Assembly: GCA_042408215.1 (NCBI GenBank)
Contig: JAYFMW010000007.1
Location: forward strand, 160,001 to 224,000
Length of the DNA stretch: 64,000 bases
DNA from: Microcoleus sp.
GTDB lineage: Bacteria; Cyanobacteriota; Cyanobacteriia; Cyanobacteriales; Microcoleaceae
Direction of reading: 5' to 3'
In this document: piece by piece, positions 1 to 64,000 of the stretch
How the letters are laid out: each line of letters starts with the position of its first letter
How positions within the stretch are numbered: the first letter of the stretch is position 1
Position numbers and translations under genes: made by a program
The notes under the pieces: model-generated
The model's input: the letters and a program-made list of their open reading frames with translations, nothing else
The model's database searches: none
What the model was told of the DNA's origin: nothing

Positions 1-1783
1 AGTTTTCTTGATACAAAGACCTCAATAATTGTTTGAGAAAAAAAGGATTTCCGGCGGTTTTGTCTAACAATAATTTTCCGAGAATTGCAGCTTTATTGAC
101 TGAACAATTCAGAGTTTCAGACACTAATTGATTGACCTCAGAAATTGCTAAGGGTTTCACTGCTATTTCTGTCATCGGAATTCCTGTTGTCCGAATTGCC
201 TCATTTGCTAGCATCAAGGGATGCGTTGGACTGACTTCATTATCCCGATAGGCGTTAATCACTAGGAAATAAGGGTTTTTTGCCATGCAATTGTGTTGAT
301 ACATATTGACTGTTCCAGCATCTATCCACTGACAGTCGTCGAGAAATAGTACCAAGGGATGTTCGGCAGTTGCTATGGCGTGGATTAAATTTTGCATGAC
401 TCGGTTGAAGCGGTTTTGAGATTCAATAGCACCGAGTTCGGGTACGGGAGGTTGCGGGCCTAAAATTAACTCTAATTCGGGGATGGCATCGATCGCAATT
501 TGAGCATTTACATCCAAAGCGTTTAGGAGTGTTGCTCGCCATTGTGCTAACTGAGTTGGGCTTGACATTAAAATTTGATTTACCAAACTCCTCATGGCTT
601 GATTGAAAGAAGCGTAGGGAATATTGCGCTTAAATTGGTCAAATTTACCAGAGATAAAATAGCCGCGCTGTCTGGTTAAATCGCGAATAATTTCATGGAC
701 TAATGCTGATTTGCCAATGCCTGAATATCCCGATACTAGGACTATTTCACTGCCGCCTTTGCTAACTCGATCGAATATTTGTAATAGTTGTTCTACTTGT
801 TTTTCACGTCCGTAAAGTCTTTGGGGAATCGACAACTGGCTCATGGCATCGAGTTGGCCGGGGATCAAGTCGGAAATTAGACCCTGACTTTGAATTTGAT
901 TTTGGCACTGTTCTAAATCTGCTAACAATCCTGTGGCGCTTTGATACCGATCTTCGGCATTTTTTGCCATGAGTTTTTCGACAATTTGTGCTATAATGGG
1001 GGGGATTTTAGGGTTTAATTCAAGAATTGGCACGGGTTGTTTGGCAATGTGACAGTGTACCAGTTCTAAGGGTTCGCTGCTCTGAAATGGTAATTGTTTT
1101 GTCAGCAGTTCGTAAAAGGTGACACCTAGAGAATAGAAATCGCTGCGGTAGTCTAGGTCTCGATTCATGCGCCCAGTTTGTTCTGGGGACATATAGGCGA
1201 GGGTTCCTTCTAGTCGATCGGGATTTTTTAAGTTTTGCTGTTCTTGATTTAACCGCGAAGCGATGCTAAAGTCCGTGAGTTTTACTTGCTCAGTTTCAGG
1301 ATTGATGATAATATTTGCAGGTTTGATATCTTTGTGAATAATTTGCTGTTGGTGAAGGGATATTAAAGCTTTTGCCAAGGACACGGCAATATTGAGAAAC
1401 TGGGTGATTGAGAATTCGCAATCCTTGGCTGGTAATGCTATGTTTGCGATTTTTTGACGTTCAGGATTTGAGGGATATCCTAGGCTTGTCATCCATTTTC
1501 TCAGCGATCGCCCTCCAAGATCTTCTAAGATTAATAATAAGCAATTTTGATGATTTTCGATTCCATAGACTTTGATGATATACTGAGAGTCGAGATGTTG
1601 AGTAATTTGATATTCGTGCTTGAGTCTGGCGATCTGGTCTAGGGTGGGACAGTCGGTGTTTAAAACTTTGAGAATGACAAACTGTCTGTCGGCTGTCGAT
1701 ACTGCCCGATAGATAACTGTGTGAGCTCCTTGGTGGATGAGTTCTTGCAGCTCATAACCAGAAAATCCTGCAACTGGCAGCAT
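1..1783 (-). CDS. Ser/Thr protein kinase fused to AAA ATPase (N-terminal part of a cyanobacterial kinase/ATPase/sensor protein); runs off the window start
   Basis: Not in ORF track. Manual translation from ATG at 1783 gives MLPVAGFSGYELQELIHQGAHTVIYRA, then kinase motifs IHKDIKPANI, DFSIAS, GTLAYMSPEQTGRMNR, and P-loop GYSGIGKS with Walker B LFLDDCQW. Confidence 0.9.
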   Translation of the reverse strand, partial: MLPVAGFSGYELQELIHQGAHTVIYRAVSTADRQFVILKVLNTDCPTLDQIARLKHEYQITQHLDSQYIIKVYGIENHQNCLLLILEDLGGRSLRKWMTSLGYPSNPERQKIANIALPAKDCEFSITQFLNIAVSLAKALISLHQQQIIHKDIKPANIIINPETEQVKLTDFSIASRLNQEQQNLKNPDRLEGTLAYMSPEQTGRMNRDLDYRSDFYSLGVTFYELLTKQLPFQSSEPLELVHCHIAKQPVPILELNPKIPPIIAQIVEKLMAKNAEDRYQSATGLLADLEQCQNQIQSQGLISDLIPGQLDAMSQLSIPQRLYGREKQVEQLLQIFDRVSKGGSEIVLVSGYSGIGKSALVHEIIRDLTRQRGYFISGKFDQFKRNIPYASFNQAMRSLVNQILMSSPTQLAQWRATLLNALDVNAQIAIDAIPELELILGPQPPVPELGAIESQNRFNRVMQNLIHAIATAEHPLVLFLDDCQWIDAGTVNMYQHNCMAKNPYFLVINAYRDNEVSPTHPLMLANEAIRTTGIPMTEIAVKPLAISEVNQLVSETLNCSVNKAAILGKLLLDKTAGNPFFLKQLLRSLYQEN

Positions 1784-2026
1784 GGGTTGTCCTTTTCAAG
1801 TTGATAAATCACGTCCTTATTCTAGGATGCCACATATTCAGCAAAGTTGAATGAGGGGCGATCGGCTGGTCAATCGATTTGAGATTTGAGATTTGAGATG
1901 GGAAATGGCAAATTACAAATTATCAGAAAATGTCGATCGCCAAAAAACTGTTAACTTTCCTTACAATTTCGACAGTAGGGTAACAGTCAGGTGATAGGAT
2001 GCCTGAAAAATCCTTTGGATATATCT

Positions 2027-2452
2027 ATGGCAGAAGAACTCACTGGACAACCCCCTATTTTCGGCGGCAGCACCGGCGGCTTGCTGACTAAGGCCCTAGT
2101 TGAAGAGAAATACGCGATCACTTGGACTAGCCCCAAGGAACAGGTGTTTGAAATGCCGACTGGCGGCGCTGCAATCATGCGTCAAGGCGACAACCTGCTG
2201 TATCTGCCCCGGAAGGAGCAGTGTATCGCTTTGGGCGGCCAACAACTGCGGTCTAAGTTCAAAATCACGAACTACAAGATTTACCGTGTATTTCCCGACG
2301 GTTCTAATGAGTACCTGCATCCCAAGGATGGCGTGTTCCCTGAGAAGGTGAACGAAGGTCGTGCGTACAACGGTAAGATTGACCGCAATATTGGCAGCAA
2401 TCCTAATCCGATCAAGGTGAAGTTCACCGGTAAAAAGACCTACGAAGTTTAG
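2027..2452 (+). CDS. psaD: Photosystem I reaction centre subunit II
   Basis: [20 protein letters not shown]...[14 protein letters not shown]...RKEQC...[15 protein letters not shown] at 2027 preferred over the ORF-track start at 1991. Confidence 0.97.
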
Positions 2453-2612
2453 GTTTCGATCTAATTGCTGGGCTGGTTCGGGGAGTATTTCCTGAAAAGC
2501 TCAGCTTGCATTTTCTGGTTTGTAGTAGCGCTTGGGCGGGGGAGGGTCAACCTACAGCGCCCAAGCGCAACTGCAAACTTCCCATCTAATTAAAAATTAA
2601 TAATTATCAAAA

Positions 2613-3473
2613 ATGAAGGTGGAAATCAGGCGAGCAACTCCTGCGGATGTTGATGCTTGTGCTCGGATTAATTATGAAGCTTTTAAGGGTGTTTCCGATC
2701 GCCATCAGTTCCCTACAGATTTTCCGACGCTGGATTTGGCAACAGAAATCACCGATATTTTAATCAACAGCCCGTCGTATTTTGACATTGTAGCTGAAAG
2801 CGAAGGCTCGGTTGTGGGCTGCGGTTTTATGGACGAACAGAACCCGATTCGCGGCATTGGGCCAGTTAGTGTCGATCGCACTTTTCAAGGAAAAGGAACC
2901 GGAAGAGAAATCATGAAAGCCTTACTGGAACAGGGACAGGAGGCTGTCGGCATTCGCCTAGTTCAGGAATCTTTTAACTTGGCATCCCTGTCACTATACA
3001 TTTCTCTGGGTTTTGAGGTGAAGGAACCTTTGGTATTGATGGAGGGGAAATTTCGCAGTCAGCCCCAGTATGGGTTTGAGGTGCGGCCGCTCAGGAGTGA
3101 AGATGTTGACGAATGTCAGGCTTTGTGTAATAGAGTGTATGGGTGCGATCGCACTTCCGAGATAGAATACGCCCTGAATAACCTTTCTCCCTTAGTTGCC
3201 ACCAAACAAGGTCGGATTGTGGCCTATACTTGTGCGGTGTCTGCTTTCGGCCACAGCGTCGCCGAAACTGAAGCGGCTATGCAGGCTTTACTGTTGGGTG
3301 CTGCTGCGTATAGTCCCGGAGAAGTGCTTTGTTTCCACTTACCGGTGCGTTATGCAAGCTTGTTTCGCTGGTGTTTGCAAGAGGGGCTGCGCGGGCTCAA
3401 GCCCCTGGCGGTGATGGCAGTTGGCGAGTATCAGCAGCCTGCGGGATGTTGCTTTCCGTCCTATCTTTATTGA
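2613..3473 (+). CDS. GNAT family N-acetyltransferase (tandem GNAT-like)
   Basis: EIRRATPAD N-terminus; acetyl-CoA motif VDRTFQGKGTGR; SLYISLGF. Confidence 0.85.
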   Translation: MKVEIRRATPADVDACARINYEAFKGVSDRHQFPTDFPTLDLATEITDILINSPSYFDIVAESEGSVVGCGFMDEQNPIRGIGPVSVDRTFQGKGTGREIMKALLEQGQEAVGIRLVQESFNLASLSLYISLGFEVKEPLVLMEGKFRSQPQYGFEVRPLRSEDVDECQALCNRVYGCDRTSEIEYALNNLSPLVATKQGRIVAYTCAVSAFGHSVAETEAAMQALLLGAAAYSPGEVLCFHLPVRYASLFRWCLQEGLRGLKPLAVMAVGEYQQPAGCCFPSYLY

Positions 3474-3494
3474 TTGTATAGCTAAGTTATATAT

Positions 3495-5049
3495 ATGATA
3501 TTTCCAGATTTCTCACAATTCTCCGAACTGGCGAAACAAGGCAATTTTGTGCCGGTGTATCAAGAATGGGTGGCTGATTTAGATACGCCAGTTTCTGCGT
3601 GGTATCGGGTATGTGCCGATCAACCTTACAATTTTCTGCTGGAGTCGGTGGAAGGTGGGGAGAAAGTTGGGCGTTATAGTTTGTTAGGGTGCGATCCGCT
3701 GTGGATTTTGGAGGCTAAGGGCGATCGAACAACTCAAGTTTACCGCGACGGTTCCCAAAAAGTATTTACGGGCGATCCATTTGCGGCTTTGACTGAGTGT
3801 TTGGAACCTTACAAACCGGTGAAATTGCCACAGTTACCGCCGGGAATTGGCGGGTTATTTGGTTTTTGGGGTTATGAGTTAATTAAGTGGATTGAGCCGC
3901 GTGTTCCTGTGTATCCGGCGGGGGAAAAAGATTTGCCCGATGGGTTGTGGATGCAGGTTGATAATTTGCTGATTTTCGACCAGGTGAAGCGGAAAATTTG
4001 GGCGGTGGCTTATGCGGATTTGCGGGATGTTGGGGTTGATTTAGCTGAGGCTTATCAGCAAGCGTGCGATCGGGTTTCTCACTTAGTCGATCGGCTGAAA
4101 TCGCCACTTTCTGCGGCAATCTACTCTCATAGAATGGACTCCTCCCAATAACTGGCAAGGTGCCCGTTCCACAACCGGAAATACAGAAACAGAATTGGCT
4201 TATACCAGCAATACTACTCCAGAAAAGTATTGTGCCAATGTCATAAAAGCTAAGGATTATATCAAAGCAGGAGATATTTTTCAAGTAGTTATTTCCCAGC
4301 GTTTGGAATCTGAATACAGCGGCGATCCTTTTGCACTTTATCGCTCTTTGCGTTTGATTAATCCTTCTCCGTACATGGCTTATTTCAATTTCGGAGATTG
4401 GCAGATTATCGGTTCGAGTCCAGAGATTATGGTGAAGGCGGAAAACACGCCAGATGGCAAGAGAATCGCAACTTTGCGCCCGATCGCCGGGACTCGCCGC
4501 CGGGGTAAAACTCCCCAAGAAGATGATGCTTTGGCGGCTGAATTGTTGCAAGATCCGAAGGAAATTGCCGAACACGTCATGTTAGTTGATTTGGGCAGAA
4601 ATGACTTAGGCAGAGTTTGCCGCAGCGGTACGGTAAAAGTTGATGAATTAATGGGAATTGAGCGTTATTCTCATGTAATGCACATTGTGAGCAATGTGGT
4701 GGGAGAATTGGCTGAGGATAAGACGGCTTGGGATTTGTTGAAAGCTGGTTTTCCTGCGGGTACGGTTAGCGGTGCTCCGAAGATTCGGGCGATGGAAATT
4801 GTGCACGAGTTGGAAGGTTGCCGCCGGGGCCCGTATTCTGGGGTTTATGGGTATTATGATTTTGAGGGACAATTGAATAGTGCGATCGCAATTCGGACTA
4901 TGGTTGTTCGTTCTTTAGGTGATGATAAACATTCGGTTTCTGTGCAAGCCGGTGCTGGTTTGGTGGCTGATTCTAACCCGGAAATGGAATATGAGGAAAC
5001 TCTTAATAAAGCGAGGGGGATGTTGGAGGCCATTCGCTGTTTGAAATAG
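3495..5049 (+). CDS. trpE: Anthranilate synthase component I, split by an apparent +1 frameshift near 4113-4118
   Basis: ORF 3495-4151 ([13 protein letters not shown]) and ORF 4195-5049 ([33 protein letters not shown]) join into one frame if one base is removed near 4115. Confidence 0.92.
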
Positions 5050-5085
5050 GGAATTAGGGCATTGGGCATTGGGCATTGGGCATTG
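5050..5085 (+). repeat. STRR heptamer tandem repeat (GGGCATT)n
   Basis: Four GGGCATT copies right after the trpE stop. Confidence 0.85.
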
Positions 5086-5162
5086 GCGAGGCGGAGCCTC
5101 TGGATCTGCGTTACTAGGCAGAGCCTGGTAACGAGAAAACGACAAATCAGGAGACGGCAGTG

Positions 5163-5364
5163 CCCATAGGTGTCAACTTAAGGCTGAAACTCTTGAGAAA
5201 TCTGGGTTTTATCCCAAGTCTAGATCCCCCTAAATCCCCCTTAAGAAGGGGGACTTTGAGAAGACTCCTGTCCCCCCCTTTTTAAGGGGGGCTAGGGGGG
5301 ATCTAGATTTAATCGTCAAACAGCAGTCTCTGATTGGGTTTGACCTTAAGTTGACACTAATGGG
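5163..5364. mobile_element. MITE-like element with terminal inverted repeats, carrying an internal CCCCTTAAGAAGGGG palindromic repeat
   Basis: cccatagGTGTCAACTTAAGG ... CCTTAAGTTGACACtaatggg inverted ends. Confidence 0.7.
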
Positions 5365-5454
5365 CTCTTGGCAGTGTCCCTACAAGATTATTTGGGAGTA
5401 GGGAAACGGCATTGCCGTGTCCGACTTTGCTGACCATTTACCAAAAACATAATT

Positions 5455-6339
5455 ATGAATTTTTACATAGTTGACGTGTTTGCCGAGTCAAAATATGCTG
5501 GCAACCAGCTAGCCGTATTTTGCGGTGCGGGAGTTGCTGAGCTATCTGAGGCCCAAATGCTGATGATAGCAAGGGAAATCAATTATTCGGAAACCACATT
5601 TGTGCGATCGGCCGAAATGCAAAACGGCGGCTACGACGTGCGGATATTCACCCCCAAAAAGGAATTACCCTTTGCCGGTCATCCCACATTAGGAACAGCA
5701 TTCGTTTTGCAACAAGAAATTATCAAAAAACTTGTAGAACAAGTTATTTTAAATCTAGCAGTCGGTCAAATTCCAGTTACTTTCAACTATCACAATGAAG
5801 CCGCAGATATTTTATGGATGCGACAAAATCCGCCTAAATTTGGTCAAGTTTTATCAGCCGAAAGTCTCGCAAACGTGCTGAATTTAGAAGTCGATGAAAT
5901 TGATTCTAGATTCCCAATTCAAGAAGTTTCTACGGGAGTACCGTTTATCATTGTACCATTAAAAACTCTCGCATCCCTCAAAAAAGCTCAAGTCAACTTA
6001 GATAAATATTTTGAGCTGATTGAGACAACAGAAGCCAAAGAAATTTTGATATTTTGTCCAGAGACTTACAATGATATTAATGACTTGAGCGTGCGAGTCT
6101 TTGCCCATTCTTTAGGAATTCCCGAAGATCCGGCCACCGGGAGTGCAAATGGCTGTTTGGCTGGATATTTGGTAGAATATGCTGATTATGGCGCAGAAAA
6201 GATTGATGTGAGAGTCGAGCAGGGTTATGAGATTAATAGACCTTCTTTGCTGTTGTTGCAAGCTCAAAGAAATCAAGGTAAAATAGAAGTGTTGGTAGGC
6301 GGAAAAGTGGTGATGGTTGCTAAGGGGGAATTTGTGTAG
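5455..6339 (+). CDS. PhzF family epimerase/isomerase
   Basis: VDVFAE..GNQLAV, SETTFV, RIFTP..ELPFAGHPTLG, EDPATGSANG. Confidence 0.93.
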   Translation: MNFYIVDVFAESKYAGNQLAVFCGAGVAELSEAQMLMIAREINYSETTFVRSAEMQNGGYDVRIFTPKKELPFAGHPTLGTAFVLQQEIIKKLVEQVILNLAVGQIPVTFNYHNEAADILWMRQNPPKFGQVLSAESLANVLNLEVDEIDSRFPIQEVSTGVPFIIVPLKTLASLKKAQVNLDKYFELIETTEAKEILIFCPETYNDINDLSVRVFAHSLGIPEDPATGSANGCLAGYLVEYADYGAEKIDVRVEQGYEINRPSLLLLQAQRNQGKIEVLVGGKVVMVAKGEFV

Positions 6340-6368
6340 AATCCGCAAATCAAATAATCGTAAATACC

Positions 6369-6430
6369 TGTAGGGGCGGGTTTTACCAACCATAATGGTC
6401 AAAAACCAACAATCTTGTAAACCCGCCCCG
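6369..6430. repeat. GTAG-type REP-like palindrome (GTAGGGGCGGGTTT...AAACCCGCCCC); related copies near 7884-7945, 8015-8080, 27010-27073
   Basis: Inverted repeat with a variable spacer, seen several times in intergenic DNA. Confidence 0.75.
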
Positions 6431-6533
6431 GCCGCAACTTCTGTGCATAACTTCTGTTAATATGAGCTAGCTCATATTCATTAATCCGCGTTAGTGGGAT
6501 AATGAAAGTGTCATCTTTACCAGATACTTTCCG

Positions 6534-7010
6534 ATGCTAGAAACATTTTCTCGGTGTTTAAATTTATCCCCTGAAGCTTCAGAAGCCCTGCTTTCACTTC
6601 CATTAACCACTGTGCTCGATTCACCGGAGCTCAGTCAACTGTTGGGAAGTCTCGATACTAATTTACTCAAAGAAAGCTTACCTACTGCTGGGGCAGTTTT
6701 AGCCCAACATCTCCCACCTTTTTACGACTGGTTGCAAACTGAACTAGGCATTGAAAAAGTCCCTGACAGTCCCGATCATACTACTAAATGGGTAGTCGGT
6801 TTTTTGAGAAATCAAGAAAGTTTAACTCGTTTAGTTGAGTTGCACAAATCGATTCCTAGACCGGCATTAGAACGATCGATTCCTCGTTTGGTTGGTATAT
6901 TTAAGGATGTGACACCCCTTGAACTTAAGCAAGAATGGGAAAAAGCGGTTGCAGCACTTTGTTTGGTACTCGCCGTAGCAGCCCGCGAAAATCAGCCATC
7001 GGCGGTATGA
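6534..7010 (+). CDS. Hypothetical protein
   Basis: 158-aa ORF with normal composition; no recognised motif. Confidence 0.7.
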   Translation: MLETFSRCLNLSPEASEALLSLPLTTVLDSPELSQLLGSLDTNLLKESLPTAGAVLAQHLPPFYDWLQTELGIEKVPDSPDHTTKWVVGFLRNQESLTRLVELHKSIPRPALERSIPRLVGIFKDVTPLELKQEWEKAVAALCLVLAVAARENQPSAV

Positions 7011-7027
7011 AGGGATTTGGTGCGAGT

Positions 7028-7876
7028 TTAGGTAAAGCGGTTTTTTCGGAAAATTTGTAATTGAGTGCGATCGATCTGAACTACCACTGGTTTTCGCTTG
7101 TTTAGGACGATCGCATTATGTCTATTTAGCAAAATAAATTGAGCCAATAGTACCACCAATACTCGCCGTTTCCGAAACTTTCCTTCAAATCTGGCCCTTC
7201 GGACGATCGCCTCTTCTATTTTATACCACCAGTTTTCACCTTTCTCGGAAATTACAAAAATTGTTCCGGGGATATAATCGCCTCCATTTGCCCAGAAAGC
7301 ATACCTTTCGCCTAAAGTAAAGTAATGAAAAACATTAGTAGCTGTAGAAGTCTTCGCTAACTTTTCACAAACGCCCAAAGCATTAAAAGTGACAGTCGAT
7401 CGAATATAATCTGGGTATTTTGCTACTATTTGTTGAGCGACTTTCCCGCCCAAACTTTCTCCGATGACATCCGCCGGATTCCCCCTGGCCAATTGCTGCT
7501 TAATCCAATCAATAGCACCCACAGTTTCCGCCGATTTCAACTGCCGCCTGAAACTGGCAATAAACACATCTGGCGTATCTTCCAAAACGCGATCGAAAGG
7601 ATACCACGAACCGTACCCGCGAATCACCAAAACCGGTGGATGATTAATAGAAACAGGAACTCTACCTTCAGCATAAAAACCCGTATCAGGACGTTCAAAC
7701 ACTTTTTCTACTAGATAATCATGTATAATTTCCCCCTCTTTGTGCCGAATATAAATTGAAGGATTACTGGGTTTGAAAGTATCGTGCAGTTGAGGTTTAG
7801 CAAACTTTTCGTAGATGGCATCTAACGAATGTCTTCCCGTTTGAGAATCGACAAAATCCGATTTGGTTGTTTTCAT
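7028..7876 (-). CDS. Alpha/beta hydrolase-like (lipase class 3-like) protein
   Basis: VLVIRG motif and nucleophile elbow GESLGG, then TVTFNA. Confidence 0.7.
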   Translation of the reverse strand: MKTTKSDFVDSQTGRHSLDAIYEKFAKPQLHDTFKPSNPSIYIRHKEGEIIHDYLVEKVFERPDTGFYAEGRVPVSINHPPVLVIRGYGSWYPFDRVLEDTPDVFIASFRRQLKSAETVGAIDWIKQQLARGNPADVIGESLGGKVAQQIVAKYPDYIRSTVTFNALGVCEKLAKTSTATNVFHYFTLGERYAFWANGGDYIPGTIFVISEKGENWWYKIEEAIVRRARFEGKFRKRRVLVVLLAQFILLNRHNAIVLNKRKPVVVQIDRTQLQIFRKNRFT

Positions 7877-8106
7877 TATTTGCTAGGGGCGGGTTTTACC
7901 AACAATATTTAATGAATACAAACAATCTACATCAACCAGCCCCCACACAACGAATAATCTCAATCAACTTTTACTTAGATCAAATGCGAAAAATGTACGC
8001 AGGGATTTACCCTTGGGCGAGGGCGGGTTTTAGAGATTGTCAATTATTGGCAAATATTGTAGGTAAAACCCGCCCCTACTATGCGAAAACAGTGCCCGAT
8101 CGACTT

Positions 8107-9405
8107 TTACAGAACTCGCAGAATGCTCGCAATACTATGGATTGATTCCATCGCCCTAATTTCATCAATAGCCTGTTGGAAATCACCTTCGCTAACATCA
8201 TAAGTCACGACCACAATTTCTGCTAAATCGCCGTGAATTCCCGTCTGCACAACAGATTCTAAACTAACTTTGCGATCGCCGAAACAAGTGCCGAGTTTAC
8301 CAATTACGCCCGGATGATCCAGCGTCAGAAACCGAGCGTAAAATCGCGTTACAAGTGCCTGCATTTCTGCAATTTTGCAGTAGTGTTGGTGAGTGCAACT
8401 CAGCAAAGGATGGGGAATAGGAACAGTTTCGGTTTTCAGAATAGCCGCAATATTCATTATGTCCGATACTACCGCGCTAGCTGTGGGCCCCGCACCGGCA
8501 CCGCGCCCGTACAACATCAATTGTCCGATCGGCTCTCCTTCTACTAAAATTGCATTGTAAACACCATTGACACTCGCCAGCGGATGAGTTTTCGGGACCA
8601 AGGTAGGATGCACTCTAATTGAAAGCATTTCTGTATCAAGTGTTGACTTGATATCTTGAGCAATAGCTAGCAATTTAATCACAAATCCCAGCTTGTCTGC
8701 ATAGTCAATATCAGCCGCACTAACTTGTCTGATACCTTCGCAGTAAACATCTTTTAAATTGATGCGTCCGCCAAAAGCTAGGGAAGCTAAAATAGCTATT
8801 TTATCCGCAGCATCTAATCCATCTACATCGGCTGTGGGGTCAGCTTCAGCATAACCTAATTCCTGTGCGTCGGCGAGCACTTCGGCAAAGTCTGCACCTT
8901 CTGTTTGCATCCGCGTCAGGATGTAATTAGTTGTGCCATTAACGATGCCGATGACTGTTTGAATGCGGTTTGCACCCAAGGATTGTTTGAGAGTTTGGAT
9001 GACTGGAATGCCGCCGCCGACAGCAGCTTCTAACATTACATAAACGCCTTTTTCGTTGGCGGCATCGAAGATTTCGTTGCTGTAGCGGGCAATAACTGCT
9101 TTGTTGGCGGTGACAACGTGCTTGCCGCTAGCAATAGCTTGCAGAATGAGCGATCGCGCCGGTTCCAATCCCCCGATCAATTCTACTACAATATCAACTT
9201 CCGGGTCAGTGACGATCGCTTCCAGGTCAGTTGTCAGCACATTTTCTGGCAATTGTAAAGACCGAGTTCGAGAAATATCGCGCACACCCACCCGATAGAT
9301 TTCCAATTCCTGCAACAGCGGATGACGGCCATCTGGGGAGAGCAAAATCTCTGCCGTTCCCGCGCCCACAGTACCTAAACCTAGCAAACCAATTTTGAAA
9401 GCCAC
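8107..9405 (-). CDS. hom: Homoserine dehydrogenase with C-terminal ACT domain
   Basis: GLGTVG, VVTANKA, EAAVGGGIP, NGTTNYIL, GYAEADPT, GAGAGPTASAV; GTG start. Confidence 0.96.
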   Translation of the reverse strand: MAFKIGLLGLGTVGAGTAEILLSPDGRHPLLQELEIYRVGVRDISRTRSLQLPENVLTTDLEAIVTDPEVDIVVELIGGLEPARSLILQAIASGKHVVTANKAVIARYSNEIFDAANEKGVYVMLEAAVGGGIPVIQTLKQSLGANRIQTVIGIVNGTTNYILTRMQTEGADFAEVLADAQELGYAEADPTADVDGLDAADKIAILASLAFGGRINLKDVYCEGIRQVSAADIDYADKLGFVIKLLAIAQDIKSTLDTEMLSIRVHPTLVPKTHPLASVNGVYNAILVEGEPIGQLMLYGRGAGAGPTASAVVSDIMNIAAILKTETVPIPHPLLSCTHQHYCKIAEMQALVTRFYARFLTLDHPGVIGKLGTCFGDRKVSLESVVQTGIHGDLAEIVVVTYDVSEGDFQQAIDEIRAMESIHSIASILRVL

Positions 9406-9447
9406 GACTTTGACCCGTAAAAACTCAATTAACCTACAATCATTGTA
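9377..9447. repeat. Direct repeat copy 1 (hom 5' end and leader)
   Basis: 43 bp (9377-9419) identical to 12768-12810; similarity continues to CTACAATCATTGTA. Confidence 0.92.
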
Positions 9448-9511
9448 AAATATTTTGGACTCAAGTATCTTAATTACTAGATATCTGTTGGAAAAATGCC
9501 GACAGTTACTA

Positions 9512-10249
9512 TCACTTAATCAGTGAAATTAACAAAACCCACACTGAGACTATCACAATTGCCAGTTTTCCTTGCCTGATCAATTGCTGTTGATCTTGCT
9601 CCATTTTTTTTAACAACCGCTTCTGGTTTTCTTGGTGATGATATCTCTCAAGTTTAAACGCCACCTCGCGCCCTTCCTGAAGCTCGCGGCGCAGCTCTTT
9701 TAAACCCGCAGATCCCCCTATTTCCTTGATTAAAGACTCAAATAATGTATAAAGCTCATTTAACTCTAGTTTTTCTTGCAAAAATTTATTGTATGTACTC
9801 TCATTCTGTTCAGTTAGCTCACGAATTTCTTCCAATTGCGTCAGAGCTTCACTTTTCGCACGGGATATCCCCACCTCTATAACTTCTACGATTTCTGCTT
9901 TCGCCGTTTCTACACGGGATATCTCCACCTCAATAACTTCTGCGATTTCTGCTTTCGCTGTTTCCGCACGGGATATCTCTGGTTGAACTTCACTTGTCGC
10001 ACGGGATATCTCTAGCTCAAATTCGCTTTTCGCACGGGATATCTCTAGCTCAAATTCGCTTTTCGCACGGGATATCTCTACCTCAATAACTTCTGCTATT
10101 TCCGCTTTCGCCTTTTCCGCACTGGATACATCTAGATCAACTTTTCTTACTTGCTCAAGCACCTTATTAGCTGCTGTGATACCCTCACTAATCTTTTTCG
10201 AGAGAAGATCGAGTTGACCGGCTATTTCAACATCACTTTGCATTTTCAC
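9512..10249 (-). CDS. Hypothetical coiled-coil protein with internal EISRA repeats and C-terminal transmembrane anchor
   Basis: GGAGG RBS 6 nt before GTG; repeated EISRAKSEFEL / ETAKAEIAEVIEV units; hydrophobic tail LAIVIVSVWVLLISLIK. Confidence 0.75.
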   Translation of the reverse strand: MKMQSDVEIAGQLDLLSKKISEGITAANKVLEQVRKVDLDVSSAEKAKAEIAEVIEVEISRAKSEFELEISRAKSEFELEISRATSEVQPEISRAETAKAEIAEVIEVEISRVETAKAEIVEVIEVGISRAKSEALTQLEEIRELTEQNESTYNKFLQEKLELNELYTLFESLIKEIGGSAGLKELRRELQEGREVAFKLERYHHQENQKRLLKKMEQDQQQLIRQGKLAIVIVSVWVLLISLIK

Positions 10250-10292
10250 AACTTACCTCCATTACAGTGACTTCATAATAAATTATTTCAGT

Positions 10293-12668
10293 CTATTTGT
10301 CTAACGCATCTGGAAAAGGGCGATCGAGCATAGCCTGACAGAGTAAAGATACCAAAGAGCCAGAACGATTGGCTATTTTATCAGAAAAAGGAAAATGTTT
10401 TGGTATAGGTTTCCCTATTTTCTCACGGACTCGCGCTGCTTCATAGACTAAATTTTTGTGTTCTAAATCTTTGGCGATACTTTCAACTAAACGTTTATAT
10501 TCCTTCTCATTAGTATTTTGAAAACCAGACGCTTCCTCAACTGCTTGCCAAGAACAGTTCATTGCCCGTAACAGCAAACAGCGTAGAGAAATATTCTCAG
10601 ACGTAACATTTTCTAACTCCTCTTTTAAAGAGTTAATGTAATTAGTATTATTTTCTAATTTCTTTGGCAAATTATTGTAATGCTTCTGCAATCTCTTGAT
10701 TGCTTCTTGCTCCCATTTGTAAAGACTTTCAATTTTAACTTTAGCTAAAGTTAAAACAAAATAAGTATCTAAGTATGGATGCCCATTGTCACAGCCTTTC
10801 AGCAACTTTTCTTGAGTTTCTTGACGGTTATCTTTGAGCAGGCTTACGTCAACACCACTCGCAAATTCAGCGATCCAACTAGCAGCTTGTTCCGCATCAA
10901 TAGTTTGGCAACATTCAAAGTAGTTCCTACCAATTCTCTCTAATTCTTCTGTAGTTGCTACCACTAATAAGCGATAACGAGGGCGCGTTAGCAATGTGTA
11001 CCATTGAAAACTCTCTTCTAACCGAGATGTCCCATTATTCTCAAATATCCGAAAAGCTACGCAAGCATCAAACTCGCGTCCTTTAGCTTTTTCTGCATTC
11101 AAAATTTCTATACTACTGAATTCGTATTGATTCTCATCTGGATTAGTCCACAGAACTTTCACCTGGTTTGCTGACTGCTGAAGAAAATACCTTTCACCCT
11201 GTCCCTCTCCAGATGAGTTTACTCGCGAATTTAAAAGCCCTAAAAATTTTAAAGCTAACTCCGATGAAGGGTATTCTAGTAAGCGCACTTGCTCACCTTC
11301 TTCAACAGCATATTTAGGATCGCTTGGTTCGGGAAAATGTCGGCCACCATGCCTAGCATTATTGGCAAATTCTAAAAACTGATTGGCAAACTTTAAGATA
11401 TGGCGTGAATTTCGATAATTGTACTTAAGTTCAATGGGCCGGCCTAACTGTAGTTGCCCCCAGTGAAAGTCTACGGGTTGAATTCTCTGATTTAAGTCTC
11501 CCAACAAGCAGAGAGAAGTTGAAGGTCTCTGGTTTTCCCAAGCTTCTCTTACAGCAATTAGAGCTTTTAACTGAGCTAACAAAAAATCTTGGGCTTCATC
11601 GACAATTAAAATAGTAGGCCGGTTTTGGTAAGGAGGGCGAGGCGGAGGAGATATAAGTTGAGTCGCAACATCAAAGTTACAGAGGCGATTCCCTAACCTC
11701 TCTAACCTTCTTGTCCACAATTCTGGTCTAATATTCTCAAGAATTTCAATACGTTCTCTATTTTCTTGGTAGATGGCATTTTTATCGTTGTTACCATTTT
11801 CCCGATCCAGAACAAAAGCTTGATATAGCAAAACATCTCGCGAACTAATATTTCCTAAATTGGGTGCTAAACCCTCGAATCTCACTAATTCTCGCAGAGC
11901 CGTTAATTCTTCCTCTGAAGTTGCTAGGCGAGCGCCCAATTCTGGATCTACTTCACGCACCCAATCAGGAAAGGTTCCAAGCCAAAAACCTTCGGGATTT
12001 TGCTCTTTTATCTTTTTGATCTCTGAGTAATTTTCCAAATCTTCACGCACTGCTGGAGGAACAATAAGCATTGTGTTCCACCCTCTATCGCGATGAAGTT
12101 CACAAGCTAGAAGAGCCGCACATACAGTTTTGCCTGTTCCGGGCGCACTCTGAACTAACCAATCTTTTGTAGACGGTATCCCATCCTGTCTCAACTCATC
12201 AAATGGCTGTTTTTGGTAACGGGTTGGCACCGGCGAGTAGCGATAATAGTTGGCATAAATAAATTTGTACCAAGGATCTCCTTCTTGGTTCCACTTAGGC
12301 TCTTTCAGTGGAATTTCATAAGCTGGATGATCTACTAGCGCGGTTCCTTGAGGTTTATTCAATTCTTCTATTGCCTCTATTTCCTCTATTTCCAGCGGAT
12401 CTGTGCGATTGCGACTGTCAAACACCCTATCATAAACATCTCCTCGCAAACCAGCTTTAATCACTACAATATTGCCAGAATCTCGTTCCCAGATCACACG
12501 CAGTTGACCTTGACGAGTTCGCCACAGGTTTTCATATCCCTGTAAACTTCTAACATCTTGATGGCTGCCTTGGCTCAAACCACTGATAATCTGGTAAACT
12601 ATCTTAAAATTGTCATAGGATAGTCTTTGTATCTCGCGAAAGGCTGCCCGAATAATTTTTACTGACAT
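10293..12668 (-). CDS. RelE/ParE-like N-terminal domain fused to UvrD-like superfamily 1 helicase
   Basis: N-terminal ~80 aa has VRSLQGYENLWRTRQGQLRVIW...GLRGDVY (RelE-like); SF1 motifs SAPGTGKT, IVDEAQD, GDLNQRI, YRNS, KGREFD, YTLLTRPR. Confidence 0.8.
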   Translation of the reverse strand: MSVKIIRAAFREIQRLSYDNFKIVYQIISGLSQGSHQDVRSLQGYENLWRTRQGQLRVIWERDSGNIVVIKAGLRGDVYDRVFDSRNRTDPLEIEEIEAIEELNKPQGTALVDHPAYEIPLKEPKWNQEGDPWYKFIYANYYRYSPVPTRYQKQPFDELRQDGIPSTKDWLVQSAPGTGKTVCAALLACELHRDRGWNTMLIVPPAVREDLENYSEIKKIKEQNPEGFWLGTFPDWVREVDPELGARLATSEEELTALRELVRFEGLAPNLGNISSRDVLLYQAFVLDRENGNNDKNAIYQENRERIEILENIRPELWTRRLERLGNRLCNFDVATQLISPPPRPPYQNRPTILIVDEAQDFLLAQLKALIAVREAWENQRPSTSLCLLGDLNQRIQPVDFHWGQLQLGRPIELKYNYRNSRHILKFANQFLEFANNARHGGRHFPEPSDPKYAVEEGEQVRLLEYPSSELALKFLGLLNSRVNSSGEGQGERYFLQQSANQVKVLWTNPDENQYEFSSIEILNAEKAKGREFDACVAFRIFENNGTSRLEESFQWYTLLTRPRYRLLVVATTEELERIGRNYFECCQTIDAEQAASWIAEFASGVDVSLLKDNRQETQEKLLKGCDNGHPYLDTYFVLTLAKVKIESLYKWEQEAIKRLQKHYNNLPKKLENNTNYINSLKEELENVTSENISLRCLLLRAMNCSWQAVEEASGFQNTNEKEYKRLVESIAKDLEHKNLVYEAARVREKIGKPIPKHFPFSDKIANRSGSLVSLLCQAMLDRPFPDALDK

Positions 12669-12767
12669 AGGCTACTTTCTGACCCTCGTATCCAGAATCT
12701 TGCATATCCTTATTATTTACTTATCATATAAATTTTGAGATTTATACTTTTGTAAGTAAACTTAATA

Positions 12768-12835
12768 AAACCTAGCAAACCAATTTTGAAAGCCACGACT
12801 TTGACCCGTAGAAACTCTAATCTACAATCATTGTA
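12768..12835. repeat. Direct repeat copy 2 (orphan copy of hom 5' end and leader)
   Basis: Matches 9377-9447; includes the hom GTG start and first nine codons on the minus strand. Confidence 0.92.
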
Positions 12836-12878
12836 TGCTAATCAAGCAATTTGTCATTTAACTAAACTCAATATACAG

Positions 12879-12908
12879 ATCCCCGACTTCTTAAAGAAGT
12901 CGGGGATC
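12879..12908. repeat. Palindrome ATCCCCGACTTCTTnnAGAAGTCGGGGAT; copies also near 39299-39326 and 43245-43271
   Basis: Near-perfect inverted repeat found three times between genes. Confidence 0.8.
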
Positions 12909-12925
12909 TAACTTGGTATGACAAT

Positions 12926-13618
12926 TCAAACTTCTGTATCGATATCTACCCCCATTTCTCGGAGTCGCTGGGCTAATCTTTCGACTTGCTGTTCTAGCTG
13001 CTGTCGCTGTGCTTGTTCTTCTCGAATTAAATCTTCTACTAGCGGCCCAGAGAGCACTTCATTCACCGATAAAATAAATTCAGCGAACTGTACAGACTGA
13101 ACCTGCTGTCCCGGCAAAAATTCCTGGTGAGAATAACTGCCTTCATTGTCGGGACGGCTACACACTCGTATTTTGAGTAGATTGGGGTCTACAATCCAAT
13201 ATTCAGGGATATCAATCAAGTCATATTCTGCCCGTTTGCGAATGTAGTCGTCCCGCCAATTTTGACTGGTAACTTCTATCACTAACAGCGGTTTTTCTTC
13301 AAAGTCCAGGACTGCGGAACCAGATTGCGCGCAGACTTGTTCCCAAAGACTCTGAGTGCAAATCACCACATCAGGAACACGGGAAGAGTTTTCCTCGGTT
13401 CGGACTGCGGTAGTAACAACTGCAACTAGCGGTAGGTTGTGTGCTGCAAAGAAGCGCCGGAACTGGTAAACCAAAAATTCAATTATTTTGATATGTATGG
13501 CTGTGGGTGTTGGCATTTCGATGATATGTCCCCGATATAATTCATAACAAACACCTGATTCTCCCTGATAGTTCAGATACTCTTCAAAGGTCAGTTTTTG
13601 GGTAGAAATTAGGGTCAT
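12926..13618 (-). CDS. Uma2 (DUF820) family putative endonuclease
   Basis: LTFEEYL, YEL..G.IIEMP, SRVPDV, LVIEVTS, DY..KRAEY..IPEYWIVDP. Confidence 0.92.
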   Translation of the reverse strand: MTLISTQKLTFEEYLNYQGESGVCYELYRGHIIEMPTPTAIHIKIIEFLVYQFRRFFAAHNLPLVAVVTTAVRTEENSSRVPDVVICTQSLWEQVCAQSGSAVLDFEEKPLLVIEVTSQNWRDDYIRKRAEYDLIDIPEYWIVDPNLLKIRVCSRPDNEGSYSHQEFLPGQQVQSVQFAEFILSVNEVLSGPLVEDLIREEQAQRQQLEQQVERLAQRLREMGVDIDTEV

Positions 13619-13830
13619 GTAAATTATCTCCCTTTTTCGGTGAGCTTGCTTTATATTTTACACTTTATTTCTTAGTCCCTCTCGGCTGGGACGAAAGTTT
13701 GTATAGTAGCGGTTTCAACCGCCGAATGAGCCAAGGGGGTAATGAACCAAAATTTAGTCTTACACCTCTTTAAAACAATTATAGGGCGAGCCATGCCCAC
13801 CCTACAACTCAGATTAAATCACCCTACACA

Positions 13831-15063
<1,233 letters not shown>

Positions 15064-15409
15064 TTATCAAGATAGAGAATGTGACCGTAGACTCAATTTA
15101 CTTTTTTCTTAAGGTCATCTGGACTAATTGGTCGCGTTAGTCTTTCACCCTCGCCTAGGGGCGGGCGTGTTAAGTTTTGGTCGATCGCGTCTCCAATTCC
15201 CAATTAGCCGAACACAACGCGAACCTCGCCCGGCTGCGTTCAGGTGTTGACCTATAGCTATTGTTGTCTGCGTACTGCGACTATTTTACCCGATCGAGGG
15301 TGCAGCCCCGATAAGTCGTTTTGATTGGCGGCCGGTGATGGAGTAAGGCATCGGGCCAAAAAGATCTCCTATTGACGTTGAGCTTGTAGTGGGCGATCGC
15401 ATTCTGGTA

Positions 15410-15725
15410 AGATTAACCACTAAAGTTGGTCTTATAAAACTTTATTAAGTTTATAAGCATTAGTTAGCACTGGTAGTATCCTGTAATTAAGAGGCCAAAT
15501 GAAACTACCTGACTACTGGTTTGTTAATTAATGCCGATGTCAATGGGTCTTACAAGATCATGAGAAAAGCAATCCCAAATGCCTTGTGCGATGGGATAGG
15601 GAGCTGCGTAGTTCAGCCCAGGCGGGTCAATCCGCTCGAAGTAAAAAAGAAAGGGGAGGGACTTCAAGCCTCCCATGTCATGCAATAGATGACTATACTT
15701 TTACAAGCTATTAATTACTTGCCTT
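15410..15725 (+). mobile_element. Internally deleted IS607-like element (tnpA start joined to tnpB 3' end); ends approximate
   Basis: ATG at 15499 reads MKLPDY (resembles IS607 TnpA start MKLSDY); another frame reads TGLLINADVNGSYKIMRKAIPNA...VVQPRRV (TnpB C-terminus) ending at TAG 15688. Confidence 0.7.
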
Positions 15726-15898
15726 GAAGATTGCTTGGGTCTTTCAGAGCAGGCAGTCAACGGACTGCTGTATGCTGGTTTTGCTAGATCCGATCGGGTA
15801 GCAAAGCCACATCAAGCCCGCTGGTAGCTACCTGTGGGCTGAAATTTTGTGGAATCTACACTTGAGTTAGTAAACAGTGATTTTTTTAGAGGGAAACT

Positions 15899-16903
15899 AT
15901 GACCAGTAAGCCGGATCGCGTGGTTTTAATTGGCGTTGCTGGAGACTCCGGGTGCGGAAAATCTACCTTTTTGCGCCGATTGACAGATTTGTTCGGGGAA
16001 GATTTCGTTACCGTCATCTGCCTTGACGACTATCATTGTCTCGATCGCAAACAGCGCAAAGAAACAGGAATTACCGCCCTTGACCCCAGAGCGAACAATT
16101 TCGACCTGATGTACGAGCAGATGAAAGCCCTCAAAGAAGGTCGGGGAATAGACAAGCCGATTTACAACCACGAAACCGGTCTGCTCGATCCTCCTGAGCG
16201 GGTAGAGCCGAATCATGTGATTGTGATTGAGGGATTGCACCCCCTTTACGACGAGCGAGTGCGATCGCTCCTCGACTTCAGCGTCTACCTAGACATCAGC
16301 GACGAAGTAAAAATTGCTTGGAAAATCCAGCGCGACATGGCGGAACGGGGCCACCGTTACGAAGACGTGCTGTTTGCGATCAACGCTCGCAAACCAGACT
16401 TTACGGCTTACATCGACCCGCAAAAGCAATATGCTGATGTGGTAATTCAAGTATTGCCGACCAATTTAATTAAGGATGACAAAGAGCGGAAGGTTCTGCG
16501 CGTGCAGATGATCCAGCGCGAAGGCATCGCCAACTTTGAGCCCGCATATTTGTTTGACGAAGGTTCAACAATCAACTGGGTGCCTTGCGGCCGCAAACTG
16601 ACTTGTTCCTATCCAGGAATTAAGATGTATTACGGGCCTGACGCTTTCTACGGCCACGAAGTCTCGATTTTGGAAGTAGACGGCCAGTTTGAAAATCTCG
16701 AAGAAGTTATTTACATTGAAAACCATTTGAGCAAGACTTCTGCGAAGTATCAAGGCGAGTTGACTCACCTATTGCTTCAGCACCGTGAATATCCTGGTTC
16801 TAATAATGGAACTGGTTTGTTCCAAGTGTTAGTCGGATTGAAGATGCGGGCGACTTACGAGAAGTTGACTGCAAAAGAAGCGAAAGTGGCTGTTAGTGTT
16901 TAG
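15899..16903 (-). CDS. prk: Phosphoribulokinase
   Basis: GVAGDSGCGKSTF, ICLDDYH, RDMAERGH, GSNNGTG. Confidence 0.97.
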
Positions 16904-16924
16904 AACGCAGACATGAAAGATTTG

Positions 16925-16952
16925 GGAGGCGCAATTGCGCCTCTTTTTTTTT
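16925..16952 (+). terminator. Hairpin plus T-tract of intrinsic-terminator form on the plus strand
   Basis: GAGGCGCAATTGCGCCTC followed by a T run. Confidence 0.6.
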
Positions 16953-16995
16953 GGAGAAATGAACCGCTCCAGCGCCAGAGGGCGCAGAGAAGAGT

Positions 16996-17184
16996 TATAC
17001 CAATTTAATGGGTCGTTGCATATATCTCGATCCCCCTCGCATCCCCCTTAATAAGGGAGTAGGGTGTGAGTAGGGGGTGACGAAAGAGCAGAATCTTGTT
17101 CCACACCCCCTACTCCCCTACTCCCCTTATTAAGGGGGGTTAGGGGGGATCAGATTCTATGCAGCCTCATAAAAAACTGGTATT
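16996..17184. mobile_element. MITE-like element containing the CCCCTTAATAAGGGG palindromic repeat
   Basis: Ends TATACCAATTT ... AAACTGGTA; the right part matches modules in the 30.8-32.0 kb array. Confidence 0.6.
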
Positions 17185-18379
17185 AGGAGAGGATGTTTGA
17201 AGGTAGAGAGGTTAAGAAGGTTTTTCCGGCTTGATTTAGGTCGCTATTTAGGGAAAAGGTTAGACTGCGAACTTGGATATCGTCATTTTTTATGTTGAGT
17301 GGCTGTTGGAGGTTTTGCGGGTAGATGAGAATTGCATTTTGGCAGTTTAACGCATTGGCGTAGGCGACTATTTGATGAATGTCATTATTGGCTACTTTAT
17401 CGGGAGCTTTGTATTTTGTATCGAGGACATAGTGGACTTTTTTTGTTGCAATATCGCAGAGGAGTAAGTCAATCCGATCGGAATAATTTTGGTCATGTCT
17501 GACTCGGTGTTGTTGTTTGACAAAAAAGCCTTTTGGTGTATTTGCGTTGAGCCATTCAGCGACAAATTGTTCATATAAATTGGCCATGTTTATCAGAAAA
17601 GGGAGCATTTCGCGATCGCCTGTTTCGTGACTTGGCCCTGTATTCTCCAGAAAGAAGCGACATAAGGCGTGTAAAAGTTGATAATCTTGATTTAAACGGT
17701 GATAATTTCTATCAATACAAGCTTGTGCTGTAAAAGATTTTATGGTAACAACTCCTTGGAGTGTGTGAAAGGCTTTTCGCACCGTCGATGAGACTGATTC
17801 GCCACACAAACCGCTACGGCCAATTATGAATAGTGTCCAAGCCAGAATTTGATTATCTTCGATATCGCCTGTTTGTTCGTTGTAGTGACATTTTAGTTTA
17901 ACATCCCAAGGTTTTTGAAGAGCCGACCGCAAATCGACGCGGCCGCGAATGTAGGCGAGTCTTTCTGTTTTGGATAAGTAATCGCGATATAATCCTTTGC
18001 GACAGCGTTCGAGAATTTTTTGGGCAAGAATGTTAGCTAATCTTTCATAGGCTTGTTCTAAAAATTGGCACTGAATCTGTCCTTGGGGAAATTTTATCTT
18101 AAGTTTGTAGGCATATTCAAGCATTCCGAAGAAGTTGTTTATGGGAACCTTTGGGCGGATGAAAATGTGAAATTCTGGAGTAATTGGAATCTTGCCAACT
18201 ATGCCTTTAGATGTTAATTTCCATTTATTGTTTGTGGTAAAATCGGGACGTTTTATCTCTATTTCTTTGGCATAATTTTGGTGTATTTTCTGTCCTACTG
18301 ATTCGGGAATAAAATCTCGATCAAAGGTTGCTGATTGATATTCGATGAGTTTGATAATTCGGGGTGATTCTGGTTTCAT
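17183..18379 (-). CDS. mcrC: McrC family restriction subunit
   Basis: IRPKVPINN.FGML.YAY, NMANLYEQFV, PD-(D/E)xK-like RIDLLL..VLDTKYK, DIHQIVAYA; directly downstream of mcrB. Confidence 0.9.
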   Translation of the reverse strand: MKPESPRIIKLIEYQSATFDRDFIPESVGQKIHQNYAKEIEIKRPDFTTNNKWKLTSKGIVGKIPITPEFHIFIRPKVPINNFFGMLEYAYKLKIKFPQGQIQCQFLEQAYERLANILAQKILERCRKGLYRDYLSKTERLAYIRGRVDLRSALQKPWDVKLKCHYNEQTGDIEDNQILAWTLFIIGRSGLCGESVSSTVRKAFHTLQGVVTIKSFTAQACIDRNYHRLNQDYQLLHALCRFFLENTGPSHETGDREMLPFLINMANLYEQFVAEWLNANTPKGFFVKQQHRVRHDQNYSDRIDLLLCDIATKKVHYVLDTKYKAPDKVANNDIHQIVAYANALNCQNAILIYPQNLQQPLNIKNDDIQVRSLTFSLNSDLNQAGKTFLTSLPSNILS

Positions 18380-18386
18380 AAGATGA

Positions 18387-20033
18387 TCACTTGCTCAATT
18401 CGTCTTTGATTTTATCCCAGAGAAAATCATCCATTTTTTCCTGATTATCAAAGAAGTATTCTTCGAGGTATGGCTCAATTTCCATTTGCCAAATATCTTG
18501 GATATCTTCAACTAAGGTTTTTGTCAAAAAGAAGGAGATGCCTAGTTCATAGTGTTTGTTGTTAATTGCCCGATTGACATCTTCTAGAATACCAATTAAT
18601 TTATCAACTAGAAAACCTGTTTCCTCTCTCTGGTGATACTGTCGCAGGACTTCATAGTTGGGATAGATGGGGATGAATGCGAAGCGGCGACGGAGTGCGT
18701 TATCGACTAAGGCAATAGAGCGGTCTGCGGTGTTCATTGTGCCGATGATGCGGACATTTGTAGGGATTCTGAATCGTTTGCCGCTGGCTAGTGTAATAAA
18801 GCGTTCAGTGTCTTGTCGGTCATCTAGGAGATACATTAACTCGCCAAAGACTTGAGAGAGATTGGCGCGATTAATTTCATCAATAATGAGAACGCAAGTA
18901 TCTTGACAAGACTCAGCTTTTGTGCAAAAATCGAGGAATCTACCGGGAACTATGGGATAGGTCAATTGGTCATTTTGACTCTGCGGCCGGATGCCTTGAA
19001 TAAAGTCTTCATAAGTATAAGCTGGGTGAAATTGGATTATGTCTGAGAAACCGTCACCGCCACCGATTAAGTGTTTGGCTAGTTTTTGAGCAAGGAAGGT
19101 TTTTCCGGTTCCGGGTGGGCCTTGGATGATGGTTTGGCCTTTGCGGTTAATGGTGCGTATCCAGCCGTTAATTTCAGATGTTTGAAAACCTGTTATTTCA
19201 GAAATTTCTTTGATATCATACTCTCGATTAAATTCTTTCTCATAGATTGAAAAGTATTGCGCGATCAGAGGTGAATCCTTATCCTCCAGATAGGAACACA
19301 AAAAAAATAATGGAAATACTTTTTTAAATGTTTGTGTTATCATGTGAATTAACTGTTGAGCAGAATATCCTAATACTTTTTCTGCTTCAAGCGATCTAGC
19401 AACCTGAATATTAGTAATTTTATATTTTTCAAGTTCTGGTGTTTGTTCGCCAACCAAAGAGATAATACTTTCTAATAATTCATAAATACATTTTTGAGAT
19501 TTCATTATTATCATACGATATTCATGCACAGGGGAAGTAGAACGAATTATTTGCTGAGTTAAATAGCAATGATATTGATTGGGAAGGTTATAACGTTTAA
19601 GGCTATCGATTGCCAATGGGTTATTTATATAATTGCTTTCATAATTATCTATAATACAATCAATATCGTTAAATTCTGCACAGAAACCAAAAGTTAAGTC
19701 TTGGTTGTCAAATCTTAGCATTAAGTAAGCATTCTCTCTATAATTGATATCTTCACAACCAAAAGATATACTGTAAGCTATTGATTGTAAACCTTTTGTT
19801 TCAACGATCGAGCCAAGTTGCTCCCACTTGATATTTATATATTTTTTGATAAAATCAGGTAACAGATATTCCACCTGGATTAAAATATCCTTTAATGGAT
19901 TTTCAACATATTTTAAGAAATCTTTTTTGTGTGCCATGTAAAAATCTGAGCTTGGGTTTTCATAAAATTGTGCCAATAACCTAAATGTGTCTGCTGAAAA
20001 AGGACAGTCAGGATGTACAAAAACTTTTTCCAT
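18387..20033 (-). CDS. mcrB: McrB family AAA+ GTPase with divergent N-terminal recognition region
   Basis: GPPGTGKT, IQFHPAYTYEDFIQG, IIDEINRAN, McrB signature MNTADRS, ALRRRF. Confidence 0.92.
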   Translation of the reverse strand: MEKVFVHPDCPFSADTFRLLAQFYENPSSDFYMAHKKDFLKYVENPLKDILIQVEYLLPDFIKKYINIKWEQLGSIVETKGLQSIAYSISFGCEDINYRENAYLMLRFDNQDLTFGFCAEFNDIDCIIDNYESNYINNPLAIDSLKRYNLPNQYHCYLTQQIIRSTSPVHEYRMIIMKSQKCIYELLESIISLVGEQTPELEKYKITNIQVARSLEAEKVLGYSAQQLIHMITQTFKKVFPLFFLCSYLEDKDSPLIAQYFSIYEKEFNREYDIKEISEITGFQTSEINGWIRTINRKGQTIIQGPPGTGKTFLAQKLAKHLIGGGDGFSDIIQFHPAYTYEDFIQGIRPQSQNDQLTYPIVPGRFLDFCTKAESCQDTCVLIIDEINRANLSQVFGELMYLLDDRQDTERFITLASGKRFRIPTNVRIIGTMNTADRSIALVDNALRRRFAFIPIYPNYEVLRQYHQREETGFLVDKLIGILEDVNRAINNKHYELGISFFLTKTLVEDIQDIWQMEIEPYLEEYFFDNQEKMDDFLWDKIKDELSK

Positions 20034-20276
20034 TTTTTCTGTATCTTTAAGATGACTTAATTGATGTTCTTAACTTATTGTAGCCGATCGCCCTTACTGC
20101 ACAGACATCAAAAATGTGTAGATATAGCAAGCCTTAGACATCTCACCCATCAGATAGCACACTAACAGCAAAAAAGCAAGTACCACCCCGAAAGTCGAAA
20201 CTATCCGAAGCGCAGCACAATTCACAAATCCCCGAAAACATCCTTAAATCAACTTCGATCGCCGAGTGACTAAGAT

Positions 20277-20425
20277 TTACCAAATTGTGTCTATACTCGA
20301 TAATTGAATCCGGCGATCGCGACTAATAACAGGTACATTAAGATACAAACCAGTAGCAGCAATAATGCGATCGGGCAAATCGGGAATTTGCGATCGGTCA
20401 ACTTGCCTTAAACATTGTAGCATTA
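20277..20425 (-). pseudogene. C-terminal fragment of a PIN-domain (VapC-like) toxin
   Basis: IPDLPDRIIAATGLYLNVPVISRDRRIQ...TIW is a PIN C-terminus; the N-terminal half is absent and replaced by repeat-rich DNA. Confidence 0.7.
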
Positions 20426-20656
20426 AACTGCTTGGAGGTTCCAGTAATTTACTTCTTCCCAGTAGAGATGATCTACTTCTTCCCACTTCTTCCTACTTCT
20501 TCCTTCGTGTCCTTCGCGTCTTCGCGGTTCAATAATACTAATCCCAACCGTGCCCGGAAAAATCAAACTTGTGTCAAAAGCACCTAAACGTGCTATATTC
20601 CCGTAAACCCTGAACAGCACTTTCAGGTATTGCAAATTTATCAACGAGTCAACTAA

Positions 20657-22309
20657 ATGCCCCCTACTTTCAAGAAACTAGCTGCCATTGCCATCTTTTT
20701 TGTAGCCATAAAAGTTTTAGTTGACTCCCCGTATTTCAAAGAAGCAAAGGATTCGATCGCACACCGAAACCAAGCAAGTGCCACCTTAGACACCGAAAGT
20801 CTGCGCCAAACAGCCACACACCAGCCCCCAGCAGCGCCTCAAACACCACCAGAACGCAACTTTGATATAGTAGTCTATGGCGACGAAGTACCGGGCATAT
20901 GTGCAGCTATTTGGGCCAAGAAAACCCTAGGCGCAAACGGAAAAGTAGCCGTAGTGCGATCGAACCATGAAAGCGCACCTTTAGGCGGCGTACTCACCCG
21001 TGGCGGTTTAGGTTACGTCGATTTAGATAAAATACCCGATTGGTATCGCCAACCCTACGCCCAATGCTTCCGGGAATTCCTAGACAAAGCGAAAGTTCCC
21101 GAATCTTGCTTAGAACCAAAAACGGCAGATAAAGCTCTCAAAGAGATGCTGTCAGAAGCCGATGTTAAAGTTATTTCTAACTCAACACTCACTCCTCACG
21201 TAGTCGATCGTAAAATTGAATATGCCGAAGTAAAAGACAGCAATGTCAAAATTAAAGCTAACTCTTACATTGACGTAACTCAAGACGCCGAACTAGCAAG
21301 AAAAGCCGGATTATCCTATTATACAGGATATGAATCGCAAAATATCAAATCTAAAAATGAAACCTTAGCGATATCTATAGTCCCGACAATTACCGGCCTC
21401 ACGATGTCCGACCTCCGCAGAATAGAAGATGAGATTCTTTCCAACACACCTTTAGTAGAAAAGATTAAATATAGCATTGCCAAATATAAAGATGATGCGA
21501 GTGCAGAATTCTGGATGAGGAATTTCTGGAGCACGATTTATCAAGCCTACAGAGACGGCTACAATATCAGAAGTGTAGCCCTAGGAGCAGCCTATCATGT
21601 AGACAGAAATCTGCCCTTTACTCAAGACAAAGGCTTCTTTTTTGACAAGGCCAATATTTGCGTTCATCAAGATAATTCTCTGTCGTGGAACGGCTTTTTG
21701 TTTAAATATCAAGTTGACCAACTAATGAAGATGGAAGCTAACGACAGAAAGCCGACTCCTGAGATGCTGAAAGAAATGTCATTTCTGCAAGAGTGGCTGC
21801 AAAAAAAATCGGGTAAAGATGTGAGACTATTTATCCCGGATGAGGTTTATATCAGGCAAACTTTGAATATTCGCGATGTCGTAGAACCGCTGACTGGGAA
21901 GGAAATTATTAAAGGAGGAACAGTGCCCGAAAAGTCGATCGGCAGTTTTTCCTATGACTTTGATTTACGAGGCGGAGTCAAGGATTTGTCATCGAGAATT
22001 CCAGGATTGCCCGTGTATAATTTTGGCATAGAAAGTGCATTGGCTAGCAAAGTGAATAATTTGGCGATCGTCGGGCGATCCTCTGGATATGTCGGTATGG
22101 CTGTATCAGTCGGGCGAATTGCGACGGTGAATATTTATCAAGGACAAGGTGTGGGTGTGGCGGCCGGTTTGGCTAGCAAATTGGGAGTACCGCTGAATAC
22201 AATTACTTCGAGTAAAACGAGAGAAACTTTGGAGACTTTGACGGGGAAAACTACTTATTTATCTGGGAGAGATACGAGTTATGGGGTGGATTATCAGGAG
22301 GTGAAATAG
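20657..22309 (+). CDS. FAD-dependent oxidoreductase-like protein with N-terminal signal/membrane anchor
   Basis: FDIVVYGDEVPGICAAI (degenerate Rossmann), LGGVLTRGGL, YIDVTQDAELA..AG, NLAIVGRS, QGQGVGVAA. Confidence 0.75.
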   Translation: MPPTFKKLAAIAIFFVAIKVLVDSPYFKEAKDSIAHRNQASATLDTESLRQTATHQPPAAPQTPPERNFDIVVYGDEVPGICAAIWAKKTLGANGKVAVVRSNHESAPLGGVLTRGGLGYVDLDKIPDWYRQPYAQCFREFLDKAKVPESCLEPKTADKALKEMLSEADVKVISNSTLTPHVVDRKIEYAEVKDSNVKIKANSYIDVTQDAELARKAGLSYYTGYESQNIKSKNETLAISIVPTITGLTMSDLRRIEDEILSNTPLVEKIKYSIAKYKDDASAEFWMRNFWSTIYQAYRDGYNIRSVALGAAYHVDRNLPFTQDKGFFFDKANICVHQDNSLSWNGFLFKYQVDQLMKMEANDRKPTPEMLKEMSFLQEWLQKKSGKDVRLFIPDEVYIRQTLNIRDVVEPLTGKEIIKGGTVPEKSIGSFSYDFDLRGGVKDLSSRIPGLPVYNFGIESALASKVNNLAIVGRSSGYVGMAVSVGRIATVNIYQGQGVGVAAGLASKLGVPLNTITSSKTRETLETLTGKTTYLSGRDTSYGVDYQEVK

Positions 22310-23404
22310 ATCTTAAGAGGATTTTACCGCAGAGAGCGCAGAGGGCGCAGAGAGGGGAGGGATGAAAGGTTTTTTTTACGACATCAAAAACCCTCCCAAA
22401 GCTCTTCCCTCTGCGTCCTCTGGCGCTGGAGCGGTTCAAAACTCTTCTCTTTATGAAGTGGATTATAAAGAAGTGAAATAGATCTTAAGAGGATTTTACC
22501 ACAGAGAGCGCAGAGAGCGCAGAGAGGGGAGGATTGAGAGGGTTTTTTACGACATCAAAAACCCTCCCAAAGCTCTTCCCTCTGCGTCCTCTGGCGCTGG
22601 AGCGGTTCAAAACTCTTCTCTTTATGAAGTGGATGATAAAGAAGTGAAATAGATCTTAAGAGGATTTTACCACAGAGAGCGCAGAGGGCGCAGAGAGGGG
22701 AGGGATGAAAGGTTTTTTTTACGACATCAAAAACCCTCCCAAAACTCTTCCCTCTGCGTCCTCTGGCGCTGGAGCGGTTCAAAACTCTTCTCTTTATGAA
22801 GTGGATTATAAAGAAGTGAAATAGATCTTAAGAGGATTTTACCGCAGAGAGCGCAGAGGGCGCAGAGAGGGGAGGGATGAAAGGTTTTTTTTACGACATC
22901 AAAAACCCTCCCAAAGCTCTTCCCTCTGCGTCCTCTGGCGCTGGAGCGGTTCAAAACTCTTCTCTTTATGAAGTGGATTATAAAGAAGTGAAATAGATCT
23001 TAAGAGGATTTTACCACAGAGAGCGCAGAGAGCGCAGAGAGGGGAGGATTGAGAGGGTTTTTTACGACATCAAAAACCCTCCCAAAGCTCTTCCCTCTGC
23101 GTCCTCTGGCGCTGGAGCGGTTCAAAACTCTTCTCTTTATGAAGTGGATTATAAAGAAGTGAAATAGATCTTAAGAGGATTTTACCACAGAGAGCGCAGA
23201 GGGCGCAGAGAGGGGAGGGATGAAAGGTTTTTTTTACGACATCAAAAACCCTCCCAAAACTCTTCCCTCTGCGTCCTCTGGCGCTGGAGCGGTTCAAAAC
23301 TCTTCTCTTTATGAAGTGGATTATAAAGAAGTGAAATAGATCTTAAGAGGATTTTACCACAGAGAGCGCAGAGGGCGCAGAGAGGGGAGGGTTGAGAGGG
23401 TTTG
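22286..23404. repeat. Tandem array of six 171-172 bp units plus a partial seventh
   Basis: GTGAAATAGATCTTAAGAGG recurs at 22301, 22473, 22644, 22816, 22988, 23159, 23331. Confidence 0.97.
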
Positions 23405-23782
23405 TTAGGAGAGGATGAGGCGGCGGATTCCTTCTCTTAAAAAGCGGACATTAAAGTTGATGAGAAGGGCTAGAGGATAACCAGTCATTTTGAGGTAGGA
23501 GATAACTTGAGCTTCATGGATAGGAAGTAGAGTTTGCACTGACTTTAATTCAACAACGAGAGTCTTGGCAACCAGCATATCGTATCTGCCTTCCCCAACC
23601 AAAACACCTTTGTAAAGGACATTCACCGTAGGCTGAGGGTCAAAAGGAATTCCCCGGCGCGAGAGTTCTTCACGCAACGAATTCTCGTATACCGCTTCCA
23701 AAAACCCCGGCCCCAACTCCTTGTGAACCTCCATCGCCGCGCCAATCACAGCGTAACTCAATTCATTAAGATTCTCTGCCAA
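23405..23782 (-). CDS. GxxExxY family PD-(D/E)xK-like protein
   Basis: VIGAAMEVHKELGPGFLEAVY (GxxExxY), RYDMLV...VVELKSV, HEAQVISYLK, LLINFN; TTG start with AGGAG upstream. Confidence 0.95.
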   Translation of the reverse strand: MAENLNELSYAVIGAAMEVHKELGPGFLEAVYENSLREELSRRGIPFDPQPTVNVLYKGVLVGEGRYDMLVAKTLVVELKSVQTLLPIHEAQVISYLKMTGYPLALLINFNVRFLREGIRRLILS

Positions 23783-23940
23783 CTCTCTTCTCTCCTTTTC
23801 TCAAACCAATAATCACAATCATAATCCAAAACCCTCCGAACACTCTTCCCTCTGCGCCCTCTGCGCCCTCTGCGGTTCAAACCTCTTCTCTTCCCTCACC
23901 TATGGCACAATCTTAATATAAAACCTCCACCCTCTCGCCA

Positions 23941-26718
23941 ATGACCGCAAACCTACCCCCCCAATACGACCCCAAAGCCACCGAAGCCAAATGGCAAAAA
24001 TACTGGGAAGATAACCAAACCTTCAAAGCTGACCCAGAACAAGGCGGCGAACCTTACTGTATCATCATCCCACCTCCCAACGTCACCGGCAGCCTCCACA
24101 TGGGCCACGCTTTCAACAACTCCCTCGTTGACGCACTCATCCGCTATCACCGCATGATTGGTGACAATACCCTCTGTCTCCCCGGAACTGACCACGCTAG
24201 CATCGCAGTTCAAACTATTCTCGAAAAGCAACTCAAAGCTGAAGGTAAAACTCGCGATGATTTAGGAAGAGAAAAGTTCTTGGAACGGGCCTGGAATTGG
24301 AAAGCTGAATCGGGCGGTGCTATTGTTAATCAATTGCAGCGTTTGGGTTTGTCTGCGGATTGGTCGCGGGAACGTTTTACGATGGATGAAGGTTTGTCTA
24401 AATCTGTTTTAGCTGCTTTTGTTCGACTCTACGAAGAAGGGATGATTTATCGTGGCAATTATTTAGTTAATTGGTGTCCAGCTAGTCAGTCTGCTGTCTC
24501 TGATTTGGAAGTAGAAAGTAAGGAAGTTGATGGGAATTTGTGGCACTTTCGCTATCCTTTATCTGACGGTAGCGGTTTTGTGGAGGTGGCGACTACTCGA
24601 CCGGAAACGATGTTGGGTGATACTGGGGTGGCGGTGAATCCCAATGACGATCGCTACAAGCATCTTATCGGTAAAACTCTGACTCTGCCAATTATGAATC
24701 GGGAAATTCCGATTTTTGCTGATGAATTAGTCGATCCAACTTTCGGAACTGGTTGTGTGAAAGTGACTCCAGCCCATGACCCGAATGATTTTGAGATGGG
24801 TAAGCGTCATAATTTGCCGTTTATCAATATCATGAATAAGGACGGCACTTTAAATGAAAATGCGGGTGAGTTTCAAGGACAAGACCGGTTTGTTGCTCGC
24901 AAAAATGTAATTAAGCGGCTAGATTCTGACGGGTTTTTGGTGAAAATAGAGGATTATAAACATACTGTTCCTTTTAGCGATCGCGGAAAAGTTCCGGTAG
25001 AACCCCTATTATCCACTCAGTGGTTTGTCAAAACTCGCCCGATGGCTGACAAGGCTTTGGAATTTCTCGACCAACACAATCAGCCGCAGTTTGTACCTTC
25101 TCGCTGGACTAAGGTTTATCGCGATTGGTTGGTGAAAATTAAAGATTGGTGCATTTCGCGGCAGTTGTGGTGGGGACATCAAATCCCGGCTTGGTATGCT
25201 GTTAGCGAAACCGGTGGCGAAATTACAGATCATACTCCTTTTGTGGTGGCCACAAATGAGGCGGCTGCTAGGGAAAAAGCTTTATCACAATTTGGAGAAA
25301 ATGTCAAGTTAGAACAAGACCCGGATGTTTTGGATACTTGGTTTTCGTCGGGACTTTGGCCGTTTTCGACGATGGGATGGCCGGAGGAAACTGCGGATTT
25401 GGCAAGGTATTATCCTAACAGTACGCTATCGACTGGTTTTGATATCATCTTTTTCTGGGTTGCTAGAATGACGATGATGGCGGGATATTTTACGGATAAA
25501 ATGCCGTTTGAAACTGTGTATATTCACGGTTTGATCTTGGATGAAAATGGTAAAAAACAATCTAAGTCGGCGGGAAATGGTATCGATCCGTTAGTTTTGA
25601 TTGATAAGTATGGTACTGATGCTTTGCGTTATTCGCTGATGCGGGAAACTGCTGGTGCGGGCCAAGATGTCCGTTTGGATTACAACCGGCAATCCCATGA
25701 GTCGGCGACGGTGGAAGCTTCCCGGAATTTCACTAATAAGTTGTGGAATGCTGCGCGGTTTGTGATGATGAATTTGGCGGGACAAACTCCGCAGCAATTG
25801 GGGAATCCTTACCCCCCCCAGCCCCCCGTAGGGGCGGTGCCCCCGTGCCCGCCCTCTAAGAGGGGGAGTGAAGAGGGGTTGGAATTGTGCGATCGCTGGA
25901 TTCTTTCTCGCTATTATCAAGTTGTACAGCAAAGTCGTAATGATTTTGAAAGTTACGCTTTGGGGGAAGCGGCGAAGGGACTTTATGAGTTTATCTGGGG
26001 CGATTTTTGTGACTGGTATATTGAGTTAGTCAAGTCTCGCTTACAACAGGATGCTGAACCTAATTCTAAGAAAGCGGCACAGCAAACTTTTGCTTTTGTT
26101 TTGGAAGGTATTCTGAAACTTTTGCATCCTTTTATGCCGCACATTACTGAGGAAATTTGGCACACTCTGACTCAAAAAGGTGAGGATGAATGTCTGGCTT
26201 TGCAAGCTTATCCTGAAGCGGATATATCGCTGATTGCTCCTGATTTAGAACAGCAGTTTGAGTTGTTATTTGGCACGATTCGGACTATTCGCAATTTGCG
26301 GGCTGATACTGATATTAAGCCGGGAGTTAAGGTGACGGCGTTTTTGCAAAGCGAAAGCGCAAAAGAACGCGAAATTATCTCAAATGGAGCCATTTACATT
26401 AAAGATTTGGCTAGGGTGGAAAATCTGACGATTACTGCTAGTTTGGATGCAGATTTAGGACAGACAATTGCTGGGGTTGTGGGTACTGTGCAAGTATTGA
26501 TTCCTCTGGCTGGGGTGGTTGATCTGGTGGCTTTGCGTGCTAAATTGGAGAAAAAATTGGGCAAGGTTGAAGGGGAAATTAAGCATACTTCGGCGCGTTT
26601 GGCGAATCAGAAGTTTGTGGAAAAAGCTGACCCGGAAGTTGTTCAGGTGGCGCGGGATGGTTTGGCGGAGGCGGAGAAACAGGCGGAAATTTTGCGCGAT
26701 CGACTAAAGTTGTTTTAA
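23941..26718 (+). CDS. valS: Valine--tRNA ligase
   Basis: [53 protein letters not shown]-terminal coiled coil. Confidence 0.98.
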
Positions 26719-26984
26719 GGAGTCATTAGTCCTTAGTCATTTGTCATTAGTCAGTCAAGCTGTAGGGTGCGTGAGGGCGAAAAATCTGGGAATCCCAATC
26801 AAAATATTGGCTCTCACGCACCGCAGGCGCGATCGACTAAAGTTGTTTTAAGGAGTCATTAGTCCTTAGTCATTTGTCATTAGTCAGTCAAGCTGTAGGG
26901 TGCGTGAGGGCGAAAAATCTGGGAATCCCAATGAAGATATGGACTCTCACGCACCGCAGGCGCGATCGACTAAAGTTGTTTTAA
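26694..26984 (+). repeat. 133-bp tandem duplication including the last 25 nt of valS and a GTAG REP-like hairpin
   Basis: GCGCGATCGACTAAAGTTGTTTTAA at 26694, 26827 and 26960; each full unit carries GTAGGGTGCGTGAG...CTCACGCACC. Confidence 0.95.
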
Positions 26985-27117
26985 TAGTTGATTGTTGACG
27001 GTTGACTGGGGCCGGGGCGGGTTTTCGAGATAGTTAGTTTTGGGCATAGATTGTTTGTAAAACCCGCCCCTACGAGTTCGTAAATCAAACAAATAACCAA
27101 TAACTAATAACTAATCG

Positions 27118-27228
27118 ATGCCCCCTAACCCCCCTTTATTAAGGGGAGTAGGGGAGTAGGGGGTGTGGGACAAGAGCGCTCAAAGTCAACCCCTACTCCC
27201 CTTCTTAAGGGGGATTTAGGGGGATCGA
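27118..27228. repeat. CCCCTTATTAAGGGG-family palindromic repeat
   Basis: Same family as 5225-5305, 17030-17155 and the 31 kb array. Confidence 0.8.
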
Positions 27229-27291
27229 GTCTCGGCTACAAGCAAGATATACAAATAACCAATAACTAATAACTCATAACTAATAACCCTT

Positions 27292-27786
27292 ATGCTATAT
27301 CTAGCTCAGGTACAAAATCAGGAAGTTTTAGACGATCGCGCCCTGGAATTGCTGGCTTGTCAAAATGCTGATGATACTTGGGCGATTCTTGTTGAAAAAA
27401 AAGTCTTGACATTCCCGACAGATTGTGGTATACAGCTAAATAACTTCCCAACTAATGTCTTAAATGAAGGCGTTTTAGTATTAGCTGATATTGGGGAAAA
27501 TGGCGAAGTTTTGAAGATGCGATCGGCTACAAACTGGGTACTCGAATTAGTCGATCGGTATTTGACAACAGGTATTACACCAGATTTTTTGCAGCTAGAA
27601 GCTGAGAAAGCAGAAGAGTGGCGGCAATCTCTCACTTTGCAAAGTCAAGCATTATCTCGTCGTTTCATTGAAGTAGAAGCCCGCCGAGAACAAATTCAAA
27701 CTTTAGAAGCAAAACTTCAGCAGGAAAAGCAATTGCTGGAAAGTACGATCGCCCAATTGACAACAAAATTTGAACCCGCCGCATAG
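27292..27786 (+). CDS. Conserved cyanobacterial hypothetical coiled-coil protein (N-terminus reminiscent of HmpF)
   Basis: MLYLAQVQ...LELLACQ..D.TW; WRQSLTLQSQ...EARREQIQ. Confidence 0.7.
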   Translation: MLYLAQVQNQEVLDDRALELLACQNADDTWAILVEKKVLTFPTDCGIQLNNFPTNVLNEGVLVLADIGENGEVLKMRSATNWVLELVDRYLTTGITPDFLQLEAEKAEEWRQSLTLQSQALSRRFIEVEARREQIQTLEAKLQQEKQLLESTIAQLTTKFEPAA

Positions 27787-27854
27787 AATTCCGATCCTCC
27801 ACAAACAAAGTCCCAGCAGAGTGGGACTAAGATAATAGAAGCAATATCATTGGG

Positions 27855-28784
27855 CTAAAGAATTTTGGATTTCAGCCAAGCGGCGGGGAGACACTGCAAT
27901 TTCTGAGAATTGGTAACGTAGGCCCGCTTCTGGAACACGTCGTACTGATTCCGTTCGATCGCATTTAAGATTCTGCTATAAAGCATGGTAGCAGCCCACA
28001 CAGTCCAGCGGATATCGGGACTCAGCACTTTGATTCCCGGTTCGGCGCTAGTATATAATTTGCGAGCTCGCTGAATTTGAAAGCGCATCAATTCCCGCCA
28101 GCGGTTGTCAATTACACCATTGAATAAATCTGCTTCGGTATAGTTAAACAGCGCTAAGTCTTCTAAGGGAATGTAAATGCGGCCGCGGCGGGCGTCTTCT
28201 CCGACATCGCGCAGAATGTTAGTCAACTGTTTGGCGATACCAAGGGAGATGGCCTCTTCTTTGGGAATTTTATTACCCCAATGCCAATTCCAGTTAGCAG
28301 CGGAGTTCGATTCGTCCACGCCCATGACAGACATCGACATCATCCCGACAGTACCGGCTACCCGATAACAATAAAGATTGAGCTCTTCAAAAGTTTCGTA
28401 GCGACTGCGGTACAAGTCCATTTGCTGGCCCGCAATCATCTCTCGAAACGGCTGAATGTCGATCGGGAAGCGAGAAAGCGTATCCACCAAAGCTACGTCT
28501 AAATCGTCGTGGGGGTGGCCGGCAAACAGCGATTCTAGGCGTTTTTCCCACAAATTGAGGGTTTCAGGGGTTGTGGCATCAGAACCCGGCCCGTCTACAA
28601 GTTCGTCGGTGCGGCGGCACCAGACGTAAATCGCCCAAATCGCCCGACGCTTGGCTTCGGGCATGAGTTGAGTGCCTAAATAAAAATTTTTGGCATAACT
28701 CGCGGTGACTTGGCGACAGAGTTCGTAGGATTCATCCAAAGAAGCCAGAGTTCTCATGCACTGGAGTTTTGACAGTTGCAGCAT
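27855..28784 (-). CDS. crtB: 15-cis-phytoene synthase
   Basis: YAKNFYLGT, WCRRTDELVDG, YCYRVAGTVG, QLTNILRDVGED..RGRIY. Confidence 0.96.
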   Translation of the reverse strand: MLQLSKLQCMRTLASLDESYELCRQVTASYAKNFYLGTQLMPEAKRRAIWAIYVWCRRTDELVDGPGSDATTPETLNLWEKRLESLFAGHPHDDLDVALVDTLSRFPIDIQPFREMIAGQQMDLYRSRYETFEELNLYCYRVAGTVGMMSMSVMGVDESNSAANWNWHWGNKIPKEEAISLGIAKQLTNILRDVGEDARRGRIYIPLEDLALFNYTEADLFNGVIDNRWRELMRFQIQRARKLYTSAEPGIKVLSPDIRWTVWAATMLYSRILNAIERNQYDVFQKRAYVTNSQKLQCLPAAWLKSKIL

Positions 28785-28812
28785 CCGAGAATAAGAAATT
28801 TAAAGATTAGAA

Positions 28813-29259
28813 TTGACACTCCCCCGTTTAGAAAACGGGAGATTCTTTTACGTCTTTGTCAGGAACCTCAGCCTAAAGGCGTGAGGCTTGAAAGAGAAAT
28901 CTAGCAAGCCGTTCTGACCAGCCTCAGTCTTCATTGACTACGTTTTTTGAGTCACGACACCCTGTGGATGCGAAGCTAGTCCCCTGCTCTGTCGCTAGTG
29001 GTTAAACAGTCTTAAGGTCACTGAGACGGTGCTGCTAGCCGTGCGCAAGCTCTTAAAACTTTGGCGAAGCTAACATTACCCCAGTAATGGGAGGCTCTGT
29101 AAGGAGCGAAACACTATGCGTACAGGGTTGCAAAATTTGAAACGGTAACTGTCCCGTTGAAAGTGCATTACAAAAGTACACCAAATTAAACAACCCCAAG
29201 GCGGTAGTGATAAATGTAAAGCCGTCCTAAAAGGACGGGGTTTCAAACCCATTTTTCTG
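28813..29259. mobile_element. Non-autonomous IS200/IS605-family element inserted between pds and crtB
   Basis: TnpB-type end hairpin (minus strand AGAATCTCCCGTTTTCTAAACGGGGGAGTGTCAA, 28813-28846) and the opposite end AAGCCGTCCTAAAAGGACGGGGTTTCAAACCC (29219-29250), which is shared with the element at 55698-55905. Confidence 0.8.
28858..29095 (+). ncRNA. IscB-associated omegaRNA / HEARO-like RNA without an intact iscB
   Basis: Characteristic segments GTCAGGAACCTC..CTAAAGGC..GAGGCTTG, TGACCAGCCTCAG, GACTACGTT, GACACCC..GGATGC..GCTAGTCCC.TGCTCTGTC, GTTAAACAG, TTGGCGAAGCTAACATTACC; then only ATGCGT plus a 10-codon stub. Confidence 0.85.
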
Positions 29260-29278
29260 ATGAAAAATTCTTAATTTT

Positions 29279-30659
<1,381 letters not shown>

Positions 30660-30764
30660 TTACTTGGCCTCTGTGTTCGCTTCGGTTTAATTATACTTTA
30701 CAACTCGTTACATTTTTTTAGGGAAATCTGTAGGGAAACGGCACTGCCGTGTCCGGTGCGGGGA

Positions 30765-32055
30765 GGACTCAAGCGCGGGGTACTCAGAAACCGGGTTTTT
30801 GCGACAAAACTTCGTTACACCGTGCAGAAACCCAAAAAAACCCGGTTTCTCGACTCAAGCGCGAGGTACTCAGAAACCGGGTTTTTGCCAGAAAACTTCG
30901 TTACACCGTGCAGAAACCCAAAAAAACCCGGTTTCTTGACTCACCCGCGAGGTATCCAGAAACCGATCCCCCTAAATCCCCCTTAAGAAGGGGAGTAGGG
31001 GTTGACTTTGATCGGAATCTTGTCCCCACCCTTATTAAGGGGGGTTAGGGGGGATCAGATTCTATGCAGCCTCATAAAAACTGCGTTACACCGTGCAGAA
31101 ACGCGAAAAAACCCGGTTTCTTGACTCACGCGCGAGGTACTCAGAAACCGGGTTTTTGCCAGAAAACTTGTTACACCGTGCAGAAACCCAAAAAAACCCG
31201 GTTTCTCGACTCAAGCGCGGGGTACTCAGAAACCGGGTTTTTGCGAGAAAACTGCGTTACACCATGCAGAAACGCGAAAAAACCCGGTTTCTTGACTCAA
31301 GCGCGGGGTATCCAGAAACCGATCCCCCTAAATCCCCCTTAAGAAGGGGGACTTTGATCGGAATCTTGTCCCACCCCCTACTCCCCTTATTAAGGGGGGT
31401 TAGGGGGGATCAGATTCTATGCAGCCTCATAAAAACTTCGTTACACCGTGCAGAAACCCCAAAAAAACCCGGTTTCTTGACTCACCCACGAGGTATCCAG
31501 AAACCGGGTTTTTGCCAGAAAACTTCGTTACACCGTGCAGAAACCCAAAAAAACCCGGTTTCTTGACTCACCCGCGAGGTATCCAGAAACCGATCCCCCT
31601 AAATCCCCCTTAAGAAGGGGGACTTTGATCGGAATCTTGTCCCACACCCCCTACTCCCCTACTCCCCTTATTAAGGGGGGTTAGGGGGGATCAGATTCTA
31701 TGCAGCCTCATAAAAACTTCGTTACACCGTGCAGAAACCCAAAAAAACCCGGTTTCTCGACTCAAGCGCGGGGTACTCAGAAACCGGGTTTTTGCGAGAA
31801 AACTGCGTTACACAATGCAGAAACCCAAAAAAACCCGGTTTCTCGACTCACCCGCGAGGTATCCAGAAACCGATCCCCCTAAATCCCCCTTAAGAAGGGG
31901 TTGACTTTGATCGGAATCTTGTCCCACACCCCCTACTCCCCTACTCCCCTTATTAAGGGGGGTTAGGGGGGATCAGATTCTATGCAGCCTCATAAAAACT
32001 GCGTTACACCGTGCAGAAACTCGAAAAAACCCGGTTTCTCGACTCACCCGCGAAA
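30765..32055. repeat. Composite 1.3-kb array of two interleaved palindromic repeat families
   Basis: ~85-bp module CAGAAACCGGGTTTTTGC...AAAAACCCGGTTTCT repeated many times, plus four ~115-125 bp CCCCTAAATCCCCCTTAAGAAGGGG...GGGGGATCAGATTCTATGCAGCCTCATAAAAA modules (about 30965, 31321, 31592, 31872). Confidence 0.95.
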
Positions 32056-35000
32056 GGTGCGATAGGCCGCTAATGCTGCTTGTTTCACGGTTTCGGGGAC
32101 GATCGGAAAAGTAGTCAAAATATACGCAAATTCGGCTTCGGTTAAGCCGTAAAGGTGGGCGATGATGCCGTCTAATTCGGCTCGCAATTGAGCGCGTTCT
32201 GTTTCATCGGTAACGCCTTCTCGGTGCGAGTTTAAGCCGACTTCTTGGGCTAATTCGTCAAATTCTGGGGCGGTGCAGATTAGTTTGGCGGCGCGTTGTA
32301 CGATGTCGGTGAAGTATTTGTCACCTGATGTTAATCGCGGTACAGGAAGTTGATAAATATAGAAAAAGTTAAGATTTGTCGATACTCGCTGACGAAAAGC
32401 ACAATCAATTACATAGCTATTCATCACTGACATAAAAAAGAGTTCAGCTTGACAATCTGGTTTTAGCTGTTCGCTATATTTGATGACGGCCGTTGGCAAC
32501 TTATGATTGCAAAAAACTTCCCGTGGCAACATAGTCATAATCATTGTCCGTTCATTAGTGCTGGATGCAATATCTCTAAATGCCAGACGATAAGTTTGAT
32601 AATTTAACTTTTGTCCTATATCTGTTTCATTGCGTTTCAATAATGCTTTGCGCCCTTCATCCTCATCTATCCAGTATTTTGGTTTCCCCATAGATGAGTA
32701 AACTGATGAATCATTTTACCTTCATAAAGTGGCAGTCTCCCTTTCCCTGGTTCTTGCTTGAATAAATGACTGTCATTAGTCATGTGAAATTCCGCAGTTA
32801 ACCGCAGATTCCATTTCCCCTCAATCTGTTCACCCAGCAAAGGGAATTGCAGCATTTTCTCAGCAATCCGAATATCCCCCTCATTTTTAAACTCCATCAC
32901 CGAGAGAGAGTCAGGAGATAACTTCCGCACTAATTCAACGTTAACTTGCAAGCTATCAGCACTAGGAAATCTTTGCAGTTCATCCACATCAAGACGCATA
33001 AAAGCTGAGGGAAACTCAGTGGTTATCCCATCCTTCTCAAAAGTAAGAACAACTATTTTAAAACTCTTATGAACTCCTTCAAAAATTGTTTTACGATTTT
33101 CTAAACAAAATAACCCCGTGACTTTGGTTTGACTAAATAACATCTCCCGCAATTGCTTCGTACCCAAGTCAGTGTAAATGCCACTAGGGATAACAATCCC
33201 ACACTCGCCACCTCTGCGTAAGAGATTAAAACATTGCTCTACAAAAAGTTTATAGAGGTTAATATCCGTACCTGCTTTTTTACCATTGACAATCGAAATC
33301 TGATTTTTGTACTGTTCCGCTGAACGATAATAAGCACTGATATGAGGAAAATTGCTCTGATATTCCAACCAAGCATTAGAAACATCAATATCTTGCAGGA
33401 GTTTTTTTTGCTCTTTCTCGAAACTCTTAATATCCATCTTCTTTTTCGTCACTAAGTTGCTATAACTAGCAAAAAACTCCTTAGCATCTGGCTTAAAAAT
33501 TTCCCAAGGTGGATTAGTAATAATCGCATCAAAACCGCCCCGCTGATGCAAAATTTCATCAAACTCATAGCCCCAGTGAAAAGGCTTCAAAGCTTCAATA
33601 TCAGCGAGAGTCAGGGTACGCTTAATCGGCTTACCGCTAATCTGTGCTTGTTCAAACTTAATTTTTAACTCCTTGAAATCTTCCAACAAAATCTTATTAA
33701 TATTTTCGATAGCCGGCGCTTTCTTTTCGGCAATTTCATCTCGTAAACTCTGCAAGTTTTGGCTATAGGTAGTCGCATGACGGTAAATAGAGATTAGACG
33801 GTTTTTCTCCTCTAATACTTGTCTGTATGTCTTGTGAAACAAATTTAACTGAGTTCCACTTCCTTCATATTCTGCGTCATCTACCCGCAGTAATCCAATT
33901 AAGGAATTGCCCGCCATAATGTTAAAATCAATATTCGGCAACGGTTCCAAGTCGTTGACATTCTGCGCGGCCGAAACTAAGGCTAAAAACAGTCGCAATT
34001 TAGCAATTTCCACTGCTTCCGGCATGATATCCACGCCGTAGAGATTGTCGCTAATAATTCGTTTTTTGATGTAGTAGTTGAGTGATGTATGCTCTTTTTC
34101 GATGTCTTTTAGCAAGTCATTAAGGTAGCGATCGTTTAAAAATTTGCTTGTACCGATGACTGTTGAATAGATGTAAATTAGCGTTTTCATCGCTGCGACT
34201 AAAAACGCGCCGGAACCGCAGGCTGGGTCTAATAATGTTAAGTTTGGGAGGATTTCTGTTAGCAGGCTGCGGCAGAGATTGGCGTCGAGATTGGTGAGGA
34301 GTTCGGTGATGGTTTCAAAGTGATGGGGAGATCCCCCCCGGCCCCCCTTAAGAAGGGGGGAGGAAGAGTTGGATGCGTTGTCTTGTTGATGAAGAGATCC
34401 CCCCCGGCCCCCCTTAGTAAGGGGGGAGGAAGAGTTGGAGGAAGAGAGATTATTGACTTTATCGAGGATTAGTTTGTTGATTGTGCGATCGCACAAATAT
34501 TCAGTAATCTCCGGCCTGGTATAATAAGCACCAAAGGCTTTTTGGTTAATGTATTTCTCAAAGATGTATCCCAAAACCGCCGGATTAATTTCGTTTTCCT
34601 TCCCGCCCACTGTATCGTCAAGATTCCAAGAATAGGCGGCAAATAAATTAAATATTTTCTCAAAAGCAGCATCGGGTATGGCGATATTCGGATAATTTTG
34701 TTCGATGGGATGTTCGAGAAACAGTCCCCCATTCAAATATTTAACATCGCCGATTAATTCTTTAACGCCTTCCTCCCGCAAATCGAGAGGTTTAGCAAAT
34801 CCCTCAAAAAACAGTGTTTTCAAGAATTCTGAGTAAAATAAATCCGTTCCCCGCTGCTTGCTTTCGGCTAACTTTTCCTGCAAGTACAGCATTTTGCCGC
34901 TGTCGATAAATCCTTTGCGCTGCAAAAAATAAACAAACATCAAGCGGTTGAGTAAAACCGAAGTATACCAGCGTCTATCTGTTTCTTTGTCAATGCCGCG

Positions 35001-35546
35001 AATCACACTTAAAAATTCAACGTGTTGCTGTTTAAACTCTTCAAAAAACTTTTTAGTTACTCGTTCGACATCCAAGCCAGCCTGCAATCTTTGGGCGACA
35101 TCAATCACCGAAAGCGTTTCTAATTCTTCTAAATCAACCTTTAAAGCTGTCACTTTACTCAGCAGCAAATCGCAAGGTTCCCGTTTCACGTATACATGAT
35201 CGCGGGGATAAAGTTTTGTACCTTCGCGCTTCACCCAATACCAGAGACATTTGGTGCGATTTTTGTCAATAAAAATCAACAGATTTTCGGCGGAAATTTG
35301 GACTATTTCGCGATAAATCGTCAGTCTTTGGGCGCTGTTGGGGATATTTCCGCTATCGGCGATAATTTCATATACAACTACTCCGTTAAGTTGGGCGATG
35401 GCTTTTCGGGAATAAGTCTCGCCTTCTATTTCTACAGATACGGTTTTGTGGGATGATGGATTATCCCAACCGAGTTTTTGGACGAATAGTTTGTTGAATT
35501 CAAAGTCTTGGAGAAGTTCGCGGGATTCTTTAAGTGTTTGTGGCAT
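32044..35546 (-). CDS. Large N6-adenine DNA methyltransferase with target recognition domain (Eco57I/type IIG-like), apparent frameshift near 32686
   Basis: YLNGGLF, GAYYT, motif I LDPACGSGAF, YGVDI, motif IV NPPW; ORFs 32667-35618 and 32044-32691 join at HLWG|KPKYW; likely start ATG 35546. Confidence 0.88.
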
Positions 35547-35557
35547 GGTTATATATA

Positions 35558-35648
35558 TGAAGGAAGTTCGGCAACGGATTCTGTAACGGATGTAACGGAT
35601 GTAACGGATGTTTGGCAACGGATTTTGTAACGGATTTAACGGATGTTA
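35558..35648. repeat. AACGGAT-family repeat (GGAAGTTCGGCAACGGATT..GTAACGGAT)
   Basis: Same family occurs as an inverted pair at 41740-42010. Confidence 0.8.
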
Positions 35649-35669
35649 TGGAATTAGGGGTGGGTGGTT

Positions 35670-35826
35670 AGAAACCGGGTTTTTGCGAGAATACTGGTTG
35701 ATAGCCTTTAATCTCGGAAAAAACCCGGTTTCTTGGGCGGAGTCGCTAAATCGATAAATCAGAAACCGGGTTTTTACTGAATTTGCGGGCTACAGCGAAG
35801 TATTTTCGCAAAAACCCGGTTTCTCG
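35670..35826. repeat. Two AGAAACCGGGTTTTT...AAAAACCCGGTTTCT palindromic repeats between helicase and methyltransferase
   Basis: Same family as the 30.8-32 kb array and 46878-46945. Confidence 0.85.
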
Positions 35827-35837
35827 ACTCCCAATAA

Positions 35838-38800
35838 TTATTTCTCCTGAAACAAGCCTAAAGAACAAATAATCATTGGTTCCCGTTTGTCTTCGTCTTC
35901 ATTGACTATACACAAACGGTCGTCCATCCGCAAACCCACGACTAATTCAGCTAATTGTCGATCGCCAATTCCGCTTTTTAACTGCCGATTTAACGTGTCA
36001 ATTGCGGACTGGCGCAGGGGATAGCGGTAAATTTCATCGATGGCTTTTGACAAATCATCGGATGCAAATATTGTACCATTCATTTCCTTAAAGTAACTTT
36101 TCAAACGTTCGTATGTTCGGAACCGGGCCCCGGAAGGCCTGCCCAATTGTCCGCCCGCAGTTAACTCTTCTTCTGCTATCAACTCTGCACCTTTTGTGAC
36201 TAATTCGTGATGCTGTTTGTCTCTGGGAATTGCTGGTGTCGCTTCGTCGCAGGCTGCAATTCTGAGGATGCCGAGTTGCGATTGACTAACGCTATTGCTA
36301 TCGCGATCGACCCAAATTAACGAATCATTTCCCTCGGCGGTTTTCATGTACAATAAAACTCCTTCTGGTTGCAAGGGTGCGGGAGTATGATTGCGAGTTG
36401 AATAAACTACATTTGGCATTGACTCAATGGTTTTTTTCAAAATTGGGTTGTTGTCCGTGGCATTTTTCCAAATTTGAAAAGCTTCCGATGTTAAGTCAAC
36501 TTCGGCATCTTCTTCTCCATCTAAAATACCGGATTTTTCATTGTAAATATCGAGAATAATTTGTGGTGAATCGTCCTCAAAAAATGCCTCGTCGGTTCCG
36601 ACAACTTCGGCATTTTCTTGCAAGCGTCGGCGCAGTCTTTCGCGCAGGTTGATAATGCGATCGACTCCTTCGTCTGGCAAAAACGAATAGCACAAAATGC
36701 GATCGGCTTGCTGTCCGATTCTGTCCACTCTTCCCGCCCGCTGAATCAACCGAATAATTGCCCAAGGTAAGTCATAATTAACGATAATCGCACTGTCTTG
36801 TAAGTTGTGACCTTCACTCAGAATATCGGTGGTAATTAAGATTCGCAATTCTCGTTCTGGGGAGATTTTGTCACGCTTACCGTTGCTAGTCGGACTAAAC
36901 CGAAATGTGAGTTCGGTGGGGTCTTTTGATTTACCTGTCACCGATGCGGTGCCCGCAATATTTAGCTTAGTTAAATTATCAGTTATATAGCGGACTGTAT
37001 CGGCAAACTGAGTAAAAATTAATACTTTCTCGCGGGGGTGAGTTTCTGTCAGCAATTTCACCAAAGCAGCTAATTTTTCATCTGGTTGAGAATGCCATTC
37101 ACCGCAAGTTTGCAAGACTTCAATCAGACAGCGGGCATCTGCTAGCAAATCCCGTTTTAACTTCTTGGTATCAAAAAAGTCAGATTTGAGCCATTTAAAC
37201 CTGCGCGGGTAGCGCGTTTGATATTCTCGATAAACAACTTCTGCCCGCTGTTTAAAACTCTTTTCGCTTAACAGCAATTCTGCTTCAATATCTAAAGTTT
37301 CGCCCGCATCATCTTCGATTTCTTCGCTTTCAAAACTGCTAACCACCACAGAATCAGCATCTTCATCGCTGTTGCGGGTATCCAACAAGTCTGCATCCTG
37401 GGTGCCGATCGGAATATCGCAGTTTTGGTCGATCGCATATAAGTAGATAAAATTCCGCAGGATGTGGCGCTCGATCGACTGAATAAAGGCACTACCGCTG
37501 CTTTCTAGGCGTTTAAACAGGTTTGTCCGCGAAAATCCCATTAACCGGCGACCCCCACGGAATAAGGCATTTAACTGCCGCTGTTCTGCTTCAGTCGGCT
37601 GTTGTTTGGGTTTTTTGGCGATGTAATTTCCCAGCCCGTAACGCGGCAGATTTAGTGCATTGATGACTTCGACAATTTCCTCAAAGTCAAGCTGGGAGTT
37701 AGTTGCGGAAGTTTCCGAGGAAAACTTAATGGTTCTTGGAATGCGATCGGGAAAATAGGAGCGCGTGCGATCCTCTTCGAGGGCTTCGCTAACGGCAAAT
37801 TCTAGATATTTGCGCTTCTTCTCTGCGTCAGTTTCCGCATAATTTTCTTTAATAAAAGAGCGAGTGCGCCTCACCATATAGCGCTTCATCAAATCTCGCC
37901 AATCATCAGGATGTTCGCTTTTTTCAAAAGCAGCCAAAGAGCGCACGGGACATTGATGCCGCTTAATAAATTCTAACTCTCCTTGACTGCCTCCGCCCAA
38001 TTGATTGAGCAAAGCTTCGGGCCGCAATCCTAAATTTTGGTCTTCAGGAATAAACAGCCGCAACTGAGAAGATAAATCTAAATAGGTTTTGTTGTAGGGA
38101 GTTGCTGAAAGCAAAATACATTTACTTTCGTTGATTGCAATATATTCTTGAATCGCTCGATATCGCTTGCCTTCTCGGTTTCTGAGGTTGTGACTTTCAT
38201 CGATTAAGACAACTCGATAGCGGCGCAATTCTGGCAATTCTTGCTGCACCAGACTGATGGATAAGACTTTGGCGCCAGCAGGCGATATTTATAATTCATA
38301 CTCATCCCACATTTTCACCAAGTTTTTGGGACAAATAATCAGGGTTTCCAAGAAACAGTCTTCTTGTAAAATTTTGGCGATCGCCGTACCGACTAAAGTT
38401 TTACCCAACCCTACAACGTCGCCAATAATTACGCCTCCCCGTCTGGTAATGTGACGGGCGGCTAACTTAACGGCTTCTTCTTGAAATTTAAATAAACCCT
38501 TAAAAGCGCGGGGAATCTGAAACTCAGCAATACCTGCGATCGCCTCGCGGGACAAATGATAGACAATGTTGAGATAGATGTGATAAGGTGGAATTAGTTC
38601 GGATCTCGCCCAACTGCGATCGATAATTTCTGCAAGTTCTTTGGAAATATCAACACAGCCATATTCTTCCCAGCGATCGTCAAACCATTTTTGCAACTTA
38701 TTACAAGCATCAAAATCTAAAATATCAATGTTCAATTCTCCTTGTTTCGATAGTCCCGATAAAGTCAGATTGCTGCTGCCCAAAAAACCTACAATTGGGC

Positions 38801-39254
38801 TGTTTGGGTCTTGACGATGAACGAGATAAAGTTTAGCGTGCAGTGGGTAAGCTAAGAATAATTTAACAATAACTTTTCCGCTTTTAATCTGATAGCTTAA
38901 CCTGCGTAAGCCCTGCTCGTCGCGATCGTTGGGAGCGCCGATCGTCAACTGGTGGCGAAATTCCTCAGCCATCCGTTTTTTGAGCCGAATAATGGCATTA
39001 TTGTCAATCCCCCCGTGATGGGAAATTAGGCTAAAACTAGCATTCAATTCATCGGCAGGCAAACTTTGCATTCCCACCAAAAGGCGGCAGCAGGCTCCTT
39101 GATTTCCCACATATGCTTCGATTAAATCGCCAATGTTCCGCCATCCCCGAAGGTTGAAATAGCCAACGCAAAAATCGGCGCGATAGGAGAGTTTAATGGT
39201 TTCTCGTAATGCTGGTAGCAGCGATTGTTCGATGTTGTCAAAAATGCGCGGCAC
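35838..39254 (-). CDS. Phospholipase D-family nuclease fused to SNF2-like SF2 helicase, interrupted near 38271-38300
   Basis: PLD motif LHAKLY...GSSNLT; Walker A DVVGLGKT; DESH, SATP, FTQFADT, SEGHNLQ, QRAGRVDRIG; the two ORFs are in the same frame separated by TAA at 38289-38291; likely GTG start 39254. Confidence 0.88.
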
Positions 39255-39624
39255 TTGGTTTCCTCTGTGATGATTAATGTTGGTCAAAAAAAGTTGTATC
39301 CCCTACTTTAAGAAGAAGTCGGGGATTGGGGTATTCTGTTTTATAACTTTTAATTGTGAGTATAGAACTGATTTTAATATTTATTTGATACTGGTCATTA
39401 TAATTAATTCCTTAATTTGCTCTCCATTCTAATCAATTTGCTCCTCGGTTGCTGCGCCAAAGCCGCTCGAACAAAGGGCGATCGCACCCAACCAACCCCA
39501 GCCGCTAGCCCCAAGTGAGGGAATCCCCCGCAGCCCCCGCTTCTCGACGCGGTACAATAAATGCAATCATACTTACGCTTATATTGAAAAAGTTACACAC
39601 AACGCCACAGGAGACAACAGACGC

Positions 39625-41736
39625 ATGGGTAAAGTAGTTGGCATTGACCTCGGAACAACAAACTCAGTAGTAGCCGTCATGGAAGGCGGCAAACCGGTTG
39701 TGATTGCCAATGCAGAAGGGATGCGGACAACTCCCTCGGTAGTTGCTTTCACAAAGGAAGGAGAACGCCTTGTCGGACAGATGGCCAGACGACAAACTGT
39801 TCTCAACCCACAAAACACGTTTTACGCCGTCAAACGGTACATCGGACGCAAATATACCGAACTGACTCCAGAAGCAAAGCGCGTCCCTTACACAACTCGT
39901 CGCGACGACAACGGGAACATCAAAATCAAGTGTCCTCGCCTGAAAAAAGATTTTGCCCCAGAGGAAATTTCGGCGATGGTTTTGCGGAAGTTGGCCGATG
40001 AAGCCAGCCGCTATCTCGGACAAGAAGTGACGGGGGCTGTAATTACTGTTCCCGCTTATTTCAACGACTCCCAGCGACAGGCGACGCGGGATGCGGGACG
40101 AATTGCCGGACTTGATGTCAAACGGATTTTAAATGAGCCGACAGCGGCTTCTTTGGCTTACGGTTTGGAGAGGCGAGAAAGTCAAACTATTTTAGTGTTT
40201 GATTTGGGCGGTGGCACTTTTGATGTGTCGATTTTAGATGTGGGAGATGGAGTATTTGAAGTTAAAGCAACTAGCGGCGATACTCAATTGGGCGGCAATG
40301 ATTTTGACTCCAAAATTGTGGATTGGTTGGCAGAACAATTCTTAGAAAAAGAAGGCATCGATCTGCGACGCAACCGCCAAGCTTTGCAGCGCTTGATCGA
40401 AGCATCAGAAAAAGCGAAAATAGAGCTGTCGGGAGTGGGCGCTACAGACATTAATTTGCCCTTTATTGATGCCAATGAAGATGGCCCTTTGCATCTGGAA
40501 ACGAGGCTGACTCGCGGTCAATTTGAGGGGCTATGCAGTGATTTAGTGCAGCGGCTGCGTCGCCCGGTTAAACAAGCTTTGGCTGATGCAAATTTGAGTC
40601 CTTCTCGCATTGATGAAGTTGTGTTAGTTGGTGGTTCGACTCGCATTCCTTTGGTTCAGCAAATAGTTCGCAGTTTGATTGATAAAGAGCCGAATCAAAA
40701 TGTGAATCCCGATGAAGTTGTGGCGGTGGGTGCGGCAATTCAGGCGGGGATTTTGGCGGGCGATGTGCGGGATGTGCTGCTTTTGGATGTGACGCCGCTG
40801 TCCCTGGGTTTGGAAACGATCGGCGGTGTGATGAAAAAATTGATTCCTCGCAATACTACTATTCCAGTCAGGCGATCGGACATTTTTTCGACTGCTGAAA
40901 ACAACCAAACTGTGGTGGAAGTTCACATCATCCAAGGTGAACGGGAATTAGGCAGGGATAATAAGTCTTTGGGACGGTTTAAACTGACTGGAATTCCGCC
41001 GGCACCACGGGGAATTCCGCAGGTACAAGTAGCTTTTGATATTGATGCTAACGGGATGCTGTTGGTGACAGCTTTGGACAAAACTACTGGTAGGGAACAA
41101 AGTATTACTGTGCAAGGTGCTTCCACGTTGTCTCAGCAAGAAGTGAATCAAATGATTCGCGATGCTGAACAGTTTGCTCAAGCTGATAAGTTGCAGCGGG
41201 AAAGGGTGGATAAACGCAATCGCTCTGAGGCTTTGGCTTATCAGGCTGAGCGGCAGTTGCGAGAAGTTGCGCTCGATCGCGGAATGCAGTTTGCTCAAAG
41301 AAATCGCCAGCGAATTGAAACTTTAATTCGGGAATTGCGAGACAGTTTGGAACGCAATGATGAGCGGGGAGTCGATCAAGTTGGTTCGGATTTGCAGGAT
41401 GCTCTTTACGATTTGAGCCGGGAAGTTGCAGCGTTTGCGATGGATGATGACGATGATGATTTCTTTGAGTCTGTGAAGCGCACTTTTTCCGGCGAGGGTA
41501 GCAAGCGACGCAGCGATGACTATAGTAATGCTAAGCCCTATCGCCGATCGACTGTCGATCCAATTCCCGATCGTATGGGCGATCGTATGGGCGATCGGAT
41601 GGGCGATCGGATGGGCGATCGTATGGGCGATCGTATGGGCGATCGTATGGGCGATCGTAGAAGCAGCGCTAATCGCCCAAGTCGCCCTTATCAAAATCAA
41701 AGTGACGATTGGGATGATGACGACGATTGGCTCTAA
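39625..41736 (+). CDS. dnaK: Hsp70 chaperone DnaK (paralog with extended acidic C-terminus)
   Basis: [41 protein letters not shown]; tail ends [10 protein letters not shown]. Confidence 0.97.
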
Positions 41737-41739
41737 TTG

Positions 41740-42010
41740 AAGGAAGAAGGAAGTTCGGCAACGGATTTTGTAACGGATTTAACGGATGTAAGAAAGAAGC
41801 AAGAGAACTGATTGTAATTGTAAGATATAGCACGGCTCTTTTCCTGCTAATACAAAATCCGTTGCCGAACTTCCCTCATCCATCTGTTACATCCACTACA
41901 TCCGTTACATCCATTAAATTCATTGCCGAACTTCCCTCATCCATCCATCCATCCATCTGTTATATCCGTTAAATCCGTTACAAAATCCGTTGCCGAACTT
42001 CTTCCTTCTC
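41740..42010. repeat. Inverted AACGGAT-family repeat element in the dnaK-dnaJ spacer
   Basis: GGAAGTTCGGCAACGGATTTTGTAACGGATTTAACGGAT and reverse-complement copies at 41855-41875 and 41963-42008. Confidence 0.85.
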
Positions 42011-42015
42011 CAACT

Positions 42016-43176
42016 ATGCAGAACTTTCGCAATTACTATCAAATTCTGGGAGTACCCAGAGATGCTTCGGCTGATGAAATCAAGAAAGCCTATCGACGGC
42101 TGGCGAGACAGTTGCACCCTGATGTAAATCCGGGGAATAAATCTGCTGAAGATAGGTTTAAGGATATTAATGAAGCTTACGATGTTCTTTCCGATCTCGA
42201 TAAGCGCGCTCAATACGATCAGTTTAGTAAATTCTGGAAGCAAAAAGGATTTCAAAGCAAACAAGGCGTGCGAATTCCCAATTTTTCGACCTGGGGAAAT
42301 GGCAAAGCTAGCAGCAAAAAAACAGCGGAGAATGTCGATTTTAGCGATTACTCTGATTTTAATAAATTTTTCGATCAAGTGCTCGGAAGACGCCGGGAAG
42401 TGAGGATGGCGACAGCGAATGATGCACCGCGAGTTCCCTCCTCGGAAACCTGGAGTACGGCTTCTAAGAAAACGAGTTATGTAGCTAATTCTAGGGAAGA
42501 TAGAAGGGATGTGGTCGATCGCGAAACCAGAAGAGATATGGACGATCGCGAAATTCGACGGGAAACAGTCGATCGCGAACCTAGACGGGAAACAGTCGAT
42601 CGCGAACCTAGACGGGAAACAGTCGATCGCGAACCTAGACGGGAAACAGTCGATCGCGAAACCAGAAGAGATATTGAGGCGAGGCTGACTTTGCCTTTGG
42701 AAAGGGCTTATTCCGGGGGAACCGAGCGAATTCGTCTGGAAGATGGGCGATCGATCGAGGTGACTATGCCTCCTGCTATGGTATCAGGCCAGCGGATTCG
42801 CTTGCGAAATCAAGGTATTGGCGGCGGGGATTTGTACTTGAAAATAACGGTTTCTCCCCATCCATTTTTCAGGTTAGAAATGTCGGATATTTGCTGCGAA
42901 TTACCACTGACTCCTAGTGAAGCGGTGTTGGGTGGAGATGTTGAAATACCGACGCTGGATGGTAGGGTGAAAATGAAATTGCCACCTGGAGTTACGTCTG
43001 GGAAGCAGTTGCGGCTGGCTAACAAGGGCTATCCGACGGGAAATGGCGATCGGGGCGATCAGCTAGTAGAAATTTTGGTATTAATTCCCAAGGAAATTAG
43101 CGCCGAAGAACGAGAATTGTACGAGAAATTGCGGCAGGTTGAGTCTTTTAAACCGCGTCAGGATTTATCTGTATAA
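42016..43176 (+). CDS. dnaJ: DnaJ family co-chaperone (class B, no zinc finger)
   Basis: [16 protein letters not shown] motif, C-terminal GDLYL..PHP.F and GDQLV; ATG at 42016. Confidence 0.93.
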
Positions 43177-43391
43177 TTGAGTTAATGGTTAATTGCTAAT
43201 TACTAATGGCAATTAATCCTGATAAAACAACAGAATACCTAGCTCCCCGACTTCTTAGAGAAGTCGGGGATATCAAATAATCAGAAAATTTTTACTAAAT
43301 ATTTAAGTAAAATTACTGTTGTAATTATTGCTGAAATAGCTAATAATTTATAGCAAGGTAATTATTCCATAATCAGGAGCATTCTGCTACA

Positions 43392-45824
43392 ATGACTAAA
43401 ATGCCGCCTCAATGCAAAAATCTACAAGAACAGGTTGACTCTTTACTGCAACTGCTGCGTCAAGAATCGTCTTTGCGACAACAAGATCTTACAGCGGTGC
43501 AAGCTTCTTTGAAAAAAGCAATTTCTCCAGAGTTTGAGATTGTGTTTGCGGGTGCTTTCAGTGCCGGAAAATCGATGCTAATTAATGCTTTGTTAGAGCG
43601 AGAATTGCTCTACAGTGCAGAAGGACACGCGACTGGTACTGAATGTTATATCGCCTTTGCTGAGCCGGAAAAAGAGCGAGTTGTCCTCACATTTTTGAGC
43701 GAAGTTGAAATTCGAGAAGAAGCGTATGCTCTTTGCGACAAGTTAGGTTTAACTACTGAACTTAATATTAATCAAACAGATGTAGTACCGCTTTTATGTA
43801 AGGGATGTAACATAATTATTGAAAAGGAAGGCGGCGAAAATAAATCGGAACTAGCCAAACAAGCTAAGGCTTTGATGCTGCTGTTAGAAGGTTTTGAGGC
43901 AAATCGCGATCGCATCCAAACTCTCGAAAACGCCACCTACTCGATGGAACAGTTTAACTTTTCCAATCTCAAGGAAGCTGCTAGTTATGCTCGCCGGGGT
44001 AGCAACAGTGCGGTGCTGAAGCGAGTCGAATATTATTGTTATCATCCCTTGCTACAAGATGGCAATATTATTATTGATACGCCGGGAATTGATGCGCCAG
44101 TACAACGAGATGCAGAATTGACTTATGATAAGATTGAAAGCCCCGATACTTCGGCGGTTGTCTGCGTTTTGAAAGCAGCTTCGTCAGGGGAAATGACGAC
44201 GGAAGAAACCGAGTTGATGGAAAAGACGCGGGGAAATCCGGGAATTCGCGATCGGCTTTTTTACATTTTCAACCGCATCGACGAAACTTGGTACAACACT
44301 CAACTGCGACAGCGCTTAGAAAATCTGATTAATTCCGACTTTCGCGATACAGCGAGAGTTTACAAAACTAGCGGATTGTTAGGATTTTACGGTAGTTTGA
44401 TTAAAAATACCACAGGGCGCGATCGCTTTGGTTTAAATACAATATTTGCCGAAAGTCAAGGGCGATTTTCTGTAGATGGTAAATTAAATTCAGATTTTCT
44501 CGGTAGTGAAGAAACTCCGCAATTTATCAACGAATTCAACCGCTACTGTGCCAATTCCGGCAAACTACCTCCCAGCAAATTTCGGATTTCAGTTAATAGC
44601 TACGAAACACCAAATCAAAACTACGTGCGGATTCTTGCAGAACAAGGAAAACCGTTAATCGAGCAATTAATTCAAGATAGCGGCATCGAAGATTTTCGCA
44701 CAGCCATCACCCGCTACCTCACCGAAGAAAAACGCCCGCAACTGTTCAAAAATCTAGCAGACGATTTAGAAGACTTGTGCATTCAACTGCGGAAACATTA
44801 CCAAACAATCCAGCGTAATTTGGACAGCCAACCCCGCGAAATTGAGGCGATGAAAGCACAGGAACTTTTACGTTTAAATCAAGAATTGCAGCAAGTCGGA
44901 CAGGATTTTCGGGAACATATCGCCACAGAAATCAATGAAATGATTATGAATAAATGCGATGTTTTTGATAACGATTTTCAGCAACTGCAATCTCGGATGA
45001 TTCGGCGCTTAGATGAATTGCTAGATAGCTTTTCGGTTGAGGCAGCTTACGGGCGCACTGTGCTCGCTCATCCCCGCAATGCTACAGCACCTTTAATTGC
45101 TGTTTTAGTTGAGGCTCTTTACTATTTAGCCAATCAGTTAGAAGATATTTTAGTAGAGTCTACTGCGTCACTGGTTGTCAATTTTTTCCAGTATTTGAAA
45201 GACAGCGTTCGCAAATCTGAATATTATCGACTTCTCTATCGGTTGTTGGGGAATGACGGGGGAATTGAACAGCAGTTAGAGGAGTTGTCAAAGCGGGTTT
45301 CTGATGCTTTGGTAAATGCGGCGGGCGTTGAGTGCGATCGCTACGTGCGAGAAAGTCCCCGTTTTTACGACGAAGACACATTTTCGATTTATCAATTCCG
45401 GCAAACATTGCAGCAAACATCCCAAGGTTACGACTGCGAAAACATGGTAGATGCCCAACCAGCAATTCGGCAATTATTGCGCTTAGATTTCGAGCCAAAA
45501 GTATCAAAAACAATCCGACAAACCTTCCGACAAACTGTTAATAAGACGCTGAAAGATCATTTGTTACCGATGGCCCAAAAGCAAGCCGATGAGATTTTGC
45601 AGAAATACGATCGAGCCCGCGATTATGTGGAGCAAACTCTAGCACAGGAGGCGGAGGAGAAAATTGCGCGTAACCAGCGGCTACAAGCTGAGAATGATGA
45701 AAAGATCGAAAAGTACGATCGGGCGGTTTCAGGAATCAATAGCTGTTTGCAGGCGATGCAATTGTACGAGCATTTGTTGCCCGTAATTGGACAAAATGAT
45801 GGTGTTGTGGTGGATGGTGAATGA
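43392..45824 (+). CDS. Bacterial dynamin-like GTPase
   Basis: G1 GAFSAGKS, G2 HAT, G3 DTPG, G4 NRID, long helical C-terminus. Confidence 0.9.
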   Translation: MTKMPPQCKNLQEQVDSLLQLLRQESSLRQQDLTAVQASLKKAISPEFEIVFAGAFSAGKSMLINALLERELLYSAEGHATGTECYIAFAEPEKERVVLTFLSEVEIREEAYALCDKLGLTTELNINQTDVVPLLCKGCNIIIEKEGGENKSELAKQAKALMLLLEGFEANRDRIQTLENATYSMEQFNFSNLKEAASYARRGSNSAVLKRVEYYCYHPLLQDGNIIIDTPGIDAPVQRDAELTYDKIESPDTSAVVCVLKAASSGEMTTEETELMEKTRGNPGIRDRLFYIFNRIDETWYNTQLRQRLENLINSDFRDTARVYKTSGLLGFYGSLIKNTTGRDRFGLNTIFAESQGRFSVDGKLNSDFLGSEETPQFINEFNRYCANSGKLPPSKFRISVNSYETPNQNYVRILAEQGKPLIEQLIQDSGIEDFRTAITRYLTEEKRPQLFKNLADDLEDLCIQLRKHYQTIQRNLDSQPREIEAMKAQELLRLNQELQQVGQDFREHIATEINEMIMNKCDVFDNDFQQLQSRMIRRLDELLDSFSVEAAYGRTVLAHPRNATAPLIAVLVEALYYLANQLEDILVESTASLVVNFFQYLKDSVRKSEYYRLLYRLLGNDGGIEQQLEELSKRVSDALVNAAGVECDRYVRESPRFYDEDTFSIYQFRQTLQQTSQGYDCENMVDAQPAIRQLLRLDFEPKVSKTIRQTFRQTVNKTLKDHLLPMAQKQADEILQKYDRARDYVEQTLAQEAEEKIARNQRLQAENDEKIEKYDRAVSGINSCLQAMQLYEHLLPVIGQNDGVVVDGE

Positions 45825-45847
45825 TTGCGATTTTGGCGATTAAAATT

Positions 45848-46092
45848 ACGGCGATTGGAAATCGCGGCTACACAGACAAAACCCGCCTACGCGGGTTGAA
45901 AACATTCTTAGTCCGCGTAGGCGGACATTGTTTGTGTAGACGCGAATTCTATTCGCCGGGTATCTTTGGTTGTGAATACCGGGCGATTGGAAATCGCGTC
46001 TACACAGACAAAACCCGCCTACGCGGGTTGAAAACATTCTTAAGTCCGCGGAGGCGGACATTGTTTGTGTAGACGCGATTTCCAATCGCCGG
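45848..46092. repeat. Two tandem ~110-bp REPIN-like hairpin units
   Basis: GGCGATTGGAAATCGCG.CTACACAGACAAAACCCGCCTACGCGGG...CCGCG.AGGCGGAC..TGTGTAGACGCGA, present twice. Confidence 0.85.
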
Positions 46093-46162
46093 GGCTATTG
46101 TCAAAAGAGAGATGCTACTCTAAAATAGCTAGGATGACAGTTAAAAAGACTTAGAGATTAAT

Positions 46163-46600
46163 ATGGAAGATAAATTTGATTTTCACAACTGTGGTAATGA
46201 TGATGCTTTATCTTTTGGTAACGCAATGCTTAAAGTAGGAAAATTGAAGGAAACAGTAAATAACGTTTTGCCGGAAAATGGGTTAGGACATACACTCAAT
46301 CAGTTGTTAAGCCAACAGCAGCTAAATATTGATGTAGGTGTACCTGAAAAAAAAGGTTTTTTATATGGGAAGTGGTTTAGTCAAGGTATAGATTGTGAAA
46401 TTCTCAGAGTGGGTGCTCAGGGCTGGAAGAAAGGAAAGATTAAGCTCAAACTCAATGTCACTATAGAGTTTTGTCCAGACGAACCTGAAGTAGAAGAAAC
46501 ATCAGAAAACAACGAGTCAGAAACTAGCACGCCAGAATCACCCCTCGATGATTTGCGCCGCCAACTACTCAACCTTGAAAATCAACCCAACAATTCATGA
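46163..46600 (+). CDS. KGK domain protein
   Basis: WFSQGIDCEILRVGAQGWKKGKIKL...EFCPDEPE...SPLDDLR. Confidence 0.92.
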   Translation: MEDKFDFHNCGNDDALSFGNAMLKVGKLKETVNNVLPENGLGHTLNQLLSQQQLNIDVGVPEKKGFLYGKWFSQGIDCEILRVGAQGWKKGKIKLKLNVTIEFCPDEPEVEETSENNESETSTPESPLDDLRRQLLNLENQPNNS

Positions 46601-46842
46601 CTAAAACCCCTAGAATCCCCATTCCCCCAGAAGTCAGAAAATATGTATTCGATCGCAATAAATACCAATGCCAAAGTTGCGGTCAAACCAAACAAGAAAC
46701 CCAACTCTCGATCGATCATATCATCCCCCTAGCCCGCGGCGGCAGCAACGACATCAGCAACCTGCAAACCCTCTGCCGCACCTGCAACCAAAAGAAAACC
46801 GACAAACTAGACCCCCGCTTCCGGCGTCACTTTGACCTTTGA
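46597..46842 (+). CDS. HNH endonuclease
   Basis: CQSCG...IDHIIPLARGGSNDISNLQTLCRTCNQKK; ATGA overlap with the KGK stop. Confidence 0.93.
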   Translation: MTKTPRIPIPPEVRKYVFDRNKYQCQSCGQTKQETQLSIDHIIPLARGGSNDISNLQTLCRTCNQKKTDKLDPRFRRHFDL

Positions 46843-47029
46843 TATTTAACAGTATTAAGACTTACGCATAGGGACTCCAGAAACCGGGTTTTTTACTGAG
46901 AAGACGCGTTACCAACCACAAATTTAGTAAAAAACCCGGTTTCTTTGGTCGAAATGCGTCCAGGACTAAAATATTCATCTCTCTCCTCTCTTCCTCTGCG
47001 CCCTCTGCGCCCTCTGCGGTTAAAAAAAC

Positions 47030-50000
47030 CTACCATCTATAATACCGATAAGGATCATCCCCCATCTCAAAATCCGTCCTATAATCCGAGTGATAAAACT
47101 CCCCACTCGAACCATTAAACACAACCCCATCCACCTTAAAACTCGCCCCCAAATTAGCCAAAATCTGAGCATTAGCGCGAGTTTGCCGCCAGCGAGTAAA
47201 ACGCAAATAAGTCTTAGCATCAGCATTCAAACCATCCGAGTCAAGCTGAGAGAAAATCGCCACACCCTTACCTACAGCAACCCGACTTAACAAACCGTCA
47301 GCACCAATTTCTCCCCCAGACTTAATCAACCAAGTATCATAAAAAGAGCGCGATCGCAAATCCGAACCACTAACACCCCTCACCTCATCCCAACCCGGAA
47401 CCGCCAGCGAACCACCGAAATCCTGAACAGGCTGCAAACCCACACCCAAACCAGCAACAGGCACTTGTCGCGGCAAGAAAAACGCCTTCCCCCCGCCATT
47501 CAAATAAGCCCGCAAATCAGCATCTTTCACATTAGCCTGGGCCCCCACAATCGTCAAACCAACATCCTGAGAAAGCGACTCAGCCCGCTGATAAATTACC
47601 CCCAAATTATCCAACTTCTTCGCATCCCCATCTCCCCCAATTAACACAACCCGATCCGGCTTCCCAGAAACAATAGAATTCATCCCGTAACTCACAAGTT
47701 TTTGGACTAATTGCGCCGCCCCACCATCCGCAGAAAAATGGTCTTCCAAATCCAACTGATTTAAAATCAATCGCCCTTTTCCGTAATCCAATTCCATCAA
47801 CGGCGAGTAAGCTAAATCAAACTCAGACTCCAAAATTGGCCGCCAAGAAGTGCGGTGTGGCTTCTCAATAGAAGCGCTGCTGACACCGCCACGATTTCCC
47901 CAATGCCAGCCGTACCAAGGCGAATTTGCCGGACTCAATCTTGCGGGTTTTTGAATTGTATCTGGGTAAGCTTCAAGCAATGTGCTTTCTCCTATCCAAT
48001 CCCGCAAATCTGCTTCATCCAAACCGCTAACTACTGGGTGGTTACTATCAATTGGATAGACGCGGCGGCTGACGTGTTCCGCAACCCGGAAACCCATATT
48101 TCGCAGCCATTCCCGGCGCTGAGGAAACACAATTGCCTTGCCACCATTCCGCACAAAAGTTTCTAAATTACCCGGCAAATTTTGCCCGCTAGAAAACGCT
48201 TCCCGACCAATAATTAGTAGGGGCAATCCCCCCGTGGTTGACCCTACACCATTCCAAGGCACAACTTCGTAACCTAATTGTTTTAACATAGCCGATGTTT
48301 TGCCAACCGGGTCAAATATTGCCACCGCATCTTTTACTGTGGATGGAGTGGAAAAAACCCGGAAAGCAAAAGTATCAGAATGCGGGCGATCGCCCAGCCT
48401 CGCAGTCAGGCGAATTTCGCCGTCAGCCTTGCCGGAAATTGTATTTGGAAGTTTCACATCAATTGGGAAAAACAGCGTCCCTGCCGTCTCAATAGTCCCC
48501 TTATTTTCGCCCTTTTCAACCACTTTCCTCCCCACCAAAACTCGCCAATTAAAAGCAAAATCTTGTTGGGCCCTTGTATCGTTAATTAATACTATTTGCT
48601 TCGCCAATTTGCTGCCCGCAAAAAAGCTGTGGTCTTTCGCAGTAAAAGTCGGCTTAGCACCAGCAATCCAAGCCAAAGTCGGGCCGTTATTATTCATAAT
48701 TGCTTCGCCCCCAGGATAAATATTGTAACCCTCTGGCTGCAAATGATGCAAAAGATTATTTGACACCTGCTTCAAATAAACGCCCCGCCGTCCAGGTTGA
48801 AATGGTCCAATATCCACCTTAATTTTGCCAGCATCCGAAACTTCCCAACCATGCCCATCGTTCCAAGGAATCATCCCCCCAGACATCCCAAAAGTCCGCC
48901 AACTCCGCCAAGTATTCGTACTGAACAAATGCTGCAACTTTTGAAAAGCCGGTGCAAAATCTAACTCTTTATTAAAATGCCAACTTTTATATTCTTGACC
49001 TTTGACAAATTGCTCGCTAATTTTATTTTTATAAGCCGGAGTTTCCAACTCATAAGCCTGTTTTCCCAAATAAATCGCCGCAAACTCCGTCATCCAAGGT
49101 TCGCTGACAATCACATTACCAAAACCAGCTCGATTTCGCATCATCGTGGCGTGTAGTGGTGTCCCAAATTCCACTACCATGTAGGGCATTTCTCCGGTTT
49201 TGCTCCACTCAGAAATCCATTCTTCTCGTTCTTGCAATGGGATTAAATTTAAATAAGAATTCAGCGCATAAACATCGCCAAAAGTCGCGCCTTGGTGTAC
49301 CATCACAGGTCTAGTTTTGTCAACTAATTTCATAGCAGCAAAAGCCTCATTTCCCAAGGTGGTATTTTCCTGGAAACGCCTTTTGTCTCTGGGGTTGAGA
49401 GTTCCTTCTACTTCTTTTTTGCCGATGCGGCGGGGATTTTGGTCGTCACTGTTGCCGAAAAAATTAGGACTTGTGGCCCACATTAATACTGATGGATGAT
49501 TGCGATAGCGGCGCATTTCTGTCGCCATTCGCCTTTTCCAGCGGTCTCTTGTTGGGCGGTTATTCCACTTTCCACTCCAAGCTAAGTTAGTAATATCTAA
49601 GGCGGGAGCCATAACTGGAAAGCCTTTGAGGTCTGCTCTTTCGGAAAACAGTTCTCGGAAGTGCCACCGACCCCGTTCGTCGTGATTCCAAGGCCACATT
49701 TCTATTATATTAAAACCGGCTTTAACGTAGCCGTCAATTAATTGGTCAGCTACTTCTACTGTGCCGCTTGCCCAACTATCGGAATGCAAGATTGGTCGCA
49801 GGCGAAATTCTGTGCCATTTAAGAAAAATTTACGTCCTTCTATCCAAAATTCTCGGAAGCCGAAGGGTTGGTCGTACTGCGTATTAATGCCACTTCCTTT
49901 TACTTCTAATTCCAGGGTGTAAAGGTTTGGTTGACCGACATCCCAAAGGCGGGGGTTTTTCCAATCCCACTGGACGTTTACGGTTTGAATTTGTTGAGCT

Positions 50001-50854
50001 TTAACCTGGGTAGTGCCGGTAAATTTTTGTTGGAGTTTGCCCTTTTCGTCGAGCATTTTAGCGACTAGCTGAATTTGACCTTTTTGTGTAACGTCTTTGA
50101 GTTCTACATCTAATTTAATTTGCTTTTTTCTGGTGGAAGTTTGGACGAATACGTCGCTAATTAGCGGGCCTTGTGGCAGGCTGAAAATTCGGACTTCGCC
50201 GATTATTCCTCGCGATAGCAGATTGGATTTTGTTGTGTAGATTTCTGTGGGACTCATAATCACGGCTTTGTCTTTTTCGTCGGAGACTGCCGCGACTAAG
50301 ATAGAAATAGTATTGTTGCCTGGTTTTGCTACTTTAGTAATTTCAATCGTGCCGTAGGGCCATTCAATTTGACCGCTGTTAATGTCGTTGACAAAGATGA
50401 CTGCATCGGTACTGACTCTGGCTAAATCGATGAAAATTCGGCGGTTTGTCCAGTCACTGGGAATTTCTATATTCCTCTGATACCAGGCTTTTGATAATTG
50501 TTTGCTGTTGAAGTTTTCCCAGTCTTTACCGGTGCCACGAGAGATGATTCCGGGTACGGATTCGCTTTTTTCTCTTTGCCAGTCTCCGGGTACCTGGATG
50601 GAGCCCCAGCTTGGGGATGGGGGGGGATTTTGGGGGTTGCCAATGGCGGGGACAAATTGCCAGGTGCCGTTGAGATAAATCTGGTCGCGTTTGTTGTCGA
50701 TCGCACCTAAGGTCGCTGGGGTAAGATTGGGAAAGCCGATCGAGATGACTGAGTTACTAGCCCAATTGGGGTTTTCAAGTGCGTAACCGATGAATCCGAA
50801 GATAATTGCTGCTGCGAAAAATAATCCGATAATTTTTGCCAGCTTTTGATTCAT
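47030..50854 (-). CDS. Large exported glycoside hydrolase, GH2 (beta-galactosidase-like)
   Basis: N-terminal hydrophobic segment; LNGTWQF, WYQRNIEIP, PRLWD..PNLY, FGFREF..GRKFFLNG, RYRNHPSVLMW, EFG. Confidence 0.8.
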   Translation of the reverse strand: MNQKLAKIIGLFFAAAIIFGFIGYALENPNWASNSVISIGFPNLTPATLGAIDNKRDQIYLNGTWQFVPAIGNPQNPPPSPSWGSIQVPGDWQREKSESVPGIISRGTGKDWENFNSKQLSKAWYQRNIEIPSDWTNRRIFIDLARVSTDAVIFVNDINSGQIEWPYGTIEITKVAKPGNNTISILVAAVSDEKDKAVIMSPTEIYTTKSNLLSRGIIGEVRIFSLPQGPLISDVFVQTSTRKKQIKLDVELKDVTQKGQIQLVAKMLDEKGKLQQKFTGTTQVKAQQIQTVNVQWDWKNPRLWDVGQPNLYTLELEVKGSGINTQYDQPFGFREFWIEGRKFFLNGTEFRLRPILHSDSWASGTVEVADQLIDGYVKAGFNIIEMWPWNHDERGRWHFRELFSERADLKGFPVMAPALDITNLAWSGKWNNRPTRDRWKRRMATEMRRYRNHPSVLMWATSPNFFGNSDDQNPRRIGKKEVEGTLNPRDKRRFQENTTLGNEAFAAMKLVDKTRPVMVHQGATFGDVYALNSYLNLIPLQEREEWISEWSKTGEMPYMVVEFGTPLHATMMRNRAGFGNVIVSEPWMTEFAAIYLGKQAYELETPAYKNKISEQFVKGQEYKSWHFNKELDFAPAFQKLQHLFSTNTWRSWRTFGMSGGMIPWNDGHGWEVSDAGKIKVDIGPFQPGRRGVYLKQVSNNLLHHLQPEGYNIYPGGEAIMNNNGPTLAWIAGAKPTFTAKDHSFFAGSKLAKQIVLINDTRAQQDFAFNWRVLVGRKVVEKGENKGTIETAGTLFFPIDVKLPNTISGKADGEIRLTARLGDRPHSDTFAFRVFSTPSTVKDAVAIFDPVGKTSAMLKQLGYEVVPWNGVGSTTGGLPLLIIGREAFSSGQNLPGNLETFVRNGGKAIVFPQRREWLRNMGFRVAEHVSRRVYPIDSNHPVVSGLDEADLRDWIGESTLLEAYPDTIQKPARLSPANSPWYGWHWGNRGGVSSASIEKPHRTSWRPILESEFDLAYSPLMELDYGKGRLILNQLDLEDHFSADGGAAQLVQKLVSYGMNSIVSGKPDRVVLIGGDGDAKKLDNLGVIYQRAESLSQDVGLTIVGAQANVKDADLRAYLNGGGKAFFLPRQVPVAGLGVGLQPVQDFGGSLAVPGWDEVRGVSGSDLRSRSFYDTWLIKSGGEIGADGLLSRVAVGKGVAIFSQLDSDGLNADAKTYLRFTRWRQTRANAQILANLGASFKVDGVVFNGSSGEFYHSDYRTDFEMGDDPYRYYRW

Positions 50855-50942
50855 GGTTGTTTACCGTCAGAAAATTAGCTTATCCAATCTGTCCCTTCAT
50901 CCAGAATAGCAACGAGAGGGCAAGAGCGGGAGATTCGGAGAC

Positions 50943-51197
50943 GGGGCATGGGGCATGGGGCATGGGGCATGGGGCATGGGGCATGGGGCATTAATCTGCC
51001 TACTGACTACTGACTACTGACTACTGACTACTGACTACTGACTACTGATTACTGACTACTGACTACTGACTACTGACTAATGACTAATGACTACTGACTA
51101 CTGACTACTGACTACTGACTACTGACTACTGACTACTGACTACTGCCTACTCCCTACTGACTACTGACTAATGACTACTGACTACTGACTTCTGACT
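50943..51197 (+). repeat. STRR heptamer tracts: (GGGGCAT)x7, then a long (TACTGAC)n
   Basis: Direct reading of tandem heptamers. Confidence 0.97.
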
Positions 51198-51329
51198 TCT
51201 TCAAATCAGTCTCAGGGAAGATGGCAAGCTGGCCAAAAATATGGTTTGGTTGTAAGAAAATACATAATTATGATTAATATTTTTTAAAGTCAGTAAAGAA
51301 AGTAGCGCGATCGCAACAGGTCAACAAAA

Positions 51330-54300
51330 ATGAGTTTGTTTCAGGTACTGCCCTTACCAATTAAACCTTACGGTATTTCTAGATTTGCCACTGGCTCGGC
51401 ACTGTTGCTGACAACTTTGTTACTGTTTGCACTCAAGGCCAATGCTGTAATCTTATTTTTTGCCGCTGCAATGGTTACGGCTTGGTATGCTGGCTTAAAG
51501 TCCACAGAAAAAAGACTGGAAAAAGAACGAGCCTCTTTGATAACATCTATCTCAAAAGTGATGGGCACAGCCACCTGCTTGATTGTAGTTCTCGACAAGG
51601 AAGGACGCATCGTTCGCTTCAACCAAGTTTGCGAAAAAACCACTGGTTACTCATTTGCTGAGGTTGAAAATAAATTTGTTTGGGATGTATTCTTAATCTC
51701 CGAAGAATTAGACCCAGTTCAAAGAATTTTCACCCAACTCAAAACCGAAGATGTTTCCAGTCAATATGAAAATTATTGGCTGACAAAAAATGGTGAGATG
51801 CGCTTAATTAATTGGTCAAACACAGTGATTTTTGATGGGGACGGTTTGGTAGAATATGTCATAGCAACTGGTATCGATGTTACCGATAGCCAACAAGCCG
51901 AAATCGCCCTAGCTGTATCATACGATCAGCTAGAAACTAGAGTCAAACAGCGAACAGCAGAATTGACAGTAGCGAAGGAAGCCCTGCAAGCTCAAGAAGA
52001 ACGATTTCGCTGTTTAAGTTCCTGTTCCCCTGTCGGCATTTTTATGGCGGATATTCAGGGGTGCTGCACCTATGCAAACCCGCGATGTCAGGCTATTTAT
52101 GACATGAGTTTTGAAGAACTTGTAGGCGGTGGCTGGCAGAATTGCATTCACCCAGAAGACAGGGAGCTAGTGTTGACTCAGTGGCAGGATTATACCAGGG
52201 AAGGTAGCGAATATGCGATGGAATATCGCTTGCAAACATCCGAGGGAATTGTGCGCTGGGTTAACGTTAGTTGCTCCCCCATGTTTTCCGACTCTGGCGA
52301 ATTGATGGGACACGTAGGCACTGTTAGAGATGTCACAGAACGTCAACAAGCACAAGCTGCTTTATCCACCAGCGAACAGCAACTGAGAACACTGCTAGAA
52401 AATACGCCAGATATCATTATCCGCACCGATAAAGAACTGCGTTATGTCTACGTGAATCAAGCCGTAGAAAGAACCCAAGGACAACCAGCGCAGCACTTCA
52501 TCGGGAAAACCAGTCAAGAACTAGGAATGCCGCCGGAACTGTGCCAAATCTGGGATGAAACTCTGCATAAAGTCTTAGAAAATGGTCGGGAAGAAATCAT
52601 AGAATTTCAAGCACCATCAAGCAGCGGAATCAGAAGTTATCAATCTCGCATAGTTCCTGAATTTGACCAAGCAGGTGCAATTCAATATGCCTTAATTGTA
52701 GCGCGAGACATCACCGAACTCAAACTTGCAGAAGTTCAAAAAGCGCAACTGACAATCGAGCAAGCAGCCAGGGAAAAAGCAGAAATTCAACAACAGCGAG
52801 CGGCATTTTTAGCAGAAGTCAGCAAAATGCTGGCTGCTGCGTTTGATCGGGAAACGGTGTTGCAAAAAGTGGCAGAATTAGCAGTGCCAATTGTAGCAGA
52901 CGGGTGCTACATTCACTTAACAGAAAGGGACGGAACTGTGCACCAAGTCGCGCTAGCTCACACAGAAATTGGCATGGTTAATGCTGTGAATAAGTTGAGA
53001 ATTCGCAACCCGCTTGACGAGATTTTTGTGCATGGTTATCCCCTAGTAATTCGCACGGGAAAATCTGAACTAATTACTGAAGTTAATCAGGAAATTTTAG
53101 CAGCAGGAGCCGAAAATGAAGCAGAACTAGAAGTATTGCGTCCGCTGAATATCTGCTCCCACGCTTGCGTGCCGATGACGGCGCGGGGACGGGTAATCGG
53201 CGCTATTAGCTGCTTTACATCGAAGTCTGGCCGCCGCTACAATTCCGAAGATCTGGCAATGCTAGAAGACCTAGCTTATCATGTGGCGATCGCCCTGGAC
53301 AACGCTAGACTTTATGCAGAAGCACAGCAAGCACTGGCTCAAACATCGGAATCCTTTGCTTTAATTGACTCACTGTTGGAAGCATCTCCTTTAGGGATTT
53401 GTTTTCTCGATCGCGAAATGCGCTACATCCGCATCAATCAAGTCTTGGCAGAACTCAACGGTTTGCCGACAGCAGAACACTTGGGTCAAGACTTCCGCCA
53501 ACTGTTGCCAGAATATGCGGCAAAATATGCACCTCTAATCCAGCAAGTTTTAGAAACCGGTCAGCCACTTTTGAACGTAGAGATAAGCGGTGAATCTAAG
53601 GGAAAACCGGGAGATTTCCGACATTGGGTAGGTAACTACTATCCGGTCAAAAATGCCAGCGGAAAAATACTTGGGGCGGGCATAATTCTCACAGATATTA
53701 CCGTAGCTAAACAGACAGAAATAGCTTTGAGAGAAAGCGAAAGACGGTTCCGCAGCGTGGTAGAATCGAATATGATCGGTATCGGTTTTTGGGATAAAAA
53801 AGGCGCAATTACTGAAGCTAATGATGCCTTGCTGAAGATGATTGGATATACCAGGGAAGAGTTGGTTTCGGGAAACCTGTCGTGGTCGGAACTCACGCCA
53901 CCGGAATACGAATATCTCGATACAAAAGCAATCGCAGAAATCGCAGCTACCGGATATTGTACGCCTTTTGAAAAAGCATACATTCGCAAAGATGGTTCGC
54001 GCTTCCCAGTTTTAGCCGGTGGCGGACACTTCCAGGGATGTCAAGATCAAGGCTCGTTCTTCGTGCTCGATATTAGCGATCGAAAACTTGCAGAAGCAGC
54101 GCGATCGTCCATCAATCAAACTCTCGAAGCCCTAATTCGCGCTTGTCCTCTGGCAATTACCGTTTTTAGCGCCCACGACTATCGGGTGAAAATGTGGAAC
54201 CCAGCCGCCGAGAGGATTTTCGGCTGGAGTGAATCAGAGGTACTGGGCAATTTTCTGCCCAGCGTTCCCCCAGACAAGCAACAGGAATTCACAGCTAACT

Positions 54301-55691
54301 TGAAAGGGATTCGGGAAGGAAAGGCGATCGCAGGTGTGGAAACTCGCCGCCAAAGGAAAGACGGTAGCCCCATCGATATCGGTTTGTGGGCAACTCCCAT
54401 CGACGACGGCAAGGGCAATATTAATTGTATGTCGATCGTCGCCGATATCAGCGATCGCAAACAAGCGGAAGCAGAACGCGCTCAGTTGCTCGATCGCGAA
54501 CGGGCGGCGCGGGCTGAAGCTGAAGCGATCAACCGCCTCAAAGACGAGTTTTTAGCGACTCTTTCCCACGAACTGCGAACGCCTTTAAATGCGATTCTGG
54601 GCTGGTCGCAGGTGCTGCGCGGTCGCCCGTACACGGAAGCGACTTTAGCCCGCGCCTTAGAAGCGATCGATCGTCAAGCAAGAGTACAGACGCAGCTAGT
54701 GGAAGATTTGCTGGATGTTTCGCGGGTGATTCAAGGTAAGCTTTGTCTAAAAGTCGGCTGGTTCGACATGGTAAATGCGATCGAGGTGGCTGTGAATTCA
54801 GTGAGTTTGGCGGCCGAGTCCAAGTCGATCGCAGTGAAGTCAAAACTCGATCGCGGCTTCGGATTGATGTGGGGCGACGCCCAGAGGTTGCAGCAGGTAG
54901 TATTGAATTTGCTGACTAATGCGATCAAGTTTACGCCGGCACATGGAGAAGTCGAGATAGAACTGTCGGCGGTAGCGCTTAATCAGGAATCTGCCCGCGC
55001 CAATCATGTTGCGATCCGAGTTCGCGATACGGGAAAAGGCATCAATCCTGAGTTTCTCCCTTATGTGTTCGATCGCTTCCGCCAAGCTGACGGCTCGATT
55101 ACTAGGGCTCACAGCGGTTTGGGGCTAGGATTGGCGATCGTGCGGCACTTGGTGGAACTCCACGGCGGTACTGTGTGTGCCGAAAGTCCCGGTGAAGGCA
55201 AAGGTGCCACTTTTACGGTGACGCTACCGCTGAAACAACCGAAAAGCCAGAAGTTACAGTTGAGAGGGGACAGGAATTTCGAGGAAACGCGATCGCGCGA
55301 TCTCGATGGGTTAACTGTTTTGGTCGTTGATGACGAACCAGACAACCGCGAGTTTTTGAAAGTCGCCCTTGAAGAGTCCGGGGCCAGTGCGATCGTGGCT
55401 GCAACGGTTGCGGAGGCGATCGAGATTTTAGCACAGTCCCAGCCCGATATTTTAGTCAGCCACATCGGTATGTCGAGCGAAGATGGCTACTCCCTAATCC
55501 GCAAAATCCGAGCCTCGGAATCCGGCACAACCAAGCGCTTGCCAGCAGTAGCGCTGACCGCTTATGCTAGCGAAACAGACCGCACTATGGCTCTCGCAGA
55601 AGGCTATGACGAACACTTAACAAAGCCGATCGAACCGGCTGTATTCGCAGCAGTTTTAGCCAAGATCTCCGAGTCCAGAAATAGTTTTTAA
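51330..55691 (+). CDS. Multi-PAS/GAF hybrid histidine kinase with receiver domain
   Basis: Several PAS/PAC repeats, GAF, H-box FLATLSHELRTPL, N/G boxes, receiver VLVVDDE. Confidence 0.93.
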   Translation: MSLFQVLPLPIKPYGISRFATGSALLLTTLLLFALKANAVILFFAAAMVTAWYAGLKSTEKRLEKERASLITSISKVMGTATCLIVVLDKEGRIVRFNQVCEKTTGYSFAEVENKFVWDVFLISEELDPVQRIFTQLKTEDVSSQYENYWLTKNGEMRLINWSNTVIFDGDGLVEYVIATGIDVTDSQQAEIALAVSYDQLETRVKQRTAELTVAKEALQAQEERFRCLSSCSPVGIFMADIQGCCTYANPRCQAIYDMSFEELVGGGWQNCIHPEDRELVLTQWQDYTREGSEYAMEYRLQTSEGIVRWVNVSCSPMFSDSGELMGHVGTVRDVTERQQAQAALSTSEQQLRTLLENTPDIIIRTDKELRYVYVNQAVERTQGQPAQHFIGKTSQELGMPPELCQIWDETLHKVLENGREEIIEFQAPSSSGIRSYQSRIVPEFDQAGAIQYALIVARDITELKLAEVQKAQLTIEQAAREKAEIQQQRAAFLAEVSKMLAAAFDRETVLQKVAELAVPIVADGCYIHLTERDGTVHQVALAHTEIGMVNAVNKLRIRNPLDEIFVHGYPLVIRTGKSELITEVNQEILAAGAENEAELEVLRPLNICSHACVPMTARGRVIGAISCFTSKSGRRYNSEDLAMLEDLAYHVAIALDNARLYAEAQQALAQTSESFALIDSLLEASPLGICFLDREMRYIRINQVLAELNGLPTAEHLGQDFRQLLPEYAAKYAPLIQQVLETGQPLLNVEISGESKGKPGDFRHWVGNYYPVKNASGKILGAGIILTDITVAKQTEIALRESERRFRSVVESNMIGIGFWDKKGAITEANDALLKMIGYTREELVSGNLSWSELTPPEYEYLDTKAIAEIAATGYCTPFEKAYIRKDGSRFPVLAGGGHFQGCQDQGSFFVLDISDRKLAEAARSSINQTLEALIRACPLAITVFSAHDYRVKMWNPAAERIFGWSESEVLGNFLPSVPPDKQQEFTANLKGIREGKAIAGVETRRQRKDGSPIDIGLWATPIDDGKGNINCMSIVADISDRKQAEAERAQLLDRERAARAEAEAINRLKDEFLATLSHELRTPLNAILGWSQVLRGRPYTEATLARALEAIDRQARVQTQLVEDLLDVSRVIQGKLCLKVGWFDMVNAIEVAVNSVSLAAESKSIAVKSKLDRGFGLMWGDAQRLQQVVLNLLTNAIKFTPAHGEVEIELSAVALNQESARANHVAIRVRDTGKGINPEFLPYVFDRFRQADGSITRAHSGLGLGLAIVRHLVELHGGTVCAESPGEGKGATFTVTLPLKQPKSQKLQLRGDRNFEETRSRDLDGLTVLVVDDEPDNREFLKVALEESGASAIVAATVAEAIEILAQSQPDILVSHIGMSSEDGYSLIRKIRASESGTTKRLPAVALTAYASETDRTMALAEGYDEHLTKPIEPAVFAAVLAKISESRNSF

Positions 55692-55697
55692 TCTGTT

Positions 55698-55905
55698 TTG
55701 ACATACTCACCGCCCTAAAAACTGCGGTGGTTGCTGAGCCTAGTCGAAGTATGATTCTTGACACTTCCGAAAGGCGAAGCTACCGAAAGTAGTCTGACTC
55801 TCCTGAAATGTCCATTTAGAGTCGTGGCGATGCCTCATCCCGACTTTTCTCAATTTTAGCTGAAAGCCGTCCTAGAAGGACGGGGTTTTAGACCCATTTT
55901 TCTTG
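55698..55905 (-). mobile_element. Miniature IS605-family element retaining both ends and a TnpB omegaRNA-like segment
   Basis: Minus strand: TTTAT|CAAGAAAAATGGGTCTAAAACCCCGTCCTTCTAGGACGGC ... AGAATCA...CACCGC..TTTAGGGCGGTGAGTATGTCAA; no ORF. Confidence 0.8.
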
Positions 55906-56050
55906 ATAAACTGGTACTAAATTTGACCTGACTCTAAAATTTAGATGCGCCTCAGCTTATCCGATCCACCTGGGAACCGATTTATCCGTCAGGCGAACAC
56001 GGTTAATCATTGTCAATTCTAAAATCTACAATCTAAAATCGATCGCCCCT

Positions 56051-59000
56051 ATGCCCCTTGAGCCCCTCCATCGCTTAGTCCCCAAAATTGCAGGACAACT
56101 TCCTCTGCGAACCATTCTGATTGTCCCCTTCGTTCTGCAAACGGTAAGCGCCGTAGGGTTAGTGGGCTATCTTTCCTTCACAAACGGTCAGTCAGCCGTC
56201 GAGAATCTGGCGGAGCGGTTAATCGAACAAGTAGCAGAACGGATTAGCGTCAGCCTCGCAGCCAACCTGCAAGCTCCCCAGGACCTTGTAGCAGCCAACC
56301 GGAGCGCCGTACAGCAAGGAATGCTGAACCTCAACGACACTGAACAACTGCGACAACAGCTTTGGCATCAAACAACCCTCAACCCGCTACTCCAATCTAC
56401 CGTATTTGTAAATGACCAGGGCTCAGAAATTGGGTACGGCCGCCTACTCACTAAAGAACTTGTCACACAAGTAAAAAGGCTGACTGGGGAGGATTTGTCG
56501 ATCGGTACTCCCTTCCTGAGTCGCCTGAAAAATACCGATCGAGGTCAACGAAAATACTACTTGGTAGACTCAAAAGGCAATCCGAGAAAACTGTTTTATA
56601 CGTTTGGGATCGATAACCGCACAACTCCTTGGTATCGCTATGCAAAAGCCTCCGGCCAACAAACTTGGTCGCCAATTCTTGTGTTCCAGGTTGTACCCTC
56701 CTTAGGCATTTTCGCATTATATCCCATCTCTGATGCTACCGGAAAATGGCGGGGCGTTTTTAACTCTAATTATACGCTGTCGGCAATCAGTACCTTTCTT
56801 GAAAAGCTACAATTCTCACCGTCGGGACAGACTTTTATAGTGGAGCGTTCTGGCAATCTGGTTGCCACATCAACTCTAGAAACCCTCGTTGTGAAGTCAG
56901 CAAAGGGGCAACCAACGCCATTACTAGCCGTGAATAGTCGGGATACCCGAACGCGAGACATTGCAAGGCAACTGGCTCAGAAATTTGGCAATTTCCGCAC
57001 CCTGCAAACCACTGAGCAACTTAAACTCTTTAGTAACCACGATCGGCAGTTTGTCCGCGTGACTCCTTATCGCGATCGATATGACTTGGATTTGTTGATT
57101 GTGGTTGTCGTGCCAGAATCTGATTTCATGGCTCAAATCCGGGCGAATCAACGCAACACAGCTTTGTTATCTGTTGGTACGTTGGCGCTGGCGATCGCCA
57201 GCGGCCTATTCACTGCTCGTTGGATTACCACACCAATTTTGCGCTTGAATACCGCCGTCAAAGATCTTGGCTTAGGTGCCTGGGATCAAACAGTAGAAAT
57301 TGAACGCTTTGATGAAGTGGGAGAACTGGCAAATTCCTTTCATAAAATGGCAGCGCAACTGCAACAGTCTTTGGCTGAACAACAATATTTAAATGAAGCT
57401 TTAGCCCAGAGCGATCGCCAACTGAAGCAATTGCTCGAAGCTATACCTCTAGGGGTATCTATCCATGATGTGAGTGGTAAAGTCATCTATCTCAATCAAG
57501 CATCCAAGCAGCTCCTCGGCATTGAAACTTTACCCGAAGCCGAAACCGAGCAATTAGCCCAAGCCGATCGGGTTTATCAAGCAGGAACCGAGGAGTTATA
57601 TCTGGTAGAAAATATGCCAGTGATCCGCTTTATTCAGGGAGAAAAAGCAAGGGCTGACGTTCTGGAAATTCGTCAACCGGGTGGAAGAGTTCCGATAGAA
57701 GTTCATAGCACGCCCCTGTTTGATGACAGTGGAAACAAGATCGGGGCGATCGCTGCCTTCTGTGACATCACCGATCGCAAACAAGCTGACAAAACCCTAG
57801 CTAATTACAATCGCACCTTAGAAAACCAAGTCACTGAAAGGACAGAAACTTTACGGGAGAGCGAACGCAGACTGTCTACATTGATCGCTAACCTGCCGGG
57901 CTATGTCTATCGCGTTGCTAACTATCCCGACTATCAGCCTGAATTTATCAGTGAGGGCGTGTTCTTAGTCACAGGATATCGGCAGGAAGAATATTTGATC
58001 GATCGCACCATTGCTTGCGGACAGGAAATCCACCCAGCCGATCGGGATTCAGTTTGGGAAATTGTCCAGATAGCTGTTGCAGCAGAGCAACCTTATGAAT
58101 GTGAGTATCGAATCATCACAAAATCCGGTACTCAAAAATGGGTTTGGGAACGGGGACATGGTATCTATGCAGAAAACGGCGAAATTCTGTTTGTCGAAGG
58201 TTTTGTTACAGATATTAGCGATCGCAAACAGATAGAAGAGAAACTACAATGGAGCGAAACGCGGCTCGACACGATCGTTACCAATACCTCTGATGGTATC
58301 ATGATCGTCGATCGGCAAGGTAAAATAAATTTTGCCAACCCAGCCGCCGCCCAGCTATTCGACAAACCCTCTTCTGAATTGCTCGGCTATCAGTGGGGAA
58401 TACCTCTGCAAGACACCTCAGAGATATCGTTGATTGATGTTAATCGGAAAATCCGCACGGCGGAAATGAAGTCAACTCCTACTAAATGGCTGGGAGAATT
58501 AGCCTATATTATCGCCTTGCGAGACATTAGCGATCGCAAGCGGATAGAACAAGAAATCCGCGAACTGAGTACGGCCCTGGAAAATGGGGTAGAAGGAATC
58601 TCGCGGCTGGACCAGCAAGGACATTACGTCACTGTTAACAAAGCCTATGCCAGCATAATTGGCTATCAACCCGAAGAGATGAGCGGCATGGAATGGCTGC
58701 GCACCGTACACCCTGATGAGTGCGAAAAAATGATCGCAGCCTACCAGGAAATGCTCGAAGTTGGCAAAGTAGAAGCTGAAACCAGAGGCATCCGTAAAGA
58801 TGGCTCGATCTTTTATCAGCAAATTGTCATGATCGCAGCCTATGACGATCAATATAGCTTCATCGGTCATTACTGCTTCATGAAGGACATTAGCGATCGC
58901 AAATTAGCCGAGGAGGCCTTGCGTGAGAGTGCACAACGAGAACAAGCCATCGCTAGAGCGATCGAACGAATGCACCAGTCCTTAGATATTGCCACAATAT

Positions 59001-60973
59001 TCAATACTACAACCGCTGAACTGCAAGAAACCCTCAAATGCGATCGAGTCGTTATCTATCGGTTTAATCCTGATTGGAGTGGAGAATTTGTCGCCGAGTC
59101 AGTCAGCCCTGGCTGGATACCTCTGATACCAGAACAATTGCCAGAACAATTGGGCGATCGTCATGAGCCAAACAATCTCGTGGCAGACTCTAGTTGCACA
59201 GCAAAAACGCTCCCAGGCTCTCCTCTAACAGTGCTGGATACTTATATACAAGAAACCCAAGGCGGTGTCTATAGTCAAGGCGCTCTTTATTGCATGACAG
59301 AAGACATTTACAACGCTGGGTTTACTCCTTGTTACCTCAAACTTTTAGAGCAATTTCAAGCCAGAGCCTACTTAATTGCCCCCATCTTCTGTCGCAATCA
59401 ACTGTGGGGTTTACTCGCCAGTTATCAAAATTCTACACCTCGCACTTGGCGCGAAGTAGAAATCAATATTGCGCTGCAAATTAGCACTCAACTCGGAGTT
59501 GCCTTACAACAAGCTCAATTACTCGAAGCCACTCAACAGCAAGGGGTACAACTCCAACAAGCCGCCTTAGCAGCAGAAGCGGCTAACCGCGCTAAAAGCA
59601 CCTTTCTCGCCAATATGAGCCACGAACTGCGTACCCCCCTCAACGCCATTCTAGGCTTCTCCCAATTGATGCGCCACTCAACCAACCTCAATCCCCAAGA
59701 ACAGGAAAATATTCGGATCATCAACCGCAGTGGAGAACATCTACTGAATTTAATTAATCAAATATTAGATTTAGCCAAAATTGAGGTGGGACGCATTACC
59801 CTTAACCCAACCGACTTTGAATTAAGGAGCCTGCTGAACGAGATCGAAGAAATGTTCCAACTCCAGGCCCTAGAGCAACAATTGTCATTAATCGTTGATT
59901 GTTCAGAGCATCTCCCCCAATACGTGCGAACCGATGTTGTCAAGTTACGCCAAGTTTTAATGAATCTGCTTTCTAATGCGGTTAAGTTTACAAAAGAGGG
60001 AGGCATTTCTTTAAAAGTCAAACAACAAACAACAGACAACCAGCAACAAATAACAATTAGGTTTGAAGTAGAAGACACTGGATTTGGCATGGCTCCTGAT
60101 GAATTATGTCAACTATTTCAACCCTTTGTTCAAACTAAAACTGGGGAAGCATCCCACAAGGGAACAGGCTTGGGGCTGGCAATTAGCCAACAGTTTGTCC
60201 ATCTCATGGGAGGCTGCATTACTGTCAATAGTCAAGTGGGATGTGGCACTATCTTCAGATTTGAGATCCCAGTCAGTGCGGTTGATGCTGCTGTGATTAA
60301 ACCCAGACAGCCCTTACGTCAGGTAATCGCCCTTGAACCCAACCAGCCGCGTTATCGTATTTTGATTGTGGACGATCACCAGGACAATCGCCAACTGCTA
60401 GTCAAACTACTCAACCGCTTTGAATTTGAACTCGCAGAAGCTAGTAATGGCATAGAAGCGATTGAAAATTGGTCGAGTTTTGAGCCACACTTAATTTTTA
60501 TGGATTTGCGGATGCCGGTGATGGATGGGTATGAAGCGACGAAACGGATTAAAGCCAACACTAAAGGTCAAGCTACCGCAATTGTTGCTGTGAGTGGCAA
60601 TAATGTCGATGTAGCCGGAACCGTTATTCTCTCTAGTGATTGCGATGACTTTATCCGCAAACCCTTCCGAGAGGCAGAAATCTTGGACACCCTTCACAAT
60701 CATCTCGGAGTGCGTTACATTTACGCTCAACCAGAGAGTGTTTCGGAGTCAACTCAAATCGAGGCTCTGACTCCTGAAGCTCTTGCGGATTTACCCGCGG
60801 ATTGGGTTGCATCTTTAGAACAAGCTACGATTCAGTGCGATTTAGAATTAATCCTCACCCAAATTGAGCAAATTCGCGATCGGAATGACTCTTTAGCTAA
60901 CACTCTAGTTGCTTTGGCTAACGAGTTTCAATTTAATCAAATACTAGATCTCATCCAGTCAAAAATAAATTAG
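56051..60973 (+). CDS. Membrane hybrid histidine kinase: Cache-HAMP-PAS(n)-cyanobacteriochrome GAF-HisKA-HATPase-receiver
   Basis: Two TM segments, HAMP DEVGELANSF, PAS/PAC repeats, GAF DRVVIYRFNPDWSGEFVAES...DTYIQETQGG...PCY, FLANMSHELRTPL, receiver FMDLRMP. Confidence 0.93.
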   Translation: MPLEPLHRLVPKIAGQLPLRTILIVPFVLQTVSAVGLVGYLSFTNGQSAVENLAERLIEQVAERISVSLAANLQAPQDLVAANRSAVQQGMLNLNDTEQLRQQLWHQTTLNPLLQSTVFVNDQGSEIGYGRLLTKELVTQVKRLTGEDLSIGTPFLSRLKNTDRGQRKYYLVDSKGNPRKLFYTFGIDNRTTPWYRYAKASGQQTWSPILVFQVVPSLGIFALYPISDATGKWRGVFNSNYTLSAISTFLEKLQFSPSGQTFIVERSGNLVATSTLETLVVKSAKGQPTPLLAVNSRDTRTRDIARQLAQKFGNFRTLQTTEQLKLFSNHDRQFVRVTPYRDRYDLDLLIVVVVPESDFMAQIRANQRNTALLSVGTLALAIASGLFTARWITTPILRLNTAVKDLGLGAWDQTVEIERFDEVGELANSFHKMAAQLQQSLAEQQYLNEALAQSDRQLKQLLEAIPLGVSIHDVSGKVIYLNQASKQLLGIETLPEAETEQLAQADRVYQAGTEELYLVENMPVIRFIQGEKARADVLEIRQPGGRVPIEVHSTPLFDDSGNKIGAIAAFCDITDRKQADKTLANYNRTLENQVTERTETLRESERRLSTLIANLPGYVYRVANYPDYQPEFISEGVFLVTGYRQEEYLIDRTIACGQEIHPADRDSVWEIVQIAVAAEQPYECEYRIITKSGTQKWVWERGHGIYAENGEILFVEGFVTDISDRKQIEEKLQWSETRLDTIVTNTSDGIMIVDRQGKINFANPAAAQLFDKPSSELLGYQWGIPLQDTSEISLIDVNRKIRTAEMKSTPTKWLGELAYIIALRDISDRKRIEQEIRELSTALENGVEGISRLDQQGHYVTVNKAYASIIGYQPEEMSGMEWLRTVHPDECEKMIAAYQEMLEVGKVEAETRGIRKDGSIFYQQIVMIAAYDDQYSFIGHYCFMKDISDRKLAEEALRESAQREQAIARAIERMHQSLDIATIFNTTTAELQETLKCDRVVIYRFNPDWSGEFVAESVSPGWIPLIPEQLPEQLGDRHEPNNLVADSSCTAKTLPGSPLTVLDTYIQETQGGVYSQGALYCMTEDIYNAGFTPCYLKLLEQFQARAYLIAPIFCRNQLWGLLASYQNSTPRTWREVEINIALQISTQLGVALQQAQLLEATQQQGVQLQQAALAAEAANRAKSTFLANMSHELRTPLNAILGFSQLMRHSTNLNPQEQENIRIINRSGEHLLNLINQILDLAKIEVGRITLNPTDFELRSLLNEIEEMFQLQALEQQLSLIVDCSEHLPQYVRTDVVKLRQVLMNLLSNAVKFTKEGGISLKVKQQTTDNQQQITIRFEVEDTGFGMAPDELCQLFQPFVQTKTGEASHKGTGLGLAISQQFVHLMGGCITVNSQVGCGTIFRFEIPVSAVDAAVIKPRQPLRQVIALEPNQPRYRILIVDDHQDNRQLLVKLLNRFEFELAEASNGIEAIENWSSFEPHLIFMDLRMPVMDGYEATKRIKANTKGQATAIVAVSGNNVDVAGTVILSSDCDDFIRKPFREAEILDTLHNHLGVRYIYAQPESVSESTQIEALTPEALADLPADWVASLEQATIQCDLELILTQIEQIRDRNDSLANTLVALANEFQFNQILDLIQSKIN

Positions 60974-61275
60974 CTATGAATCCTATCAATTCCGGTTGCA
61001 CTCAGCAATGATTGTTAAAAGTTGACAGTTGACAGTTGACAGTGAGTCGAAAAACTGAAAATTGCGCTTATATAGCAGAGCTTGAACGAATCAGGAAGAA
61101 GTCGATGCGATCGGGAAATTCCGGGCAATGGTTACATCTTCCTTCTTGCTTCTTCCTTCTTGCTTCTTCCTTCTTGCTTCTTCCTTCTGCTCTAGCCATA
61201 TTTACTCCGAATTTATCCATAAACTTTCAGTCTTTTAAACTAACTTCTCGTAATTTTTTCCAGAAATCATATCTG

Positions 61276-61380
61276 ATATCGTTTCCGGTTGCATCGGAAT
61301 GATTTAACCGCAGAGGGCGCAGAGGGCGCAGAGGGAGAGAAGAGAGAGATGAATAATTCCGATGCTACCGGATTTGATAT
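61276..61380. mobile_element. MITE-like element enclosing a CGCAGAGGG arm
   Basis: ATATC..TCCGGTTGCATCGGAAT ... ATTCCGATGCTACCGGATTTGATAT inverted ends. Confidence 0.65.
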
Positions 61381-61411
61381 GAGGTTTTGAAGTATTTCAC
61401 AGCCATTCCAT

Positions 61412-61771
61412 GAAGGGAATAGTTTTTTTGTTTGACAGTCATGTTCAACCGTTGTGTCATGCTTCCCATTGTCGCTCTACTGACAGTTAAGCCAATTTTT
61501 TGAGGTAGTAAATAACAGAGTTATTCGAGAGTGACATCATTATTTACTTCAATTAATACCGCTAATACGAGCAGTTTTTCTGGCTTGAGTTTAAGTTGAC
61601 CCATCGATCAGTTTGAGGAGCAATATTTGGGGTCTGAGGATACTGTTTAAGCAATTTTTAGACCCAACTGAGAGCTACACAAAAACGAGGGGCTATTGCT
61701 TTTTGTGAGATGGGTTAATTGTGGTACAAATCGATCTTTTTTTGCCGAAAATCAAGAGAATGAGATTTCAT
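61412..61771 (-). pseudogene. Degraded IS630-family transposase, N-terminal HTH part
   Basis: Manual translation: MKSHSLDFRQKKIDLYHN*PISQKAIAPRFCVALSWV*KLLKQY.../LIEVNNDVTLE*LC..KIGLTVSRATMG..QRLNMTVKQK, with several stops and a frameshift. Confidence 0.8.
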
Positions 61772-62323
61772 TTTGAGTCTAGTATGATGCTTTATACAAC
61801 CATTCATTGCCATAAGTCGATCGCTCTCCGTCAGCGAGGCTTTGACTCCAGATTGAATTATGGTGCATTCTATCTTCTGTTCTATATTTTCCAGTTATTT
61901 GGAGTTAGTCATGTGATACCTCATCGGCCTGAGACAAGCTATCATAGCAAAATATCAGCCGAGAATCTGAAATTCGCCCTCGAAAACCTGCCCAAGACGA
62001 AACCCAGTTTTTACTTTACACTACTTTTGGTCTGGCTGAATCCGAGTTGTTTTAGGAGTCAATAGCCGTCATTTTGCGATCGTGTTACGAGTTGATTCAT
62101 TGGGATTTAGGAGCAGCCTGGATTCCTAATGCCGCTCAGACTTTGCTAATGTGCAGTCGAGCTTTTTATGCAAAGAAACCTAGTTTCTACCACTTCTCAA
62201 AAGCTATGCAACACCCTTGTCGTTCCTCCCTAGGGCGTGTTTTCTTTCCCCAGATATCCCCCCACATTCTTGCCCCTACTCACCCCCTACTGCCCGATCC
62301 AAGGGGAGCAGGGCGTGAATAGG

Positions 62324-62470
62324 CAGGGCTGTTTCATTAGAGCGGAAAATCGCGATTTTGTAGGGGTAGTACCAAGAGTGCCTACCCCCCCCACAGACGA
62401 TGTAATGAGCGTTTCAGACCCCAGGGCCGGCACTCTTGTCACGGCCCCTACACAGAATGAAACAGCCCTG
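62324..62470. mobile_element. 147-bp MITE with 15-bp perfect terminal inverted repeats and internal GTAG REP-like hairpins
   Basis: CAGGGCTGTTTCATT ... AATGAAACAGCCCTG. Confidence 0.75.
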
Positions 62471-62630
62471 GATAAGTAGGGGGATCTTCGAGGGGGAACC
62501 GAGAGGAATGTGGACTCAGAATAACAATCATTTGTCGCAAGGACGAAGAGTCCTTATTTGCTGAAATCTTTAAGAGAGGACTGAAGTCCTCACTAGGAAA
62601 TCCCGAAGGATTAGAACACCGGAATTTATC

Positions 62631-63170
62631 TTATTTCAAGTCCAGCAAACCGCTAGTTTTAAGCTTGGGATTAAACCGAATTTCCTCGGTAACACCGCGA
62701 GCTTTTAACTGTGATAAAATTTCATTTTCCACTCGGCGCGCTACATTTTTCAACAACTTATCTTTAGCAATTTCATCTGCCACAATGCCTTCATAACTTG
62801 CCACTTCTGCCGCAGTCATCACAGTTTTAGTATCTATCGGATCGTTCCAGAAAGCAGCATCGGCATCATTCCCAGTCGGTAGGGAACCGTTTTCAGCAAT
62901 CCAACTCGATCGGATGCTGTCTAGAATAGTGCGGTTTGGTCGATCGATAGTTTGGACTTTCAGCCAGTAGCACTGTAGAGGTTGGCGCACGAGATGCTGT
63001 TTGAGGCTGAGATAAATATCACGAGAATAGCCGACAAATTGTAGCACTTTATCCTTGTCGAAAATCCCATAAACGCCGATTTTTCCCTGTACGAACTCCG
63101 GCAATTTTCCCTCAGAGTCAATGTAGGGAATCAATTCTAAGCTGGCGAGGGATTGAATGTCTGATGTCAT
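62631..63170 (-). CDS. GIY-YIG nuclease family protein (conserved cyanobacterial type)
   Basis: GVYGIFD...QFVGYSRDIYLSLKQHLVRQP. Confidence 0.8.
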   Translation of the reverse strand: MTSDIQSLASLELIPYIDSEGKLPEFVQGKIGVYGIFDKDKVLQFVGYSRDIYLSLKQHLVRQPLQCYWLKVQTIDRPNRTILDSIRSSWIAENGSLPTGNDADAAFWNDPIDTKTVMTAAEVASYEGIVADEIAKDKLLKNVARRVENEILSQLKARGVTEEIRFNPKLKTSGLLDLK

Positions 63171-63221
63171 TTTTTCTGAATTGTCGATCGTTAATTATTC
63201 CAGCCGTTGACCTGAATTTAC

Positions 63222-63548
63222 CTAACTCTTAAAAACACGATAAATGGCACAGAGTCTGCTGGGCTTAAACACCTTCGCTTGGAACATAAAATTAGGCGGC
63301 ACATTCACGATCGCAAAATCACTCTTACCATGATACTGCTCAAATTGCGCAGGCATTCCCTTCGGCGTCTCGCTGCTGTAAGGTACTGGCTGAAAAAGTA
63401 ACTCTGTAAACTCAAGGCGCGAGCACTGCAATTGTAATGCTACTTGCTGGAGAAAGCTTTCAGCAGTTAATAAACTCAACAGTACAGCTTTAGCCTCTGA
63501 TTCGAGGACAAAACTGCCATCATAGCTTTCGATAATCTTGAGACCCAT
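63222..63548 (-). CDS. Hypothetical protein
   Basis: 108-aa ORF; NVPPNFMF...PSRLCAIY. Confidence 0.65.
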   Translation of the reverse strand: MGLKIIESYDGSFVLESEAKAVLLSLLTAESFLQQVALQLQCSRLEFTELLFQPVPYSSETPKGMPAQFEQYHGKSDFAIVNVPPNFMFQAKVFKPSRLCAIYRVFKS

Positions 63549-63787
63549 TTTCTGTATACCTGACGACTGATCTATCCTGAATTTTACCTTCTTGCGGCAC
63601 GATCTGAAAGGTCGATCGATTTTAGATTGTAGATTTTCGATTGGAGAATTGGAGAATTGAACCCACGGAGGGATCCGGAGACCCTGGACTCAATTGCTTG
63701 ATTGTCAAAAATTGTTCTGATTTCTTTCCCGATCGCTTTTATAGAAAGAGGTCGCCCGCCCCAAAACTCAGCTTTTTAAGGCACGGG

Positions 63788-64000
63788 ATGTAGGCTCCAC
63801 GGCGATTTTAATCGCCGTCCTTGTACTTGCATTAGTTGCACTTCCCACCAATTATGCTATCATACAGGCCTAACTGGTGAGTCGGGCCACGATCGTATAC
63901 GAATTCAAAGTTAAAGGGAAAGAACGACAATACCAAGCGATTGATGAGGCTATTCGTACTTCTGGATTCATCCAAAATAAGTGCTTGCGCTACTGGATGG
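63788..64000 (+). mobile_element. tnpB: IS605-family element: left-end hairpin and start of tnpB (runs off the window)
   Basis: Hairpin ACGGCGATTTTAATCGCCGT; frame from 63877/63889 reads (T)IVYEFKVKGKERQYQAIDEAIRTSGFIQNKCLRYWM, a typical cyanobacterial TnpB N-terminus. Confidence 0.85.

Follow-up and report, generated by a model that had tools for sequence, protein, structure and literature searches.

A GxxExxY nuclease gene in Microcoleus and its row of gene-less cassettes: probable local duplication and a predicted enzyme-repeat partnership

How does a row of gene-less repeat cassettes come to stand beside a single copy of the same cassette that still holds a gene? Could the enzyme encoded there act on the very repeats that enclose it? 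These questions are raised by the interval between an oxidoreductase gene and valS in Microcoleus sp. (assembly GCA_042408215.1, contig JAYFMW010000007.1, positions 160,001 to 224,000; this stretch of 64,000 nucleotides is the window, to which all coordinates refer). The gene belongs to GxxExxY/PDDEXK_3, a widespread family whose function is entered as 'Unknown', with 'multiple transfers', in the relevant entry of a 2012 superfamily survey (PMC3424549). The original prediction took the gene with its inverted arms for a mobile or recombination unit, and the row upstream for MITE-like forms of it. This interpretation survives in part: a conserved arm-gene-arm unit and the derivation of the gene-less units from it are upheld, whereas amplification by a transposition-type process and mobility are not. 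We consider it rather probable that the row arose by duplication of the cassette and deletion of the gene from all copies but one, and that the nuclease, which is predicted to read the words in the arms around it, would promote local amplification of these arms and their dispersal across the genome.

Anatomy of the array and its enzyme

The FAD-dependent oxidoreductase gene (20657-22309, forward strand; PF12831, E = 2e-34) runs into a single tandem array, placed by Tandem Repeats Finder at 22279-23403 with a period of 172, 6.6 copies, 95% matches and a score of 2075. Six gene-less units of 171-172 bp occupy 22279-23308, followed by a gene-filled seventh (23309-23891), all on the forward strand; the units start at 22279, 22451, 22622, 22794, 22966, 23137 and 23309. 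Each is headed by 31 nt copied from the 3' end of the oxidoreductase gene, TAG stop included. The original, 22279-22309, comprises the last 31 nt of the gene itself, and the copied ends depart from it at 5 positions. Copying of this gene end had been predicted with a length of about 40 nt; the copying stands, the length does not, since 31 nt of coding sequence are joined to a spacer. In the gene-less units this spacer measures 17 nt (ATCTTAAGAGGATTTTA) and leads into a left arm of 35 nt, CC(G/A)CAGAGAGCGCAGAG(G/A)GCGCAGAGAGGGGAGG, a core, GGT(6-8)ACGACATCAAAAACC, and a right arm of 60 nt with the terminus GCGGTTCAAAACTCTTCTCT. In unit 1 (22279-22450), the gene end lies at 22279-22309, the left arm at 22327-22361, the core at 22368-22392 and the right arm at 22391-22450.

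Unit 7 begins identically to the other units, with a copied gene end at 23309-23339 and a left arm at 23357-23391 (CCACAGAGAGCGCAGAGGGCGCAGAGAGGGGAGGG); the GxxExxY ORF (23405-23782, reverse strand, 125 aa, TTG start) then substitutes for the core. The right arm reappears beyond the gene as predicted, at 23832-23891 instead of 23828-23892, and is better preserved than in the gene-less units: three perfect CCCTCTGCG words at 23848-23874 are followed by GTTCAAACCTCTTCTCT. The left arm stands on the 3' side of the gene and the right arm on its 5' side, with an inverted-repeat score of 63 as against a control 99th percentile of 24. The repeat array, the alignment of units and the ORF all agree with the anatomy first proposed, gene-less units plus a gene-filled seventh. 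On the right, the conserved neighbour valS (ORF at 23941-26718, forward strand) served as anchor for comparison across genomes.

The protein matches PF13366 over residues 7-121 (E = 1.9e-40; 138.3 bits, cut-off 22) and TIGR04256 (E = 3.5e-40; 137 bits, cut-off 35). Its GxxExxY motif, G26-E29-Y32, and the catalytic residues D68, E78 and K80 are all intact and invariant in 10 sequences; in an alignment of 68 sequences, no change is seen at G26, Y32, D68 and E78, and E29 and K80 reach at least 90% conservation. An AF2 model (pLDDT 96.4) has lambda exonuclease, Cas4 and Hjc as its best Foldseek matches, at E about 1e-3, and its best 50 VIA matches are all PD-(D/E)xK nucleases (Z 5.2-7.7); both results are generic to the superfamily. 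Profiles, motifs and model together predict a restriction-endonuclease-like PD-(D/E)xK fold.

Arms, gene lineages and host genomes

The arm-gene-arm layout recurs far outside the window. Inverted arms enclose the gene at 25 of 29 GxxExxY loci in relatives (inverted-repeat score above the control 99th percentile), and a score above 30 is reached at 63 of 80 GxxExxY loci from many phyla, as against 0 of 294 shifted controls. The layout can accordingly be regarded as a conserved unit, and arms are indeed enriched at other GxxExxY loci, though the word varies by gene lineage. Arms contain 2-4 words, typically three, spaced 8-9 nt apart, and stand about 21 nt off either ORF end. The word co-varies with the gene: CGCAGAG accompanies the window type and CGCGAAG a paralogue of 60% identity, while other GxxExxY lineages carry CACAGAG, CACAAAG, CGCAAAG, CGCCAAG or CACGGAG. 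Our literature searches found no paper describing a link between GxxExxY genes and repeats.

Which part of the protein might read the word? The association between residues and words is stronger than in all 200 permutations (MI 0.607 vs 0.427, and 0.681 vs 0.562); a phylogeny-aware test supports only 1-2 pairs. Residue 9 pairs with letter 5 of the word (T with G, A with A), and residue 6 with letter 4 (N with A, D with C). This suggests residues 6, 9 and 10 of the N-terminal helix as candidate word readers, and the pairs at residues 9 and 6 predict a direct swap of specificity.

When 6-mers that recur three times at intervals of 8-9 nt were surveyed blind in this genome, CTCTGCG ranked first (128) and ATCCGT/ACGGAT second (81). 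These two commonest families of 9-nt period are the ones adjoining the two GxxExxY genes. The window-type gene, present in one copy, lies 23 bp from a CTCTGCG arm (chance of 100 bp or less, 0.022). The only other clear GxxExxY gene, on contig C8, has an ACGGAT arm at a distance of 34 bp (chance of 100 bp or less, 0.014), and an array of 18 units of this arm comes after it; both genes adjoin a local array of their own repeat. The genome holds 123 perfect triple CTCTGCG arms and 320 loosely defined ones, of which 306 are extragenic (outside crude genes) and 83 stand in same-orientation arrays. Close inward-facing CTCTGCG pairs are few outside two arrays, and most dispersed arms are not inverted doublets; one solo arm of this family lies at 46994-47018 (forward strand). 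Another solo arm, at 20503-20526 (forward strand), belongs to the CTTCGCG family, for which no cognate GxxExxY paralogue was found in this genome.

Does the number of arms follow the gene? Across 61 genomes of the genus, the median count of CTTCGYG arms is 23 where the cognate gene is present (n = 27) and 5 where it is absent (n = 32); for CTCTGCG arms the medians are 55 (n = 23) and 36 (n = 37). Arm count is less strongly linked to presence of the non-cognate gene. When phylogenetically independent pairs are compared, agreement in direction is about 4.1 to 0.1 and 4.7 to 0, with median p of 0.125 and 0.0625, neither significant singly. CTCTGCG arms occur in all 61 genomes, including 37 without the window-type gene, and 85 perfect triple arms stand in a genome (G003) that yields no GxxExxY match at E <= 1e-8. 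Persistence of the arms thus does not require the cognate gene, and neither, perhaps, does their spread.

Such presence irrespective of the gene, like the extragenic setting, would suit arms that are old host-wide repeats, spread by other means such as recombination or a 105-bp element, or serving the host at transcript ends, with the gene merely lodged in a repeat-rich hot spot and no enzymatic tie between the two. The element in question is palindromic and sharp-ended and may be moved by another enzyme; of its 130 copies, 10 are at least 98% identical, and 121 of the 320 loose arms ride solo in the loop of this recently active element. Its copy in the window (61276-61380, reverse strand; arm at 61309-61333) is 100% identical to four others in the genome. 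Ordinary housekeeping genes are also flanked by inward-facing arm pairs 1-2.6 kb apart, and in other species the site itself is a hot spot with DUF29-like or toxin-antitoxin-like small genes. We nevertheless regard this alternative as unlikely: it leaves aside the association across phyla, the shift of the arm word with gene lineage, the identity of the top two periodic families with exactly those at the two GxxExxY genes, each with a local array, and the link of arm count to the cognate gene, which is stronger than the cross links.

An ORF inside a hairpin layout is also found in the intervening sequences of 23S rRNA. The cassette shares with them a small ORF within a long inverted repeat, but its site is outside rRNA, its protein belongs to another family, and its stems show no strand bias of the kind expected in RNA. 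This last point bears on a second alternative, in which the arms act in RNA: they would pair across the GxxExxY mRNA or the oxidoreductase 3' UTR, the stems would control processing, stability or translation, and the array would be a structured 3' UTR. The units do fold as hairpins (for unit 2, -30.1 kcal/mol against a shuffle mean of -18.75, z = -3.97, with 0 of 200 shuffles equal), and the arms keep their distance of about 21 nt from both ORF ends. The frame of the 60%-identity paralogue is open through the 5' arm, reaching 144 aa from an ATG inside the arm at locus L030, and an effect of REPs on mRNA is among the proposals voiced in PMC3733652. Wobble-type mismatches between the arms are nonetheless free of strand bias in 65 loci (128 G-T vs 120 A-C on the coding strand, p = 0.66), no Rfam family fits, and a promoter scan gave nothing that would put both arms in one transcript. 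Action in RNA would moreover leave the dispersed solo arms and the co-variation with protein residues unexplained, and we judge it improbable.

Origin of the array

The oxidoreductase-valS interval, proposed at the outset as a place to compare strains, is highly polymorphic. A locus holds no gene-less unit in G005, one in G008, five in the one-contig genome G076 and six here. Aligned with each other, units 2 (22451-22621, 171 bp) and 5 (22966-23136) are identical, units 3 (22622-22793) and 6 (23137-23308) are separated by 1 difference, and units 1 and 4 (22794-22965) by 5, all within the copied gene end. Units 1-3 thus resemble units 4-6 pairwise, and the last growth step was therefore the copying of a three-unit block of 515 bp. 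Among the alleles, at least four left junctions of duplications fall in the oxidoreductase end, at window-equivalent positions 22279, about 22194, 22130 and 22091.

How did the units lose the gene? In three genomes (G024, G006 and G060), units retain the 3' and 5' ends of the gene between their arms, and a near-identical strain carries a gene-deleted joint from 23433 to 23820. These intermediates bear out the view that gene-less units are derivatives of a gene-filled one. The locus of the paralogue follows the same pattern, with extra units at 9 of 13 loci, 5 of them with gene remnants.

MITEs are non-autonomous deletion derivatives of DNA transposons, and the gene-less units resemble them as internal-deletion derivatives with inverted ends, complete with intermediates that keep both gene ends. 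They differ in that no classical transposase is present, no target-site duplication was found at the cassette borders, and the derivatives stand in tandem at the parental site rather than at new ones; a classical DNA transposon was rejected on the latter two grounds. Nor did the relatives yield a clean pair of empty and filled alleles: in G063, the 'empty' interval of 111 bp is set apart from filled alleles by a replacement rather than a simple insertion. The idea of six insertions, amplified together with target sequence, thus gives way to local duplication and unequal crossing-over, which fit the three-unit block, the four or more junctions and the range of 0-6 copies. In E. coli, BIME arrays consist of tandem alternating REP pairs. 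They too place extragenic repeat pairs that form hairpins in tandem between genes, but the present units carry a copy of the upstream gene end and adjoin a cognate nuclease gene. Judged from the alleles compared, the most likely origin of the array is local tandem duplication, with internal gene deletion and unequal crossing-over, and not transposition.

The gene itself appears to stay in place. All 23 window-type genes among the 61 genomes lie beside the same oxidoreductase gene, and because of this shared locus no transposition of the gene is seen; together with the lack of a target-site duplication, this speaks against a mobile gene-bearing unit. In line with the expected absence of a classical transposase, none of the 16 genomic Y1_Tnp matches lies within 1.3 kb of any arm family. 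The gene behaves as a sessile, single-copy, often-lost resident rather than as a transposon.

Could it have entered pre-existing hairpin repeats as a homing-type endonuclease gene, the arms being target and homology and the gene-less units empty sites? The exact substitution of the gene for the unit core would agree with this, as would the neighbour-gene tree, on which the site switches between presence and absence at least 8 times. However, the six empty units adjoining the gene have not been refilled, every lineage has a single gene copy per genome, with the locus unchanged in 23 of 23, and units with both gene ends indicate deletion, not insertion; we consider homing very improbable. It is hardly credible that faulty assembly turned a single unit into an array: short-read contigs do break at every unit and none spans the array, but in two runs matching the flanks exactly the unit contigs have about 4x the depth of single-copy flanks (43.6 vs about 10, 36.9 vs about 9), the three unit variants are ordered in a three-unit block, and independent assemblies of relatives hold arrays of other lengths.

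A predicted partnership of nuclease and repeat

Local duplication and gene loss, combined with a putative word-reading nuclease, suggest the following course. The whole cassette would have been tandemly duplicated together with the end of the upstream oxidoreductase gene, the gene would have been deleted from every copy except one, and unequal crossing-over would then have reshaped the row. The nuclease is predicted to recognise the 9-nt words of its own inverted arms, and the protein would bind or cut them; breaks or stalled forks at the arms may be the cause of the recurrent duplications. Recognition of the words would lead to local amplification of arms and to their spread through the genome, as with RAYT and REPINs, and the dispersed gene-less arms would depend on the nuclease.

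REPIN/RAYT is the closest known system. These systems, or REPtrons, are described from Proteobacteria and some cyanobacteria (Bertels & Rainey 2011, PMC3116915; Di Nocera et al. 2013, PMC3733652). In the account of the former, each RAYT gene adjoins tandem clusters of REPINs, flanking sequence included (PMC3116915). RAYT transposases are thought to amplify and spread the REPINs. As far as these descriptions go, the likeness is extensive: a single-copy, vertically kept enzyme gene lies between inverted repeat copies (here with the score of 63 vs 24), each enzyme lineage has its own repeat flavour, and tandem clusters that include flanks adjoin the enzyme gene, here both GxxExxY genes. The repeat is dispersed extragenically in tens to hundreds of copies (here 123 perfect triple and 320 loose arms), the gene is kept at one locus (here in all 23 window-type cases), and it is often lost while the repeats stay. 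The differences lie in the enzyme, here a 125-aa protein of predicted PD-(D/E)xK fold and not an HUH Y1 transposase, with 0 of 16 Y1 genes near arms, and in the repeats. Arms consist of 2-4 short words at 8-9 nt, whereas a REP is described as one palindrome that bears a GTAG tag; the arms dispersed elsewhere are mostly solo or in the loop of another palindrome, whereas REPINs are inverted doublets. In TIRtrons, a tyrosine transposase gene has long terminal inverted repeats on both sides; these likewise bracket a small gene with long inverted repeats, some from dispersed families; they have another enzyme family, and the periodic arm words set the present system apart from their description (PMC3733652). 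The same paper lists MITEs in its Background.

We think it likely that the row, most likely a product of local duplication and gene loss, stands beside a nuclease that reads the repeats and would spread them in the manner of known pairs of transposase and repeat. A wider proposal, which we put forward tentatively and with slightly more doubt than conviction, is that GxxExxY is the enzyme half of a second, PD-(D/E)xK-based partnership of nuclease and repeat in more than 10 phyla. Each lineage would read its own 7-nt word, at 8-9 nt spacing, through residues 6, 9 and 10 of the N-terminal helix, and the single-copy gene would stay put, amplify the adjacent arms and seed gene-less arms genome-wide.

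The window is a good entry point because it offers a natural allelic series at one site: no cassette, the cassette alone, or the cassette with 1-6 gene-less units, along with gene remnants and at least four independent junctions. The second gene-array pair in the same genome provides a within-cell control. If true, this conserved pairing, in which gene and periodic inverted repeats co-vary, would provide the GxxExxY family with a concrete, testable substrate. The way of life of REPINs and RAYTs, in which a sessile enzyme gene tends a population of short repeats, would then have arisen with an unrelated nuclease fold as well, and a large family whose function is listed as 'Unknown' would acquire a defined DNA target and could be understood as a long-lived genomic replicator.

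GxxExxY proteins and their arms

The window gene matches PF13366 (PDDEXK_3; E = 1.9e-40) and TIGR04256 (GxxExxY; E = 3.5e-40), and residues G26, E29, Y32, D68, E78 and K80 are fully or almost fully conserved when 10 or 68 homologues are aligned. An AlphaFold model of the protein (pLDDT 96.4) finds its best Foldseek matches in lambda exonuclease, Cas4 and Hjc (E ~1e-3). The best 50 matches of a VIA wide search are PD-(D/E)xK nucleases without exception (50/50; Z 5.2–7.7); a PDB sequence search with a 10-sequence profile returned no match. The predicted fold is a nuclease fold, with no nearer solved relative. The genome (7.36 Mb, 30 contigs) encodes one other clear GxxExxY member, on contig C8, and contains one weak match.

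Are the inverted arms of the window gene, originally predicted to form an arm-gene-arm unit with it, also present at other GxxExxY loci? To score inverted repeats, each left flank was locally aligned to the reverse-complemented right flank; 1,497 small ORFs and 1,500 random intervals drawn from the window's genome served as controls. The score exceeded the control 99th percentile in 25 of 29 scorable homologue loci (98% to 38% identity, from 41 related genomes). These loci represent about 9 independent lineages, and the repeat is seen in 7 of them. We gathered 80 further loci with a 5-sequence alignment as search seed, from Cyanobacteria, Planctomycetota, Chloroflexota, Verrucomicrobiota, Acidobacteriota, Myxococcota, Bacteroidota and others. 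A score above 30 was obtained in 63 of them, compared to 0 of 294 controls in which the same test was displaced by 600–900 bp inside the same loci. Arms are tied to GxxExxY genes, and the arm-gene-arm layout holds up well beyond the window. Two of the 80 cross-phylum homologues (L058:1501-1863 and L087:1501-1854) carry one in-frame stop codon each; these possible pseudogenes were excluded from the alignment.

The layout of the arms is constant: 2–4 words (mode 3), spaced 8–9 nt apart, lie ~21 nt from each ORF end, and GAAC, TCAC or TAAC stands before the outermost word. The word itself varies by lineage, with both arms shifting in step. It reads CGCAGAG in the window type (CTCTGCG on the opposite strand), CGCGAAG in a paralogue of another lineage with 60% identity to the window gene, and CACAGAG, CACAAAG, CGCAAAG, CGCCAAG or CACGGAG in other lineages. 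At L030:1444-1878 and other loci of this paralogue, the reading frame has no stop across the 5' arm, whose outer end (reverse complement of GGTTCAT) contains an ATG, so that in this lineage the 5' arm may code for a charged N-terminal extension.

Word and protein appear to co-vary among 67 proteins de-duplicated at 85% identity. Letter 5 of the word (G/A) follows residue 9: threonine goes with G (30/30), alanine with A (13/13), and serine is mixed (MI 0.607; 200 permutations gave at most 0.427). Letter 4 follows residue 6, with asparagine accompanying A in 32 cases and aspartate accompanying C in 8 (MI 0.681, against 0.562 in permutations). Both residues fall in the N-terminal helix of the predicted structure. 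Because a phylogeny-aware test has only 1–2 pairs on supported branches, this apparent residue-word link is still a lead.

Array anatomy and variation among relatives

The array lies between valS and the gene for an FAD-dependent oxidoreductase (20657-22309; PF12831). Tandem Repeats Finder delimits it at 22279-23403, with a period of 172, 6.6 copies and 95% matches. By unit alignment, gene-less units 1–6, each of 171–172 bp, start at 22279, 22451, 22622, 22794, 22966 and 23137. Each is headed by a 31-nt copy of the oxidoreductase gene end, including its TAG stop, and continues with a 17-nt spacer, a purine-rich left arm of 35 nt with words CGCAGAG(R)G, the core GGT(6-8)ACGACATCAAAAACC, and a right arm of 60 nt that terminates in GCGGTTCAAAACTCTTCTCT. 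Unit 7 (23309-23891) has the same opening, harbors the GxxExxY ORF (125 aa, minus strand, 23405-23782) in the position of the core, and ends in a right arm (23832-23891) with three perfect CCCTCTGCG words. Reading and aligning the units confirms the initially described anatomy of six gene-less units and a gene-filled seventh.

The unit folds into a hairpin of -30.1 kcal/mol (z = -3.97), a value equaled by none of 200 shuffles. A promoter/terminator scan of 22200-24000 returned 2 promoter-like sites, with 1.1 expected, and neither was informative. Minus-strand ORFs of 62–75 aa that span the units were regarded as by-products of the repeat; one was tested and has no Pfam family. Units 2 and 5 have the same sequence, a single difference separates units 3 and 6, and the 5 differences between units 1 and 4 all fall within the copied gene end. 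This pairing indicates that the final growth step copied a three-unit block. In short-read contigs the depth of the unit contig is ~4x that of the flanks (two runs with an exact flank match), and within the array all four DNA runs give patchy contig cover. Directly upstream of the oxidoreductase gene, on the minus strand, is a McrBC-type restriction pair (17183-20033), composed of McrC (PF10117, E = 5.6e-44) and an AAA_5 McrB-like ATPase.

We compared 30 loci, using the oxidoreductase end as anchor. Of these, 12 contain the GxxExxY gene and 11 have a complete interval without it; the other 7 could be assigned to neither class, and in one of these the gene lies 3.2 kb further on. The anticipated polymorphism among strains is pronounced: on a neighbour-gene tree, presence or absence of the gene changes at least 8 times over 24 scored rows, and the number of gene-less units ranges from 0 (G005) through 1 (G008) and 5 (G076) to 6 in this genome. 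The gene-less interval of G063 measures 111 bp. Other intervals without a GxxExxY gene (L115, L118, L124, L127, L140) contain a DUF29-like ORF and/or small toxin-antitoxin-like ORFs, and a right-arm remnant is often retained ahead of the valS promoter. The oxidoreductase-valS interval is a hot spot of small-gene replacement.

How did the gene-less units arise? Some genomes have such units on both sides of the gene. In G024, G006 and G060, a unit has kept the gene's 3' end, its 5' end or both between the arms, and in a near-identical strain a contig joins 23433 to 23820, with the gene body removed. The gene has been lost by deletion from duplicated cassettes. In window-equivalent coordinates, the duplicated oxidoreductase piece starts at 22279 here, at ~22194 in the near-identical strain and in G024 and G006, and at 22130 and 22091 in G059 and G046, which argues for several independent duplications. 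The paralogue locus follows the same pattern, with extra units in 9 of 13 loci and gene remnants in 5 of those 9. The six units had been interpreted as transposed MITEs; the comparison instead reveals recurrent local duplication that takes in the upstream gene end, and copies from which the gene was deleted. Nor does the gene-bearing unit, previously suspected to be mobile, show any sign of movement within the genus: a window-type gene (at least 85% identity) occurs in 23 of 61 sampled genomes, in all 23 next to the same oxidoreductase gene.

Gene-less arms in genome and genus

A blind count of the commonest 6-mers in triplicate at 8–9 nt spacing yielded CTCTGCG (128), ATCCGT/ACGGAT (81) and CTTCGCG (26). 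A CTCTGCG arm lies 23 bp from the window gene and an ACGGAT arm 34 bp from the sole other clear GxxExxY gene (C8:152309-152870); the chance of a distance of 100 bp or less is 0.022 and 0.014, respectively. The C8 gene, which has a C-terminal extension of ~60 aa, is followed by one forward ACGGAT arm and then by 18 tandem ~55-bp reverse-arm units (C8:152885-153945) that abut the start of the next gene. Thus, each resident GxxExxY gene is accompanied by a local array of its cognate repeat. All 16 matches to Y1 (IS200/RAYT-type) transposases in the genome are more than 1.3 kb away from every member of the three arm families.

Further arms were recorded away from these genes. Ten tandem gene-less CTCTGCG hairpin units, alternating between 133 and 156 bp, directly follow a gene's stop codon at C8:273134-274513, with no GxxExxY gene near. 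Within the window, ACGGAT/ATCCGT arms occur at 35586-35644 and 41773-41978, and a solo CTTCGCG-family arm follows CTACTTCTTC repeats at 20473-20530. The cognate GxxExxY paralogue (60% identity) was not found in this genome and is present in its two nearest sampled relatives.

By a loose definition the genome has 320 CTCTGCG arms, 306 of them outside crude gene calls. Single arms in the loop of a 105-bp palindromic element account for 121 and same-orientation arrays for 83; outside two arrays, inward-facing pairs at close range are rare. Most of the dispersed arms do not form hairpin doublets. The palindromic element (ATATCAAATCCGG ... CCGGAAACGATAT) has sharp ends and 130 genome copies, of which 10 share at least 98% identity and five are identical; it shows no evident target duplication. 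The window contains one with a solo CTCTGCG arm in its loop (61276-61380; G000:C7:221276-221380). The right-arm variant CTCTGGCGCTGGAGCGGTT of the gene-less units (e.g. 22391-22450) also occurs in the loops of two 105-bp elements (C30:590031 and C30:346668), and the related variants CTCTGACGCGGATGCGGTT are found at the array site in relatives; this recurrence suggests arm exchange between loci or a common footprint. Inward-facing pairs 0.6–3 kb apart outnumber outward-facing ones (13 vs 5), and we rejected them as cargo brackets here because the enclosed genes are ordinary housekeeping genes. Relative to crude gene calls, arms show a modest co-directional bias (115 vs 75), which is raised by the arrays.

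If arms were kept for pairing in mRNA, G-U-type mismatches should exceed A-C-type mismatches on the coding strand. No such excess was observed in 65 de-duplicated loci (128 vs 120, p = 0.66), and a search of the hairpins against Rfam yielded no family, only far sub-threshold miRNA-precursor look-alikes.

Does the number of arms follow the presence of the gene? Perfect triple CTCTGCG arms exist in all 61 genomes of the genus, with a median of 55 in those with the window-type gene and 36 in those without. The 27 genomes that carry the 60%-identity paralogue have a median of 23 CTTCGYG arms and the 32 that lack it a median of 5, and both comparisons of an arm family with the non-cognate gene are weaker. 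Phylogenetically independent pairs on the neighbour-gene tree agree by ~4.1 to 0.1 and 4.7 to 0, neither test being significant alone. Against this link, 85 arms occur in G003 in the absence of any GxxExxY match at E <= 1e-8, and the genome under study has 36 CTTCGYG arms without a cognate gene.

Comparison with REPIN/RAYT and proposed mechanism

In the literature searched, which covered publications outside subscription journals, we found no paper that connects GxxExxY, PDDEXK_3, PF13366 or TIGR04256 with repeats. A 2012 superfamily survey lists PF13366 as of unknown function (PMC3424549), and another paper mentions the family incidentally (PMC8934634). The closest known system is REPIN/RAYT, in which every enzyme gene is paired with a repeat flavour of its own and is adjoined by tandem repeat clusters that include flanks (PMC3116915, PMC3733652). 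The GxxExxY system shares both features. Unlike REPIN/RAYT, it employs a different enzyme family (GxxExxY/PDDEXK_3), and its dispersed copies are mostly not organised as doublets.

The GxxExxY gene belongs to a conserved nuclease-in-arms cassette with cognate repeat families. We propose that the putative nuclease recognises the words of its own arms. Breaks or stalled forks at the arms would then drive the formation of local arrays, and may likewise drive the spread of gene-less arms.
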